From an uncultured Lachnospiraceae bacterium (GTDB lineage Bacteria; Bacillota; Clostridia; Lachnospirales; Lachnospiraceae), in the NCBI GenBank assembly GCA_934371475.1, contig CAKRNX010000001.1, forward strand, positions 17,214 to 81,213: a stretch of 64,000 nt of DNA. Reading direction: 5' to 3'. This document shows positions 1 through 64,000 of the stretch, piece after piece. Position 1 is the first letter of the stretch. Every line of letters begins with the position of its first letter. The translations under genes were made by a program, and so were the position numbers. The notes below the pieces were generated by a model, which worked only from the letters and a program-made list of their open reading frames with translations, did no database searches and was not told the DNA's origin.

Positions 1-114
1 CTGACTTGTCAGCGGCCACATGAGACTCCCATTTTTATTTATCTTATTTTCCGAAATTTTCCATCATTCCTGCCGCAAGGCGCGTGTCAGGCCGACACAT
101 GAAAGCATTGCATT

Positions 115-1356
115 CTACATCAGTGGGCTAAATGAATCTACCAGTGCATCTGATGCGGATACTCCGTCATCTCCCCACCAGTATTCGCCTTTCAGTCCGG
201 CATACCAGATCGCATCCGGATCTTTGACCATACCGTCCGCATCACTGTAAAGGTAAGCTGCCGTATTGTCTGCACTGACAATCAGAACCTCTGTGATGAT
301 CTGCTTTTTGCTGTTCAGTGCATCCTCTACTCTTGTCTTGATCTCTTTCGCCACACCTTCCCAGTAATCCGGATCTTCCTGCAGTCTCTCCGTGTACAGC
401 GGGAAACGAACCATCTCGTAGTTGATGCCTTTTTCTCTGTCATAGTAACACGTCCAGTTGATATCCATCTGCTGATCCTGACTGTAGCCTTCCGGGACAA
501 AACTGTCCAGATAATCATGAAGGCTGTTGTTTGCTTCGTCAAATACCGCATCCAGTGCAGTCGGAGTCAGATGAAGATAAACTGTATTTTCCGTAAACGT
601 AAACTGATCGCTTTCCAGTCTCTCGCTCTGCGGCACAAGCTCCAGATTTCCATCCTTCAGCGTTATATTTTCCCACTTATCATCGTAGGAAAACTCAAGA
701 GAATACCCATCCAGTTCACTTCTGTAACGTTCGTCCTCATTCCGCGCATTACTCAGCTGAACGCTCACCTGACTGTGATCCCTTCCATCCTCTTCCAGTG
801 TGACATTTGCCAGATCAAAATCGTAGAACCAGGAAACCGGGCTGCCGTTCTCATCATACGTGTAGCAGCGTGCCTCACACGTCAGTCCGTCTTTCCCCTG
901 TCCAAATACATACTGTACCTGATAGCTCGTTCCATTGGAAATACTTGCGAGTTCGTTGTTCTCATCCATCCCCATATGGCGCGCCTCTTCCTTCTCCGGG
1001 CTGCCCCAGTATTTTGTTTCTTCCAGTATATTTTTTACTTTTTCCAGACGTTTCGACTCTGACGGAGCTACTGCGCGATAAACCAGCACACCTGCAACGA
1101 CGATCACTGCGGCAGCCACAATCATACGTCCCATGCCGCCTTTTTTCTTCTGACCGCCTGCCGCCGGTCTTTCTTCCGCTGTTCCGTTCCCAGCTGACTG
1201 ATACGCCGGCTCCGTCTGTCTGGCTGCCATCGTACTCACGGCCTGCTCTGACTGCGGCACACTTGTCTGCTCCGCTTCATGCTCTACTTTTGCGCCGCAG
1301 CCGCTGCAGAAAAGTGCATCGTCCGGGATCTGTTTTCCACACTTCATACAAAACAT
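115..1356 (-). CDS. Zinc-ribbon domain membrane-anchored protein, function unknown
   Basis: ORF 115..1443 trimmed to the ATG at 1356, preceded by AAGGAGAGAA. N-terminus MFCMKCGKQIPDDALFCSGCGAKV is a CxxC..CxxC zinc ribbon. One hydrophobic helix (MIVAAAVIVVAGVLVY), then a ~300-aa extracytoplasmic domain. Confidence 0.75.
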   Translation of the reverse strand: MFCMKCGKQIPDDALFCSGCGAKVEHEAEQTSVPQSEQAVSTMAARQTEPAYQSAGNGTAEERPAAGGQKKKGGMGRMIVAAAVIVVAGVLVYRAVAPSESKRLEKVKNILEETKYWGSPEKEEARHMGMDENNELASISNGTSYQVQYVFGQGKDGLTCEARCYTYDENGSPVSWFYDFDLANVTLEEDGRDHSQVSVQLSNARNEDERYRSELDGYSLEFSYDDKWENITLKDGNLELVPQSERLESDQFTFTENTVYLHLTPTALDAVFDEANNSLHDYLDSFVPEGYSQDQQMDINWTCYYDREKGINYEMVRFPLYTERLQEDPDYWEGVAKEIKTRVEDALNSKKQIITEVLIVSADNTAAYLYSDADGMVKDPDAIWYAGLKGEYWWGDDGVSASDALVDSFSPLM

Positions 1357-1395
1357 TTTCTTCTCTCCTTCATCATTTTCCTTTGTAAATCCTGA

Positions 1396-1463
1396 AGCAT
1401 ATTTGAAAAGACTTTTCGTGAACTGCCGGTTCCCGTTTACCAAAACGCCTTTTCAAATATGCT
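1396..1463. repeat. Family-1 MITE-like repeat, short form
   Basis: Terminal inverted repeats AGCATATTTGAAAAG / CTTTTCAAATATGCT flank a CTTTTCGTGAACTGCC core shared with copies at 51734, 61880, 29851 and 63440. Confidence 0.7.
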
Positions 1464-1476
1464 CTGTGGTCTTTTT

Positions 1477-1573
1477 CACTTCATTTCGGTCGGCGCAAAT
1501 CCATTGTCCACTGGACAATGTGCGCCCTGCCGGAGGCTTATCAGACGGGGGATTGACTCCCACCACTGATACT
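1477..1573. repeat. Family-3 palindromic module plus ATCAGA hairpin
   Basis: TTCGGTCGGCGCAAATCCATTGTCCACTGGACAATGTGCGCCCTGCCGGAGGCTTATCAGACGGGG. Near-identical modules at 8848-8944 and 45957-46020; fragments at 30437-30500, 60424-60461 and 25861-25882. Confidence 0.75.
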
Positions 1574-1934
1574 GATTTGTTTCTCGTCACCTGCAGAGGT
1601 AGGAGCCATCTCACACTTCTTTCCTGTTTGCCCGCAACAATATTTATAAGTTTATAACAAAAAAATGCGACTGTCACCCTATCCACTTTAATTTTAAGCA
1701 ACCTTTAAGAAAAACCACCCCTACTTTTAATGTGACATGCTCCCACTACTTAATATCAAAAAAGATACCGCATGAAAACACAGCCGTTCTCACACAGTAC
1801 CTTTTCTGATTTACTGTCTCATTTTTATTCCCGCAGGCAACGAGCCAAGCAGCTATGTCTGCATGGATACCCGGCGACTGCCGCAAGAGGCAACACGCTT
1901 CCCGAAATGGAACATTGGATCCTGTCGTTTCATT

Positions 1935-4904
1935 CTACTGCTCTGTATATGCCTCAAAAGACTGGCCGAACTGGGCGCTTCTCTCATTGAGTTTTTCCAT
2001 GATGCGATCTGCCTCTGATCCTTCCGCCGGTGTGGGCTGGTAATTATTCCAGCCATCTGCTGAAGAGATGGAGCAGGGAATGATACGTACCTCACTGCTG
2101 ACTGTTCCGTCCTTCGCCACGTAAAATACTGTCTGGAAAATCATCGTATCCAGATCGCTCGGCGTGCTGTTGCCGCCAAAGCAGAAATTTCCGAGGCTGT
2201 ACGCGATATATTTGCCCTGGTACAGCTCGATGCCCTGCAGCACATGGGGATGATGACCGACTACCAGATCCGCCCCATTATCGATGGCCGTGTGCGCCAG
2301 GGAAACCTGCGTCTCATCCGGCGTATCGCTCTTCTCTGTTCCCCAGTGGAACGCGACCACTACGATCTGAGCCCCCTGGCTCTTTGCCGCCGCAATCGTC
2401 TGCTGCACCTGCTCTGCTTTCTGAATGCCCTCGTCCAGCACATAAATACCGATCAGACCCACTTTCACGCCATTTACTTCCTTGACGATAATCTTGTCAC
2501 CGATACAGTAATCCACACCGGCCGCCGTCAGATTTTCTTCCGTATCGGTCAGGCTCTGCGCGCCGTAATCACTGCTGTGGTTATTCGCCAGCGTCACTGA
2601 GTCGATCGAAGCATTTTTCACAATCTGTGCATAGGACGAGTCTCCTTTAAATGCATATTCTTTGTTCTCCCTGCTGTCTGATGTGGTCAGTGTTCCCTCG
2701 AAATTGGCAAATGTAATGTCATCTTCTGAGAGAATATCTTTCACATTCTGAAAGAAATAGTCTCCGCCGTATATCTGATAGAATGCATCAAAGTTTGTGT
2801 CGGTATTAAAATACGCATCTGTCCCCAGCGTGCAGTCTCCCAGCGCGGTCAGCGTCACCTCTGTATCTGTGCGCACTCTTACTGTACAGCTGACCGGAGC
2901 CATCCCGTCTGCGCTGACAGTCACAGCAGCGTCTCCTTCTTTCAGTGCCGTAATCTGCCCCTTCTCATCCAGGCTGATCACGTCCGTATCCTGCGTTGTC
3001 ATCTGCACATGATTCACATAGCTGCCTGCCGGTTCTCCCACCGCTGTCAGCGTAAAGCTGTCTCCGGGGAACAGTGTTATCTTCTCCGCATTCAGTGCCA
3101 GAGTGCCGGCTGGCTCCATCGTGGTCCGCACCGGTACCGTCGTGTTTCCGGCAAGATCCTTCGCATAATAGTAATATATTTTGCCCTGCTGGTAACGGAA
3201 GGGGCCTGTGTATTTCTCATACTGCGGCACATCGTTAAATCCCTCCACCGCGCCGTAATAGATACTCTCCAGACCCGACCGACTGTCCGCCGCGGTCAGC
3301 GTAACCGTACCGCTCTCCTGCTTAACACTGACGCTGGGTGCCTCTGTATCAATCATCGGAACCTCTACACTGGCGGTCAGCATCCTCTCATCCGTCACTA
3401 CCATGACATTCACGGTCTCGCCGGAAACCTCCAGTGTCACTTCCGCCCGGCTTCCGCTCTGCGTCTCGTAAGATTTGCCGTCAACCGTAATAGACTGGAT
3501 CTGACGGTCCGCCCGTATGTTCAGTGTCACACTGCCGCTCGTACACCAGCTCTCGGGTTCCTGCACCACCGTCACGCGCAGACCTTCATCTGCCGTAACA
3601 TTCTCGCTGTCCTCCTGTGGGCTCAGGAACAGATGCATCACCGTAAAAAGAATGATGCACACCAGTGCAATCCCGGTGATAATCATCAGCATCTCTTTGC
3701 CCGCAATGCCTCTGGACTTCAGCTCGCCTCTCCATCCGCCAAATGCCTGTTTCAGGTTCTGCCATACAGTCCTTGAAAGAGCTGCCTCAAGCTCTTCCGG
3801 AGTCAGCGACAGCTGATCTTCACGGAAATCTCCGGCATCTGACTCAAAGTCTTCTTTCATGAAGGATGTCGGCGTGATGCGAACCTTTCTTCTGCTCATT
3901 TTTCCAGAAAATTTGTCTGCCCTGGCGATATCTGCCTCCGTCTTCTCAGTTCCGGTTTTCATTTCGCCTTCTGCTTTCCGGATCTCTTTTTTCTTTGTAT
4001 CTGTTTTTTTATTCGGTTCTTCTCTGTCCGGCCTCTTACGCGCAGGCTTCAACTCCGACGGCTTCTCTTCCTGCAGCGCACCCGGAACCAGCTGCCCTTC
4101 GCCCGGCTTTTTGCGCCAGACCAGACGCCCCTCTCCCGAAGCAGATGTCTTTTTTAAAACAACTTTCTTTTTATCTGAAATTTCTCCATCCGCTGCCGGA
4201 GTTTCAAGGAAAACTTCATCTCCCCCCGAAACATCCACCTTCCTGTTTTCATCTTTCCGGTTTTCATTTTCTGCTGTCAGCGTATTTTTTGCATTTGGGG
4301 AAGCTTCATACCCCAAATCCGTTTCTGTTTCAGGTATTTTCTCATCAGGCAGATGTTCCGGCTGCGGCTGTTCCTCCTCAGTATCCTGTTGCAGCCCGAA
4401 GTTTTCAGCCTTCCTGCGGAAAAACAAATGTTTTTTCCCTTTCCGCGGCTCAGCATCGTTTTCATCTAAAATATCAGCTGCATCTGTGAAATCCGTTTCA
4501 CTGAAAGTTTTTTCAACGGAAGTTTTATCCGAAATTTCTTCAGCGAACTTCTTATCTGAGACTTTTCTGTCTGAATCCACTTCAGGAACTGTCTCATCTG
4601 AAATCATTTTCTCTGAAACTTCTTCTGAAACTTTCCTTCCCGTCTCTTCTTTCTCCGGTTCCCCCTCAGGTATTATCGGCTCCGGAAACTCTTTATTCTC
4701 CCCCGCCGCATGCTTTCGCCCGAACAGCCCTTTTTTCTTTGTCTTATCTTTTGTTTTGTTCTTTCTTTTAGCAGAACCGGAGCTTTTCCGCTCCGGTTCT
4801 TCATCCGCAAAACTGATATGGACCATGGGGCTTTTTACCGATCCGTCCTCATCCGAACGTTCTTTCAGCTCTCTTAGCAGAGCTCTTATCTCATCATTAT
4901 TCAT
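1935..4904 (-). CDS. CapA/PGA_cap-family metallophosphatase-like membrane protein with Big_2-like domain
   Basis: 989-aa ORF. The C-terminal ~300 aa carry CapA motifs (FANFEG, LANNHSSDYG, VVVAFHWGTE, GADLVVGHHPHVLQG, YSLGNFCFGG). Upstream are an Ig-like Big_2 segment, one TM helix and a ~380-aa Lys/Glu/Ser-rich low-complexity N-terminus. The ATG overlaps the purL stop (TAATG). Confidence 0.8.
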   Translation of the reverse strand: MNNDEIRALLRELKERSDEDGSVKSPMVHISFADEEPERKSSGSAKRKNKTKDKTKKKGLFGRKHAAGENKEFPEPIIPEGEPEKEETGRKVSEEVSEKMISDETVPEVDSDRKVSDKKFAEEISDKTSVEKTFSETDFTDAADILDENDAEPRKGKKHLFFRRKAENFGLQQDTEEEQPQPEHLPDEKIPETETDLGYEASPNAKNTLTAENENRKDENRKVDVSGGDEVFLETPAADGEISDKKKVVLKKTSASGEGRLVWRKKPGEGQLVPGALQEEKPSELKPARKRPDREEPNKKTDTKKKEIRKAEGEMKTGTEKTEADIARADKFSGKMSRRKVRITPTSFMKEDFESDAGDFREDQLSLTPEELEAALSRTVWQNLKQAFGGWRGELKSRGIAGKEMLMIITGIALVCIILFTVMHLFLSPQEDSENVTADEGLRVTVVQEPESWCTSGSVTLNIRADRQIQSITVDGKSYETQSGSRAEVTLEVSGETVNVMVVTDERMLTASVEVPMIDTEAPSVSVKQESGTVTLTAADSRSGLESIYYGAVEGFNDVPQYEKYTGPFRYQQGKIYYYYAKDLAGNTTVPVRTTMEPAGTLALNAEKITLFPGDSFTLTAVGEPAGSYVNHVQMTTQDTDVISLDEKGQITALKEGDAAVTVSADGMAPVSCTVRVRTDTEVTLTALGDCTLGTDAYFNTDTNFDAFYQIYGGDYFFQNVKDILSEDDITFANFEGTLTTSDSRENKEYAFKGDSSYAQIVKNASIDSVTLANNHSSDYGAQSLTDTEENLTAAGVDYCIGDKIIVKEVNGVKVGLIGIYVLDEGIQKAEQVQQTIAAAKSQGAQIVVVAFHWGTEKSDTPDETQVSLAHTAIDNGADLVVGHHPHVLQGIELYQGKYIAYSLGNFCFGGNSTPSDLDTMIFQTVFYVAKDGTVSSEVRIIPCSISSADGWNNYQPTPAEGSEADRIMEKLNERSAQFGQSFEAYTEQ

Positions 4905-7900
4905 TATTTAAAATATTCCACTCCGGACTCAAAAATCTTCATGTCCTGTTCTCCGTAGATATTGATGGCCACCGCAGTATCCCGACGCTCAGAGTGCGCC
5001 ATCTTGCCCAGGATACGGCCATCCGGGCTTGTAATTCCTTCAATTCCCAGATAAGAACCGTTCACATTCCACTCCTCGTCCATGCTTCTGTTGCCATCGC
5101 AGTCTGCATACATGGTTGCAATCTGTCCGTTTACAAGCAGTTTTGCCAGCCATTCATCATTGGCCACAAACCGTCCTTCACCGTGGGACGCCGGATTCGC
5201 GTACACGCCGCCAAGCTTCGCCTGACGCAGCCACGGGGATTTGTTTGTCATTACTTTTGTATAAACCATCTTTGAGATATGGCGTCCGATCGTATTGAAG
5301 GTCAGAGTCGGAGAATCTTCTTTCTGTCCAGTGATCTCGCCGCAGGGAACCAGTCCCAGTTTGATCAGCGCCTGGAATCCGTTGCAGATGCCGAGTGCCA
5401 GTCCGTCTCTCTCGTTCAGCAGTTTCATCACGGCCTCTTTCATCTTCTCATTCTGGAATGCTGTCGCAAAGAACTTCGCCGATCCGTCCGGCTCATCTCC
5501 TGCGGAAAATCCGCCGGGGAACATGATAATCTGTGCCTGGCCGATGGATTTCTCGAATACATCTACGGACTCACGGATATCCTCAGCTGTCCGGTTGCGG
5601 AACACTTTTACATCTACCTCGGCTCCGGCCCGCTCAAATGCCTTTGTGCTGTCATATTCACAGTTTGTTCCCGGGAATACCGGAATAAATACTCTGGGAA
5701 CTGCCACTTTATGTCTGCATACGTAAACAGAATCTGCATGGTAGCATCCCTCTTCATCCAGGTACCCTTCTGCTTTATCCGGTTTTCCGGCAAAAAATTT
5801 AGCCTCTGCTCCTTCTTCCTGACCGCTTCCGGTGCGGAACACCTTCTCCAGCGTTCCTTTCCATGCCGCCAGTGCTTCATCCAGCGGAATGGATACGCTG
5901 GAATACTCCAGAGCCGCCCGGTCTGTCACTTCACCGACTACTGTATAAGTAATGGAAAGCTGTCCAACCTTCTCTGCCGGTACTTCAGCCACAATGTCTC
6001 CAAATTCTGCTGCAAACAGATCTTCCGGTGCCACATTGTGCTCCAGCTTCACGCCCAGACCATTTCCAAATGCCATCTTGCTGACAGCGGCCGCCAGGCC
6101 CTTGCCGTCCAGTGCATAGGCAGAAACAATCTTTCCTGCCTTTACATCTTCAAAGAATTTGCCATACTGATCCATCACCTGGCTGTATACCGGCAGATCA
6201 TATTCATCTTTATCGATACGAAGCACAACCAGTTTATTTCCGGCTTTTTTCAGTTCCGGTGAAATAATATTCTGGTATGTATTCACATCTACTGCAAATG
6301 AAACCAGTGTGGGCGGCACATCAATCTCGTTGAATGTACCGGACATGCTGTCTTTTCCTCCGATGGAAGGCAGGCCAAATCCCATCTGTGCCGCATATGC
6401 CCCCAGCAGAGCAGCGAACGGCTGGCTCCAGCGATGGGGATCTTCTGTCATTCTCCGGAAGTATTCCTGGAATGTGAAACGGATCTTGCTGTAATCTCCG
6501 CCGTTTGCCACAATACGCGCTACGGACTCCAGCACAGCATAGACCGCTCCGTGGTACGGGCTCCAGGAAGACAGATACGGATCGAATCCGTAGCTCATCA
6601 TTGTAACAGTATCGGTATGTCCCTTCAGCACAGGAAGCTTGGCTACCATGGCCTGTGTCTCGGTCAGCTGATACTTTCCGCCGTAAGGCATCAGCACAGA
6701 GCCTGCGCCGATGGAGCTGTCGAACATCTCGACCAGTCCCTTCTGGGAACAGCAGTTTAAGTCAGCCAGCGTATCCAGCCATTTTGCACGCACGTCTGAT
6801 ACCTGCTCCTTGACAAAATAGCGGTTCTCCTTTTCCGGAATATCCACTGCCACATCGGTCTCCTGATGTGCGCCGTTCGTATTCAGGAATGCACGGGAAA
6901 TATTGACGATCTCTTTGTCTCTCCAGATCAGCACAAGTCTCGGATCTGCGGTGACAACCGCCACTTCCACAGCTTCCAGATTTTCCTCTCCCGCATATTT
7001 CAGAAATTCTTCCACGTCAGACGGATCTACAACAACCGCCATACGCTCCTGTGACTCTGAGATGGCAATCTCTGTACCGTCCAGACCGGCATATTTTTTC
7101 GGCACCTTGTCCAGATAGATCTGCAGTCCGTCAGCCAGCTCGCCGATTGCCACAGACACACCGCCTGCACCGAAGTCATTACATTTTTTGATCAGGCGGC
7201 TCACTTCCGGGCGACGGAACATTCTCTGGATCTTCCGCTCTGTGGGCGCATTTCCTTTCTGCACTTCAGCACCGCACACTTCGATGGATGCCTCGGTATG
7301 TACCTTGGAAGAACCGGTAGCACCGCCGATGCCGTCACGGCCGGTTCTGCCTCCCAGCAGAATAATGATATCTCCCGGATCTGAGGTCTCACGAATCACA
7401 TCTTTTCTCGGCGCAGCTCCCATCACAGCACCGATCTCCATCCTCTTGGCTACATAATCCGGATGATAAATTTCTTTTACATAACCTGTTGCCAGACCGA
7501 TCTGATTGCCGTAGGAACTGTACCCGTGGGCAGCCTCTCTCACAAGCTTTTTCTGAGGCAGCTTGCCTTTTAATGTATCCTTCACAGACACGGTAGGATC
7601 TGCCGCTCCGGTCACGCGCATTGCCTGATAAACGTAGGTACGGCCTGAGAGCGGATCTCTGATTGCTCCGCCAAGGCAGGTGGCAGCTCCACCGAACGGC
7701 TCAATCTCTGTCGGATGGTTATGCGTTTCATTCTTAAAGTTGACCAGCCATTCTTCTGTCTTTCCGTCGATCTCCACCGGCACAACAATACTGCAGGCAT
7801 TGATCTCATCAGACTCTTCCTGGTCTTCCAGTTTTCCTTCTTTTTTCAGCTTTTTCATTGCCATCAGTGCCAGATCCATCAGGCAGACAAATTTATCCTT

Positions 7901-8704
7901 CCGTCCCTGGTAGACATCCTGGCGGTCTGTCAGATACTGCTGATACGTATCCTCAATAGGCTTTCTGTAATATCCTTCTCCGAACTCCACATGCTTTAAC
8001 TCTGTGGAAAATGTTGTATGACGGCAGTGATCTGACCAGTACGTGTCCAGCACGCGGATCTCCGTCATGGAAGGATCTCTCTTTTCCTCGCCCGCAAAGT
8101 AATGCTGAATATGCTGGAAATCCCGGAACGTCATAGCCAGATTCAGGGAATCGTACAGCTCTTTGAGTTCCTGTTCATCCATGCCGTCAAATCCGTCAAA
8201 AATTTTGACGTCTGCCGGATCCTCAAATTTTGTAACCAGCGTTTCCGGCTTTTCCAGATCGGTCTCGCGGGAATCCACCGGATTAATGCAGTAACTTTTA
8301 ATGGACTGGAACTCTTCGTCACTGATGGCTCCTTCTATGACATAAGTGGTAGCAGAACGAATGATCGGCTCTTCATCTTCTTTCAGGAATTTCACACACT
8401 GTACTGCAGAATCTGCTCTCTGGTCAAACTGTCCCGGAAGGTATTCCACAGAAAAAGTGCGGTCCTGATCGCCCATGGGAAAATTCTCCTGATACAGGAT
8501 ATCTACCGGCGGCTCTGCAAATACAGTTTTACAGGCTGCTGCAAATACCTGGTCTGAAATATGTTCCACATCGTAACGGATCAGGATACGGATTTTCTTT
8601 AACCTCTCCACTCCAAGATAGCTGCGGATTTCATGGGTCAGATCCTTTGCTGCTCCCGCAAATGCCTCCTTTTTCTCCACATACACTCGCCTAACATTAT
8701 TCAT
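4904..8704 (-). CDS. purL: Phosphoribosylformylglycinamidine (FGAM) synthase, single-chain form
   Basis: 1266 aa. Duplicated AIR-synthase-like core, then a C-terminal glutamine amidotransferase (LALGICNGFQAL nucleophile Cys, ASHGEGRF). GAGGAGG RBS upstream of the ATG at 8704. Confidence 0.95.
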   Translation of the reverse strand: MNNVRRVYVEKKEAFAGAAKDLTHEIRSYLGVERLKKIRILIRYDVEHISDQVFAAACKTVFAEPPVDILYQENFPMGDQDRTFSVEYLPGQFDQRADSAVQCVKFLKEDEEPIIRSATTYVIEGAISDEEFQSIKSYCINPVDSRETDLEKPETLVTKFEDPADVKIFDGFDGMDEQELKELYDSLNLAMTFRDFQHIQHYFAGEEKRDPSMTEIRVLDTYWSDHCRHTTFSTELKHVEFGEGYYRKPIEDTYQQYLTDRQDVYQGRKDKFVCLMDLALMAMKKLKKEGKLEDQEESDEINACSIVVPVEIDGKTEEWLVNFKNETHNHPTEIEPFGGAATCLGGAIRDPLSGRTYVYQAMRVTGAADPTVSVKDTLKGKLPQKKLVREAAHGYSSYGNQIGLATGYVKEIYHPDYVAKRMEIGAVMGAAPRKDVIRETSDPGDIIILLGGRTGRDGIGGATGSSKVHTEASIEVCGAEVQKGNAPTERKIQRMFRRPEVSRLIKKCNDFGAGGVSVAIGELADGLQIYLDKVPKKYAGLDGTEIAISESQERMAVVVDPSDVEEFLKYAGEENLEAVEVAVVTADPRLVLIWRDKEIVNISRAFLNTNGAHQETDVAVDIPEKENRYFVKEQVSDVRAKWLDTLADLNCCSQKGLVEMFDSSIGAGSVLMPYGGKYQLTETQAMVAKLPVLKGHTDTVTMMSYGFDPYLSSWSPYHGAVYAVLESVARIVANGGDYSKIRFTFQEYFRRMTEDPHRWSQPFAALLGAYAAQMGFGLPSIGGKDSMSGTFNEIDVPPTLVSFAVDVNTYQNIISPELKKAGNKLVVLRIDKDEYDLPVYSQVMDQYGKFFEDVKAGKIVSAYALDGKGLAAAVSKMAFGNGLGVKLEHNVAPEDLFAAEFGDIVAEVPAEKVGQLSITYTVVGEVTDRAALEYSSVSIPLDEALAAWKGTLEKVFRTGSGQEEGAEAKFFAGKPDKAEGYLDEEGCYHADSVYVCRHKVAVPRVFIPVFPGTNCEYDSTKAFERAGAEVDVKVFRNRTAEDIRESVDVFEKSIGQAQIIMFPGGFSAGDEPDGSAKFFATAFQNEKMKEAVMKLLNERDGLALGICNGFQALIKLGLVPCGEITGQKEDSPTLTFNTIGRHISKMVYTKVMTNKSPWLRQAKLGGVYANPASHGEGRFVANDEWLAKLLVNGQIATMYADCDGNRSMDEEWNVNGSYLGIEGITSPDGRILGKMAHSERRDTAVAINIYGEQDMKIFESGVEYFK

Positions 8705-8847
8705 TCGTTTTTCCTCCTCATTATGTCAGGCGGATTTCCCGCCTGTTGTTTGCTGGTGACACTGCAGATTTGCCGCGGTTCATGCAGATCCGCCTTTCTG
8801 CTTGCTCATAGCCGGGCTGCCTGGTGGCTTATCCGGCCAAACCATGT

Positions 8848-8944
8848 TTCACTCCGTTTCGGTCGGCGCAAATCCATTGTCCCCCGGACAATGTGCGCCT
8901 TGCCGGAGGCTATATCAGATGGGGAGTCACTCCTCCATCTGATA
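8848..8944. repeat. Family-3 palindromic module plus ATCAGATGG hairpin
   Basis: Same module as 1477-1573. The hairpin ATCAGATGGGGAG..CTCCTCCATCTGAT (8914-8943) overlaps the stop codon and last five codons of CDS 8927..10609. Confidence 0.8.
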
Positions 8945-10609
8945 AACATAACTGGATATATCTTGGACGGCTGTCTCATATTGGAAGCCGTAATCCCCGG
9001 TACACATAATACTGATAATATATTCCCGAGTCCCATCCGCAATCAGGGCTACCTCATTATAGCGGGTATCTCCCCTGCCGTTCTGGTTCAGGAACAGGCT
9101 GTCTGCCGGTATCACATCCGCCAGACCAATCACAGTCCGGCTGCCGTCTCCGTCATCTATTTTAAAATACTGCTTCATGAAATCAGTGCCCAATGTCTGA
9201 AATTTTCCATTATAAAGCTCTTTTACCATGGAAACCAGATCTCTGGCACTGATATAATTGTCTTTGCCATCTGTCACTTCAGCCACTATCTTTCGCTGCA
9301 GATCCACACTTGTAAAACCCGCGCTGCGGCACACCGCATTGATCTGATCCAGCCCCAGATAGTCAATCAGGCAGTTCATGCAGTTGTTGTCACTGTATGT
9401 CAGCATTGTCGTCAGATAATAGGAAAGCGGAAAGCTGCTGCCATCCCTCTCTTCCGGGTTTGACAATCCCCGGCCCCCGATGCTGTTGACATAGGTAATC
9501 GGATCGTTCAGTGTGATCTCACCGGCATCCAGCTTCACTGCCGCCGTATACAGGATCGGCACGGTAATGACTGCTGATGCGTACATCTGCTTTTCATAAT
9601 CCCCAGTTCCCCACTCTTTATGAGTTTTCAGGTCATATACGTAACACGCCCATGCTTTCGCCGTGCTTTCCTGCGTGAATATTTTATCAATTCGGTCAGC
9701 ATTGATCTGAACCTGCTGTGCCTCTGTCTCAGTTTCGATTTCCGACGATTTCTGTCCGGCATCTGCTGCCTGCCCCTGCGTTTCTGTCTGCGCCCGGACA
9801 ACTGTCAGATCTTTCAACGGTGTTTTCTGCTCCGCGTTCTTTTCTGTCGCCTGCCCGGCATTTTTCTCTGTCGAAGTCTGTTCCTGCCCGGAAGTTTTGA
9901 TCACCACTGCAGGCTCTGTTTCTTTCTCCGGTCCCTGGTCTGCCGCGATCGTTCCGCCGGATGTCCGGCCGGAATTTCCGTTCCCCACTGACTCTGTGAG
10001 AATCACCACTGCATCCGGATCACACGTCGCCATGCGCCTGGAGACAAAATAAAACACAAGAAAAGCTGCCGCCAGCACCGCAATGCCAAGCAGAACCGCT
10101 GCCGTCACCAGCATCGCATGGGATTTTTCTTCTCTCTTGCCCATAAAGCTGTCCCGGTAATTTCCAGATGCCTCCGTATGCCGTTGCTGACTGTATGGCC
10201 GCCCGGAGCCGGTATGCTCTGCTTCCCGCCAACTGTATGTCTCATCTTTCCTGCGTTGGCCAGCATTCTCCCTGCTGCGCCGACATGACCGTTCCGGCCG
10301 TGTGCTTTCTGTTTCCATGCTGCCGTTTCGGTCTGTTTTTCTTTCAATATTTTTGCCGCGCCGGTACGGTCGTTCAGGGCGGCCGTTCTCAGGCATTCTG
10401 CCGCTGTAGGATGATGAGGTATAAGGTGTCCATTCCAGCTGCCCATCCTCCGGCTGCTGTCTGTGCGGTGGTGTATCTTCCGGCAGCGCATTCTTCTGCT
10501 GCGTACGCCATCCCTGTCTTTCTGTTTCAGAGTGTTTCACGGGAGTTCCGCATTGTCTGCAGAACATATCTTTTTCATCTATCTCGGCCCCGCATTTCTG
10601 ACAAAACAT
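8927..10609 (-). CDS. Zinc-ribbon membrane protein with C-terminal class A beta-lactamase-fold (serine hydrolase-like) domain
   Basis: The track start at 10618 is GTG. I prefer the ATG at 10609 (MFCQKCGAEIDEKDMFCRQCG) with GAGGAG 10 nt upstream. Long Arg/Glu-rich linker, one TM helix (AMLVTAAVLLGIAVLAAAFLVFYF), and a C-terminal domain with a YSDNN (SDN-like) motif. No clear SxxK or KTG motif seen. Confidence 0.7.
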   Translation of the reverse strand: MFCQKCGAEIDEKDMFCRQCGTPVKHSETERQGWRTQQKNALPEDTPPHRQQPEDGQLEWTPYTSSSYSGRMPENGRPERPYRRGKNIERKTDRNGSMETESTRPERSCRRSRENAGQRRKDETYSWREAEHTGSGRPYSQQRHTEASGNYRDSFMGKREEKSHAMLVTAAVLLGIAVLAAAFLVFYFVSRRMATCDPDAVVILTESVGNGNSGRTSGGTIAADQGPEKETEPAVVIKTSGQEQTSTEKNAGQATEKNAEQKTPLKDLTVVRAQTETQGQAADAGQKSSEIETETEAQQVQINADRIDKIFTQESTAKAWACYVYDLKTHKEWGTGDYEKQMYASAVITVPILYTAAVKLDAGEITLNDPITYVNSIGGRGLSNPEERDGSSFPLSYYLTTMLTYSDNNCMNCLIDYLGLDQINAVCRSAGFTSVDLQRKIVAEVTDGKDNYISARDLVSMVKELYNGKFQTLGTDFMKQYFKIDDGDGSRTVIGLADVIPADSLFLNQNGRGDTRYNEVALIADGTREYIISIMCTGDYGFQYETAVQDISSYVYQMEE

Positions 10610-10745
10610 AACTGCCACGCTCCTCTTATCGTATCCTGCAGACAGCTATTACCGTCTGCGTCATCCCAAACCAGAGTGTTTGACACTCTGAACTACGATC
10701 CATCTATTTTTATACCACAAGATATATCCGGTATACAAGGGACAA

Positions 10746-13139
10746 TCATCTGTTTTCCCAGAAACGCCTGATCTTTTCTTCTATATTATTAACAGTACAG
10801 CTCTCTGTCTGCGCCCACTCCCTGGGAAACATCCGCCGGTACTGATATTCTGCAAAACGTTCATCCAGCAGCAGAACAATCCCTCGGTCTTCCTCCGTCC
10901 GGATCACACGCCCTGCCGCCTGAAGCACTTTGTTCATGCCCGGACACCGGTAGGCATAATGAAATCCGTCCATCTGCTTCTTACTGTAATAGTTTTTCAG
11001 CAGCTCCCGCTCATTGCACACCTGCGGAAGTCCCGTTCCCACAATGATAGCGCCGATCAGCCGGTCTCTCCTCAGGTCAATCCCCTCGCCGAAAATACTT
11101 CCCATCACGCAGAAGCCTACCAGAGTTTTTTCCCGGTTCTCATCAAAATTTCTGAGAAATTCTTCTCTGTCCGCCTCACTCATGCCGCCGGTCTGGCAGA
11201 GCAATCCTGTATCCTCAGACGCCATCTCTTTAAAACACTGAGCCACATCCTCCAGCATGCGGTAAGAAGAAAAGAAGACAAGATAATTTCCTTTCCTTGG
11301 CCGGATTGCTCTTTTTATATAAGAAGCAATCTTCTGATATTCCTTCAGGCTGCGATTTCTGTATCTGCTGCTTGTGTCCGTCCCGATCAGCAGTTTCAGA
11401 TTGGCCGCATCAAAACATGATTTCGCATAGACCGCGTAATCATCTTTTTCTGTACTCAGCAGACTTTTATAGTAGTCCACCGGCAGCAGTGTGGCCGAAA
11501 AAAATACCGTGCTTCTGCCCTTATTCAGACATTCTTCCAGATTGACAGACGGATCTACGCAGTAAAGCCTAAGATGGAACCGCCCGTCCTCCGTCAGCTC
11601 TGTGTAAATGACATAGCATTCATCCAGCCTGTCGCAGATATGAAGAAAACTCTGCACCTGAAAATACAACTCCAGGATCTGTTCATTCAGCACTGCATTT
11701 ACGGAATCTTCCAAGAACTTTTCCATCACACCGCACAGATTCATCAGTGTAACGGGCAACACTCCCGGATGGTCCAGGATCCTGCATCCCTCACACTCCC
11801 TCTTCATCACCAGCATCTGCCGGTTGCAGCGTTCCAGCGTCCTGATCAGCCTTTCCCCATTTTTTTCCTGCTCCGTGGATGACATCAGACCTTTTGCCGC
11901 CTTCACTGCACGTCCGGCCGACAGGAAATCTTCTTTATACAAAGAAGCACTGAACATCTCCCGCCCTCGCTCCACCAGATTGTGAGCCTCATCAATCAGG
12001 AAAAGATAGTCTCCTCTGATCCCATCCGCAAAAAAACGCTTCAGACGCACTCTCGGATCAAATACATAATTGTAATCACAGATGACTGCATCCACCCACA
12101 GCGCTACATCCAGCGACAGCTCAAACGGGCATACATTCCACTGCCTGGCCTGCTCTTCCAGCGCCTCTCTTCCAAAATATGTGCGGTGTGTAATCATATC
12201 GTATACTGCATCATTGATCCGGTCGAAATGTCCCTTCGCCCGCGGACAGTCCCGGGGATTGCACTCCGGCTGCTCGCAGCAGCAGATCTTCTCTCTTGCC
12301 GTAAGTGTCACCGTCTTATAGCGGAGTCCCTGATGCTCAAGAATCCCGAACGCCTCTTCGGCCACGGTGCGGGCAATCGTCTTGGCCGTCAGATAAAAAA
12401 TCTTATCCCCCAGCCCCTCACCAACCGCCTTCACCGCCGGAAAAATTGTTGTGATCGTCTTGCCCGCCCCGGTCGGCGCCTGAATAAACAGCTTTTTCTT
12501 CCGGGCAATTGTACGGTACACAACGGCCGCCAGATCTCTCTGCCCCTCCCGGTAGGGAAACGGAAACTGTATTTTACGAATGGAGTCCTGCCTTGTCTTT
12601 CTCCATTCCAGCTGATAGACTGCCCACTTTCTGTATTCCCCAATCACTCCGTCAAACCATTCCTGCAGCACTTCCATGCTGTACTCCTGCCGGAACCGGC
12701 GCACCTCTTCCGTCTCAAGATTACAGTATGTCATCTGCACCCCCATACTTTCCTGCCCGTGAGAGAGTGCATACAGGAATGCATAGCACTTCGCCTGCGC
12801 CAGATGAACCGGTACCGGCTCTGTCAGATATTCCAGACTTCTTAAAACCCCCTTGATCTCATCAACCGTCATGCCGCTGTTTTCCTGGATGATTCCGTCC
12901 GCCCGGCCTTCTACTGTAATCGATATGCCATCCCCGGGGAACGGAAATGTCCCTGTCAGAAACACCTCCGGCTGATAATTGCTGCCCATGCGTCCCTGTA
13001 TCTTTCTGTGAAGCCTGCTCCCCATCTGCATCGCATCAGGATCCGAAAATGATCCTTTGCTGTTGTCAATATCTCCTGATCTCAATATGAATTCCACCAG
13101 ATTGCGCACTGAAATTCTTACATTTTCTGCCTCTTCCAT
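10746..13139 (-). CDS. ATP-dependent DNA helicase, DinG/XPD (Rad3) family, with N-terminal PD-(D/E)xK-like domain
   Basis: Walker A QAPTGAGKT, DEAH box IDEAHNL, Cys-rich Fe-S segment CCCEQPECNPRDCPRAKGH, and C-terminal helicase motifs (QAAGRVIRTEEDRG). The N-terminal 150 aa contain GRADGI ... VDEIKG, resembling a D..ExK nuclease core. Confidence 0.85.
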   Translation of the reverse strand: MEEAENVRISVRNLVEFILRSGDIDNSKGSFSDPDAMQMGSRLHRKIQGRMGSNYQPEVFLTGTFPFPGDGISITVEGRADGIIQENSGMTVDEIKGVLRSLEYLTEPVPVHLAQAKCYAFLYALSHGQESMGVQMTYCNLETEEVRRFRQEYSMEVLQEWFDGVIGEYRKWAVYQLEWRKTRQDSIRKIQFPFPYREGQRDLAAVVYRTIARKKKLFIQAPTGAGKTITTIFPAVKAVGEGLGDKIFYLTAKTIARTVAEEAFGILEHQGLRYKTVTLTAREKICCCEQPECNPRDCPRAKGHFDRINDAVYDMITHRTYFGREALEEQARQWNVCPFELSLDVALWVDAVICDYNYVFDPRVRLKRFFADGIRGDYLFLIDEAHNLVERGREMFSASLYKEDFLSAGRAVKAAKGLMSSTEQEKNGERLIRTLERCNRQMLVMKRECEGCRILDHPGVLPVTLMNLCGVMEKFLEDSVNAVLNEQILELYFQVQSFLHICDRLDECYVIYTELTEDGRFHLRLYCVDPSVNLEECLNKGRSTVFFSATLLPVDYYKSLLSTEKDDYAVYAKSCFDAANLKLLIGTDTSSRYRNRSLKEYQKIASYIKRAIRPRKGNYLVFFSSYRMLEDVAQCFKEMASEDTGLLCQTGGMSEADREEFLRNFDENREKTLVGFCVMGSIFGEGIDLRRDRLIGAIIVGTGLPQVCNERELLKNYYSKKQMDGFHYAYRCPGMNKVLQAAGRVIRTEEDRGIVLLLDERFAEYQYRRMFPREWAQTESCTVNNIEEKIRRFWENR

Positions 13140-13250
13140 GACCAGGTTCCTTTCCCGTCATCCGCACAAAAAGGCACTGCAGATCCATCCGATATCAGCG
13201 AACCCGCAGCGCCTTTTTCAGACACTCATATCTTCTGTTTTACTGTTACA

Positions 13251-13475
13251 TCAGACAACATACTTTGTCAGCATGTCTTCAAAATCTCTGTCTTCTTCAT
13301 GGTATTTTACCGTCAGAACCTTTGTCAGATCAAGACTCAGAACACCCATCAGCGACTTGGCATCAATCACAACCCGGTTATATGAAATATCCACATCATA
13401 ATCACATCGTTCAGCAGCAGTCACAAATTCTTTTACGTCCTGAAACTCCGTCAGCCGTATCTGTTTTACAGACAT
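13251..13475 (-). CDS. HPr-like domain protein lacking the phospho-histidine site
   Basis: Trimmed to the ATG at 13475 (GGAGGGA RBS). VVIDAKSLMGVLSLDL aligns with the HPr Ser46 region (KSIMGVMSLG). The His15 region (GIHARPA) is replaced by EFQDVKEF. Confidence 0.7.
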   Translation of the reverse strand: MSVKQIRLTEFQDVKEFVTAAERCDYDVDISYNRVVIDAKSLMGVLSLDLTKVLTVKYHEEDRDFEDMLTKYVV

Positions 13476-13713
13476 CTTTATCCCTCCGTTTATATGATAA
13501 AACAATGATGGATTTTTTTCGCATTTCCTTCATGTTCATTTTTCGCATTATGTCATTTTTCTTTTTATTTGTCAACTGTTATTTTCTGGTCGTCATGAAC
13601 ATCTGTCCGCAAACCTACTGCTGTTTTGTGCTGTGTACAAATTGTGACTTTGCATTTTCTGTACAGTCACCGCTGCTTCCAACAACGAAACCGTATGCGG
13701 TCAATCCCACAGA

Positions 13714-14574
13714 TTACTCTCCGTCCTTCCTGCCTTTCAGTCTGTGCAGAATATCTGCCGCATCTTTCAGATACGTATTCTGCATTTTTGCAAATTCACC
13801 CGCATCTGCAGCCTGCGCAAAAGCCGGGTCAATCGGCATTTTGCCTGCCACTGTCAGGCCAAGTTCGGCAGCTGTCTCTTCCAGATGGCTCTCACCGAAC
13901 ACATGAAGGATCTTTCCGCAGTCCGGACATTTCAAATAGCTGTAATTCTCAATCACGCCCAGGATCGGAATATTCATGGTTTTTGCCATATTGTATGCCT
14001 TCTTTACGATCATCTGAACCAGTTCCTGCGGAGAAGTAACAACTATAATGCCTTCCACCGGAAGAGACTGGAAAACAGTCAGAGGCACATCACCGGTTCC
14101 GGGAGGCATATCCACCAGCAGGTAATCCAGCTCGCCCCAGATCACCTCTGACCAGAACTGTTTTACCATATTTGCAATCACCGGGCCTCTCCAGATTACA
14201 GCCTGCTCCGGGTTTGGTGTCAGCAGATTCAGCGACATAACCTTCACATCATTGGCCGCCAGTTCCGGAAGAATCCCTTCCTCAGATGCCTGTGCCGGTC
14301 CCTTCAGACCGTACATTTTCGGAATGGACGGACCTGTGATATCCGCATCCAGAATACCTACGCGATACCCCATCTCCGCCAGCAGATTGGCCAGAGATGC
14401 CGTCACCATAGATTTACCAACGCCTCCCTTTCCGCTGACGACTCCAATCACATGCTTTACATCCGTATATGCATTAGGTGCTACCTGAAAGCTCTGGGGT
14501 TTTGCCGCACTGGGACATCCCTCGCAGCTTTCTTTTGAACATGATGAATTGCTGCAGGTTTTTTCTGCCATCAT
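13714..14574 (-). CDS. Mrp/NBP35/ApbC-family iron-sulfur cluster carrier ATPase
   Basis: Deviant Walker A VVSGKGGVGKS, CPDCG motif, Cys-rich N-terminus (CSNSSCSKESCEGCPS). AAGGAGG RBS before the ATG at 14574. Confidence 0.9.
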   Translation of the reverse strand: MMAEKTCSNSSCSKESCEGCPSAAKPQSFQVAPNAYTDVKHVIGVVSGKGGVGKSMVTASLANLLAEMGYRVGILDADITGPSIPKMYGLKGPAQASEEGILPELAANDVKVMSLNLLTPNPEQAVIWRGPVIANMVKQFWSEVIWGELDYLLVDMPPGTGDVPLTVFQSLPVEGIIVVTSPQELVQMIVKKAYNMAKTMNIPILGVIENYSYLKCPDCGKILHVFGESHLEETAAELGLTVAGKMPIDPAFAQAADAGEFAKMQNTYLKDAADILHRLKGRKDGE

Positions 14575-14860
14575 TCATTACCTCCTTTTATTTACTGTCA
14601 CATATTTTATTTTTTCGGGCGGCAAGCCAGACAACCATGCCTGCACAGGTATCTGGCGGCCGCCGCAAAGGTCAAATACCTCGTTGCTTACAGCGGTGTA
14701 TTCGATTGCTTCATCATGTATCCTATTCTATTTATGGACACAATATCGATGATACCATAGAATCCCGTAAATTCCAACTAAGTCCCCTGTTCTTTCTGCA
14801 AAGCAAACATCCGTTCAGAAATGTCCCGGCATTTTTGCTGCGCACCTCTGTAATCCCCTT

Positions 14861-16666
14861 TTACTCTGTATCCTGCTCCAGCAGGCGCTGCAGATAACCG
14901 CTCACAACCCGTGAGAAATTACGGATATCCCGGATATAGGCGAAATCTTTTCCGAAAATCATTTTTTCCGCGGAAAGGTCCTGCTCCTGCCCGGTGAACA
15001 CACCGAGCACAAAGACACCGCTGCCCCGGACAGCGCGCACCTGCGCGGCCGTATCCCGCACCGCATATTCCCCCGAATACGTCTGAGGGCTGCGGCTTCC
15101 GGGACGGTTCACCACCACATCATTCGGCCGTCCGTCGCTGAGCACAATCAGAATCCTGTTTTCTTCTTCCCGCTTCATCAGCGCATCTGCCGCCGCCAGG
15201 ATCGCCAGCCCGTCCCTGTTGTTGGAGGATGTCGTATACTCCAACACTTTTTGATTCTCTGTCTGCGGCGCATCAAAATCGCGGAAGCGCTGCATCACTG
15301 TATAATCCCAGAATGTGCAGAAACTCATGATGCTGTGCGGAATCCCCACATGACTGAGTGCTTCGCTGATGATATACGCCTGCAGCGCCACCTGCCCCTG
15401 CCTGTCTCTCTGTGAACCGCTCGCATCCATCAGGATCTCCACTACGAACTGAGAACTGTCCTGTCTGGCTGTTCTGTAAAACAGTTTTCCCGGATCTGTC
15501 CTTCCTATTCTCCACAGCCGGTTGGGGACGATCGTTCCATACTCCGACTCGATCCGTTCCGGCTGAGTGCGCCGCAGAAGCGACCGTCGAAGATAATCGG
15601 TCATCGTCTCCACATTCCTGCGCACGACATTTTTACTGTTGAGATAAAGCCGCCTGTTATTCTGCGCCTGCTTCTTTGCGTTCACATACTGCGCGTTCAC
15701 CATGACAGGATCTGCAAGGATCCCGTCCGTATAGTACAGCTTGCAGTCACAGTGAGCTCCCCGGCAGAGACGGAAATTAACCTGCTTCTGCTCCATTTCA
15801 CTCAGATACGACCGGCCGAAAGTTTTCTCGATATATCCGTAAACCTTCTGCACTGCCTCTTCATCGAGAACCACCACGCGGCGCTTCCTGCCCCGGCGCT
15901 CCTGCGGCTCCTTATCTGCTTTCCCGGCCTCCTCCATGGATGTCATCTGCTGCTCCATCTGCTGCATATACTGTTCCAGCAGTTCTTCCCTTGCCTCTTC
16001 GTCCAGGAAATCTCTCCAGTCAAATTCCTTCAGCTCCTCCAGCGTGATTGCCATAACCTGTTCCAGGCTCCCGTGCTTTTTCTCAAACTCCGGATCCGCC
16101 AGATTATTGTAGAGCCGGTCAGCTGTCCGGATCAGATCCATCGTCTGACAGTTCCCGTCCCCCAGCGCCAGGATACACTCAAGCGGCTCTCTGATGCGCC
16201 GTTCACAGGCAATATCCCCGGTCAGGGCACTGCGCATCATGACCAGGCGCACCCGGTCTGCCGGCGTATTTCTCTGATTTCGGAAATTTTTCTCCAGCAG
16301 CTGCTCAAATGCCCTCTGCCGGATCTCCCGCACCCCCGGACGCTCCGCCGCAATCCGCGGAAATGAGGCCGCGTCCACGCACAGCTGCGCCAGCTCCATC
16401 AGCGTTCCTTCCTGCGCGCCGCAGTACACCTTTCTGATCAGATAAGCAGCGAACTGCTCCCGGTCAAAAAAGCGTGCAAACGCCCCCTGCTTAATGGCCT
16501 CATACAGCATCGCATACCTGGACTCTTCAAATGTGGCCGGATCCAGCCTGGTATCGAGCTGATAATCCCCGCTCACCGTCCACATCAGATTTTTCATCCG
16601 GTTTTCAATTTCCATCCGGTATTCTTCATATTCATAATCTTCCTGGAGAAATGTTCCGTCGCTCAT
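14861..16666 (-). CDS. von Willebrand factor A (vWA) domain protein, NorD/CobT-like
   Basis: The track start at 16675 is TTG. The ATG at 16666 has GGGAAGG upstream. C-terminal vWA domain with MIDAS DASGS (LMDASGSQ) and SDGRPND. The gene starts 21 nt after the stop of the upstream AAA+ gene. Confidence 0.8.
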   Translation of the reverse strand: MSDGTFLQEDYEYEEYRMEIENRMKNLMWTVSGDYQLDTRLDPATFEESRYAMLYEAIKQGAFARFFDREQFAAYLIRKVYCGAQEGTLMELAQLCVDAASFPRIAAERPGVREIRQRAFEQLLEKNFRNQRNTPADRVRLVMMRSALTGDIACERRIREPLECILALGDGNCQTMDLIRTADRLYNNLADPEFEKKHGSLEQVMAITLEELKEFDWRDFLDEEAREELLEQYMQQMEQQMTSMEEAGKADKEPQERRGRKRRVVVLDEEAVQKVYGYIEKTFGRSYLSEMEQKQVNFRLCRGAHCDCKLYYTDGILADPVMVNAQYVNAKKQAQNNRRLYLNSKNVVRRNVETMTDYLRRSLLRRTQPERIESEYGTIVPNRLWRIGRTDPGKLFYRTARQDSSQFVVEILMDASGSQRDRQGQVALQAYIISEALSHVGIPHSIMSFCTFWDYTVMQRFRDFDAPQTENQKVLEYTTSSNNRDGLAILAAADALMKREEENRILIVLSDGRPNDVVVNRPGSRSPQTYSGEYAVRDTAAQVRAVRGSGVFVLGVFTGQEQDLSAEKMIFGKDFAYIRDIRNFSRVVSGYLQRLLEQDTE

Positions 16667-16687
16667 TCTGTCCAAGCCTTCCCTGTC

Positions 16688-17605
16688 CTAAAATAAATCC
16701 GCAGCCGTCCAGTCCGACGGGATCCTCGTCATCACAATATCCTCCACAAGTTCCCGCTCAAATACATCAAAACTCTTATTCACAATCCCCATCCGCAGGG
16801 CCGCCCTGGGAGAAAGCCCGCCGCGGATCGTCTTTAACGCTCCGATCAGGCCCCTCGTATCCAGCGGTTTTGTCGAAATCTCATGGTTCATGGCCTTTGT
16901 CTGCAGATCCAGAAACAGTCCGCAGATCTGCTCCATTCCCTTCGGCTTCAGATCCGGGAAAAGCCGTCCCAGGATCCCCGTCAGAGTCGCCTCATCCGCC
17001 GCCGGCATATCAATCACCAGGAACCTGGAAACCAGCGCCTCATTCAGCTCCTTCGTCCCTGCATAACCATAATTCATTGTCCCGATAAACCGGGAAGCAT
17101 CATGCAGGCGGATCCTGTCATATCCCGGCACTTCCACAATCCGTCTGAAGTCCAGGACCGCATGAAGTACGGACACCGCATCATTTCTGGCCATATTGAT
17201 CTCATCCAGCACGGCAAAACCACCCTGCACCGCGCTGTCATACACAGGACCCGTGCGCATCTGCACCTCATTATCCCGGAACGTATCTGTTCCGATCAGC
17301 GTACTGCTGTCCGTATTCACATGAAAAGAAATGTTGTAAAGCGGCCGCCCAAACAGCCAGGCAAGATTCTCCGCCAGAATATTTTTTCCCGCGGCCTTGG
17401 CTCCTGTCAGCAGAATATTCTCTCCCTGCAGCAGCGCAGACGCCGCCATCTCAAACGTTTCCTTTCCCAAAAAAGGAAGCTGCGGCCGTGTCAAGCGTGC
17501 CTTTGCCTCCTGCGCAACCGGATACTGTTTCCGGAAATTTTCAATATCCTGCAGCAGCGCGGGCGAAACCTGCTGCTCCTGCAGGCATGAAATGATTTCA
17601 TCCAT
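16688..17605 (-). CDS. AAA+ ATPase, CbbQ/NorQ/MoxR-like (AAA_5), atypical Walker A
   Basis: Walker A-like LLTGAKAAGKN (Asn where Ser/Thr is usual), Walker B FAVLDEIN, sensor region TMNYGYAGTKELNEALVSRF. Forms an operon with the vWA gene. Confidence 0.8.
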   Translation of the reverse strand: MDEIISCLQEQQVSPALLQDIENFRKQYPVAQEAKARLTRPQLPFLGKETFEMAASALLQGENILLTGAKAAGKNILAENLAWLFGRPLYNISFHVNTDSSTLIGTDTFRDNEVQMRTGPVYDSAVQGGFAVLDEINMARNDAVSVLHAVLDFRRIVEVPGYDRIRLHDASRFIGTMNYGYAGTKELNEALVSRFLVIDMPAADEATLTGILGRLFPDLKPKGMEQICGLFLDLQTKAMNHEISTKPLDTRGLIGALKTIRGGLSPRAALRMGIVNKSFDVFERELVEDIVMTRIPSDWTAADLF

Positions 17606-17671
17606 ATTTCGTTCCTGCTCTTTCTTTTTCCATATATATAAATTTTAAAGAAATCCATACTTCATACAGGG

Positions 17672-17692
17672 CAGGAATGCCCCGGCATTCCC
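17672..17692. repeat. Family-2 palindromic core (GGAATGCCCCGGCATTCC)
   Basis: Core palindrome shared with about 12 other intergenic sites. Lies between the small CDS 17767..17997 and the AAA+ gene start. Confidence 0.6.
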
Positions 17693-17766
17693 TCCAGCTT
17701 CACTTTTATGTTCACTCACCTGCGCGCAAATACAGGTCAAAAACAGATTTCTTAACACTGCACTCC

Positions 17767-17997
17767 CTATATCTCCGTAAAAGAAAATCTCTCCCTGATT
17801 CCGGAAGCATCAATATCATAGACAATCGTGCCGTCCTCCAGCACAGATTTCTCAAATGTAATCTGTTTATCCTTAAACTTGCCCTTTACATAAGCGTCCG
17901 TATCATCCGTCTCAATCTCATCAAAAAACACATCGCGCATCTGATTATTGGCACACTCATTAAAGATTTCCCAGACTGTTTCATAACTTTTATTCAT
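17767..17997 (-). CDS. Small acidic hypothetical protein (76 aa)
   Basis: ORF 17767..18084 trimmed to the ATG at 17997 (MNKSYETVWEIF...), preceded by GGAAAGGGG. No recognisable motif. Confidence 0.55.
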   Translation of the reverse strand: MNKSYETVWEIFNECANNQMRDVFFDEIETDDTDAYVKGKFKDKQITFEKSVLEDGTIVYDIDASGIRERFSFTEI

Positions 17998-18222
17998 GTT
18001 TTTTCTGCGCCCCTTTCCACCGTGATACGCCATCTTTACAGAAAATGCTGCACGTATCCCGGCAACATACCGTATCTGTTTCATTTAACCGAAACAAGTA
18101 AGTCCCCTGCTTCCATTGCGAAAAACAATAAGCTGTGGGGGAGGACTTGCCTCACTCTTTCTTTTATCTTCCCGAAAAGTATGCCATTTTTTTAACAATC
18201 TGTCAAGGAAGCCTTTGAAAAT

Positions 18223-18320
18223 AACAAAAGTGTGCTTCGCACACCTTGCGAACCACTGCTTTGGCAGCACAGCTTTTGTTCCGCGCGCGAGCAGGCTTCT
18301 TCTATGCGAGCTGCGCAGGA
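18223..18320. repeat. Family-4 GC-rich repeat
   Basis: AACAAAAGTGTGCTTCGCACACC..CACAGCTTTTGTTCCGCGCGCGAGCAGGC..GCGAGCTGCGCAG. Copies at 45847-45954 and 62094-62170. Confidence 0.75.
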
Positions 18321-18412
18321 GCCGGAACGAATCAGTGCCCACTTTACTAACTATTTCACCGGTGCTATACTCTGATTAACCAATTTCAACCGACAGAAAG
18401 GTGACATTTACT

Positions 18413-19183
18413 ATGATTTTAGCGATTGATATCGGAAATACCAATATTGTGCTGGGCTGCATCGACCACGAACAGATCCTGTTTACCGAGCGGCTCTCCA
18501 CCGACCATTCCAAGACAGATCTGGAACATGCCATCTCTATCAAAACTGTGCTGGAGCTGCACCAGATCAATTCCCGGGATATCGAAGGCGCCATCATCGG
18601 CTCTGTAGTGCCTCCCTTGACTCCGCTGGTGCGTGAGGCACTCCGCAAGATCACCGGCCACCAGGCCATGATCGTAGGCCCCGGCATCAAAACAGGCCTG
18701 AATATCCTGATGGACGACCCGGCCACCATGGGCAGCGACCTGATCACCGGCGCCGTCGCCGGCATTCACCGCTATCCGGTTCCTCTCGTCATCATTGACA
18801 TGGGAACCGCCACCACAATCAGCGTGATCGACAACCGCAAGAATTTCATCGGCGGCATGATCCTGCCCGGTCTGCGGGTATCTCTGGACTCTCTGACCAC
18901 CCGCACTTCCCAGCTGCCGCGCATCAATCTGGATCCACCCAGACGCCTGATCGGGAAAAATACCATCGATTGCATGAAAAGCGGCGTTCTCTACGGCAAC
19001 GCTTCCTGCATTGACGGCATGATCGACCGGATTCAGAATGAACTTGGCGAACCGGTCACCGTTGTTGCCACCGGCGGTCTCGCCACACGCATCGTTCCGC
19101 TGTGCACACATCAGATCACTCTCGATGACGAACTGATCCTGCGGGGTCTGCAGCTGATTTATCAGAAAAACAAACCTGCCTGA
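18413..19183 (+). CDS. coaX: Type III pantothenate kinase
   Basis: The track start at 18401 is GTG. The ATG at 18413 gives MILAIDIGNTN (acetate/sugar-kinase phosphate-1 motif). Also DMGTATT and VATGGLA motifs. AAAGGTG RBS. Confidence 0.9.
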   Translation: MILAIDIGNTNIVLGCIDHEQILFTERLSTDHSKTDLEHAISIKTVLELHQINSRDIEGAIIGSVVPPLTPLVREALRKITGHQAMIVGPGIKTGLNILMDDPATMGSDLITGAVAGIHRYPVPLVIIDMGTATTISVIDNRKNFIGGMILPGLRVSLDSLTTRTSQLPRINLDPPRRLIGKNTIDCMKSGVLYGNASCIDGMIDRIQNELGEPVTVVATGGLATRIVPLCTHQITLDDELILRGLQLIYQKNKPA

Positions 19184-19347
19184 CAAGGATAATGACAACC
19201 TGTCAGCGAGACAACAAAACACTCTCTGCAATTTTGGGGGAGACACTGCAATTCTGATAATTTGTAAACTAAAATAAATACCTGGTGATAACTGGGAGAA
19301 AGGGAAAATTCAATTACTATCTAAATAATTGGATAATACGTATTACT

Positions 19348-21147
19348 ATGATACAGGAAAGACTGGCTGCCCTGCGCAGCCTCATGAAAAAACATCAGAT
19401 AGATGCCTATCTGGTCCCCACAGACGATTTTCACAGCTCCGAGTATGTCGGAGAATATTTTAAATGCCGCTGCTACATCACAGGCTTCACCGGCTCTGCC
19501 GGAACTGCCGTGATCACGCAGGATATGGCAGGACTCTGGACGGACGGACGTTACTTTATTCAGGCCGCCGCACAGCTTGACGGCACCGGCGTCACCCTGT
19601 TCAAAATGGGGGAAGAGGGTGTTCCCACGATTGAAGAATTTCTCGAAAAGACCCTGCAGCCCGGTCAGTGCCTTGGCTTTGACGGGCGCACCATGACTGC
19701 GGATCAGGGAGAGTCCCTGGAGCAGATGCTTTCCGCCAAAAATGTCCGTATCTCCTGTCAGACGGACCTGATCGGCGACATCTGGAAAGACCGCCCCGCC
19801 CTCTCCTGCGAACCGGCATGGTCTCTTGATGTGAAATATGCCGGCAAACCGAGAAATGAAAAAATTGCAGACATGCGCCGCGCCATGGCGGAGAAAAAAG
19901 CTGATTATTTCCTGCTCACTTCCCTTGATGACATTGCATGGCTGCTGAACATCCGCGGCAACGACGTAGTCTGCAATCCCGTTGTGCTCTCCTATCTGGC
20001 GCTGACCCAGGGACAGCTGATCCTGTTCGCCCAGAAAGAGGCCTTCAGCGATGAGCTCTGCCGTGAGCTGAAAAAAGGCGGTGTGGAACTGCGCCCCTAC
20101 AATGATATTTACACTTACGCGGCTGCCCTTCCGACAGGCCGTACCGTATTGCTGTGCGGATCCAGCGCCAACTATACTCTGAAAAAATCTATCCCCGAGG
20201 GTGTGCACATTCTGAATGAGGATAACCCCACTCATCTGCCCAAGGCCATCAAAAACAGCGTGGAAACCGCCAATATGAAAAAAGCACACATCAAGGACGG
20301 TGTGGCAGTCAGCCGCTGGATTTACTGGCTGAAGCAAAACGTCGGCAAAAGCAAAATCACCGAACTTTCCGCAGCCGACAAGCTGGAAGAATTTCGCAGC
20401 GCCGGACAGAACTATCTGGGCCCCAGCTTCTCTCCCATCGTCTCCTATGGTCCGCACGCTGCCATCGTCCATTACTCCGCCACACCGGAGACAGATGTAC
20501 CGCTGCAGCCCCACGGAATGCTGCTGGCCGACACCGGCGGACAGTATATGGAGGGAACTACCGACATTACACGAACCGTTGTACTGGGCGAGACGACGCA
20601 GAAAGAAAAAGAATATTTCACCCGCGTACTCCGCGCCAACCTCAACCTGGCAGCCGCCAGATTCCGCTACGGCTGCGACGGCAAAAATCTGGATTATCTG
20701 GCCAGAGAACCCCTCTGGGAAGTAGGACAGGACTACAATCACGGCACCGGACACGGCGTCGGCTACCTGCTCAACGTCCATGAAGGCCCCAATGAGTTCC
20801 GCTGGAAATTAAGACCCGGACGCCCGGCTCCCGCCGTCTTTGAGGAAGGCATGATCACCACCGATGAACCCGGATTTTATCTGGAAGGCGAATTTGGCAT
20901 CCGCCATGAAAATGTCATGGTCTGCCGCCGCTCTCAGAAAACAGAGTTCGGTCAGTTCATGGAGTTTGAAACCCTGACACTCGTTCCCTTTGATCTGGAT
21001 GCCGTTCTGCCGGATCAAATGTCAGACCGGGAGGTAGAGCTGCTCAACAGCTACCACCGCACCGTATATGAAAAGATCTCTCCCTACCTGGAGGGCGAAG
21101 AAAAAGAGTGGCTCAGAGAAGCCACCCGTTCTATCAGAAAAGCGTGA
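19348..21147 (+). CDS. Xaa-Pro aminopeptidase, M24B family with creatinase-like N-domains
   Basis: Trimmed to the ATG at 19348 (MIQERLAALRSLMKKHQIDAYLV). C-terminal pita-bread fold motifs HGTGHGVG, TDEPGFY and IRHEN. Confidence 0.9.
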   Translation: MIQERLAALRSLMKKHQIDAYLVPTDDFHSSEYVGEYFKCRCYITGFTGSAGTAVITQDMAGLWTDGRYFIQAAAQLDGTGVTLFKMGEEGVPTIEEFLEKTLQPGQCLGFDGRTMTADQGESLEQMLSAKNVRISCQTDLIGDIWKDRPALSCEPAWSLDVKYAGKPRNEKIADMRRAMAEKKADYFLLTSLDDIAWLLNIRGNDVVCNPVVLSYLALTQGQLILFAQKEAFSDELCRELKKGGVELRPYNDIYTYAAALPTGRTVLLCGSSANYTLKKSIPEGVHILNEDNPTHLPKAIKNSVETANMKKAHIKDGVAVSRWIYWLKQNVGKSKITELSAADKLEEFRSAGQNYLGPSFSPIVSYGPHAAIVHYSATPETDVPLQPHGMLLADTGGQYMEGTTDITRTVVLGETTQKEKEYFTRVLRANLNLAAARFRYGCDGKNLDYLAREPLWEVGQDYNHGTGHGVGYLLNVHEGPNEFRWKLRPGRPAPAVFEEGMITTDEPGFYLEGEFGIRHENVMVCRRSQKTEFGQFMEFETLTLVPFDLDAVLPDQMSDREVELLNSYHRTVYEKISPYLEGEEKEWLREATRSIRKA

Positions 21148-21949
21148 TTGTTTTGCCGTAGGTCGGTTTCACGACTTTGATCTGCGGCCAGCGCTCTTCC
21201 ATCATTTTCTTAAATTTTGAAATATCTACCGTACGTGAGATGGGAGGGAAGGCATTGTCAAAATGCGACAGCAGGATCCTCCTGGGCTGCAGCCGCTCAA
21301 TAATCTTTGCCGCCTCCCTTTCCAGATCATTGTTTCCCTGATACGGCAGGATCAGCAGATCCGCATGCTCCGGATACGGTTCCTCCTCCGCCAGCGCCAG
21401 GCTTCCCAGCAACAGGATTGTCCTGCCCTCCGCCCGGATCTCATAGGCTACCGTCTCATTCCCTTCTTTAAACTCATGGTTCGCATACAGAAGAAACGGA
21501 ATATTTTTCAGATACCGCAGGATCCTTGAAAATTTCAGCGTTCTGTTCAGGTAATGTCTGTCAAACACAATATGACGCGCCTTCAGGGCTTTCACACTCA
21601 CCTTTCCGATCGGGATTGTCTGTCCTGCCCGGATCTGCGCTACATAATCTGTCTCATCCGTATAGCGCGCAATCGTCTCCGCCGGGCATTCCGTGCAGAA
21701 TACAGTAGCATCGCTCTGCTCCAGGATCTGAGGAACAAAAAACAGATGGTCAAAATGTCCGTGCGTGATAAAAATCGTATCTTCATGCAGAAACTCATCG
21801 ATCGTATTCGGATGATCTCCTCCGATCAGTTCCACAAACGGATCAAACAGGATCCGTTCCCCGCAGGCCTCCAGTTCAAAGCAGGCCGTCCCCTTCCATG
21901 TGATCTTAATTCCGTCTCTGCCGTTTTTCTGTCTCACTGTTTCTGTCAT
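21134..21949 (-). CDS. MBL-fold metallo-hydrolase
   Basis: HxHxDH motif ITHGHFDHL. GAGAGGAGAA RBS. The 3' end overlaps the aminopeptidase 3' end by 14 bp. Confidence 0.8.
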   Translation of the reverse strand: MTETVRQKNGRDGIKITWKGTACFELEACGERILFDPFVELIGGDHPNTIDEFLHEDTIFITHGHFDHLFFVPQILEQSDATVFCTECPAETIARYTDETDYVAQIRAGQTIPIGKVSVKALKARHIVFDRHYLNRTLKFSRILRYLKNIPFLLYANHEFKEGNETVAYEIRAEGRTILLLGSLALAEEEPYPEHADLLILPYQGNNDLEREAAKIIERLQPRRILLSHFDNAFPPISRTVDISKFKKMMEERWPQIKVVKPTYGKTITLF

Positions 21950-22105
21950 GTTGCATTTCTCCTCTCTTTCACCGCCGGCAAACTGTCAGGCTCTTCTTTA
22001 TTCCATCGGGCAGCGGACTGAGCTGCCACAATTGCTTAAAATGCAGATGCATTCTTAAATTGATTTTTACAGCTATTCGTTACGATGCACACGGTTCCCC
22101 GCCTT

Positions 22106-23494
22106 TTAAGCCTCCTGTTTCATCAGTGCAAACTCTTTCCGTATCATTATGACCGCCGCCGCAAACGCCATCACGTCAGCCACCGGCCCCGCATACAGAA
22201 TCCCTTCGATCCCGAAAAACCTCGGCAGGATAAACAGGAACGGGAGCAGGAAGATAATCTGTCTCGTCAGTGAAAGGAACATTCCCTTGTACGCCTTTCC
22301 AATAGAGGTGAAGAACGAGGAAGTCAGCGGCTGCATGAAGTTCAGCAGCGTACCTGCCAGGAAAATGCGGAAATAGCTGACGCCAAATTCATAATAACTC
22401 TCGCTTCCTTCCCCAAACAGTGAGAGCAGCTGGCGCGGGAAAATCTGAAACAGCAGGAAGGCAATGACAGAGAGCACCATGCCCACTTTCATAGCCAGCA
22501 TATACGTATCCCGCACCCGGTCAAATTTCCCGGCACCGTAGTTAAATCCTTCAATAGGCTGCGTTCCCTGGGAAATACCGATGATGACAGCAAAAAATAC
22601 CTGATTCACCTTGATCACAATGCCGGAGCAGGCAATTGGGATCGATTCCCCATAAACGGAAACCGCCCCGTAATGCTTCAGCAGGTTGTTGAGCACAATC
22701 TGCACCAGCATCATTGCAAGCTGATTAAAGCAGGATGCAGTTCCAAGTGAAGCAATCCATCCCAGGTACTGTCTGTGCGGAACCAGATGCCTCCATTCCA
22801 GCTTCACAGTCTTAAAACGTGTCATGTAGGCAATCACGACAACAGCAGAGATAATCTGACCGATAATCGTGGCCGCCGCCGCCCCCTTCATTCCCCATCC
22901 AAATCCCATCACAAACAGCGCATCCAGGAAAATATTCAGGATCGCACCGGACAGGTTGCAGATCATCGCCATCTTCGGGCTTCCATCCGCACGCATCAGA
23001 TGGCCGCCGCCGATCATAAGGATCAGAAACGGAAATCCCAGCCCGGACACCAGCACGTAGTCTCTGGCATAAGGCAGCACATCGGCAGGTGATCCGAAAA
23101 TCTGCAGCATGGGATCCAGAAACAGTTCACTTATTATCAGCAGCACAACACCGCTTCCAAACAGCATGGAAACAGAATTGCCGATATAAAATGGTGCCTG
23201 CTCTTTCCGGCCTTCTCCCATCGCCAGGTTAAAGCACGAAGCGCCGCCGATCCCGAACAGCAGCGCAAGCGCTGTACACATCATGGACAGAGGGAACGCA
23301 ATATTCGTGGCCGCATTGCCCAGGGCTCCCACGGAATGTCCGATAAAAAACTGGTCTACAATATTGTAAATGGCACTGACCAGCATTGCAATAATACTGG
23401 GGATCGCAAACTGCCGCAGCAGTGTTCCCACTTTCTCAACCGCCAGCGGATTCTCCGCCTGCAGTCCCGCATTTTTTTCTGTTGTCTGATTCAT
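22106..23494 (-). CDS. MATE family efflux transporter
   Basis: 462 aa with a 12-TM-like hydrophobic pattern and a typical MATE N-terminus (LLRQFAIPSIIAMLVSAIYNIVDQFFIG). Confidence 0.85.
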   Translation of the reverse strand: MNQTTEKNAGLQAENPLAVEKVGTLLRQFAIPSIIAMLVSAIYNIVDQFFIGHSVGALGNAATNIAFPLSMMCTALALLFGIGGASCFNLAMGEGRKEQAPFYIGNSVSMLFGSGVVLLIISELFLDPMLQIFGSPADVLPYARDYVLVSGLGFPFLILMIGGGHLMRADGSPKMAMICNLSGAILNIFLDALFVMGFGWGMKGAAAATIIGQIISAVVVIAYMTRFKTVKLEWRHLVPHRQYLGWIASLGTASCFNQLAMMLVQIVLNNLLKHYGAVSVYGESIPIACSGIVIKVNQVFFAVIIGISQGTQPIEGFNYGAGKFDRVRDTYMLAMKVGMVLSVIAFLLFQIFPRQLLSLFGEGSESYYEFGVSYFRIFLAGTLLNFMQPLTSSFFTSIGKAYKGMFLSLTRQIIFLLPFLFILPRFFGIEGILYAGPVADVMAFAAAVIMIRKEFALMKQEA

Positions 23495-23577
23495 ATACTT
23501 TCCTATCCTTTTACTTTATTTCCGCGCACAGCGAACCGGGCAGCCCTGGCTTGCATGAATACCGGGCTTCATTACGT

Positions 23578-25530
23578 TCAGCTCCGCTGTACCTTTCTGC
23601 GCCTGCGCCGGATGATTCTCCTAATCAGCTTCACAATCAGCACAATGATGACTGCCGCCGCAGCGATGGCCGCTGCCACCGCGCCGTAGATCATCAGCGC
23701 ATATTTATTTGGTTTGCCAAGAACAGCCCCGAGGGAAGAATCCTTCACCGCATCCTTGCGCCCGTGCATCTGTGTATAATATGCCGGAACCTGACTGATC
23801 CCGTCTTCATTTTTCTCAAAGCTCTGCAGATAGTCCGCAATCGCCACCCATGCCTTTAATTCATTGCCATTCTCATCATAGACAATGCAGTCTTCCAGAT
23901 TTTCCACTGCGGTTCCGTCTGCAAACTTCGGCACAATCTTCAGAATCCCGTAAGACTTGTCCGTTACCGCCCCCAGCATCCGGCCTGTATACAGATCCGT
24001 CACCACGCGGTACATTTTTTGGGAGTCCAGCTCTTCCCTGGAGTCATCCATCACCTGCGGATTGAGCCATACATCCGTCACACGGTTCAGGATCATCCGG
24101 CTCGGATTATAGGTAAAAGAACAACCGCTCATATACAGTCTGGCAATCGTCATAAAATCTGAGATGGAAGCGTCAATCTCCGCTGCCGTTTTCAGCTCAT
24201 CTCCCGTCAGATAGACGCTGATCAGCGGATATCCCGCAATCTTATCCGGCCCCTGTCCAAGCGAAAATGACTCAAAAACATTCTCTACCGTAATATCCCC
24301 CTTCAGATACGTGCCGCGAACAATTCCCGCAGGCACCACCGTTACATCCGCTTTCTGCTCATCGCTGCCAATCCGGTTTACCTCATAACGGAACGCATCC
24401 GCCATCAAATCACTCAGCGCATGTTCCGTGTGTTCATACTCCATATCCACAACTTCTTCAAACGTCACGTCATTCTGCGCCAGCACCTGGTCAGCCTTCA
24501 GGCCAAACTGCCCCAGATACTGCTGATTGATGTTCTCGCTGAACTCATCCAGCACTTTCTGCGTGGTCTCATCCTTCTCCACTTCTTCGTCCATCGGGAT
24601 CAGCTCATAGCTTTCCAGTTCCCAGCGTCCGTCCTCTTTCTGCTTCATAGATACGGTACCTGTGTATCGCCCGTAAGCCCCACAGCTGCCGATCACTGTA
24701 TCCCCGTGAATAATCGGCTCCGGAAGCGTCGTATGGGTATGGCCGCTGACAATCAGATCCAGATCCGGCACAGCCTCCGCCAAGATCTCATCCTCTGACT
24801 GATCCGGATCGCTCCATGTCCCGCTGTGGGAAATACACACAATCATGTCAGGATCTTCTTTTTCCTTGATTTCCTTTACGGTTTTTTTCACACTCTCCAC
24901 AGGATCCAGAAACGTCAGCTCCGCCCCCGGTGTACATTCCAGTGCATTTTTTCCGAACACACCAAGCACCGCCACAGAGACATCGCCCTTCTGGAACATT
25001 GCATAGTCTGCCAGCCCACACTTCTCACCCGCTTCCGTCATGAGCTTTGTCGCTTCATTGTCCTGCGTCCAGTCTACGTTGCAGATCAGCAGAGGCGGCA
25101 GTTCCTCTTCCTGATCCGCTGCCACAGTCATCATCTGCGCCAGTTCGCCACAGCCAAAATCAAACTCATGATTTCCAAACGTTGTGGCATCGAATCCCAG
25201 TCTGCCAAGCATCCGGTACTCTATCGCCGACTCGGCAAATACGGTATGAAACAGCGTACCCATGGAGAAATCGCCCGCGTCCAGCACCAGTGTATCCGGA
25301 TTTTCACTGCGCTTCTCATCCAGCAGCGTCTTTAAACGGGCCATGCCTCCCACATCCGTATTCACACCGTCTACCGCAATCTCATAGCTGTTCAGATAAG
25401 AATGTATATCATGGGTAAACACTACATCCATCGTCTTTTCATTTCCTTCCGCCCACACGGTTTCTGCCGCCAGGATCCCGATATACATACCAAGGATCAG
25501 CGCGCTTCTCTTCCATTTTCTTTTTTCCAT
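23578..25530 (-). CDS. Bifunctional metallophosphatase / 5'-nucleotidase, membrane-anchored
   Basis: Trimmed to the ATG at 25530 (MEKRKWKRSALILG signal/anchor). Calcineurin-like motifs DIHS, DAGDF, GNHEFD and SGHTH. C-terminal 5'-nucleotidase domain, then a terminal TM helix and an Arg-rich tail. Confidence 0.85.
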   Translation of the reverse strand: MEKRKWKRSALILGMYIGILAAETVWAEGNEKTMDVVFTHDIHSYLNSYEIAVDGVNTDVGGMARLKTLLDEKRSENPDTLVLDAGDFSMGTLFHTVFAESAIEYRMLGRLGFDATTFGNHEFDFGCGELAQMMTVAADQEEELPPLLICNVDWTQDNEATKLMTEAGEKCGLADYAMFQKGDVSVAVLGVFGKNALECTPGAELTFLDPVESVKKTVKEIKEKEDPDMIVCISHSGTWSDPDQSEDEILAEAVPDLDLIVSGHTHTTLPEPIIHGDTVIGSCGAYGRYTGTVSMKQKEDGRWELESYELIPMDEEVEKDETTQKVLDEFSENINQQYLGQFGLKADQVLAQNDVTFEEVVDMEYEHTEHALSDLMADAFRYEVNRIGSDEQKADVTVVPAGIVRGTYLKGDITVENVFESFSLGQGPDKIAGYPLISVYLTGDELKTAAEIDASISDFMTIARLYMSGCSFTYNPSRMILNRVTDVWLNPQVMDDSREELDSQKMYRVVTDLYTGRMLGAVTDKSYGILKIVPKFADGTAVENLEDCIVYDENGNELKAWVAIADYLQSFEKNEDGISQVPAYYTQMHGRKDAVKDSSLGAVLGKPNKYALMIYGAVAAAIAAAAVIIVLIVKLIRRIIRRRRRKVQRS

Positions 25531-25549
25531 CTTCTTTCCTTTCTTACTT

Positions 25550-25585
25550 GCACCTCGCAGCAAGAATGCCAGGGCATTCTTGAAC
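25550..25585. repeat. Family-2 repeat (core plus CTGCGAGGTGC tail)
   Basis: On the + strand: GCACCTCGCAGCAAGAATGCCAGGGCATTCTTGAAC. Lies 20 nt upstream of the 5'-nucleotidase ATG. Confidence 0.75.
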
Positions 25586-25860
25586 CTAATCATAGATTAT
25601 TTTTCACTTCCCAAACCCGTATCTGTCCGGCACATGATCTGTACCTTTCTCCACATTTTCACCCAGCTGCCGCCTGTTTGCAGTATGAATTATTATAATC
25701 CACAATATTCCCGGATGCAACGATCGTTTTCCACAAAGAAGTCCGTGACAAATACGCGCAAATACGTTATAGTCCTTATCAAGTACATCAGATGTGAGGC
25801 AGCTCCCGCTTCTGTAGGTGGCGAGAAATAAATCCGTATCAGTGGCGTGAGTTCATCCCT

Positions 25861-25966
25861 CATCTGATATAGCCTCCGGCAGTATTGCAAAGGTGCGCAA
25901 AAGAAATATGTCATGCAGATGCATGACGCGCACACTTCACAGCAAGAACGCTGGAGCATTCTTGAA
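25861..25966. repeat. Family-3 fragment fused to full family-2 repeat
   Basis: CATCTGATATAGCCTCCGGCAG, followed by GGTGCGCAAAAGAAATATGTCATGCAGATGCATGACGCGCAC..AGCAAGAACGCTGGAGCATTCTTGAA. This is the reverse complement of the 59831-59901 copy. Confidence 0.75.
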
Positions 25967-25997
25967 TTTTATTTCAAAAGAAAAACAGGAGTTTTAT

Positions 25998-27548
25998 ATG
26001 ATTTTAAATGTAAAAAATCTCAGCCACGGTTTTGGCGACCGTGCAATCTTTGAAAATGTCTCCTTCCGCCTGCTCAAAGGCGAACATATCGGCCTGATTG
26101 GTGCCAACGGTGAAGGAAAATCTACTTTTATGAATATTATTACAGGAAAACTGACCCCCGATGAAGGAACCGTAGAGTGGGCAAAGAGAGTCCGCGCCGG
26201 TTATCTGGATCAGCACGCTGTGCTGGAGCCTGGCATGACAATCCGCGACGTGCTTAACTCCGCATTCCAGTATCTTTTTGAGCTCGAGGAGTCCATGAAT
26301 CAGATGTTTGACCAGATGGCCACCGCAGATGAGGATGAAATGAACCGCCTGCTTGAGGAGACCGCAACGATCCAGGAACTTCTGGATCACCATGATTTTT
26401 ATCTGATCGATACCAAAGTAGAGGAAGTCGGACGCGCCCTGGGGCTGGAAGAAATCGGTCTTGACCGGGATGTCACGGAGCTGTCCGGCGGACAGAGAAC
26501 CAAGGTACTCATGGCAAAGCTCCTGCTGGAAAAACCTGATATTCTGCTGCTCGATGAGCCTACCAACTACCTGGACGAGTCTCATATAGAATGGCTGAAA
26601 CGGTATCTGATCAACTATGAAAATGCATTTATTCTGATTTCTCATGATATTCCGTTCCTGAACAGCGTCGTCAACCTGATCTATCACATGGAAAACAAAT
26701 CTCTGGACCGCTATCCCGGAGATTACGACCATTTCCAGGAAGTGTACGCTATGAAGAAATCGCAGCTGGAAGCCGCCTACAACCGCCAGCAGCAGGAAAT
26801 CAGCGAGCTGAAGGACTTTGTAGCCCGGAACAAAGCCCGTGTAGCCACCAGAAATATGGCCATGTCCCGCCAGAAGAAGCTTGACAAGATGGATGTCATC
26901 GAGCTGGCCCGCGAGAAACCAAAGCCTGAGTTTCATTTTCGCATGGCCCGCACTTCCGGAAAAGTGATTTTTGAGACAAAAGACCTCGTGATCGGCTATG
27001 ATGATGCCCTCACGGTTCCTCTGAATATCCATATGGAGCGCGGTGAAAAAATTGCCCTGACAGGAGCTAACGGTATCGGAAAAACAACACTGCTGAAAAG
27101 TATTCTTGGACTGATCAGACCGTTTGATGGGCAGGTAATCCGCGGCGATTACCAGGAAATCGGCTATTTTGAACAGGAGTCCGACCAGCACAATACTACG
27201 ACCTGCATTGAGGAGATCTGGAAACTCTTCCCTTCATGGACGCAGTACGAAGTGCGCTCCGCCCTGGCCAAATGCGGACTGACCACACAGCACATTGAAA
27301 GCCAGGTACGGGTGCTCAGCGGCGGCGAACAGGCAAAAGTGCGCCTGTGCAAGATTATCAATACTGAAACCAATATCCTGCTGCTCGACGAGCCCACGAA
27401 CCATCTGGACGTAGATGCCAAAGCAGAACTGAAGCGTGCGCTGCAGGAATACAAAGGATCCATTCTGCTGATCTGCCATGAACCGGAATTTTATCAGGAT
27501 GTGGTGTCAAAGATCTGGAACTGCCAGGACTGGTCTGTAAAACTCTAA
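25998..27548 (+). CDS. ABC-F family ATPase (two ABC domains, no TM domain)
   Basis: Trimmed to the ATG at 25998 (AGGAG RBS). Two Walker A sites (GANGEGKST, GANGIGKTT), two signatures (LSGGQRTK, LSGGEQAK) and a charged inter-domain linker. Confidence 0.9.
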   Translation: MILNVKNLSHGFGDRAIFENVSFRLLKGEHIGLIGANGEGKSTFMNIITGKLTPDEGTVEWAKRVRAGYLDQHAVLEPGMTIRDVLNSAFQYLFELEESMNQMFDQMATADEDEMNRLLEETATIQELLDHHDFYLIDTKVEEVGRALGLEEIGLDRDVTELSGGQRTKVLMAKLLLEKPDILLLDEPTNYLDESHIEWLKRYLINYENAFILISHDIPFLNSVVNLIYHMENKSLDRYPGDYDHFQEVYAMKKSQLEAAYNRQQQEISELKDFVARNKARVATRNMAMSRQKKLDKMDVIELAREKPKPEFHFRMARTSGKVIFETKDLVIGYDDALTVPLNIHMERGEKIALTGANGIGKTTLLKSILGLIRPFDGQVIRGDYQEIGYFEQESDQHNTTTCIEEIWKLFPSWTQYEVRSALAKCGLTTQHIESQVRVLSGGEQAKVRLCKIINTETNILLLDEPTNHLDVDAKAELKRALQEYKGSILLICHEPEFYQDVVSKIWNCQDWSVKL

Positions 27549-27660
27549 AAGACAGAGCCGGCTGCCGGCGCGGTAAACCGGACGTTCGCAATCCGCTTTC
27601 GCTCATGAACGCAGTCGCTCCGCGGCTGTCAGCGGCGGATGCTTATTCTGCGTTCAAAAA

Positions 27661-27711
27661 GGCAGGACGTACAACATTTTACGCTGTACATCCTGCCTTA
27701 AATCTTTTCCT
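27661..27711. terminator. Bidirectional intrinsic terminator
   Basis: Stem GGCAGGACGTAC / GTACATCCTGCC, with T-rich sequence on both sides. Lies between the convergent ABC-F and RHH genes. Confidence 0.65.
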
Positions 27712-27789
27712 TATTTTTCTCACAGTGTTTCATGTCACAAAATTAAGTATGCTTTGCCGCATGGCGAGCCACACAGTCTGCACTAAGCT

Positions 27790-27969
27790 TTATTCCTGTC
27801 TGCTTTCCGGCAATTTGCCATGTTCCTTTTCATGCTCCATAACAGCCTGCCTGATCAGATACAGAACCTCATTGTTCATGGATCGTCCGTCATACTCTGC
27901 CAGGCTTTTTAATTTCCCGTGGGTATCTTCGTCAATCCGTAACCCCAGGTGCTTGCTCTTCTTTTCCAT
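27790..27969 (-). CDS. Ribbon-helix-helix (Arc/CopG-like) DNA-binding protein
   Basis: Trimmed to the ATG at 27969 (GGAGAGGA RBS). The 59-aa MEKKSKHLGLRIDEDTHGKLKSLAEYDGRSMNNEVLYLIRQAV fits a beta-strand/helix/helix RHH pattern. Confidence 0.7.
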   Translation of the reverse strand: MEKKSKHLGLRIDEDTHGKLKSLAEYDGRSMNNEVLYLIRQAVMEHEKEHGKLPESRQE

Positions 27970-28065
27970 AATCCTCTCCGCATACTCTGATGTCTGTACT
28001 GTTCTGGCGCAGGCATATGCCTGTCTCTGCTTAAAGTAAAATATCACTAATGAATAAGTATATTT

Positions 28066-28102
28066 TAAGTTCATTCTGTGCTAAAATGTAAAAATGAACT
28101 TA
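28066..28102. promoter_or_regulatory. Perfect 10-bp inverted repeat, candidate operator
   Basis: TAAGTTCATT (28066-28075) and AATGAACTTA (28093-28102), separated by 17 bp, in the AT-rich divergent region between the RHH gene and the 50-aa ORF. Confidence 0.4.
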
Positions 28103-28137
28103 CTTTAAGTACGGAAAATTTTTAAGGAAGTGAACAT

Positions 28138-28290
28138 ATGGATAAACTAATCGATTATCTCTATCTTGTACTGAACAATGGACCGCTGCCTGTCGTATCA
28201 CTGACCGTAGAGGATGATGCCCTTCTGGTACAACTGCGGGACGGAAGCAAATTTGAGATCTCCATCCATCCCACAGATAAGACCGTCTGA
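28138..28290 (+). CDS. Small hypothetical protein (50 aa), absent from the ORF track
   Basis: ATG at 28138, preceded by AAGGAAG 7 nt upstream. Translation: MDKLIDYLYLVLNNGPLPVVSLTVEDDALLVQLRDGSKFEISIHPTDKTV. Ends 20 nt before the convergent AAA+ gene. Confidence 0.45.
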   Translation: MDKLIDYLYLVLNNGPLPVVSLTVEDDALLVQLRDGSKFEISIHPTDKTV

Positions 28291-28309
28291 ATCTGAGCCG
28301 GATTCTGTT

Positions 28310-29797
28310 TTAAGCCAGCAGCTCCCGCACCATATCGGTGCTGAAGCATACATTCTTTACATGATCTACCTCAATCTGATACAGTGCATTGGCTGCGATA
28401 TGTTCCGCCGCCTGCTCCAGATCACGGATACCGCTCGTGTTGGAATACAGTTCTATCACTGCGTCCAGCGCCCCGTCCTCCAGAGTACATTCATTTTCCT
28501 GAAGTCCCATACGGCGCAGCACTTTGGGCAGCGCAAATTTTGAGAAAATAATCTTTTTCTCTTCCGCTGTATAATCCGGAATGTCGATGACTGCAAAACG
28601 GGACATCAGCGGCGCACTGATCTGCGATTTGTCATTGGCCGTCGCAATGGGGTAAACGCCTACTGTAGGTACCATGCATTCCATATAGTTATCTGTAAAA
28701 CCCAGGTTATCCAGCAGCGTAAGCAGCACATCTGCCGGATTTCCGTTGCCTTTGCCGGACGCAGCCTTGTCGAGTTCGTTAATAATGAATACGAGGTTGG
28801 ACTCTCCCGCCATGGAAAATGCCTCCAGAATAATACCCGGCTTGGCATTGGCATATACCCTGGAACTTCCGGTCAGCTGCTCCGGATCATTGATCGAACT
28901 CATATCGAGCGTTGTCCACGGGAGTTTGAGGATCCGCGCCACCGCATACGCAATCTGCGACTTTCCGGTACCTGCCGGTCCTACCAGCAGAAGTCCGTAA
29001 GCCGGAAGCGTGTGAGTTCTGTTGATCTGGATCACCGTCTCAATGATTCTCTGCTTTACCCGCTCCATTCCATAGAGTTCTTCATCCAGGATCCTTCTGG
29101 CCTCCACCGGGTCAATCGATTCAAAATAATTATTCTTCCACTGAATATTCATCATGATAGACAGCGCGCGCTGCGCATGACGCCGCTCCTCCGGGGACAC
29201 CTCATGAGATCTGGCCACTGCCAGATTCCTTCTGGCCCAGAGACGGATATTTTCCGGCATCGTACCTCCGGCACAGATCATATAGTCCGTAATGCTCTGC
29301 AGGCTTGTGAGCTTCATATCATCGCCGGTTTCCTCCGGATCTTCCTCATTATAATCCTCTGCGGGTGCATTGCTGGCCAGCAGTCTCTCAATCATAAACT
29401 GCAGAAATCCATCCTCCGCAGAAAGCTTGGAGCCCCCGCCCAGCGCAGTCTCCCGGATCCGGTAAACCGCATAGCCGTCGCTGCGGTTCTGGCCGGACAG
29501 ACGCACACTGATATGGTTGACACCCAGCCATTTCACCAGACTGACAAAACGCGCGTCGATCTGAAGAATATCCGCCGTCTGCACGCTTCCTGTCTCTTCT
29601 TTAAACTCAAATGCAGTCCGTTTGCCCGGATTGGTAAATACACCACAGGAATGATGCTTCCATTCACAGCTGTTGTTATCGAGAATCAGGATTGGCTTTT
29701 CCGGTGAAGATTCCGGCTCTCCGGAACGGAACACAGTATAGGTACATTCTGCTTCAGCAGCCGTTCCCGGCGTATCTTTAAAATCAAAAACTGGCAT
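28310..29797 (-). CDS. Lon-type AAA+ ATPase module without protease domain, novel N-terminal region
   Basis: Residues ~240-495 match the Lon ATPase module (LDEELYGMERVKQRIIE, Walker A LLVGPAGTGKS, Walker B LVFIINELDK, GNPADVLLTLLD, PLMSRFAVIDIPDYTAEEK). There is no Lon N-domain and no Ser-Lys protease domain. The first ~240 aa are unassigned. Confidence 0.8.
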   Translation of the reverse strand: MPVFDFKDTPGTAAEAECTYTVFRSGEPESSPEKPILILDNNSCEWKHHSCGVFTNPGKRTAFEFKEETGSVQTADILQIDARFVSLVKWLGVNHISVRLSGQNRSDGYAVYRIRETALGGGSKLSAEDGFLQFMIERLLASNAPAEDYNEEDPEETGDDMKLTSLQSITDYMICAGGTMPENIRLWARRNLAVARSHEVSPEERRHAQRALSIMMNIQWKNNYFESIDPVEARRILDEELYGMERVKQRIIETVIQINRTHTLPAYGLLLVGPAGTGKSQIAYAVARILKLPWTTLDMSSINDPEQLTGSSRVYANAKPGIILEAFSMAGESNLVFIINELDKAASGKGNGNPADVLLTLLDNLGFTDNYMECMVPTVGVYPIATANDKSQISAPLMSRFAVIDIPDYTAEEKKIIFSKFALPKVLRRMGLQENECTLEDGALDAVIELYSNTSGIRDLEQAAEHIAANALYQIEVDHVKNVCFSTDMVRELLA

Positions 29798-29850
29798 AAC
29801 TCATACTCCTTTTATTCTTTATTTCATTCATTTTTTCCTTCAAAAATGCC

Positions 29851-30016
29851 TTAGAGCGTGTTTGAAAAAGGCTTTTTGTGAGCTGCGAGTTCCAGTTTGT
29901 GGGAGATTTTGCCCGAATGAGGGCGGCGTAGCGGGGCTACGTCAACCGAATAAGGACAAAATATACCGCAAAGTGGGGCTTGCAGATCGCGGAAATGTTT
30001 TTCAAACACACTCTAA
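29851..30016. repeat. Family-1 MITE-like repeat, long form
   Basis: 19-bp terminal inverted repeats TTAGAGCGTGTTTGAAAAA / TTTTTCAAACACACTCTAA. Differs at only 6 positions from the copy at 63440-63601. Confidence 0.85.
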
Positions 30017-30236
30017 CATTCCTGATGCGGGGTGCACGTCATGCGGACACACAGCACATTTCTCCTGTAAACATCCACATTCCGCTTTGCATTTATATCG
30101 CCTATTATATCATAACTTTCCGCATTTCCAACGGCAAAAAAGGAAACCCTGATATGCATCATTTCCGGATCACCCTGCAGTTCATCAGCCGGAAGGATGG
30201 ACTGTAACAGAAAAAGCAAAAAAAATTCAAAAACAG

Positions 30237-30266
30237 TTGACAAATCTATAGAAAGTATGGTATAAA
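30237..30266 (+). promoter_or_regulatory. Sigma-A type promoter for tRNA-Trp
   Basis: TTGACA (30237-30242), 18-nt spacer ending in TGG, then TATAAA (30261-30266). Lies 21 nt upstream of the tRNA 5' end. Confidence 0.6.
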
Positions 30267-30287
30267 AATCTAGTGAGTCATTCACGT

Positions 30288-30358
30288 AGGGGATTGGTCA
30301 AATGGTATGATAGGGGTCTCCAAAACCTTTGGTGGGAGTTCGATTCTCTCATCCCCTG
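30288..30358 (+). tRNA. tRNA-Trp: tRNA-Trp (anticodon CCA)
   Basis: Cloverleaf folded by hand: acceptor AGGGGAT/ATCCCCT, anticodon stem GGGGT/ACCTT with loop CTCCAAA, T-arm GGGAG-TTCGATT-CTCTC. The 3' CCA is not encoded. Confidence 0.9.
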
Positions 30359-30368
30359 TAGTCTGAAG

Positions 30369-30407
30369 AGTCAGAAACTTTGAATTATCAAGGCTTCTGA
30401 CTTTTTT
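30369..30407 (+). terminator. Intrinsic terminator after tRNA-Trp
   Basis: Stem AGTCAGAA..TTCTGACT followed by TTTTTT. Confidence 0.75.
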
Positions 30408-30419
30408 GTATCATTTCAT

Positions 30420-30500
30420 TCAGGAATGCCTGGACATTCCTACTGCGCAGATCCATTGCCCTCCCCCGGACATGTATGCCCGGCCGGAGGCTATATCAGA
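30420..30500. repeat. Degenerate family-2 core plus family-3 fragment
   Basis: CAGGAATGCCTGGACATTCCT, followed by GCGCAGATCCATTGCCC..CCGGAGGCTATATCAGATGG. Confidence 0.55.
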
Positions 30501-30520
30501 TGGCTGCGGATCTGGCATTT

Positions 30521-31303
30521 CTATCCCACAATCGTCGCCACATTTCCATAAAGCAGCACCCTGAGGATCCCGAACAGCACCAGATGGCCTGCATAGAAGA
30601 AATAGAAAAACCACTTCATTCCCTTCCAGTTTCCTCTTGTGCCATTATAATAATGCATAAACGGCCAGACAATGATGATGCCGTACTGGATCAGTCCATA
30701 GACCGGATCAATCGCCAGGCACCACACGGCTACATACATGGTAATATATGCCATCATCCCGAGCACCTGTTTTTTCAGATTTCCACGGTTCTTATGGATG
30801 TGCAGCGTACATAGAACCGGAAAGCAGGACCAGTCTGACGGGAAAGCCAGCAGACACAGCAGCACAAGCAGCACGGTTTTCTGCCATGCCCTGAGCGGAA
30901 AGCTTCTTTTTTCATCATCATCGACATACAGCGCCAGCGCTGCACAGAAAAGCGCCCAGATCACACTGGTCTGGTTCAGAACTGAATCGCGAAACGGAAT
31001 CAGTGATATACCGAAACAGAAATTGTAGGCAAAGTGGGAAATCACCGCAAACACAAATAATCTCTGCAGATACTTTCCTAAATTTCTTGTATGCAGATAC
31101 CCTTCTGATATCATAAACCACATCACCGGCGCTGCCAGCCTGCCAAAGAAATGGATCGCCAGGATCCACCATTCTTTATGACCGTATCCCGGCCATAATG
31201 TCCACGCCAGATGATCTACCGTCATCGCCGCGATTGCAAACAGCTTCAGCTGATTCCCTGAAAATCCCTGAAACGTTCTCACATCTTCCATCTCTTTTGT
31301 CAT
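30521..31303 (-). CDS. TraX family membrane protein
   Basis: 260 aa, polytopic. The N-terminal LKLFAIAAMTVDHLAW is typical of the TraX family. Confidence 0.75.
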   Translation of the reverse strand: MTKEMEDVRTFQGFSGNQLKLFAIAAMTVDHLAWTLWPGYGHKEWWILAIHFFGRLAAPVMWFMISEGYLHTRNLGKYLQRLFVFAVISHFAYNFCFGISLIPFRDSVLNQTSVIWALFCAALALYVDDDEKRSFPLRAWQKTVLLVLLCLLAFPSDWSCFPVLCTLHIHKNRGNLKKQVLGMMAYITMYVAVWCLAIDPVYGLIQYGIIIVWPFMHYYNGTRGNWKGMKWFFYFFYAGHLVLFGILRVLLYGNVATIVG

Positions 31304-31314
31304 AGTCTTTCCCC

Positions 31315-31572
31315 CTAGTTACTTTGATCTCTGAAAAATCTGTTCTTCTGATTATCTTTTGTTTTCTCCTGCATTTCAGCTATCACTTTTTCTTTTTTCG
31401 ATGATTGCAGCAAACGATAATAATATTGCGTCCCAATGTTTCTGTCCAGTGTTCTGGAACTCCAGCCTTCTTTTGAAGCCTCATTCATATACCATATCCG
31501 CGCATCTTCATCTATTACCCGATGAAAGCACCGAAAATGAGTCCCATTCTGATTGTGAACGCATGCGTTCAC
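31315..31572 (-). pseudogene. Fragment of a YhcG/DUF1016-type PDDEXK nuclease gene
   Basis: HFRCFHRVIDEDARIWYMNEASKEGWSSRTLDRNIGTQYYYRLL matches the N-terminal helical half of DUF1016 proteins. The nuclease domain and the extreme N-terminus are absent, leaving only ~85 codons. Confidence 0.6.
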
Positions 31573-31647
31573 AATTCGCTCCTCTGGAAATGCAAGATAA
31601 AATTTCTACAATGATTTTAGCAATCTCATCACTGAATACCTGCCCTG

Positions 31648-32559
31648 TCAGAACAGATCCAGCATATTGTCCAGATATATCTCCTCTCTCACATGCAGCT
31701 GATACTCCGGCTTTGTCATGTAGTAAAGCAGAAATTCCAGTATCAGAGCGCTGCCAAGTCCCCTGCCCTCGATTTTAAAATGATGAAACCCCATCGGCAC
31801 ATAAATATTTCGAATATCATCGATCCCGATAAATCCCGGATTCTTCATTGCCTTTGAAAAGCGATAGCCCTGATCCCCATCCGGCGCAGCACACCGGTGA
31901 TCCGGGCAGTCTTCGCCTAAGTTTTTGCGGCTGACGTTTTCATAACAGCGTTTCCTGTCCCTGCAGCCAAAGAAACAGCATTCGTTGCACAGAAATTCCA
32001 CTTTGTTCTTCTGTGATGCTGACAGTGCATTCAGTTCATCCACTCTTTTGTTTAACCGAAAATCCGGCACAACATATCGAAACTCCTCACGATCCAGCTC
32101 CTGCTGCAGTTCTTCGAACCGTGTCAGCACCTTTGTCGTAGAAGAGACAAAATAAAAGCCGGGATATTTCTCTTTCAGGTAGTGTAACAGCAGATCCGAA
32201 TGAATAATGATGCCATTCTGTACGCCCGTCCCCTTTTCGAATACTGCACAGAGCGCATTGCATGTTCTGTCCGCAAGATGTTCTTTGCGCAGCAGGGAAT
32301 TGCTGAAGGTCAGCCGCGCCGAAATCCCATATTCGCGCATCAATGCCAGGACTTCCCGCGGGTCACTCTCACTAAATCCTGTCCGGCCTCCGCCCCAGAT
32401 ACAGTCTTCCGGAGCCCCATAAATCGAACCGATCTCACACCAGTCATAGAAGTATTCCCGATGTTCACGAAATACCGGCAGGAATACGCGGTACAGTTCA
32501 TAAAACTCAAACAGTCCCGGCAGATGATAATATGCTTTTCCCCTTTTTAACTGCATCAT
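31648..32559 (-). CDS. Conserved hypothetical protein, possibly distant peptidase-U32-like
   Basis: Trimmed to ATGATG at 32559, because the track ORF overlaps the upstream gene. The Cys-rich EFLCNECCFFGCRDRKRC and C-terminal FKIEGRG are reminiscent of U32 family signatures. The assignment is tentative. Confidence 0.5.
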   Translation of the reverse strand: MMQLKRGKAYYHLPGLFEFYELYRVFLPVFREHREYFYDWCEIGSIYGAPEDCIWGGGRTGFSESDPREVLALMREYGISARLTFSNSLLRKEHLADRTCNALCAVFEKGTGVQNGIIIHSDLLLHYLKEKYPGFYFVSSTTKVLTRFEELQQELDREEFRYVVPDFRLNKRVDELNALSASQKNKVEFLCNECCFFGCRDRKRCYENVSRKNLGEDCPDHRCAAPDGDQGYRFSKAMKNPGFIGIDDIRNIYVPMGFHHFKIEGRGLGSALILEFLLYYMTKPEYQLHVREEIYLDNMLDLF

Positions 32560-32567
32560 TTTCGACT

Positions 32568-33713
32568 CTAACACCCAAACAATTCCGCCGTTTTCTCCAT
32601 CCGCTCCGCAATCGGCACGCCAAACGGGCAGCGCTCCTCGCATTCCCGGCATCCGACACATTCGGAAGCCTTATGCGCCAGCAGCTCATAGTGCGACTGT
32701 ACCGTAGCAGGCACTTTCGGCTGCATCGTAGCCAGATCATAGAATTTATTGATCATAGCGATATCCAGATCCACCGCACATGGTTTGCAATGGCCGCAGT
32801 ACGTACATTCTCCGCGGTAGGAATGGAACGGCGCATTCGCAATCACAGAAGCATAATCTTTTGCCGCTTCATCAGCAGTTTCATAAGCCACAGCATCATC
32901 CACCTGTTCTTTTGTATCATATCCGCACATGACGGAACAGACTGCAGGTCTGGTCAGCGCATAATGAATGCACTGCACCGGTGTCAGGCTCACGCCGAAC
33001 GGAGAGCGCTTCTCATCAAACAGTCGGCCTCCGGCGAATCCTTTCATGACTGTAATGCCTACATCTTCCTGCTCACAGACTTTGTAGAGGTGCGCACGGT
33101 CTGCATCAATCCCTTTCAGACTTGCATCAAATGTATCCGCAAACAGCGTATCCACGTCTTCGCTGGCCGGGAGCATATCAAATGCCGGATTGATACTGAA
33201 CAGGATCATCTCCACATATCCTGACTGTGCCGCTTTTACCGCCACTTTGGGATTGTGCGAACTGATGCCGATATGATGGATTACCCCGTTCTTTTTCAGT
33301 TCCTTCACATAATCCAGATATTCGGAATGTTGGATCTGCTCCCACTCTTCCTCTGAGTCCACATAGTGGATCATGCCCAGATCAATGTAGTCGGTCTGAA
33401 GGCGCTTTAACAGATCCTCAAACGCCGGACGCACATATTTCATATCTCTTGTCCTGAAATACTGCCCGTCTTTCCATGTAGATCCGATATGTCCCTGAAT
33501 GAACCACTCACTGCGGTTATCCTTAATCCCTTTTCCGATCACATCTCTGGACTTCGGATCAGCCATCCAGCAGTCCAGAATATTGATCCCCTGTGAGGAT
33601 GCATAATGGATCAGCTCAATCCCCTCTTCTTCCGGATGACGCTCCAGCCATTCTCCTCCAAATCCAATTTCACTTACCATCAGTCCTGTTTTTCCAAGTC
33701 TGCGTGTTCTCAT
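32568..33713 (-). CDS. Aldo/keto reductase with C-terminal 4Fe-4S ferredoxin-type domain
   Basis: Trimmed to the ATG at 33713 (GGAGGGAGAAAG RBS). MRTRRLGKTGLMVSEIGFGG is a typical AKR N-terminus. C-terminal Cys clusters CTYCGHCKPC and CVGCRECEERCP. Confidence 0.85.
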   Translation of the reverse strand: MRTRRLGKTGLMVSEIGFGGEWLERHPEEEGIELIHYASSQGINILDCWMADPKSRDVIGKGIKDNRSEWFIQGHIGSTWKDGQYFRTRDMKYVRPAFEDLLKRLQTDYIDLGMIHYVDSEEEWEQIQHSEYLDYVKELKKNGVIHHIGISSHNPKVAVKAAQSGYVEMILFSINPAFDMLPASEDVDTLFADTFDASLKGIDADRAHLYKVCEQEDVGITVMKGFAGGRLFDEKRSPFGVSLTPVQCIHYALTRPAVCSVMCGYDTKEQVDDAVAYETADEAAKDYASVIANAPFHSYRGECTYCGHCKPCAVDLDIAMINKFYDLATMQPKVPATVQSHYELLAHKASECVGCRECEERCPFGVPIAERMEKTAELFGC

Positions 33714-33865
33714 CTTTCTCCCTCCGTACTTTTCTTCGCACTCCTGCAATCCTCACATGAAACCTTTTGACGCCATAATTTATACCGTTATTTCGATCTG
33801 ATTTTCCTCGATCCCGACAATACAGCTCTCATAATGATCATCGCCTGTCGTCGCTGCCCGCACTT

Positions 33866-35215
33866 TTATACTGCTTTATATTGCTGCATTCTCTTATTCA
33901 CCACAGTCATATATCCCAGGCACAGGATCAGCTGTACGATGGAAGACATCGGCGTTGCCAGCCCGATCTTGAACAGCGACGTCTGCGGCTGAATGCTCAT
34001 CAGGTAAGAAACCGGCACACGCACGCCGAATGCCCCGATCATTCCCTGCAGCATAACAAATTTTGTTCTGCCAATTCCATTATAAAATCCAGTATAGCAG
34101 AAAAAGATGGCCGTGAACAGACAGTCTATCGCGTAGGCCTTCAGATAATCCGCCGCTTCCAGGATCACGTTCTCATCTGATGAGAAGATGCCCGCCAGCA
34201 CATCGCCGTGGAAGAATGACAGGAAGAACATACCCACTCCGATCACAAAAGAAACCAGCACACCGTAATGAAGCGCCTTCTTTGCCCGGTCCATGTGGCC
34301 TGCACCGTAATTCTGTGCCACAAAGGCCGAGATCGACTGCATAAAAGCAGATGAAATCAGCATGATGAATGCACATACTTTTTCCGCCACGCCCACTCCG
34401 GCGGAGGCAATCACTCCCATGGAATTGACAATCGCCAGAATAATCAGGAATGAAATGCTCACCAACAGATCCTGAAGCGCAATGGGTGCCCCCAGCCCGG
34501 CCATTTTGCGAAGACTCGCCCCATGGATCCTGATATTCTCTTTTTTCATCAGGAAGGGCAGCTCTTTCCTGCGGATTACCAGAAAAGAGATCACCACGCT
34601 GACTACCTGGGCAAACACCGTGGCCGCAGCCGCTCCCTCCGTTCCCATACGGAATACCGCGCACAGAAGCAGGTCTCCCGCAATATTGCAGACACACGCA
34701 ATCGCCACAGTCAGCAGCGGCGTCCTCGAATCCCCGATACCTCTGAATATACAGCCAATCAGGTTATACGCCACGATCACCAGCATGCCGCCTCCGCAGA
34801 TTCTCACATAAGCGACTGTTTTATCGAAGGCTTCTTTCGGCGCATTCATGATGCTGCAAATCTGAGGTGCAAAAATCACGAGGACCATTGTCATAGCCAC
34901 TGCGATACAGGCAAACATGACGATCGCTGTCCCCACAGTACGCCCGCCCTCCTCTTTTTTGCCGCTTCCGATCTGCTGCCCCAGCAGCACGGTCGTTCCC
35001 ATCGCAAAACTGCTGACCAGATTGGTCAGTGTCATCATGATCTGCGATCCTGTCGATACGGCTGACACATCCGCGGATGTCGCAAATTTTCCGATCACCA
35101 GCAGATCCACCGCCCCGTACATCGCCTGCAGAAACAGTGCCAGCAGTACCGGCAGCGCAAACAGGATCAGCGGCTGCATAATTTTTCCTTCCGTAAATGT
35201 CGTGTTCTTTTCCAT
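33866..35215 (-). CDS. MATE family efflux transporter
   Basis: Trimmed to the ATG at 35215 (GGAGGGG RBS). 449 aa, 12-TM pattern, MATE-like N-terminus (ILFALPVLLALFLQAMYGAVDLLVIG). Confidence 0.85.
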   Translation of the reverse strand: MEKNTTFTEGKIMQPLILFALPVLLALFLQAMYGAVDLLVIGKFATSADVSAVSTGSQIMMTLTNLVSSFAMGTTVLLGQQIGSGKKEEGGRTVGTAIVMFACIAVAMTMVLVIFAPQICSIMNAPKEAFDKTVAYVRICGGGMLVIVAYNLIGCIFRGIGDSRTPLLTVAIACVCNIAGDLLLCAVFRMGTEGAAAATVFAQVVSVVISFLVIRRKELPFLMKKENIRIHGASLRKMAGLGAPIALQDLLVSISFLIILAIVNSMGVIASAGVGVAEKVCAFIMLISSAFMQSISAFVAQNYGAGHMDRAKKALHYGVLVSFVIGVGMFFLSFFHGDVLAGIFSSDENVILEAADYLKAYAIDCLFTAIFFCYTGFYNGIGRTKFVMLQGMIGAFGVRVPVSYLMSIQPQTSLFKIGLATPMSSIVQLILCLGYMTVVNKRMQQYKAV

Positions 35216-35578
35216 CTGTTCCCCTCCTGTGTGATAATCTTGCTTTGCGCATAAGCAGCACGATCCCATTCTGCAGACTGCGCATTCAACCGGAGCGTTG
35301 CTGTGCATTAAAAAAACCGGATAAGAAGCAGACATCTCAGTCTGCCATCTTATCCGGCTATTGTTTCTGTCGAACAAATTGCCCTCCGATGAATCACGCA
35401 AAGTATACTACACAATTTTCTCTGCGTCAATTCCCGGAGTTCTTAATTTCTATTCCTTTATTTCTATTTTTTTCACAAAGCTCTTACTTTCTGTTCTTCT
35501 CTGCTCTGACTTTCTGCAAAGACTGTTTACAGAAAACTCAGGGAACGTTACCCTGAATGACGATCAGCATGTTCCTGT

Positions 35579-36355
35579 TTATTCTTCTGCTGCGGTATTT
35601 TCTGTGATGAACAGATCAATGACATTGTGAATAGTTTCTTCGTCCGCATCCGCATCAATACCTGCGCTGAGCCAGTACGCATACTCGCCTGTGAAATATT
35701 TCTGCAGTGCTTCCAGATCGCTGCCATAACGGAACTCGATGTGATACGTGCTCTCCATAGTATCGTCTCTCATCAGGAAATAAGTAAATTCTCCTGCGTC
35801 ATCGGTACTCTTGTAAACATCACACTCAAAGGAGGGATCTATCTCCTGTCCCTGATACATCATGGTCTCGCCTTCACCAACTTTGTATGTTCCCAAATAT
35901 TCATACGTATGGGTACTCTCGGTGCCATCTTCCAGAGTTGTGGTAATCTCGTCTCCCCGGAATGTAAATGACTCTGCGCCGTTGATGTACCAGCAGTCAA
36001 ATCCAAGCGCTTCCGGATTTTTTTCATATTCTTCTGCTGCTTCCGATCCGTAAATATCTGCACTGATGTATGCTCTCAGCATCTCGGCAGTATCTTTTCC
36101 CTGCTCTTCTCCTACAATAGAGGTACACTTCTCTACCCAGTAATCCTCGTAGGCATCATCCAGAATTACTTTAAAAAGATTCACATAAGTGGTGCCGTCC
36201 TCACCTGCGATTTCTGTAAGAATGCCGTAATCATCCACTGCTACTTCTGTCTCTGCCTCTATCGCATTCTCTGCCCACACTGCGCTGCCTGCTCCCATGG
36301 ATAATGCCATAGCATATGTCAGTAAACCTGCCAGATATCTGTTTCTTGCTTTCAC
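35579..36355 (-). CDS. Secreted protein, possibly ZinT/YodA-like lipocalin fold
   Basis: GTG start at 36355 after GGGAGGGA. Signal peptide KARNRYLAGLLTYAMALSMGAGSAVWA. The C-terminal YHIEFRYGSDLEAL..YAYW loosely resembles the ZinT HFHIxxG...WPTYY region. The functional call is weak. Confidence 0.5.
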   Translation of the reverse strand: MKARNRYLAGLLTYAMALSMGAGSAVWAENAIEAETEVAVDDYGILTEIAGEDGTTYVNLFKVILDDAYEDYWVEKCTSIVGEEQGKDTAEMLRAYISADIYGSEAAEEYEKNPEALGFDCWYINGAESFTFRGDEITTTLEDGTESTHTYEYLGTYKVGEGETMMYQGQEIDPSFECDVYKSTDDAGEFTYFLMRDDTMESTYHIEFRYGSDLEALQKYFTGEYAYWLSAGIDADADEETIHNVIDLFITENTAAEE

Positions 36356-36487
36356 GTATGTTCCCTCCCTGATTGATATTGTTTTCTCTTGGTTAGCATT
36401 CACTAACTGGTTAGTAGTATAGAACTTACGGTATCTTTTGTCAAGGGAAAGCATACTATTAAGCCATGTTTTCTGCCATTTATACAT

Positions 36488-36548
36488 CCGATGCATGACG
36501 TATTTCTCCTGCGCACCTCACAGCATGAATGCTGGGGCATTCTTGAAC
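36488..36548. repeat. Family-2 repeat
   Basis: CCGATGCATGACGTATTTCTCCTGCGCACCTCACAGCATGAATGCTGGGGCATTCTTGAA. Confidence 0.7.
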
Positions 36549-36609
36549 AGATGTGAAGTGACTCCTGCAAGAAATAATTTGGGATTAATTATGGAGGTGC
36601 AGACATCCG

Positions 36610-37227
36610 CTATTCGAGCAGAGTCTTCCAGTTCTCCTGGCGGTATGCCTCAAAACACATCCTGATCTGCTCTTCATTATTTTTCTCTTCCGCCAGATCC
36701 GGCAGCTGATCCAGTGCAAAATAACCGGTTTCCGTCGTCTCACTGTTTTTGTGAAATTCTCCTCCCCGCACAGTACATTCTACAAAAATTTTGCAGATAC
36801 CATAACCGTAGGGCGGCTGATTATGCCTTTCCCGATCCTGCACGGCAATCACTTTTTTCGGCTCTGCCTCCAGTCCTGCTTCTTCCAGCACTTCCTTTAC
36901 AGTATTATCTCCCACGGACTGATTGACGTCGCACCAGCCGCCCGGCAGAGACCATCTTCCGTCACGCTCACGCACCAGCAAAATTTTATCACCCTGAAAA
37001 ATCGCTGCTCTTGTGTCAATCTTCGGCGTCTGATATCCGGTCTCATTGCAGAAAATCTGTCTGATCTTTTCCACCGGCAGATCAGACAGCTGCGCCATCA
37101 TCTGTGCGGAAATTTCCCGTACTCTCTGATAACGCTCAAGATCAAATACATCTTTTCCGTAAGTAAGCCCTGCCTGCGCAAGACTCTGCAGTTCCACCAC
37201 CCAGTTCAACCAGTCCTGTTTTTCCAT
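36610..37227 (-). CDS. NUDIX hydrolase with NUDIX N-terminal helical domain
   Basis: Trimmed to the ATG at 37227 (AGGAGGAA RBS). Nudix box GGWCDVNQSVGDNTVKEVLEEAGL. Confidence 0.85.
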   Translation of the reverse strand: MEKQDWLNWVVELQSLAQAGLTYGKDVFDLERYQRVREISAQMMAQLSDLPVEKIRQIFCNETGYQTPKIDTRAAIFQGDKILLVRERDGRWSLPGGWCDVNQSVGDNTVKEVLEEAGLEAEPKKVIAVQDRERHNQPPYGYGICKIFVECTVRGGEFHKNSETTETGYFALDQLPDLAEEKNNEEQIRMCFEAYRQENWKTLLE

Positions 37228-37333
37228 CTGTCGTTCCTCCTGTATCATTCCTGCATTTGATTTACAGTTTATCACAGCAAAAAAAGACTGCCCAGAAAAT
37301 TTTTCTTTCACAGGATGCAATTTCCTCTTAGCA

Positions 37334-37374
37334 TAAAAAACGGCGAGGCGGACATGTTTCATCCGTTTCGCCGT
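37334..37374 (-). terminator. Intrinsic terminator
   Basis: On the minus strand: stem ACGGCGAAACGGA..TCCGCCTCGCCGT followed by TTTTTT. Confidence 0.7.
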
Positions 37375-37525
37375 TTCTATTATTTATAACTGTTTTCTTC
37401 TCTGACCGTTTTCTGTAAAATGAAATTTATTCGTTTCGAGTTTTTCTCTGCACCGCCGAACCGGCCAGATAAGTTCAGACTTTCTGCACCGCAGATTCTG
37501 AAGTTTTGAAACGTATCAGGAAAAA

Positions 37526-38488
37526 TCAGAAACCGAGATTTTTCTCTGCCAGTGCCAGGTTCATGACATCTTTTTCTGATCCCGGTCTTCTGTTGATCAG
37601 CTCGGAGGTGCCATCGTGCCACCACATGAAATCGCTGTCATTTTCTGCGGATCCTACTGCCCATTCTGCCAGACCTTCACCGTTCGGGTCGCCGGTCTTA
37701 ACGAAATTGGAGATGTAGTCTGTCATCTGATCAGCCAGCTCATAGTCAGACTCACGCCATTTTCTCTGTCCTTCCACATCTCTCATGGAATTGAAGGTAT
37801 ACCACAGCTCTGTAGAATGGAAGCAGCCGTAAAATTCATCGTTGGCAGCGCCCTCATGTGCCGGGATATCCTGATCAAAGAAATAGGTGTATACGTTCAT
37901 ATCTTCATTGTTGTCATTCAGGTACTTGGCAATTTCGCGGAAAGCACCAAGCCATCTGTCACTGGAAGCATGAAGATTCATCACGTACGCTTCATGCTTA
38001 TCCTGCGGATCGTATACCAGTGCATAATCATCACCATAATTTTCTTTCATCGCTTCTGCGAACTCATCCAGAGAGATAGTTCCCTCCGGATCAGCACCGA
38101 AAGATCCCATCTCGTTGGAAGTACAGCCAACCATCAGGTTGATGCCGTCCAGAGCGCCCGGACGGGTCAGGTCTACAGACTCTTCCGTGAATACATAGCC
38201 ATCCAACACATAAGCAAAGCTTCCATTTGCAGAAGTAATGGTGTTGAACAGCATCTCATCCGGATTGCTCTCGGATGCGGTTGTCATATAGTATTCCGCA
38301 TCATGGGAACGCAGCTCTTTCACTACCTCTTCAGAGCTCATATCTTCCGGCAGTCCCATAGCTTCTTTGACTGTTTCCTCCACATTCTCCTGTATCTCTT
38401 CCATATCTTTGTATACCTGGGCATCTTTTGCCGGCACGAAGCTGGGCTGACTCTGCACGATCGCATTCTGGAACAGACCTTTTGCCAT
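37526..38488 (-). pseudogene. Carboxylesterase type B, C-terminal fragment (catalytic Ser region missing)
   Basis: Begins at AKGLFQNAIVQSQ, which follows the GESAG nucleophile motif in intact family members. About 200 N-terminal residues are missing. The apparent ATG at 38488 is created by the junction with the kinase fragment. Confidence 0.7.
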
Positions 38489-38852
38489 TATTTTCCACTT
38501 CCGTCAGGATTTCTCCGTTTTCCTGCCTGATGCGTATCCTGATAATCCCCGGTATCAGCTTCCCATGCTCATCTTTATTCAGCAAAATTCCATGGATAAT
38601 CGCATTCTCCACAAACGGCTGAAGCACATTTTTCGGATACCTCAGCTGCATACATTCTTCAGGGATATCAAACTGATAATCAATCGGATTTCGGCACAGG
38701 TAGCTCTGAATTGTCATATAAGCATTAATCTGTTTTTCCTCTTCTTCGAGCGTATCAAAAATCTGCAGGCGAGTAATCCTTAGACGGTCCTGAAGCATCC
38801 TGATCAGCGCCTTGTTCAGCACAATAATATCATCCGGCTCTTTCTCGGAAAC
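38481..38852 (-). pseudogene. Sensor histidine kinase fragment (YesM/LytS-type HATPase region)
   Basis: INAYMTIQSYLCRNPIDYQFDIPEECMQLRYPKNVLQPFVENAIIHGI...EVENNGK corresponds to the N-box through the start of the G1 box. There is no sensor domain, no H-box and no G2 box. AT-rich, unlike the adjacent recombinase fragment. Confidence 0.65.
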
Positions 38853-39515
38853 TTTTTTGCGATAGTCCCGCATATACCGCATGGACGATCCACAGTCCAT
38901 ACACCGCAGTAGACCGCCAAACAGGGCAATCGTGCCGCTCTTACCGCTGCGCCCTCTGGCGGGATGGTTGTCCATCCGCTGCACAGCGTCCCCTGTTTCC
39001 TGTGAGATCAGCGGCTCGTGGGTGTTCTCAACTTTAATCCATTCGGATTCCGGTTTGCTGACCTGCTTGTGGTTTTTGTAGGACACCGTGCCGGTCTTGT
39101 TCTGCACCATGTGACCGATATAAACCTCATTGCGGAGAATGGTCTTGACGGTCACATCGTTCCAGAACGGTGTTTCGCCCCGCAGATTTTCCCGCCCCTC
39201 TGCCATGTAGTAAAAGCTCCTTGGCGCAGGGACTTTTTCCGCGTTAAGCTGTAAGGCAATCTTGCGAAAGCCGTAGCCCTGCAAGCGAAGGTCAAAGATG
39301 TGCCGCACCACAGGAGCGGTTATAGAGTCGATCTCAAGAACGTGCTTGTTCACTTCGCTTTTCCTGTAACCAAGGGGCGCATAGCAGCCGACATATTTAC
39401 CACTCTTGAAGGTGGACAGTTTCACCGCCTTGATCTTGCTGCTGGTGTCCCGCGCATAGAGGTCATTCATCACAGATTTCCTGCCAAAAGTAGTGTTTGG
39501 CAGATTGGCGGTCAA
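38853..39515 (-). pseudogene. Large serine recombinase fragment (recombinase domain plus zinc ribbon; catalytic resolvase domain missing)
   Basis: YAPLGYRK, VVRHIFDLRLQGYGFRKIALQLN, WNDVTVKTILRNEVYIGH and LLRCMDCGSSM match the central recombinase/zinc-beta-ribbon domains. The N-terminal Ser-nucleophile domain and the C-terminal coiled coil are absent. Fused in frame to the kinase fragment in track ORF 38331..39515. Confidence 0.7.
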
Positions 39516-39538
39516 CTTTCTTCATAATGCCTCATTCC

Positions 39539-40312
39539 TCAAATAAAAATTTCCGCCTCGGCAAATAATGCTGCTTTCCCGCGAAGCACGGTACGCTCTC
39601 CGGCATAGCCGCAATACAGCACACCGCCGCGGGCAGACGCCTGATACGCTGTAAACTCCGTTTTTCCTGTCTTACCCGCCCAGTAAGGAATGACATGGCA
39701 ATGTCCGCGCCCGCAGACTGGATCTTCTGCTACATTGCATTTCGGCGCAAAGCTGCGGGTCACGCAATCATACTTGCTGCCCTGTGCGGTAATGTGGATG
39801 CACACGCCATCCATCTGCCGGATCAATTCTTGGTTTGGATGAGCGCTTCGTACCTGCCCCTCATTTTCCAGAACACAGACCATATCCGCACCATAGTAAG
39901 CCTCAACAGGTTTGACACCCAGCGCCTCTATCATTTGTTCCGTTACCGGAACAGGCTTTAACTGAAAGGACGGAAAATCCATCTTCAGCAGATCATCCTG
40001 CTTTTCTACCGTCAGGCGTCCACTCAGCGTGTCAAATGCCACGGTTTGAAGGCTCGGTTCGACAAAGCGCGTAATGACGTAAGCTGTCGCCAGCGTTGCA
40101 TGACCGCACAGCTCCACCTCACCGCCGGGCGTAAACCAGCGCAGGTGATATGCATTGCCCTCTTTGACGGCAAAGGCCGTTTCCGAGAGGTTATTCTCGA
40201 TGGCGATATTCTGCATGGTGAGATCATCCGGCCAGTTATCCATCACACAGACAGCGGCCGGATTACCCGCAAAGACCTTATCGGGAAACGCATCAACTAC
40301 ATATTGTTTCAT
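39539..40312 (-). CDS. PhzF-family isomerase-like protein
   Basis: 257 aa. MKQYVVDAFPDKVFAGNPAAVCV and the later FTPGGEVELCGHAT are typical PhzF family motifs. Confidence 0.85.
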   Translation of the reverse strand: MKQYVVDAFPDKVFAGNPAAVCVMDNWPDDLTMQNIAIENNLSETAFAVKEGNAYHLRWFTPGGEVELCGHATLATAYVITRFVEPSLQTVAFDTLSGRLTVEKQDDLLKMDFPSFQLKPVPVTEQMIEALGVKPVEAYYGADMVCVLENEGQVRSAHPNQELIRQMDGVCIHITAQGSKYDCVTRSFAPKCNVAEDPVCGRGHCHVIPYWAGKTGKTEFTAYQASARGGVLYCGYAGERTVLRGKAALFAEAEIFI

Positions 40313-40328
40313 TCAAAAACACTCCTTT

Positions 40329-40717
40329 TTACGCGCCAAGATAGGCGATGATCTCGACTTCACACAGGATACCCAAGAGAAGCTCCCTGACCGCTACACA
40401 GGTGCGGGTCGGCTTGGATGCGAGGAATTTTTCGTAAACGCTGTTAAAAGCGGCAAAGTCCTTCATATCCGCCAGATAGCAGTTGAGTTGACCTTTACCA
40501 CGCGGGAAAAGTCCGTTCCGGCCTGCGCCAGAATAGCTTGCAGTTTCTTCATAGTCTGCTCCGCCTGTGCTTCAATGCCGCCGTTTACGACTTTGCCGCT
40601 CTCCGGCAGTAGACCGCCCTGACCGGAGGTGAAGAGAAATTCGCCTGCGGTATACGCCTGCGAATAGGGTCCGATGGCAGCGGGCGCGTGCTCGGTATGG
40701 ATACTTTTGATGCTCAT
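40329..40717 (-). pseudogene. ridA: RidA/YjgF-family deaminase gene disrupted by a 5-bp tandem duplication
   Basis: N-terminal 76 aa (MSIKSIHTEHAPAAIGPYSQA...VVKVN), then GTTGAGTTGA at 40482-40491 (TCAACTCAAC on the coding strand). Removing one 5-bp unit restores CYLADMKDFAAFNSVYEKF...EVEIIAYLGA through the stop at 40329, giving 127 codons plus stop. Confidence 0.75.
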
Positions 40718-40730
40718 ACAAGCCGCCTCC

Positions 40731-40916
40731 TTACAAGACTGTGCACCACAGGCACAGAGCCGCCACGATCCACACGGGCATCAGCATGGCAAATACGGCC
40801 ACGATGGGGTTGATGAAGCCGGTGAACAGGCACGTCAGTACGAGGGCGAGAATGAGCAGATCTGCGATAGCGGCGATCCACAGCCTTTTGGAGGTCTTGT
40901 TGTTTGTGTTTGTCAT
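40731..40916 (-). CDS. Small two-TM membrane protein (61 aa)
   Basis: AAAGGAG RBS upstream of the ATG at 40916. Two hydrophobic helices. Sits between azlD and ridA in the same operon. Confidence 0.6.
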   Translation of the reverse strand: MTNTNNKTSKRLWIAAIADLLILALVLTCLFTGFINPIVAVFAMLMPVWIVAALCLWCTVL

Positions 40917-40955
40917 GGAAAACAGCTCCTTTCGTCATTCATTGCTTTTATTGGT

Positions 40956-41270
40956 TCAGATCGTCAGGTACAGCACGCAGTTGAGGCCAACAGCGGCCAG
41001 TACGCAGACGATCAGGGGACACTTTTTCAGTGCCAGCACCGCCGCGGCGGCAGCACCGGCAATACCGAACAGGGGGTGCGCGGCATCCACGGAGAACACG
41101 CCGGGGAAAATCAGAGCGGACAGTGCCGTATAGGGCAGCAGGGACAAGAAACGCTTCATCCGGCCGCTCAACGCCAGCTTGTCCATCAGAAAGGCGGGCA
41201 GGGCACGAGGAATGTATGTCACCACCGCCATGCCGAGAATCAGCAGGTACGCGTCAGTTCTGCTCATCAT
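40956..41270 (-). CDS. azlD: AzlD-family branched-chain amino acid transport protein
   Basis: Trimmed to the ATG at 41270 (MMSRTDAYLLILGMAVVTYIPRALPF). Overlaps the azlC 3' end by 17 nt, a typical azlCD arrangement. Confidence 0.8.
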   Translation of the reverse strand: MMSRTDAYLLILGMAVVTYIPRALPAFLMDKLALSGRMKRFLSLLPYTALSALIFPGVFSVDAAHPLFGIAGAAAAAVLALKKCPLIVCVLAAVGLNCVLYLTI

Positions 41271-41937
41271 CCTGCACCCCCACAAAGAACGTTCCGATAG
41301 AGGCACTGGCCACCATGGACAGAATCACCGCCCAACTGACGGGCAGGAACAGCTGCAAGACCGTGTTCATCCCGGCGGCCAGAAGCACCAGCAGGGCAAC
41401 GCAGCGGGACTTCTGGGCGCTGGGCAGCAGCAGAGCCAGAAACGAGGCATAGAACGCCACACCGAAACTCTTGGCTACCACCTCCGGCAGGAATTGTCCA
41501 ATCACAACACCAAGCACGGATGCCAGTACCCATGTGCCATATAGTGCGGTATTGGCACCCAGCAGATAGAAGGAGCTGCGGCTATTAGACAGAGCGAACA
41601 GCGCAAAGGACTCATCACAAAGGGAAAAGGCACTAAGTAGCTTCATCCCTAACGGTGTTGGCTCCATGCGACTCATGACAGCGCTGCTCATCACCAGATG
41701 CCGCAGGTTCACGAAGAACACTGCTGTGACCATGGCCAGCACTGTGGCCTTGCCAATCATGCCCACCACCATCAGCTGGGAGGAACCGGCCATCACCAGT
41801 ACAGACATTAAGACGGTTTCAAACTGTGTTAATCCTGCCTGCATTGCCAGCAGGCCGTATGAAATACCAATAGGAATTAGCCCCAAACAAATAGGGATGG
41901 CGCTTTTTGCCCCATCAAAAAACAGCTTTGGTTTCAT
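41254..41937 (-). CDS. azlC: AzlC-family branched-chain amino acid exporter permease
   Basis: 227 aa, polytopic. N-terminal FFDGAKSAIPICLGLIPIGISYGLLA is typical of AzlC. Confidence 0.85.
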   Translation of the reverse strand: MKPKLFFDGAKSAIPICLGLIPIGISYGLLAMQAGLTQFETVLMSVLVMAGSSQLMVVGMIGKATVLAMVTAVFFVNLRHLVMSSAVMSRMEPTPLGMKLLSAFSLCDESFALFALSNSRSSFYLLGANTALYGTWVLASVLGVVIGQFLPEVVAKSFGVAFYASFLALLLPSAQKSRCVALLVLLAAGMNTVLQLFLPVSWAVILSMVASASIGTFFVGVQDDEQN

Positions 41938-41969
41938 AATCTGTTGCCTCTTGTATCTTTTTGGATTTC

Positions 41970-41986
41970 ATTATATACTAAATAAT
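41970..41986. promoter_or_regulatory. Candidate LysR-type T-N11-A box
   Basis: ATTATATACTAAATAAT (ATTAT-N7-ATAAT dyad) in the azlC/lysR divergent intergenic region. Confidence 0.35.
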
Positions 41987-42041
41987 CGAATAAGAAAAAT
42001 TGATGTTTTTTATCTGAATATGCAGAAAGGTTATTTGAAAA

Positions 42042-42914
42042 ATGGAAAGGTACATCGCGCTTCTGAAAGTCATAGAGATCGGCAGCTTTACAAAAGCGGC
42101 AGAGCTGCTGGGCTACACGCAGCCTGCCCTTAGTCAGATGGTTGCGTCATTAGAAAAGGAGTTATCCATCAAGATTTTGTACCGCTCTCGTTATGGAATA
42201 CGCTTGACGCCAGAGGGCGAACGGCTGTATCCATCCATTCAAAACTCTGTGCTGCAATATGAAGCCATGCGCCGCACAGCGGACGAAATTCGAGGACTGG
42301 ACTCTGGCGTTGTGCGAATTGGGACGGTTTCCAGTGTGTCCTGCCACTGGCTGCCGGGGATCATTCGTGCGTTCTGGCAGGAACACTCGAATATTCAAAT
42401 CGTACTGCATCAGGGCGATTACACCAGTATCCCGGAATGGGTGCGAACCGGGGCAGTAGACTTTGGTTTCGTTAATCCTCATGCAGTGAAAGGCATGGAA
42501 GCAACCATTATCAAGTCTGGTGAGTTTCGGGCGGTGCTGCCCAAAAATCATCCGCTGGCTGAGGAAAAATCACTGGCACTTGAGGACCTGGCAGAGGAAC
42601 CGTTTTTATTACTGGAAGAAGGCGCATATAGTGAGCCTTTGGAGGCGTTCCGCGCGGCGGGCATCGCCCCGAAGGTGAAACTGCGCGTCCATGATGATTA
42701 TTCCATCTTGTCTATGGTGGAACAGGGGTTAGGTATTTCTATTTTGACTGAACTTGTACTGCACAAGACGAGTTATGATGTAGTGGCGCTGCCTATCGAG
42801 CCGGCGATCATCCGAACCATGAGTATCGTCACAAAGGATAAAAACACGCTGCCGCTGGCAAGCAAAGAGTTTATTCGATGCCTAATGAAACACCGAGAAA
42901 CACTTATAGGCTGA
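42042..42914 (+). CDS. LysR family transcriptional regulator
   Basis: N-terminal wHTH (MERYIALLKVIEIGSFTKAAELLGYTQPALSQMVASLE) plus a LysR substrate-binding domain. Divergent from azlCD. Confidence 0.9.
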   Translation: MERYIALLKVIEIGSFTKAAELLGYTQPALSQMVASLEKELSIKILYRSRYGIRLTPEGERLYPSIQNSVLQYEAMRRTADEIRGLDSGVVRIGTVSSVSCHWLPGIIRAFWQEHSNIQIVLHQGDYTSIPEWVRTGAVDFGFVNPHAVKGMEATIIKSGEFRAVLPKNHPLAEEKSLALEDLAEEPFLLLEEGAYSEPLEAFRAAGIAPKVKLRVHDDYSILSMVEQGLGISILTELVLHKTSYDVVALPIEPAIIRTMSIVTKDKNTLPLASKEFIRCLMKHRETLIG

Positions 42915-43478
42915 TTTTTTAAGTGTACAAAAAGGCATTTATTCAGTATATCTGCTGAACAAGTGTGAAGCATGAAATCATACGACTACACCTTTTTGCG
43001 CCGCTCACAGGCGAAATAATCCTTGATTTTCGACCCTAAATTGCACATAAATCCATCCTATCAGTCGGGGATCGGAGTAGACATTCTCTGCTTCCGGCCA
43101 TCAAGATTGATAGGTTGATATTTTATCAGGATAGTATTTATTTGCGTTGGTTTTTATCAAGATGGTCGGATTGGCCTCAGAAAAGGTTTGAAATCATGCT
43201 TCAAAATCAACACTTGTCAGATTCGTGAAATATCTGCCATCTGTGCGTATGAATTACACCATTCCGCGATTCACGGTATCGTGCAGCCAGTGCACGGCTT
43301 TGCGTGATCTTTTGCGGTTTGATTAGTTATCGTCCGATTCCGTGAAACACGAAGATGCGTCCTGCGTACAGGGCATCGAATGCGGCGCTCAAAATCGCCA
43401 GAAATGGGTAAAGATTCGCACCGCTGTTTTTCTTGTCATGCTTTATGCAAGGTTGTCATTCTTATGTTATACTAAAGA

Positions 43479-43580
43479 AAAGTGTGCTTGAAAAAAATTT
43501 TTGTAAGCAGCGAGTTCCAGTTTGAGTGAAATTCCGCCCGAATAAAGGCAAATTCAAGAATGCTCCGGGAATTGCAGATT
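43479..43580. repeat. Truncated family-1 repeat abutting a family-2 core
   Basis: AAAGTGTGCTTGAAAAAAATTTTTGTAAGCAGCGAGTTCCAGTTTGAGTGAAATTCCGCCCGAATAAAGGCAAA, then TTCAAGAATGCTCCGGGAATTG. The right half of family 1 is missing. Confidence 0.65.
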
Positions 43581-43615
43581 TACAGAAATGATTTTTCAAG
43601 AAAGGATGTGCTGCT

Positions 43616-44155
43616 ATGTCATTACCAAAACATGAAAGTTACACCCTAGAGGATATTTATACTTTACCAGAAGGAACCAGGGCTGAGCTGATTGACGGCC
43701 AGATCTATTACATGGCACCGCCCAGTCGCCGCCATCAGCAGATTGCCGGAAAGCTCTTTGCTGCTATCTTCAACTACATTGACAGCAAGGGCGGATCCTG
43801 TGAACCGTACATTGCTCCATTTGCAGTCTTTCTAAGCGAGGACGACCGGAATTATATAGCGCCGGATATCAGTGTTATTTGCGACACCAATAAGCTCACA
43901 GACAGAGGATGCAATGGTACCCCGGACTGGATCATTGAAATCGTTTCGCCCGACAGCAGGCGCATGGATTATTTCACAAAACTGTTCAAATACCGGACCG
44001 CAGGCGTTCGCGAATACTGGATTGCAGATCCAGTCAAAAACTTAATTCTGGTTTATAATTTTGACACCAGCGATTCGAAGCAGTACACTTTTGCAGATAC
44101 AATTAAGGCAGGGATTTATGATGATCTCTCTATTGATTTCAATAAAATCAAGTAA
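43616..44155 (+). CDS. Uma2 (DUF820) family putative endonuclease
   Basis: ELIDGQIYYMAPPSRRHQQIAGKLF, PDISVICD, PDWIIEIVSPDS and GVREYWIADP match the Uma2 PD-(D/E)xK pattern. Confidence 0.8.
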   Translation: MSLPKHESYTLEDIYTLPEGTRAELIDGQIYYMAPPSRRHQQIAGKLFAAIFNYIDSKGGSCEPYIAPFAVFLSEDDRNYIAPDISVICDTNKLTDRGCNGTPDWIIEIVSPDSRRMDYFTKLFKYRTAGVREYWIADPVKNLILVYNFDTSDSKQYTFADTIKAGIYDDLSIDFNKIK

Positions 44156-44189
44156 AAACCGCCGCCCCGATTTTTCAGTCGGGACGGCG
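44154..44189 (-). terminator. Intrinsic terminator shared by convergent xylB-like and Uma2 genes
   Basis: Stem CGCCGTCCCGA..TCGGGGCGGCG, followed by TTTTT on the minus strand. Confidence 0.6.
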
Positions 44190-44262
44190 AATAGCAATGC
44201 TCCGTTTGGGCGCATTTTTCCTCATTAATCTGATAGCGATACTGCTGTGAGACAGTTTTTTC

Positions 44263-45753
44263 TTAGCAATACGCCAGAAACATGTGTTCCAGGCTCCGGT
44301 ACAGCTCGTCGAATATCTGCAGTTTTTCGCTGTAATAGCTGACATTTGCCGGAATAGGATCCACCGTTTCCCCGTCCATACTTACCACAGCATCGCATGC
44401 CTCATATACGCTGCCGTAGATCCCGGCGCCTACTGCCGCCATGATCACAGCACCCAGGCAGGCTTCTTCCTGCGTTCTGGTCGTATGTACCTGCATACCC
44501 AGCATATCCGCCTGGATCTGCTTCCACGCCTTTCCTTTTGCTCCGCCGCCCGAAGAAATCAGGAAATTTCCCCGGATCTGCAAACTGTCAAATATTTTTT
44601 TGCACTCCAGAAGGTTGTACATAACTCCCTCCATGGTTGCACGCACCACATAGGGCTGGCTGTGCTTCATGCTCAGGCCGAAATAGACGCCTTTCGCCTG
44701 CGGATTGTTAAACGGCGTCCGCTCTCCGGCCAGATACGGAAGGAAAAAGACTCCGTCGCTGCCCGCCGGGACATCAAGCACTTCTCTGTCAATCTCGGCA
44801 AATGGCCGCTCATCCCGCAGCACTTTGTTTTTCAGCCAGCTTAATGTGTTGCCGCCATTGAGCGCACCTCCCTGCAGCGCCCACGTATCAGACAGTGCAT
44901 GACACCACAGCTGACACTGCATCTTCTTATCCGACATAGGCCGGTTTGTCACCACCGCAATCTGGGAAGATGTTCCGATATTGCAGGTCATGATGCCCGG
45001 CTTCACAATGCCGTTGCCAATCATAGCTGCAAAACAGTCACCAGCTCCCGTAATAACCGGCGTGCCTTCTGCAAGTCCGGTTTCTGCCGCCGCATATCCG
45101 GTCACCTTTCCGGCCACATCACAGGATTCTCTCACCGACGGCCAGACATCCTCTTTCACATCCAGACGCGCAAACAGCTCCCGGCACCATGTCCTCTTTT
45201 TCACAGAGAATGCCAGCGTAGCCGAAGCATCGCTGTAATCCGTGCAGATTTCCCCGGTCAGCCGGAACCGGATATAATCTTTGGGTGACATCACATAACG
45301 GATCCTGTCATATTCCTGCGGACAGTTTCTCTTCATCCACAGGAAAGAACAAATCACCATCCCCGTACTGGGCTGATTGTGCAGTTCCTCTCTCATCAGA
45401 TCCTCCGCCGTCTCTGTGATCAGTTTTTTCTCTTCCAGAGAACGGCCATCCAGATGGATGATCGCCGGGCATACCGGATTTTTCTCTTCATCCAGCGCCA
45501 CCATCCCGTGCATCTGTCCGGAAAAGCTGATCCCTGCCATATCTTTTGCCGCCACGCCGGATTTTTTCAGTGCTTCGCCGATCGCCTGTACCGCGGCATC
45601 CCACCAGGTCTTCGGATCCTGCTCCGCATATCCCACAGCCGGCGTCAGCACCTCATATCCTACCTGGCCGATTCCTTTCGTATTTCCTTTTTCATCTGCA
45701 ATCATTACTTTAACGCTGGATGTACCCAGATCTATTCCCATCAAATGTCTCAT
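44263..45753 (-). CDS. xylB: FGGY-family carbohydrate kinase, xylulokinase-like
   Basis: MGIDLGTSSVKV phosphate-1 motif, FGGY N and C domains (GAGDCFAAMIGNG, GGGAKGKAWKQIQADM). AAGAGGA RBS. Confidence 0.8.
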   Translation of the reverse strand: MRHLMGIDLGTSSVKVMIADEKGNTKGIGQVGYEVLTPAVGYAEQDPKTWWDAAVQAIGEALKKSGVAAKDMAGISFSGQMHGMVALDEEKNPVCPAIIHLDGRSLEEKKLITETAEDLMREELHNQPSTGMVICSFLWMKRNCPQEYDRIRYVMSPKDYIRFRLTGEICTDYSDASATLAFSVKKRTWCRELFARLDVKEDVWPSVRESCDVAGKVTGYAAAETGLAEGTPVITGAGDCFAAMIGNGIVKPGIMTCNIGTSSQIAVVTNRPMSDKKMQCQLWCHALSDTWALQGGALNGGNTLSWLKNKVLRDERPFAEIDREVLDVPAGSDGVFFLPYLAGERTPFNNPQAKGVYFGLSMKHSQPYVVRATMEGVMYNLLECKKIFDSLQIRGNFLISSGGGAKGKAWKQIQADMLGMQVHTTRTQEEACLGAVIMAAVGAGIYGSVYEACDAVVSMDGETVDPIPANVSYYSEKLQIFDELYRSLEHMFLAYC

Positions 45754-45802
45754 ATATATATCCTCTTTTCATATATTTTCAAATACTTCTTGCTGACTCC
45801 AT

Positions 45803-46059
45803 CCTGCCGGAGGCTTTTTGTTTCACAGGACGCAATTTTCTGTGAAAACAAAAGTGTGCTTCGCACACCCCGCGAGCCACTGCTTTGACAGCACAGCTTT
45901 TGTTCCGCGCGCGAGCAGGCTGCGGTAGCACTTTCCTCTCTGCGAGCTGCGCAGTCTACACTTCGTTTCGGTCGGCGCAAAGCCATTGTCCCCCGGACAA
46001 TGTGCGCCCTGCCGGAGGCTTTTTGTTTCACAGGACGCAATTTTCTGTGAAACAAAAAG
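45803..46059. repeat. Composite repeat: two 52-bp direct repeats bracketing family-4 and family-3 modules
   Basis: CCTGCCGGAGGCTTTTTGTTTCACAGGACGCAATTTTCTGTGAAA(A)CAAAAG occurs at 45803-45854 and 46008-46059, with one indel-like difference. Each copy holds a 13-bp perfect stem TTTTGTTTCACAG/CTGTGAAACAAAA. Family 4 (45847-45954) and family 3 (45957-46020) lie between them. Confidence 0.85.
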
Positions 46060-46092
46060 CCGGACAGGCATATCCACATGTCCCGTCCGGCC
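46053..46092 (-). terminator. Intrinsic terminator downstream of transketolase C-subunit gene
   Basis: On the minus strand: stem GGCCGGACGGGA..CCTGTCCGGC followed by TTTTTG. Confidence 0.65.
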
Positions 46093-46124
46093 TTTGCCTT
46101 CTATTCTTGTTTTATCGTACTTTT

Positions 46125-47054
46125 CTATTTCTCTGCAATCACTTTTTTTACTTTTTCCGCGATATGTTCCGGCGTCAGACCAAATTTCTGTGCCAGGAAT
46201 GCCTTATCCCCTACTTCTCCAAAACAGTCCGGTACACCGACTCTTGCAAAAGGCACTCTCGCCTCTTCTGCTACCACCTCGGCCACTGCAGATCCCAGCC
46301 CCCCGTACATATTGTGGTTTTCTGCTGTGACAATCGCGCCGGTATCTTTTGCACACTGAAGCACCAGTTCCCGATCCAGAGGCTTCACCGTGAACATATC
46401 CACTACTCTGACACGGATGCCTTCTTTTTCCAGAATTTCCGCCGCCACCAGGGCAGCCGGCACTTCGATACCTGACGCAATGACCGTGGCGTCTTTTCCG
46501 TCACGCACTACATTACCCTTTCCGATCTCAATATTTTCTGTCCCTTTATAGTATTCTTCTTTTTCCTTGCGCGGGAACCGGATATACATGACTCCGTACT
46601 GCTGCGCCATCTGTTTTAATACCTGCTCTAACAGATACGGCTCCGCCACATCCAGGATCGTCATTTCCGGGAACGAGCGGTAAATACCCATATCTTCAAA
46701 CGGCATATGCGTACCGCCATTTGCTTCCGCAGTGATACCGGGATCAGAGCCCACCAGCTTGATATTTGCTTTGTTATAGTTTCCTGAAATAAATGTCTGA
46801 TCCGCACATCTCCTGGACGTGAATGTACCGAAGCTGTGCATAAACGGGATCTTTCCCTTGATGGACATTCCCGCACCTACACCTACCATGTTGGCTTCCA
46901 TAATGCCCAGGTCAAACGCCTGCTTCGGATACTCCCGAAACAGACGGGTCGTTCCGATTGCTCCGCCCAGATCGGCCTCCAGATAAACCACATCCTTGTT
47001 CTGATCCATCATTCGGGCCAGCGTGTCTGCAAATACTTTTCTCAACTCCGCCAT
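46125..47054 (-). CDS. Transketolase, C-terminal (pyrimidine-binding) subunit
   Basis: 309 aa. LEADLGG, IMEANMVGVGAGM and FLLEQV-type motifs of the split transketolase. Follows the N-terminal subunit gene by 11 nt. Confidence 0.9.
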   Translation of the reverse strand: MAELRKVFADTLARMMDQNKDVVYLEADLGGAIGTTRLFREYPKQAFDLGIMEANMVGVGAGMSIKGKIPFMHSFGTFTSRRCADQTFISGNYNKANIKLVGSDPGITAEANGGTHMPFEDMGIYRSFPEMTILDVAEPYLLEQVLKQMAQQYGVMYIRFPRKEKEEYYKGTENIEIGKGNVVRDGKDATVIASGIEVPAALVAAEILEKEGIRVRVVDMFTVKPLDRELVLQCAKDTGAIVTAENHNMYGGLGSAVAEVVAEEARVPFARVGVPDCFGEVGDKAFLAQKFGLTPEHIAEKVKKVIAEK

Positions 47055-47065
47055 AATCTCTCACC

Positions 47066-47899
47066 TCACTCCTCTGTCTGTCCGTCAAGCTCTGCATAAA
47101 ATGTGGGCAGATCTTCTTTTTTCACTGCGGTAGAATGGCAGTTTGCCATATTTGCATACATGCTCACGCCTGCGCCCTTGACGGTATGTAGAATGATCGC
47201 GGAAGGGCGGTCCTTCGTCCGTTTTGCCTCTTCGATTGCCCAATACACCTGCTCCGTATCATTTCCGTTTGCCACACTGATCGCATGATAGCCGAATGAT
47301 TCAAATTTATTCTCAATGCTTCCCAGTCTACAGACTTCATCGGTTGTGCCGTCCAGCTGTTTGCCGTTGGCATCGACCAGCGTAATCATATGACAGATAT
47401 TATGATGGGCAGCAAACAGCACCGACTCCCACACCTGCCCTTCATCCAGTTCTCCATCTCCCAGAATCAGATACGTATACGTACCCTGTCCGTTAATCTG
47501 GTCGGCAAATGCCACACCTGCTGCCAGAGAAGCTCCCTGACCAAGAGAGCCTGTTGTCACATCCACACCGGGAGTCTTATTTCTGTCCGTATGGCTTGGC
47601 AGGATCGTATTATTCTGATTCAGCGTCTCCAGCACATCCTCCGGGAAAAATCCTCTGGCCGCCAGTGCCGCATACATGGCCGGTCCGCAGTGACCTTTGG
47701 ACATTACGATATAGTCTCTGTCTTTCTTCTGCGGATCTTTCGGATCTACATTCATCACACCGCTGTAGAGAACAGCCAGCGTATCTGCAATGGAGAGAGA
47801 GCCGCCCACATGCCCGGTTCCTTTGGATGCAATGGCCCGAAGTATATTTTTTCTGATCTGAACTGCCAGCCTGTCCGCCGACTTTTTGTCAAATTCCAT
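47066..47899 (-). CDS. Transketolase, N-terminal (TPP-binding) subunit
   Basis: 277 aa. GHVGGSLS, SKGHCGPAMYA and GDGELDEGQVWE (TPP motif). AAGGAGG RBS. Confidence 0.9.
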   Translation of the reverse strand: MEFDKKSADRLAVQIRKNILRAIASKGTGHVGGSLSIADTLAVLYSGVMNVDPKDPQKKDRDYIVMSKGHCGPAMYAALAARGFFPEDVLETLNQNNTILPSHTDRNKTPGVDVTTGSLGQGASLAAGVAFADQINGQGTYTYLILGDGELDEGQVWESVLFAAHHNICHMITLVDANGKQLDGTTDEVCRLGSIENKFESFGYHAISVANGNDTEQVYWAIEEAKRTKDRPSAIILHTVKGAGVSMYANMANCHSTAVKKEDLPTFYAELDGQTEE

Positions 47900-47917
47900 A
47901 ATAACCTCCTTTTGCGC

Positions 47918-48940
47918 CTAATCACATTTGATCAGCACTTTGCCGTCTTTTGCATACAGTCTCTCTTCAAATACTCTCTGAATGTCATCCAGATCGATGA
48001 TATCGGAAATCATTTCTTCTGTTTTGATAATTCCCGATCCGATCAGTCTGCCTGCCCGCTCAAACGTATCGGGATTGACAAATGATCCTTTGATAGTCAG
48101 CTCTTTCTGGAATACGGTGAACGGTTTCAGACCCATCACATCATCCGGTCCGGTCAGTCCAAACAGCATAACCGTTGCCCCTCTGCCTGCGAACTCCACC
48201 GCATATTCTGCTGTGGAAGTGCGTCCTGCACAGTCAATCACTTTATCTATATTGACGATACCGTGCTCTGCCAGTATTTTTGCCGTATCATCTTTCAGCG
48301 GATCAATGCCGAAATCAGCGCCCATGTGAATCGCTTTTTCACGGCGCACCGGATTGGGTTCTACTGCGATGATCTTGTCTGCTCCCGCATGCCTTGCCAG
48401 CTGTACCATGATCAGACCGATGTTTCCTGTCCCCACAATCATCACCGTATCACCCATGCGCACTTCTGTCATGTCAAATCCGTGCAGGCAGCAGGAAATC
48501 GGTTCTGTCATGGCCGCCGCCTCATAGCTCACGCCCTCGGCAATCGGATATACTGTCTCTTCCGGAACTGTCACATACTCGGCAAATCCGCCGTCCACTG
48601 CCGTTCCAAGGCCCTTCATATCTGTACACAGATGTTTTTTCCCATTCGCGCAGAAATAACATTTTCCACAGTAAGAGTTGGGATCTGCAGAAACCCGGTC
48701 ACCTTTTTTGAAACGGGTAACGCCTTTGCCCACACGATCTACATCCCCCGAAAGCTCATGTCCCAGGATCACAGGAGGATGTACCTCCGCAGAACCCTTT
48801 TCTCCTCCGAAAATATGTACATCGGTACCGCACACGCCACAGTAACGGATCTTAATCACCACATCATGGTCTCCCGGTTCCTTTACCGGTACTTCATCAA
48901 TCACAAGTTTTCCTTTTTCATAAAAACGAGCTGCTTTCAT
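47918..48940 (-). CDS. Zinc-dependent alcohol/polyol dehydrogenase (MDR family, sorbitol/threonine dehydrogenase-like)
   Basis: Trimmed to the ATG at 48940 (GGAGGGAA RBS). Catalytic zinc motif GHELSG, structural zinc CGKCYFCANGKKHLC, Rossmann motif VGTGNIG. Confidence 0.85.
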   Translation of the reverse strand: MKAARFYEKGKLVIDEVPVKEPGDHDVVIKIRYCGVCGTDVHIFGGEKGSAEVHPPVILGHELSGDVDRVGKGVTRFKKGDRVSADPNSYCGKCYFCANGKKHLCTDMKGLGTAVDGGFAEYVTVPEETVYPIAEGVSYEAAAMTEPISCCLHGFDMTEVRMGDTVMIVGTGNIGLIMVQLARHAGADKIIAVEPNPVRREKAIHMGADFGIDPLKDDTAKILAEHGIVNIDKVIDCAGRTSTAEYAVEFAGRGATVMLFGLTGPDDVMGLKPFTVFQKELTIKGSFVNPDTFERAGRLIGSGIIKTEEMISDIIDLDDIQRVFEERLYAKDGKVLIKCD

Positions 48941-49141
48941 CTTATTCCCTCCATTCAAATTTATACAGTCTTGCGTATCTTATTTGTCATGCGGACAGTT
49001 CCATTCCGCTTTTTCTGCATACTTCTACTGTTTCTGCCAATCTTTCGGGGATCCTTGCTTCCTGCCATTCTGAATTGCACAGATTGGTTTCATTTCGTTT
49101 TTTCGGGAGCAAATCATTTGTTTCTTAATTATTTCATTTGT

Positions 49142-50092
49142 TTAATTCTTTCCCTTGTTTTTATCCGTCAGCACCTGCAAAAGCACTGCGGCGATGATGA
49201 TAAATCCTTTGATGATACGCTGCGGATATGCCGGAACGGACAGCAGATTCATGATATTCCCGATCAGAGCCAGCGTCAGAGCACCGACCACAGCTTTTGT
49301 CACAGAACCTTTGCCGCCTGCCAGGCTTGCTCCGCCGATCACGCATGCTGCGATGGCATCCAGTTCCTGACCTTCACCGATCGTGGAGTTGCCTACATTG
49401 GATCTTGCCGCCACGAAGATACCTGCCAGCGTGGACAGACATGCACTCAACATATAAACAGACATCAGATAACGCTTTACACGGATGCCGGACAGTTTGA
49501 CTGCCTCGCTGTTGCTTCCCACTGCGATAACGATACGTCCGTAGGAAGTGTATTTCTCAATAACCACGAAAACAATGACCAGAATAATCATAATCCAGAT
49601 AATCGGATATCCGAGCGCCTTGGACGTCAGAGTGTTCAGTGTGCCGCTGGCCAGGTTGACCGGCGTTGCATTCGTAATCGTGTAGGCGACACCTCTGGCG
49701 ATTGTCATCACAGCCAGAGAAGCTACAAATCCCTGGAAATTCAGATAAGCTACCAGCATACCCGTGAAAGTGCCAAGCATCAGACCGAACAGCAGTGCCA
49801 CTACGATCGCCATCCCCCACGGAACCCCATATTTGGAAGCCAGGATCGCGGTCAGCGATGATCCGACTGCCATAACTGATCCTACAGAAAGGTCAATACC
49901 GCCTGTCAGGATTACCATCAGCATACCAACTGCTACAAGGATAGATGCAGACTGCTGCAGTACAATGTTTCTTAGGTTCAGTACAGAAAAGAATTTGTCT
50001 GAGATCAGACAGCACACAATAAACAGTGCCAGAAAAATGACATAGGTATTATTATTCAGCAAAAATTTGCCTGCTTTGTTTTTCTTGTTCAT
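49142..50092 (-). CDS. Sugar ABC transporter permease (RbsC/AraH-type)
   Basis: 316 aa, ~10 TM, with TGGIDLSVGS and GGASLAGGKG motifs typical of ribose-type permeases. Confidence 0.85.
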   Translation of the reverse strand: MNKKNKAGKFLLNNNTYVIFLALFIVCCLISDKFFSVLNLRNIVLQQSASILVAVGMLMVILTGGIDLSVGSVMAVGSSLTAILASKYGVPWGMAIVVALLFGLMLGTFTGMLVAYLNFQGFVASLAVMTIARGVAYTITNATPVNLASGTLNTLTSKALGYPIIWIMIILVIVFVVIEKYTSYGRIVIAVGSNSEAVKLSGIRVKRYLMSVYMLSACLSTLAGIFVAARSNVGNSTIGEGQELDAIAACVIGGASLAGGKGSVTKAVVGALTLALIGNIMNLLSVPAYPQRIIKGFIIIAAVLLQVLTDKNKGKN

Positions 50093-50096
50093 GGTC

Positions 50097-51593
50097 TTAA
50101 TCCTCCTTCATAGCCAGCTTGATGATCGTATCTTCATTCAGGAAATCTTTGTCCAGCTCTCCTGTAATCCGTCCCTGTGACATAATCATCGCACGGTCGC
50201 ATGTTCCGATAATCTCTGTCATCTCCGAAGATATGATAATCACCGCAACGCCCGATTCAGCCAGCTTGTTAATAATGTCATAAATCTCAACCTTTGCGCC
50301 CACATCCACGCCGCGGGTAGGCTCATCAAAAATCAGGCATTTGCAGTCCGCAGAAATCCACTTTGCAATGCTGATTTTCTGCTGGTTTCCTCCGCTGAGG
50401 CTATTGACATCATCTTCGATCGAACCGTATTTGGTGGACATTTTAGCCAGCAGGTCTTTTACATATTTCTTTTCCTGCTTATGGTGAATGAAACCATTCC
50501 GGGTATTTTTTTTCATGGAAGCCATCGTCGTATTGACGCGGATGCTCTGATTGACCAGCAATCCCAGCGTTTTTCTGTTCTCGGACAGATATCCGAGTCC
50601 GGCATCCACTGCTTCCTTGGGTTCTCTGAAATTCACTTCTTTTCCTAAAAATGTCACGGTTCCGGAATCCTTTTTATCTTCACCGATAATCGCACACATT
50701 GTCTCCGTTCTTCCCGATCCTACCAGCCCGGAAAAGCCAAGCACCTCACCTGCCCGCACTTCAAAGCTGACATTTTTTACCCGGCTGCCGGCATTGAGAT
50801 TTTCTACCTTCAGCGCGACATCCCCGATCTTCGCATGGCGCTCCGGGAACATCTGTGTCAGCTCTCTGCCAATCATCATCCGGATCAGTTCATCATTTGT
50901 CACATCAGCGACTCTGCCATCATTCACATATTTTCCGTCTTTCAGCACGGTATAGGAGTCGCACAGTTCAAAAATCTCGTTCATATGGTGGGATACAAAA
51001 ATAATACTGACACCCTTCTCTTTCAGCAGACGGACCAGCTTGAACAGCTTTTCAATCTCTGTTACTGTCAGAACTGCCGTCGGTTCATCCAACACTAGGA
51101 TTTTTGCATTGCGGCTCAGGCATTTGCAGATCTCCACAATCTGCTGATGTGCCACGCTGAGCCCTCCCACTTCATCTTCCGGATTAATATTGCCAAATCC
51201 CAGTTCTTCCAATATATGTCTGGCGTCTTCACGCAGTTTTTTCCAATTGATAAATTTTCCTTTTTCCGAAAGCCTGTCTATAAAAATATTTTCCGCCACA
51301 CTCAGATGCGGAGCCAGCATAAATTCCTGATAAATAACCGCAACTCCCAGATTTTTCGCATCCATGGGCGATGTAATACCGGCATCCACGCCGTCAATTA
51401 AAATTTCTCCCCGATCTCTCGTATACGCTCCTGACAGGATCTTGATGAGAGTTGATTTTCCTGCACCGTTTTCACCGATCAGCGCATGTATTTCTCCCGG
51501 TTTGATCTTCACGCTCACATCTTCCAGCGCGCGGATACCGCCAAACCGTTTGCTGATTCCCCGCATTTCTAAACGATAATTTTCATTTTTCAT
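50097..51593 (-). CDS. Sugar ABC transporter ATP-binding protein (RbsA-type, duplicated ABC domains)
   Basis: Trimmed to the ATG at 51593 (MKNENYRLEMRGISKRFGG). Walker A GENGAGKST, signatures LSVAHQQ and LSGGNQQK, second domain with degenerate Walker A (GLVGSGRTE). Confidence 0.9.
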   Translation of the reverse strand: MKNENYRLEMRGISKRFGGIRALEDVSVKIKPGEIHALIGENGAGKSTLIKILSGAYTRDRGEILIDGVDAGITSPMDAKNLGVAVIYQEFMLAPHLSVAENIFIDRLSEKGKFINWKKLREDARHILEELGFGNINPEDEVGGLSVAHQQIVEICKCLSRNAKILVLDEPTAVLTVTEIEKLFKLVRLLKEKGVSIIFVSHHMNEIFELCDSYTVLKDGKYVNDGRVADVTNDELIRMMIGRELTQMFPERHAKIGDVALKVENLNAGSRVKNVSFEVRAGEVLGFSGLVGSGRTETMCAIIGEDKKDSGTVTFLGKEVNFREPKEAVDAGLGYLSENRKTLGLLVNQSIRVNTTMASMKKNTRNGFIHHKQEKKYVKDLLAKMSTKYGSIEDDVNSLSGGNQQKISIAKWISADCKCLIFDEPTRGVDVGAKVEIYDIINKLAESGVAVIIISSEMTEIIGTCDRAMIMSQGRITGELDKDFLNEDTIIKLAMKED

Positions 51594-51664
51594 TCTTCTA
51601 CCTCGTAAAGTGAACATTTGCGGTAACGCAGACATTCGCAATCCGCTTCGCTATTTGCTCGTTG

Positions 51665-51717
51665 TTAAAAATTACGGCAAGTTCTGATACCGTATTTTTC
51701 TGATACCAAAACTTGCC
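51665..51717 (-). terminator. Intra-operon hairpin (attenuator/terminator) after the binding-protein gene
   Basis: On the minus strand: stem GGCAAGTT..AACTTGCC followed by GTAATTTTT. Lies between the SBP and ATPase genes. Confidence 0.45.
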
Positions 51718-51733
51718 TTCACAGAATTTCCTC

Positions 51734-51806
51734 AGAACATGTCTAAAAAAGCTTTTCGTAAGCTGTCAGTTCCAGTTCACGGAAATGATTTTCCAAACAT
51801 GCTCTA
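51734..51806. repeat. Family-1 MITE-like repeat, short form
   Basis: AGAACATGTCTAAAAAAGCTTTTCGTAAGCTGTCAGTTCCAGTTCACGGAAATGATTTTCCAAACATGCTCT. Confidence 0.7.
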
Positions 51807-51835
51807 AACTCTCTAAACTGGTTCCTCTCTATCTC

Positions 51836-52897
51836 TTAGAAACCATATTCGTAATGTTCGTCTACATTGTCAACGGTAACTGCTGCAGCCTGAGTCATGG
51901 TAATGTCATCGTAGCTCTCCGGATCTGCTCCGTCTACCAGGATTTCCTGTGCGATCTTCATTCCAAGTTCTGCAATCTTCGCCGGGCTGTTCTCACCGAT
52001 TGCCATGATTTTGCCTTCTTTAATGTAATCATAACCTGTTTTGCTTCCGTCTGCTGCACTGATCAGTTTTACGGTTCCGTCTGTTCCATAAGTAATGCCT
52101 GCATTATCCAGTGCTGTCAGAGCGCCGATCAGCATCGGATCGTTCTCACCCATAACCAGGTTCACATCCGGGTTAGCTGTAATCAGGTCTTCTGCCGCTA
52201 CCAGACCTTCATCGATTGTCCAGTTGCCCCAGCCCTGTCCGGTGATGGTGAATTTTGCATCTTCATTTGCTGCTTTACCGGAACTTACGATAGAGTCTTC
52301 CATCTCTTCTGCTGCTGCCCATGCTTCCTCTTCGGTGCATCCTGTACGCTGCATGATGATACCTGCCATCAGGCCGTCTCTTCTCTGTTTGCCGGCGATT
52401 GATCCGGTATTTCCGCTCAGCAGAACTGCACTGATCTCATAGTCAGGATCCAGTGATTCTGCATAATATTTACCAACCGCCAGGCCATTCTGCTCATTAT
52501 CGGAGTATACGGTAGTCACCTGCATACTCATGTCATCTACACCGGAGTCAAGATTGATCACCGGAATACCTGCATCATAGGCTGCCTGCTGGCTGGCAGT
52601 AGCAGCGCTGGGATCTACGCAGTCCAGGAAGATCAGATCTACGCCGGAAGCTGCCAGTGTCTCCATATTTTCCAGTTCTTTTGTCGTGTCGTTATTGGCA
52701 TCCAGTACGGTGCATTCCCATCCCAGATCATCGCAGGTAGCCTGTACGATATCACCGATGGATGCGTAGTAGGATCCGTTTGCTGTTCTCAGTGCGAAAC
52801 CGATAGAAATAGAGTCATCCGCAGATGCTGTCATCGCTCCAACTGTACATGCAGCTAAAATACCTGTTCCAATAAGTGCCATTGCTTTTTTGTTCAT
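51836..52897 (-). CDS. Sugar ABC transporter substrate-binding protein (RbsB-like periplasmic binding fold)
   Basis: Trimmed to the ATG at 52897 (GAAGGAGGAA RBS). Signal peptide MNKKAMALIGTGILAACTVGAMTASA. Type I PBP pattern. Confidence 0.85.
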   Translation of the reverse strand: MNKKAMALIGTGILAACTVGAMTASADDSISIGFALRTANGSYYASIGDIVQATCDDLGWECTVLDANNDTTKELENMETLAASGVDLIFLDCVDPSAATASQQAAYDAGIPVINLDSGVDDMSMQVTTVYSDNEQNGLAVGKYYAESLDPDYEISAVLLSGNTGSIAGKQRRDGLMAGIIMQRTGCTEEEAWAAAEEMEDSIVSSGKAANEDAKFTITGQGWGNWTIDEGLVAAEDLITANPDVNLVMGENDPMLIGALTALDNAGITYGTDGTVKLISAADGSKTGYDYIKEGKIMAIGENSPAKIAELGMKIAQEILVDGADPESYDDITMTQAAAVTVDNVDEHYEYGF

Positions 52898-52956
52898 GTG
52901 TCGTTCCTCCTTCAATACTGTGTTTGTTTTTGCTTACATCAGATGTGATGTGCCCC

Positions 52957-52988
52957 CACCTCGCATCAAAAATGCCGGGGCATTCTTG
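52957..52988. repeat. Family-2 repeat (core plus partial tail)
   Basis: CACCTCGCATCAAAAATGCCGGGGCATTCTTG. An adjacent separate 7-bp perfect hairpin GCCTGCATTCTGCAGGC lies at 52992-53008. Confidence 0.6.
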
Positions 52989-53216
52989 TTTTGCCTGCAT
53001 TCTGCAGGCTACCCCCTGTACGTGTTGCGGAAATATCTTGATTGTTTTTGATTGTTTTGTCTGTCTTTCCGCTCCATGTGCTCATATATTATCACATCCC
53101 TTTTCGTTTTTCAACCATATCTTTGTTGTTTTTTGCTCTTTTTTATGCTTTTTTTAAATTTTTGTGCTAATTGCCAGTTTTTCTTTCATTTTCAATCATA
53201 TTCGATCATTTTTATA

Positions 53217-53245
53217 TTGACTTTTCCCATACCATTCATTATAAT
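53217..53245 (+). promoter_or_regulatory. Sigma-A type promoter upstream of deoC
   Basis: TTGACT (53217-53222), 17-nt spacer, TATAAT (53240-53245). Confidence 0.65.
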
Positions 53246-53346
53246 TATCACAAGAAGTGGGGCTGACACAGTTGTGTTACCCAGAGTGTTTTGACGCAAG
53301 GTCAGGCACTACAACTATTATCATTCATGAAAAAGGAGAACTTCTT

Positions 53347-53997
53347 ATGACACATGCTGAAATTTTATCCAAAGTAGACCACACGCTGCTGGCTCAGACT
53401 TCCACATGGGAGCAGATCAAAGCAATCTGTGATGATGCCATGCATTACCACACCGCTTCCGTATGCATTCCTCCCTGCTATGTAAAACAGGCAAAGGAAT
53501 ATACCGGCGATAAAATGGCGATCTGCACGGTGATCGGCTTCCCCAACGGCAACCACACCACGGCCGCCAAGCTGTTTGAGACCAGGGACGCGCTGGCAAA
53601 CGGTGCAGACGAAATTGATATGGTCATTAACGTAGGAATGCTCAAAGCAGGCAACTATGATTATGTGTTAAATGAGATCAGAGAACTGAAACAGGCCTGC
53701 GGAAATAAAATTCTGAAAGTCATTATTGAAACCTGCCTGCTGACAGACGAAGAAAAGATTAAGATGTGTGAGCTGGTAACAGAAGCCGGAGCTGACTATA
53801 TCAAAACTTCTACCGGTTTTTCCACCGGCGGAGCTACATTTGACGATGTAAAACTTTTTGCCGAGCATGTAGGCCCCCATGTCAAGATCAAGGCTGCCGG
53901 CGGCATCTCTTCTTTTGATGACGGCGAAAAGTTCATCAGCCTGGGCGCTTCCCGTCTTGGCACCAGCCGCCTGGTTAAGATCGAAAAATCACTGTAA
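53347..53997 (+). CDS. deoC: Deoxyribose-phosphate aldolase
   Basis: Trimmed to the ATG at 53347 (AAAGGAGAA RBS). [32 protein letters not shown] and YIKTSTGF (Schiff-base Lys) motifs. Confidence 0.9.
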
Positions 53998-54042
53998 AAC
54001 ACACTTCTGGACAAATACCGGATTTCAGAATGGAGGAACTGT

Positions 54043-54864
54043 ATGTTAGCTGTAGAAAGAGAAAAAAAAATTCTGGATTATCTTTCAGAAAATCATGTGG
54101 CAACAACCCAGTCTCTGTGTGACCTTACAGATGCTTCCCTTGCCACAATCCGTCGTGATCTGAATACTCTTTCCGAGCGCGGCCTGCTGTTACGGACCCA
54201 CGGAGGAGCGCAGGTAATCAGCCATACAGAGACTCCTGCCGCTGTATCATCTGTTTCCGGCGGCAATGACGTGATCAGCGGACTGACTCTGCCTGATTAC
54301 GTCAACACGCCTCAGTATCAGTATAAAAATGCCATTGCCGCCAAGGCAGTGGATTTCATCCACTCCAATGACATTGTGTTTATCGGAGCCGGTGTAACAT
54401 GTACGCTTCTGTGCCGTCATCTCAATAACAGCAACCGGAAAAATGTCACGGTAGTCACGACCAATATTACCGGTGTGCTGGAGCTGGCACGCAATCCGCG
54501 TATTACGACCTTTCTGCTGGGTGGGACGGTTCACCGCGTGACCAATCACATTGAGACACTGGATGACTATACGCTGCAGAGTCTGAGCAAGCTCTTTTTT
54601 GACAAGGCATTTTTTACCGTGGACGGCATTGATCTGTACAATGGTTACTCGATCATCAACCATGCACAGCTGCAGCTGTTTCACTATCTGTTAGAGAACA
54701 CCAGCAAAATCTATATGCTGGCCAGTGAGGGAAAGTATGATAAACGCACCTTTACATATCTGTGCGACCTCGATGCGATCCCTTACGTGATCGCCAATGA
54801 GTGCATCAGGGATGAATACCGGAACTACTATCAGACACACGGGGTGACGCTGTATACGACATGA
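54043..54864 (+). CDS. DeoR family transcriptional regulator
   Basis: N-terminal wHTH (EREKKILDYLSENHVATTQSLCDLTDASLATIRRDLNTLSERGLL) and a C-terminal DeoR sugar-binding domain. Confidence 0.85.
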   Translation: MLAVEREKKILDYLSENHVATTQSLCDLTDASLATIRRDLNTLSERGLLLRTHGGAQVISHTETPAAVSSVSGGNDVISGLTLPDYVNTPQYQYKNAIAAKAVDFIHSNDIVFIGAGVTCTLLCRHLNNSNRKNVTVVTTNITGVLELARNPRITTFLLGGTVHRVTNHIETLDDYTLQSLSKLFFDKAFFTVDGIDLYNGYSIINHAQLQLFHYLLENTSKIYMLASEGKYDKRTFTYLCDLDAIPYVIANECIRDEYRNYYQTHGVTLYTT

Positions 54865-54903
54865 TAAGCTATCAGAATACTGGGTGACCCAGTTAAATTA
54901 TGA

Positions 54904-55095
54904 GGCTGCCTGCAGACTGGAACAGAATCACGCTGATCCATAGCGAGCATTCCGTCGGGAGGCCTGTGCTAGCTGCTGCCACCGAGCGCACTGTCTGAGC
55001 CGCAGGCGAGTAAGCGCGAATGGCAGCTAACTGGCGCACGGGCCAAGCAGGAAGCGCAGCGAGTCAGCGCTAACTGTTCCAGTCTGCAGGCAGCC
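54904..55095. repeat. 192-bp long palindrome with 22-bp perfect termini
   Basis: GGCTGCCTGCAGACTGGAACAG (54904-54925) is the exact reverse complement of 55074-55095. The interior is an imperfect GC-rich palindrome. Lies between convergent gene ends. Confidence 0.85.
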
Positions 55096-55099
55096 CGTT

Positions 55100-55444
55100 T
55101 CACTCCTCTTTTTTCCCGATCCGATCCTCTTCCTTGATCTCCCAGTGCAGCAGGAATGTCAGCGCCGCACGCAGGGCAATGATGCCGGCCACCAGAGCAA
55201 TCTCACTCCACTCGCGGACAATCACCGTTCTAAGGATCTCACTGCCGATCTTGAACTCCAGTCCCATCGACAGGCCTCTGGCCAGATAAACCCCCGTATC
55301 CCCTGCCCGGTGCAGCCATTTGATAAAGCCGGTCACGCCGCTCCAGATGATAATCGCCACACCGATAAATTCGAAAAGAAGTATCGCCACATTTGCAATA
55401 TTCTCCAGTATCTGCTCCAAAATCCCCACTACATAAAGTATCAT
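55100..55444 (-). CDS. DUF1622-like small membrane protein
   Basis: 114 aa, three hydrophobic helices. Pattern LLFEFIGVAIIIWSG...LGLEFKIGSEILRT is typical of DUF1622. Confidence 0.65.
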   Translation of the reverse strand: MILYVVGILEQILENIANVAILLFEFIGVAIIIWSGVTGFIKWLHRAGDTGVYLARGLSMGLEFKIGSEILRTVIVREWSEIALVAGIIALRAALTFLLHWEIKEEDRIGKKEE

Positions 55445-55617
55445 AACCTTCCCTCCTGTAAATTTCCGGCAGCTCCGTGACTGCCTGTTTCCCGGTACAG
55501 CTTACGTAAATCTTCCGCAGTTTCAAAAATGCTCCGGCATTTTAGTATAACATTTCGGCCAATTTTTCTCAACGTAATCTTCAATTATCCAAATACAATG
55601 CATAACTTTATTTCTGA

Positions 55618-55668
55618 TTCAAGAATGCCCCGGCAGGATTGCAGAGATGGGAGTCACTTTCCCATCTG
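55618..55668. repeat. Family-2 core fragment plus ATCAGATGG-type hairpin
   Basis: TTCAAGAATGCCCCGGCA, followed by AGATGGGAGTCACTTTCCCATCT (compare 8914-8943). Confidence 0.6.
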
Positions 55669-55767
55669 ATGTTTCGGTAAAAGCTTTTCTCCTTCTGCTA
55701 TTTTCTCTGGTTTTTTGCACCTTTTAGTGCTATGATACACAAAACGACATATTAAGAAGGTGACCGA

Positions 55768-57804
55768 ATGAACACGCAGAAACAGATCCTGGATCACATT
55801 GATACCGCTTATTCTTATCAGCTGGCCAAACAGATGGAACAATTCCGCTCCAATCCTGTGCTGGGCTACCGCCCTTCCGGCTCTGTGGCTGAATACGAGA
55901 CCGGCGAGATGCTGCTCCGGGAAATGACAGCTATCGGTCTGCAGCAGGTACATAAAGACGCCATCAAAGCCGACGGCTGGGAATTTCAGAGAGCCGTCCT
56001 CACCTGTACAGATGCCGATGGCACATCTCATCAGATCCAGCTGGGCGCATACCAGACAGAATTTATTACAGACGGCTCCACTGCATTTTCCCTTGTGTAT
56101 CTGGGCCGCGGAACTGAAGAAGATTATCAGGACCGGGATGTAACCGGCAAGCTTGTGCTGGCAGATATCAACCAGCGTGATGAATGGTGGATCAATTATC
56201 CGGTCTATCAGGCGCATCTGAAAGGTGCCAGCGCACTGATCGCCGTCCAGGACGGAGGATATGGTGAATTTGACGAGGAAGCCCTCAATGCCCAGGATAT
56301 TGCAGGGCCGTCCAGCGCGCCCGCTTTCTCCATTTCCAGAAAGGATGCCGCACTGCTGAAATCTCTGCTGGCGGAACAGGGCGGAGAGATTTCTGTTACC
56401 CTGGACGCTTTCAGCCGCATCATGCCCGACTGTACCACCTACAATATCGTAGGCATGATCCCCGGCATTCATCCTGATCGGATGATTATGCTTTCCGCTC
56501 ACTATGATTCCTATTTCTCCGGATTTCAGGATGACAACACCGCCATTGCCATGATGCTTGGCATCGCAAAGGCACTGACTGACAGCGGATACCGGCCGCA
56601 CAACACGCTGGTGTTCTGCGCTATGGCCGCAGAAGAATGGGGCGTCATTGATTCGGTCTTCGACTGGTCAACCGGTGCCTATGAGCAGGTATTTACCGCC
56701 CATCCCGAATGGGTGGGAAAAGTTATTGCTGATCTGAATTTTGAACTGCCCGCGCTTGCCCACGGCACCAGGGCCCGCATCCGCAGCTGCTATGAATATA
56801 CTTCCTACCTGAAGGAATTTCTGTCAGATCTGCCTGTCCTGACCCGAGCCTATCCGGAGGATCCCGCCGTCACTGCTCCGATTGAGACATGGTCTGACGA
56901 TTTTTCCATCGCCATCTCAGGTATTCCATCGATGGTCAACGATTTTACCGGCGGCAGTTTTATGGAGACCCACTATCACTCTCAGTTCGATAATGACAGT
57001 TTTTATGATGAACGTGTCTACCGGCTGCACCATGAGCTTTTTGCTCTGCTGGTTCATGCATTGGATCAGACAGCGGTGGTTCCGCTGTGTTTTTCACCAC
57101 TGTTTGAACGGCTTGCGAACGGCATTGCTGAACTGCAGTCCTACATCCGCCAGCAGGGCGTCCACCCGGAGCTGGAAAACAGTCTTGCAACCGCATCCGC
57201 TCTGCTCTCCTCCGCCGTGGAAAAAGCAGAACATGACTATGTACATATCCGGGAATGCAATCAGCTTTACCTGGATCATCTCCGGAACGGACGCAGCCGG
57301 GAAGCGGAAGAACTGTTCGTGCAAACCCGCGGACTGGAACGCGGCGCATTACAGTCATTTAAAAAGGAGCAGGATACCTTTGTCCGGATTGACTGGTATG
57401 GAAATGTATTCTGCACCCATGAAATCCTCGGTCAGAATATCCGTCTGCTGGAAGGCTGCATCCGCAACCTGGAAGAGCACAGTATTTCTTCTGCTCTGCG
57501 CAAACTCTATCAGGTGGACAACAATGCGTATGCTTTCATGTTTGACCGGGAAGTGTACCACCATTTCACAGACTCCATGCTGCATCAGCCAAAAGAACGT
57601 CTGAAATGGGGTTATCAAAGGCTGGCAGGACACGAAGATCTCTATGATCTCGTCAAAAGCCTGTTGCAAAAAGAAGCTTCGGGCAGCGAAGCGGACTGCT
57701 CACCCGAGATTGCAGGACTTATGAAAGTCTGCGACAGACAGTACCGGCTCTTATCTGAGAACATCGAACAGATCTGCCAGGTACTGAGAGAATATTTTAT
57801 ATAA
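55768..57804 (+). CDS. M28 family metallopeptidase with PA domain
   Basis: 678 aa. PA-domain insertion (GKLVLADINQRDEW), M28 zinc-ligand regions (SAHYDS, DDNTAIAMMLG, AEEWG) and a long helical C-terminal extension. Confidence 0.75.
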   Translation: MNTQKQILDHIDTAYSYQLAKQMEQFRSNPVLGYRPSGSVAEYETGEMLLREMTAIGLQQVHKDAIKADGWEFQRAVLTCTDADGTSHQIQLGAYQTEFITDGSTAFSLVYLGRGTEEDYQDRDVTGKLVLADINQRDEWWINYPVYQAHLKGASALIAVQDGGYGEFDEEALNAQDIAGPSSAPAFSISRKDAALLKSLLAEQGGEISVTLDAFSRIMPDCTTYNIVGMIPGIHPDRMIMLSAHYDSYFSGFQDDNTAIAMMLGIAKALTDSGYRPHNTLVFCAMAAEEWGVIDSVFDWSTGAYEQVFTAHPEWVGKVIADLNFELPALAHGTRARIRSCYEYTSYLKEFLSDLPVLTRAYPEDPAVTAPIETWSDDFSIAISGIPSMVNDFTGGSFMETHYHSQFDNDSFYDERVYRLHHELFALLVHALDQTAVVPLCFSPLFERLANGIAELQSYIRQQGVHPELENSLATASALLSSAVEKAEHDYVHIRECNQLYLDHLRNGRSREAEELFVQTRGLERGALQSFKKEQDTFVRIDWYGNVFCTHEILGQNIRLLEGCIRNLEEHSISSALRKLYQVDNNAYAFMFDREVYHHFTDSMLHQPKERLKWGYQRLAGHEDLYDLVKSLLQKEASGSEADCSPEIAGLMKVCDRQYRLLSENIEQICQVLREYFI

Positions 57805-57847
57805 CAGAAAGGATAAACAGCGCTTTTCGGCGCCAGTTAATGTAATT

Positions 57848-58483
57848 ATGGACAGCGATCGATTATACCGCGTACAAAAAGAAGATCTGCCCAAGCTGGA
57901 GCAGATGCTGAATCTGTGCTTTTGTCATGACCCTCTCTATGAAACGCTCATCCCGGATCCGGACGTGCGCAAACGTCTGATGCCGGAGCTTTTCCACTGT
58001 GATATGGATGAGTTTTTTGAGACGTGTGAAATCTTTGCAGACTCCCCCGAACTCAACGGGCTGCTGGTGGTTTCTGATGAAGCGGAACCCTATAATGTGT
58101 TTCAGTTTTATCTTTCTGAAGCCAAGGCCACGCTAATGACAGATGCCTGTCTGATCAAGGAGGATCCCTCCCTGAAGACTTTCTCCAATTTCATGAAAGG
58201 AGGAGACTACCTGAACTCCAGCTGGACCTCCCAGCTGCATCAGGACAACCGACTGCATATTATTTATCTGGCAGTGAACCCTGCCATGCAGCATCACGGG
58301 ATCGCGGCTGAACTGATGAACGAGGCTATTGCCTACGCCGAAAAACACCGGATGATGATCTCCCTGGAGACCCACAACGAAAAAAATCTGGAATTTTACC
58401 AGCAGTTTGGCTTCAAACTTTACGGCGTTCTCAAAAAAAATTTCCCGCTCAAGCAGTATTGCCTGATACGGGAAGTTCAGTAA
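57848..58483 (+). CDS. GNAT family N-acetyltransferase
   Basis: 211 aa. Acetyl-CoA binding region LAVNPAMQHHGIAAELMNEA and C-terminal FYQQFGFKLYG. Confidence 0.8.
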   Translation: MDSDRLYRVQKEDLPKLEQMLNLCFCHDPLYETLIPDPDVRKRLMPELFHCDMDEFFETCEIFADSPELNGLLVVSDEAEPYNVFQFYLSEAKATLMTDACLIKEDPSLKTFSNFMKGGDYLNSSWTSQLHQDNRLHIIYLAVNPAMQHHGIAAELMNEAIAYAEKHRMMISLETHNEKNLEFYQQFGFKLYGVLKKNFPLKQYCLIREVQ

Positions 58484-58609
58484 ATCAAAATACCCCGCTT
58501 CTCACTTACTGTGTGTGTACAGTCCTTAAGAAAGCGGGGTATTTCATTTTTATTCCTGTCAGCTGCGTCACCCCGAACCGAGTGCAGATTTCCTGTTATC
58601 ATTGATCGG

Positions 58610-58855
58610 TTATCTGTTCGCGAGAAACCAGGCGCCCCCCAGAAATCCCACAAAAAATCCGGTATATCCCACCGCACAGAAAATCACAGTCTGACCGCCG
58701 TGAAGTGTTCCCTTAACGGCCTCCACCGCCAGCGCCGAAGCACCCAGCGCTGCCAGGCACCAGAACACAATATTCACAACAAGAAAGATCCACGCAGTCT
58801 GCACATGGCTTATGTCATGAAGTTTTTCTGAAACATGATATAGTCGTTCCATCAT
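58610..58855 (-). CDS. Small membrane protein (81 aa)
   Basis: Starts 7 nt after the phoU stop. Two or three hydrophobic helices. No recognisable motif. Confidence 0.55.
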   Translation of the reverse strand: MMERLYHVSEKLHDISHVQTAWIFLVVNIVFWCLAALGASALAVEAVKGTLHGGQTVIFCAVGYTGFFVGFLGGAWFLANR

Positions 58856-58862
58856 AATCGCC

Positions 58863-59507
58863 TCACATCTTATGCTGTCCGGTGATGGAGAAAATCACCC
58901 ACTCGGCAATATTTGTAGCATGATCTCCGATACGCTCAAAGTATTTGGCTACCATCAGAAGATCTGCCGCCTGCTCTCCGTTATCTGCATTCTCGCGGAT
59001 CAGCACAATCAGTTCCTCCTTTACACGGTTAAACAGATCATCTACCACGTCATCATGGCGGATTACTTTTTTCGCCCGCTCCAGATCCTTCTCCACATAG
59101 GCCTGCAGACTGGAAATCAGCATCACCATCGTCTCCTTGGCCATCTGTTCAATATGGGTCAGTTTTTTAATATATGGAGTATCTGCCATCATAACCGTCA
59201 GTTCTGAAATATCCACCGCATGATCTCCAATTCTCTCCATATCTGTGATCATCTTCAGTGCTGCTGAAATCACACGCAGGTCTCTGGCTACCGGCTGCTG
59301 CTGCAGCAGGAGTTTCAGGCAGAGATTCTCAATTTGTCTCTCCTGCTGATCGATATCCCGATCGCCCTCCATCGCTGCTCTCGCCTCCTCGGCATTCTGA
59401 TGGATCAGTGCATCTACCGCAGACTCAATCGCCTGCTCAATCATGGTTCCCATGGTGATAATTTCTTCATTCAGCTGTGCAAGCTGTTCGTCAAAACGAT
59501 TCCGCAT
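58863..59507 (-). CDS. phoU: Phosphate signalling complex protein PhoU
   Basis: Trimmed to the ATG at 59507 (MRNRFDEQLAQLNEEII). Duplicated PhoU repeats with E(R)IGDH motifs (MERIGDHAVDI, FERIGDHATNI). Confidence 0.9.
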   Translation of the reverse strand: MRNRFDEQLAQLNEEIITMGTMIEQAIESAVDALIHQNAEEARAAMEGDRDIDQQERQIENLCLKLLLQQQPVARDLRVISAALKMITDMERIGDHAVDISELTVMMADTPYIKKLTHIEQMAKETMVMLISSLQAYVEKDLERAKKVIRHDDVVDDLFNRVKEELIVLIRENADNGEQAADLLMVAKYFERIGDHATNIAEWVIFSITGQHKM

Positions 59508-59553
59508 AATACTCAAACCCTTCCGTCTTCTATTTTCTTTGTTCTGTGATTTT

Positions 59554-59576
59554 TTCAAGAATACCCCGGCATTCTT
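59554..59576. repeat. Family-2 palindromic core
   Basis: TTCAAGAATACCCCGGCATTCTT, about 47 nt upstream of the phoU ATG. Confidence 0.6.
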
Positions 59577-59830
59577 TTCCATACTGCGTTTTTATTGTAT
59601 TCCGGCATTGTAAAATCAAGTATCCCGCGGATGTAAAATCAAAGTAAATTTTAAGTGCGATATTCCGCACGCGAACAGGCTGAGTCAGTAATTTTCCTCA
59701 ACATAAAAAGAGATGCGCGGATTTATTCCATACACATCTCTCATTCTTCTATATTATTATTGGGATTACAGTGTCAAAAAGTCTGATCCTGCCTGTGCCT
59801 GCATGCCTGTAACAATCCGGGTAATTCGGG

Positions 59831-59901
59831 TTCAAGAATGCCCCGGCATTCTTGCTGCGAGGTGCGCGTCATGCATCTGCATGGCATATTTCTTCTGCGC
59901 A
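59831..59901. repeat. Family-2 repeat, full length (type copy)
   Basis: TTCAAGAATGCCCCGGCATTCTTGCTGCGAGGTGCGCGTCATGCATCTGCATGGCATATTTCTTCTGCGCA. Confidence 0.8.
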
Positions 59902-59943
59902 GCGGCAGAACAACTCAGGAGATTCATTCTTTCATAAACTGTC

Positions 59944-60267
59944 TTACGCTTTGGCCCGTGTACTTTTTCTTTCTACCCATCCCCAGAGCTTATACATCAA
60001 AAAGCCCCAGACCAGAAACAGTGCAATCAGCCCCCACATGGGCACCGGTGAAGTATACCTTGTTCCATCGACATAATTCGAAAAGTTTGGGATGTCCGCA
60101 TAATAATATGCACCTGCTCCGAAGTCCAGGCTGTCAATGAGTCCCATGCCGTTTGCCATAATATACACTGCGGCAATGACAGTCAGTATCAGCACTGTGC
60201 CATTTATCATACGAAACCAGTTTCTCTTCTTTTCTGTCTTTTTCTTCATACCTGTCACCTTTTTCAT
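59944..60267 (-). CDS. Small membrane protein (107 aa), function unknown
   Basis: Trimmed to the ATG at 60267 (MKKVTGMKKKTEKKRNWF). Two TM helices flank a Tyr/Gly-rich loop. Confidence 0.55.
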   Translation of the reverse strand: MKKVTGMKKKTEKKRNWFRMINGTVLILTVIAAVYIMANGMGLIDSLDFGAGAYYYADIPNFSNYVDGTRYTSPVPMWGLIALFLVWGFLMYKLWGWVERKSTRAKA

Positions 60268-60342
60268 GTTTTCACTTTTACTTATTTTTTCAGCGATACC
60301 ATTCACAATTTCCCTGCGAACCACAGACTGTGCAGACCGCTA

Positions 60343-60461
60343 TTCAAGAATGCTCCAGCATTTTTGCTGCGAGGTATGTATCATCCATCTGCATGACATA
60401 TTTTTTTACGCACCTTCTGCATCTGCACTCCGTTTCGGTCGGCGACAACTCCGACATTCTG
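60343..60461. repeat. Family-2 repeat followed by family-3 fragment
   Basis: TTCAAGAATGCTCCAGCATTTTTGCTGCGAGGTATGTATCATCCATCTGCATGACATATTTTTTTACGCA, then CACTCCGTTTCGGTCGGCGACAACTCC. Confidence 0.75.
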
Positions 60462-60465
60462 CATC

Positions 60466-61845
60466 TTATGATGCCAGATTCGGCAGCGGGAAGAACTTTC
60501 CGCTTAAGAGCAGATACACTGCCGCAAATGTCAGCACAATATTGAACAGCTGTCCCACGATATACAGTGTCAGCGGTTTTCCGCCCTGGAACTGTTCTTT
60601 GATTTCACGGAAATTGGTATCCAGACCAATGCTGGTAAATGCCAGGACAAACGCCCAGTTCTTATACTGATCCAGCACACTGTTGATTGCTGAGACATTC
60701 TCTTTTCCGACAGCCGGAAGGAACACGAATGATGCAATCAGGGAAGCCGCAAAGAAACCAAGAATGAACTTCGGAAGTCTGTACCAGATTTCTGAGGTAC
60801 CTATTTTTCTGCTTCCGCTCTTTCCATTGTTCTCAACTTTTGTGGCAAAAAAGACTGCCACGGCAAAAGCGATAAATCCGATCAGAATATTCTGGATGGA
60901 TTTCACCAGCACCGCCACCGTCTGAGCTGTTTCACCCAGAGCCGTACCTGCCACTGTTACCGCACCTGTGGAGTCTACAGTACCGCCGATCAATGCGCCG
61001 CCCATCACTTCACCGAGCCCGGTCACACGGATCAGAACCGGTTCAAATACCATCATCAGCACGGTAAAAATAATAGAGATAGATACTGTGAGTGAAAGAT
61101 CATTTTTCTTTGCCTTGCTGGCTGCACCAACTGCAATCGCTGCTGAAGTACCGCAGACAGAAGTTGCCGTTGCCATAGTAATCACAAATGGTTTGTTATC
61201 AATCTTTAACACCCTGGTTCCGAACCACCACATGAAAATGATGACAATCGGTGTGACAATCCAAGCAATTCCGAGTCCGTATAATCCAAAATTGACGATA
61301 TTCGAAAACAGTACGGAAAATCCCATGATCACCAGTCCGGCCTTGATGTAAAACTCTGTCTGGATCGCCGGTCTCAGCCATTCCGGAACACCTACCGTAT
61401 TAGTGATTACAAGACCGATCAGAATCGCGAAAAATGCCCATTCCAGATAACGGTTTAATGTGTATTCCGCGCTGATAAATCTCACCAAAACTGCCAGAAG
61501 AAAAAGTCCCACAAAAGCCGGAAGGTATTTTTTCACAGACACTCCTTTCAGTTTATTTCCCACCACAAACAGTACACCGAGCACTGCCGCTGTCAGCACA
61601 AGTTTTCCGATCAGCCCTGCATTCAGCTGGTCAAAAAAGCTCGTTCCATTGCCCCAGGTACTGAATTTTGCTGCACTGAAATCGAATGCGCCGGTCAGTA
61701 CCGCAAAAGAAGCGACTGCGATAATGATAAATCCGATCCACACCGCAAGCCAGTCTTCTGTCTTCCAGAGATCGCTCAGATGAACTTTCCCTGTTGTCAC
61801 CACGTTCTCTGCCGCAGCAGCCTGTTTTCTCTTCTCTTCCTTCAT
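60466..61845 (-). CDS. YeiH/UPF0324 family putative sulfate exporter-type membrane protein
   Basis: Trimmed to the ATG at 61845 (GGAGGAGGG RBS). ~12 TM helices. SVCGTSAAIAVGAA is a typical YeiH family motif. Confidence 0.75.
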   Translation of the reverse strand: MKEEKRKQAAAAENVVTTGKVHLSDLWKTEDWLAVWIGFIIIAVASFAVLTGAFDFSAAKFSTWGNGTSFFDQLNAGLIGKLVLTAAVLGVLFVVGNKLKGVSVKKYLPAFVGLFLLAVLVRFISAEYTLNRYLEWAFFAILIGLVITNTVGVPEWLRPAIQTEFYIKAGLVIMGFSVLFSNIVNFGLYGLGIAWIVTPIVIIFMWWFGTRVLKIDNKPFVITMATATSVCGTSAAIAVGAASKAKKNDLSLTVSISIIFTVLMMVFEPVLIRVTGLGEVMGGALIGGTVDSTGAVTVAGTALGETAQTVAVLVKSIQNILIGFIAFAVAVFFATKVENNGKSGSRKIGTSEIWYRLPKFILGFFAASLIASFVFLPAVGKENVSAINSVLDQYKNWAFVLAFTSIGLDTNFREIKEQFQGGKPLTLYIVGQLFNIVLTFAAVYLLLSGKFFPLPNLAS

Positions 61846-61879
61846 AATGCCCTCCTCCGCAAAGCGAATTTTCCACAGC

Positions 61880-61952
61880 TTAGAGCGTGTTTGAAGAACA
61901 TTTCCACAAACCGAAAATGGCAGCTCACAAAAACCTTTTTCAAACATGCTCA
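61880..61952. repeat. Family-1 MITE-like repeat, short form, inverted orientation
   Basis: TTAGAGCGTGTTTGAAGAACATTTCCACAAACCGAAAATGGCAGCTCACAAAAACCTTTTTCAAACATGCTCA. Confidence 0.75.
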
Positions 61953-62093
61953 GCGCTTTACGCGTCTGAAACTGAGAAAATATCTCATTGCTCTCAAATA
62001 TCTTGGTACTGTTATATCGTTTCTCATACTATTTTGCTATGGATTATCAGTATTATTTTTTCCATAGGAATTTTGTCAGACAAATTTCCTATG

Positions 62094-62170
62094 AACAAAA
62101 GCGTGTTTCGCACACCCCACGGGCCACAACTTTGGCGGCACAGCTTTTGTCCCGCGCGCGAGCAGGCTGC
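62094..62170. repeat. Family-4 GC-rich repeat
   Basis: AACAAAAGCGTGTTTCGCACACCCCACGGGCCACAACTTTGGCGGCACAGCTTTTGTCCCGCGCGCGAGCAGGCTGC. Confidence 0.75.
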
Positions 62171-62174
62171 ACAT

Positions 62175-62214
62175 AAAAAACGCCTCCCACAGCAGTTTCC
62201 TGCCATGGAAAGCG
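62175..62214 (-). terminator. Intrinsic terminator after the substrate-binding protein gene
   Basis: On the minus strand: 15-bp stem (with G-U pairs) CGCTTTCCATGGCAG-GAAA-CTGCTGTGGGAGGCG followed by TTTTTT. Confidence 0.7.
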
Positions 62215-62238
62215 TCCGCTTTATTTCTGAATTTTCTG

Positions 62239-63255
62239 TTACTGAGCGTCTGTCAGAGAGGCTTCATAAAATGATCCGTCATACCAGTCGCTGACTGCAA
62301 ACTCTGTCTCAATCAGTTCGTAATCCTTTAAGAACTGTACCACAGACTGATAATTGTTCAGGGTCTCTTCTGTTGCTCCGACTGTTGTGCAGTAATCTTC
62401 CGGGGTCGGATAGACGATATCAATCAGATCTTCACTTGTTCCTGACTGAATATAGATCTCTCTCAGGGACTCCGGATTCTCTTTTACGTATTCCTGCGCC
62501 CGTTCCAGCGCCTTGAAATATGCTGTCAGAACATCTCCGTTTTCCTCCGCGTATTCTGTGCGCGCTACCCATGAGGTAATTCTTGCAAACTCTGCCACGC
62601 CCTCTGTATCATATAACAGCTTTGCGCTTCCGCTCTGTTCCAGTGTCACACCTTTCAGCTCAGAGACAGCCGCTGCATCCACGCTTCCTCCTGCAATCGC
62701 ATTCGCCGCATCCACTTCAGACATATTGACAAGTTCTACATCATCCGGGCTCAGTCCGTTGGCTTCCAGGATCTGATACAGAATCCTCTGCATATAGCTT
62801 CCTGTCTGCACCGCTATTGTGTGTCCTTTCAGTTCTGAAACTTCAGAAATATCCAGATCATTTTTGATGATCAGATGTGTGGAGTAATCAGACGGCTGTG
62901 CATCAATCAGCACCGTATCCGCACCGTTTGCCTTTGCCACGGCGGCAGGCACATCACCCATATTTCCCACATCGATTTCGCTGCTGGCCAGCGCCTGATT
63001 GATCGCAGGTCCTGCCTTTGCGAACGGAACCGGTTCAAACTCTGCCCCGACCTTTCCAAGTTCTTCCTCAAAATATCCCTGCTGCAGGGCAATTCCTGCA
63101 AGACCCGGAAGCACATCGGAATTTACAGCTGTATACCCAAAACGCAGGACTCTCGTATCTTCATCTGCCAGTGCCTGTACCGAAATTGCTACCGTCATCA
63201 CAGCTGCCGCTGCGAATGAAATTACTGCCAGTTTCAAAATTCTTTCTTTTCTCAT
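62239..63255 (-). CDS. ABC transporter substrate-binding protein, NMT1/SsuA (NitT/TauT) family
   Basis: 338 aa. Signal/anchor MRKERILKLAVISFAAAAVMTVAI. Type II PBP pattern typical of sulfonate/nitrate/taurine binders. Confidence 0.75.
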   Translation of the reverse strand: MRKERILKLAVISFAAAAVMTVAISVQALADEDTRVLRFGYTAVNSDVLPGLAGIALQQGYFEEELGKVGAEFEPVPFAKAGPAINQALASSEIDVGNMGDVPAAVAKANGADTVLIDAQPSDYSTHLIIKNDLDISEVSELKGHTIAVQTGSYMQRILYQILEANGLSPDDVELVNMSEVDAANAIAGGSVDAAAVSELKGVTLEQSGSAKLLYDTEGVAEFARITSWVARTEYAEENGDVLTAYFKALERAQEYVKENPESLREIYIQSGTSEDLIDIVYPTPEDYCTTVGATEETLNNYQSVVQFLKDYELIETEFAVSDWYDGSFYEASLTDAQ

Positions 63256-63391
63256 AATGACTCCTCCTCGTCTCTGATGCTGTTTCTATTCCGGAATTTT
63301 CCGCATCTGTGTTATGAGATTGTTTATACCCTATCTGTCCGGAAATTGCTATGGAATATTGTCTGAATTATTTCCTCAAATTCCAGTTCAG

Positions 63392-63601
63392 GATTCAGGA
63401 ATGCTCCGGCATTCTTGCTACGAGGTGCGCAGAAGGCCAAGAGCGTGTTTGAAAAAGGCTTTTCGTGAGCTGCGAGTTCCAGTTTGTGGGAGATTTCGCC
63501 CGAATGAGGGCGGCGTAGCGGGGCTACGTCAACCGAATAAGGGCAAAATATACCGCAAAGTGGGGATTGCAGATCGCGGAAATGTTTTTTCAAACACGCT
63601 C
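63392..63601. repeat. Family-2 repeat fused to long family-1 MITE-like repeat
   Basis: TTCAGGAATGCTCCGGCATTCTTGCTACGAGGTGCGC (63392-63430), immediately followed by the 162-bp family-1 copy (63440-63601). Lies between the ABC ATPase and binding-protein genes. Confidence 0.85.
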
Positions 63602-63605
63602 CAGA

Positions 63606-64000
63606 TCAGATCACATAATCTGTCAGTTCTTCTACTTCACCGAAGAACTTTCTGTAAACCTTTCTTCTTACATAGCCAAAATTCTCGCTCGCACGGTTGC
63701 GTGTATGTCCCAGTTCTTTGCACGATATCACGCTCTGTACATTCGCCGGCCGGTTTCCGAGAATGATAATCCGGTCACTCAGGTAAATAGCCTCGTCGAT
63801 ATCATGTGTGACAAGGATCATCGTCTTCTGCTCTTCTCTCCAGATCCTGAGCATCTCCTTCTGCATCTGAATCCTGGTCAGGGCATCCAGTGCCCCAAAC
63901 GGCTCATCCAGAAGCAGCACCTGCGGATTATGCATCAGCGCGCGTGCAATGGAAGCTCTCTGCGCCATACCACCCGAAAGCTGCCGGGGATAGGCTTTCT
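63606..64000 (-). CDS. ABC transporter ATP-binding protein (NitT/TauT family), 5' end beyond the window
   Basis: The reading frame is open to the window edge and reads [37 protein letters not shown] (signature plus Walker B), then [13 protein letters not shown]. Confidence 0.85.

Follow-up and report, generated by a model that had tools for sequence, protein, structure and literature searches.

A near-palindromic 160-bp repeat in a Lachnospiraceae genome as a probable non-autonomous DNA transposon with an IS5-family partner

The window analysed here, a stretch of 64,000 nucleotides from an uncultured Lachnospiraceae bacterium, contains several copies of a short palindromic repeat, which raises the question of whether this repeat is a mobile element, a structured RNA or part of a protein-coding gene. 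The original prediction, made from the letters alone, described a MITE-like family with nested long and short forms and could not assign it to any named family. According to our analysis, the repeat is very probably a non-autonomous DNA transposon (MITE), most likely moved in trans by an IS5-family transposase. Several features that characterise such elements were found: small size without a transposase of its own, terminal inverted repeats, multiple copies dispersed over unrelated sites, presence/absence polymorphism, and ends in common with an autonomous insertion sequence (IS). The evidence is discussed below, together with the alternative explanations and the relationship to elements already described.

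Copies in the window and anatomy of the full element

Using blastn and an nhmmer profile built from the long copies, six copies of one repeat were recovered, all at or near the positions predicted for them. The terminal 17-mer AGAGCGTGTTTGAAAAA, with up to three mismatches allowed, occurs nine times in the window as opposed to 0.2 occurrences expected from shuffles. The first long copy, L1, lies on the plus strand, with the 160-nt element at 29854-30013 and its TA flanks extending it to 29852-30015 (T-TA...TA-A); it is the only copy in the window with intact TA on both sides. The second long copy, L2 (63441-63601, plus strand), is 161 nt long, has degenerate flanking dinucleotides (AA and CA) and shows 96.3% identity to L1 over 162 columns, which corresponds to the six differences counted in the original prediction. 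An intermediate form, M1 (43480-43606, plus strand, 127 nt), is degenerate at both termini and is composed of the left ~70 nt, a replacement of ~20 nt that resembles another repeat family, and the right ~40 nt. This copy had been regarded as simply truncated at 43550; its right arm is, however, present at about 43567-43606, and the centre alone has been replaced. The short copies S1 (1396-1464, plus strand, ~69 nt), S2 (51735-51804, plus strand, ~70 nt) and S3 (61883-61951, ~69 nt), the last of which is in the opposite orientation on the minus strand as predicted, show 72%, 79% and 85% identity, respectively, to the intact 71-nt short form from another genome. In these copies ~90 nt are missing from the centre, so that ~47 nt of the left end adjoin ~22 nt of the right end, in agreement with the earlier description of short forms without the internal segment. 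The family is old and largely dead in the window: the ends or flanks are degenerate in five of the six copies, and no transposase homologue was found in the 64 kb (best E-value 1.6 in a tblastn search of the window with an IS transposase), as the original prediction had also stated.

The copies differ in their genomic neighbours. L1 is bordered by the start (29797) of an AAA-ATPase gene on the minus strand and by a tRNA-Trp gene (30287), and a promoter-like site nearby at 30131-30104 on the minus strand would place this copy in the 5' leader of the former gene. An ABC ATPase gene ends, with its stop codon, 4 nt before L2, and a gene for an NMT1-type binding protein, which has L2 upstream of it, follows; both genes are on the minus strand. 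S2 separates the genes of a periplasmic binding protein and an ABC ATPase that belong to one operon on the minus strand. These are the two copies that had been placed inside apparent operons, and both do lie among ABC ATPase and binding-protein genes. M1 ends just upstream of the start codon of a Uma2-family gene (43616), S1 is flanked by two minus-strand genes, and S3 lies upstream of the called start of a Cons_hypoth698 gene. The window as a whole matches human-gut-type metagenome contigs with more than 99% identity and shows partial synteny with a Lachnospiraceae MAG.

The full element is a single long imperfect palindrome with arms of 79 nt that are 72% complementary, and it has a length of 160 nt in 17 of 18 long copies. 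The original prediction assigned terminal inverted repeats of 17-19 bp to it; the inverted ends are real, but their conserved part measures 16 bp (GAGCG...) and the symmetry runs through the whole element. These 16-bp repeats, GAGCGTGT(T/C)TGAAAAA, are conserved in all long copies, and the ends in most genomes read GAGCGTGTTTGAAAAA on the left and GAGCGTGTCTGAAAAA on the right. Outside the window, 17 of 18 complete copies are bordered by TA on both sides, and of the 36 half-sites, 29 have C and 7 have T next to the TA on its outer side, resulting in a YTAR (mostly CTAG) context. Judged by this pattern, the TA outside the 16-bp repeat is most readily understood as a target dinucleotide that flanks the element. 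Elements that abut one another have one TA in common, and such abutting arrays were seen at the loci L016, L029 and L047. At L016, L029 and L050, the end of the element falls on the stop codons of flanking ORFs. A duplication of 4 bp (CTAG) was considered as well and rejected, because the flanks of several copies, T-TA...TA-G or C-TA...TA-A (e.g. L036, L044, L066 and L070), fit a repeat of 2 bp only. The unit from TA to TA comprises 162 nt, i.e. 54 codons. A 160-nt element with a duplicated TA and a 162-nt unit inserted at T|A lead to the same sequence outcome and are therefore indistinguishable from the sequence of the copies alone.

The shorter forms can be arranged as a decay series. The ~70-nt form has one common junction, GTTTGT|GGAAATG, in S1-S3, in locus L045 and in the contig MT835968.1, which makes it a deletion subfamily that has been propagated as such. 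Between this form and the full element lie intermediates of 127-143 nt (M1, L050 and L033/L042), and a mini-palindrome of 26 nt in L034 is a further member of the series. Of the two origins that had been offered for the nested forms, an internal deletion series is thus in agreement with the common junction and with the forms of 127-143, 71 and 26 nt.

Dispersal among genomes and the partner insertion sequence

The 160-nt form was sought by a pattern scan in one genome per species and was found with ~90% identity at unrelated loci of Oliverpabstia intestinalis (five loci) and a Blautia sp. (three loci), and likewise at ~90% identity in two Clostridia MAGs, a 'Ruminococcus' MAG, Fusicatenibacter and Lachnospiraceae MAGs. 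Four other genomes contain three to five or more exact matches to the pattern each, again with different flanks throughout; in fact, the flanks differ in every locus outside the window. The sites are mostly intergenic and are spread over several genera. Compared with these copies, those of the window form a slightly divergent subfamily with ~90% identity, a paired change from A:T to G:C and two compensating 1-nt indels. Several contigs end inside the element, so that assemblies break at its copies. Searches of other collections remained negative: no copy of the MITE was found in the plasmid collection, the left arm of the MITE had no match among the viral contigs scanned with it, and the phage collection contained no relatives of the MITE site in MT835968.1.

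Besides its multiple copies at unrelated loci, the element shows filled and absent alleles between close strains. At the first site, downstream of a gene of the AraC type, O. intestinalis (L016) and the metagenome contigs L174, L176 and L177 are filled, whereas L175 and L178 are without 163 nt between flanks that are ~98% identical. At the second, a Blautia site that also has an AraC-type flanking gene, L049 and L180 are filled and L179 keeps a 25-nt remnant of an end. At the third, L2 and an adjacent unrelated repeat are both missing, without a remnant, from the spacer between the ATPase and binding-protein genes of L169, whose proteins show 78% amino acid identity. The absent alleles of the first two sites both retain a TIR-like word or an end remnant; they may be deletion products or pre-existing sites with a solo end, and since they keep this word, they are by themselves no proof of a TA duplication. 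A clean empty site of the MITE was not obtained in two attempts via the flanking AraC-type genes. For L1, all five contigs of a strain-level look-up were filled, and among 80 metagenome orthologs of the AAA-ATPase (80-84% amino acid identity) none had the same upstream context (no tRNA-Trp and no tblastx match), so that no empty site was available for this copy.

The original prediction had proposed a search for an autonomous element with the same termini, and such an element, an IS of the IS5 family with a length of 879-880 bp, was found. It came to light in the Blautia locus L047, where a copy of the MITE is followed by a single common TA, the terminus GAGCGTGTTTGAAAAA and a transposase gene. 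When fused across its frameshift, this transposase reaches 220 bits against the NCBIfam model NF033580 (IS5 family, cut-off 110), aligns with the full-length family model and contains the Pfam domains DUF4096 (PF13340) and DDE_Tnp_1 (PF01609). A search of viral contigs with the L047 protein yielded ten complete IS elements that are 80-100% identical and fall into four or five lineages, with 80-86% identity between lineages. All ten have inverted repeats of 16 bp that are identical to the ends of the MITE, including the occurrence of both T and C at position 9, as in the two ends of the MITE, and all ten are flanked by C-TA...TA-G. They contain two reading frames, OrfA and OrfB. OrfB is shifted by -1 relative to OrfA, an A7G (or A6G) run marks the junction, and the two are presumably translated as a fusion by way of a putative programmed -1 frameshift at this A-rich slippery site. 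The IS copies come from contigs that were classified as viral and from a Blautia MAG; the plasmid collection gave only a weak 94-nt IS5 match. In the 15-kb GenBank record MT835968.1, the IS (4-882) and a 71-nt MITE (8375-8445) occur together, both flanked by TA.

The IS also provides the clean filled/empty pair. The filled allele in L079 reads ...tttgtacTA[IS]TAgaatgtcc... and the empty allele in L171 reads ...tttgtacTAgaatg... (also read as ...tttgtacTAgaatgtcc...), so that the IS duplicates 2 bp, the TA within CTAG. A second pair likewise has 2 nt between the flanks, which are TG in the empty allele and TA...TA in the filled one; the TG is taken as an unexplained polymorphism. Searches with the empty-site patterns of the L076 and L073 insertions found no further empty alleles. 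The identical ends of the IS and its clean TA duplication favour the reading of the MITE as 160 nt plus a duplicated TA over that of 162 nt inserted at T|A. MITE and IS are similar in the terminal 16-17 nt and nowhere in their interior. For this reason, a derivation of the MITE from the IS by internal deletion was rejected; the MITE rather captured the ends of the IS. We infer from the common ends that this group of IS elements acts as the mobiliser of the MITE in trans.

According to the mechanism we propose, the full form would be a 160-bp near-palindrome carrying the same 16-bp ends as the 879-880-bp IS, and would be moved in trans by the transposase of this IS, produced from two overlapping frames by a -1 frameshift at the A7G/A6G run. 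The target of insertion would be YTAR (mostly CTAG), whose central TA would be duplicated to give a net insert of 162 bp or 54 codons. The copies would subsequently decay by internal deletion of the palindrome, and one deletion derivative of 71 nt would itself have spread.

RNA fold, coding frames and other explanations

Because of its symmetry, the element is predicted to fold into a very stable hairpin, with -89 to -91 kcal/mol for the plus strand (z about -12) and -63 to -67 kcal/mol for the minus strand (z about -8). The plus strand has eight G-U pairs as opposed to one A-C mismatch and its fold is therefore about 25-38 kcal/mol more stable than that of the minus strand. Together with the compensatory changes at five pairs and the two window copies inside ABC-transporter operons, this would fit a structured RNA, i.e. 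a cis-regulatory hairpin, an RNase III site, an mRNA stabiliser or a small RNA, that is maintained by selection on its fold and for which the spread is secondary. Several observations argue against such an RNA. Double changes do occur in 5 of 53 pairs, but covariation contributes a negligible -0.58 kcal/mol; with copies that are ~90% identical, most pairs never vary, and it is mainly this similarity that preserves the consensus fold. The orientation relative to co-directional flanking genes is unbiased (four in the same and seven in the opposite direction), and in L2 it is the weaker-folding strand that lies in the sense of the flanking genes. The asymmetry of the G-U pairs is weak evidence, because it is a property of one master sequence with about nine informative pairs. 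No copy matched an Rfam family, either at the gathering threshold or at E-values up to 5, so that the suggested Rfam check did not lead to a known RNA family, and the copy pattern is explained by the hallmarks of a transposon. Selection for RNA structure was accordingly rejected as the primary explanation, owing to the negligible covariation and the lack of an orientation bias, and we consider it very unlikely.

Effects at the RNA level are therefore treated here as a possible consequence of the insertion and not as the reason for the existence of the family. A co-transcribed copy would form a hairpin of ~75 bp, and the likeliest consequence for the host would be that transcripts of the two ABC-transporter operons, and the 5' leader of the AAA-ATPase mRNA, contain such a long hairpin. 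A more far-reaching possibility is that the master sequence is built to be tolerated, or possibly used, by the host, that the copies in operons serve as modules of RNA processing or stability similar to those of Correia elements, and that the transposase prefers a TA beside an existing end and in this way builds the arrays at L016, L029 and L047. The features behind it are the length of exactly 54 codons, the stop-free frame on each strand and the better fold of the plus strand; we regard it as unlikely.

The transposon reading also has to be compared with a coding function, as the repeats could be paralogous genes or gene fragments that encode a small protein or domain. The ORFs that had been noted through both long copies, 29862-30152 for L1 and 63314-63766 for L2, exist, and both score above the gathering threshold of the Pfam family DUF6783 (PF20574), as do the translations of the consensus. 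Furthermore, the consensus contains one fully open frame on each strand, the unit of 162 nt is a multiple of codons, and in-frame insertions into genes are reported in the preprint bioRxiv 10.1101/2024.01.18.576133, in its account of the element. However, the translations of both strands match PF20574 (E-values 1e-28 and 1e-24), which is expected for a translated palindrome and not for a gene. In the 18 long copies, the substitutions are distributed as 16, 16 and 12 over the three codon positions, 10 of 44 are synonymous, a share equal to the random expectation of 23%, and two introduce stop codons, so that there is no codon-like conservation. When 1.8 billion representative proteins were searched, the peptide turned up in 226 ORF clusters, in products of 24-203 aa; its offset within them is arbitrary, and no start codon is conserved in position across the 226 representative ORFs. 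The inverted repeats at the termini, the flanking TA and the IS that has the same ends likewise speak against a gene. The element is non-coding, as the original prediction had argued from fewer differences, and the ORFs are read-through over a repeat. PF20574 as a genuine protein family under purifying selection was not borne out; instead, the evidence indicates that this family is probably the conceptual translation of a palindromic non-coding transposon, and a coding function of the repeats is highly improbable.

Insertion elements of the IS630/Tc1 type duplicate TA, and the known IS630 target resembles TA within CTAG. Although the TA flanks in CTAG and the many palindromic, intergenic copies, often between genes of an operon, would suit such a mobilisation or a REP/BIME-type palindrome spread by a RAYT (an IS200/IS605-like tyrosine transposase), both are highly improbable. 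The 16-bp terminal inverted repeats are genuine and match those of a DDE element of the IS5 family exactly, the unit measures 160 bp compared with 20-40 nt for REP, and among the loci examined no terminus was seen to adjoin a RAYT or IS630-type gene.

Significance and relationship to described elements

The repeat is not new: it is contained in Pfam as a mis-typed protein family, DUF6783 (PF20574), and is described as a MITE in a 2024 preprint on SPLASH and compactors (bioRxiv 10.1101/2024.01.18.576133), so that the original prediction erred in treating the family as unnamed. This earlier description removes the novelty of the family and leaves its interpretation as a MITE unaffected. [quoted passage not shown] On the basis of the features given there, we regard the element of the window as this DUF6783 MITE: it matches PF20574, has 160 nt plus TA (162 nt), inverted symmetry and an open frame per strand, occurs mostly between genes in Blautia and 'Ruminococcus' hosts with filled and empty alleles, and is inserted at YT|AR, often at a TAG stop codon. 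In contrast to that account, which has neither a target-site duplication nor a transposase, an IS5-family partner is presented here and the additional 2 nt are read as a TA duplication; the window copies also differ in being a divergent subfamily with old derivatives of 70 nt. The contribution of the present analysis therefore lies in the IS5-family partner, the reading of the target as TA in YTAR, the short subfamily with its decay series, and the evidence that DUF6783 is not a protein.

Nothing in these results will surprise specialists in mobile elements. Their value is partly one of annotation, as a transposon has apparently been translated to give DUF6783 and hundreds of entries annotated as 'hypothetical protein' in Lachnospiraceae genomes. 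Through the IS5-family partner and the reading as a TA duplication, a mechanism of mobilisation becomes open to testing for a MITE that occurs widely among abundant Clostridia of the human gut. In addition, the copies between ABC-transporter genes are a natural source of filled and empty alleles with which to ask whether a hairpin of ~75 bp alters the expression of an operon.

The partner IS belongs to the IS5 family according to its NF033580 and DDE matches, its inverted repeats and its short 2-bp duplication. Within this family, it resembles the short two-ORF members of the IS427/ISL2/IS1031-like kind in the ISfinder classification, as it is ~880 bp long, has ends that begin with GAG, contains OrfA and OrfB with an A-rich slippery run and duplicates 2 bp.

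The closest parallel to the MITE itself is found in Neisseria. The Correia or NEMIS elements of this genus are near-palindromic MITEs of ~100-160 bp with terminal inverted repeats and a TA insertion site, which exist in long and internally deleted short forms, are often located between co-transcribed genes and can lie in frame within genes. Their RNA hairpins are experimentally known as targets of RNase III and as donors of promoters. The two families differ in the phylum of their hosts, and the roles in RNase III processing and as promoters are those of Correia, whereas the DUF6783 element is known here from its sequence; no evident sequence relationship between them was noticed. By description, and partly by way of the preprint's own comparison with NEMIS, the two nevertheless resemble each other in their size, the palindrome, the TA site, the long and short forms and the location in operons.

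Insertion sites and abutting ends

An allelic pair was identified for the IS5-family element (IS) whose ends are the same as those of the MITE, consisting of the IS-free allele at L172:299-334 (...aatccTGgtgcc...) and the IS-bearing allele at L082:2398-3310 (...aatccTA[IS]TAgtgcc...). The spacing of the two alleles is consistent with a 2-bp duplication, but the dinucleotide itself differs, being TG in the IS-free and TA in the IS-bearing allele. For the MITE, L174:668-990 and L016:3860-4140, the latter from O. intestinalis, carry the same insertion past the same AraC-type gene, and because the sequence beyond it is entirely different between the two strains, the MITE marks a synteny breakpoint.

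MITE copies are often adjoined by another like end, with one TA common to both. In Blautia (L047:7145-8000) this second end belongs to a full IS, at L029:5020-5054 it is a solo 16-nt terminus and at L016:3962-3980 a degenerate one, and at L034:2703-2728 two termini build a 26-nt mini-palindrome. Such abutting ends suggest either insertion beside existing ends or a hairpin-driven deletion that left ends behind.

Fold and genic context of the MITE copies

In the plus-strand hairpin of the long-form consensus, eight G-U pairs stand against only one A-C mismatch, which is why the predicted fold of this strand is 25-38 kcal/mol better than that of the minus strand. Relative to the common subfamily, the one present in the window has a paired A:T to G:C change in the stem; the long copy L1 additionally contains two mutually compensating 1-nt indels, so that its length stays at 160 nt. 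A window-like copy with degenerate TA flanks was also found on an 18.8-kb contig (L072) from a bin labelled Tidjanibacter massiliensis (Bacteroidota); mis-binning of a Clostridia contig, not cross-phylum spread, probably accounts for this.

Read in the direction of the AAA-ATPase gene, L1 is preceded by a strong promoter-like site (window 30104-30131, minus strand), composed of TTGGAA, a 16-nt spacer and TATAAT with an upstream TG, matching at 10 of 12 positions; a tRNA-Trp gene is located at 30287-30359 on the opposite strand. If this predicted promoter is used, L1 would lie within a 5' leader of about 300 nt of the AAA-ATPase gene. The degenerate right end of the 127-nt copy M1, TTTTTCAAGAAAGGATGTGCTGCT (43590-43618), leads directly into the start codon (ATG, 43616) of a gene of the Uma2 family, a putative endonuclease, and the likely ribosome-binding site of this gene (AAAGGA) is therefore within the decayed MITE terminus.

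Further repeat families in the window

Intergenic repeats are unusually abundant in the window. A second palindromic family, unrelated to the MITE, has the core TTCAAGAATGCCCCGGCATTCTTGCTGCGAGGTGCGCGTCATGCA and about 11 copies (59829-59901; 14803, 25550, 25932, 30408, 36513, 52954, 55609, 59545, 60332; 63383-63430), and the ORFs across it gave no Pfam match. One copy directly adjoins the long MITE copy L2, and in the orthologous spacer of a related organism (L169) it is missing together with L2. The third family, AACAAAAGTGTGCTTCGCACACC...GCACAGCTTTTGTTCCGCGCGCGAGCAGGCT, is represented by three copies with 85-95% identity (18223-18297, 45847-45921 and 62094-62168), one of them 140 nt from the short MITE copy S3. 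A fourth family, TTTCACTTCATTTCGGTCGGCGCAAATCCATTGTCC...GGACAATGTGCGCCCTGCCGGAGGCT, and a 52-nt unit, CCTGCCGGAGGCTTTTTGTTTCACAGGACGCAATTTTCTGTGAAA, occur at 1474-1549, 8847-8922, 30463-30503 and 45803-46059, and one copy of this set adjoins the short MITE copy S1. At 45.8-46.06 kb, this set and the third family are interleaved, an arrangement that resembles a composite element.
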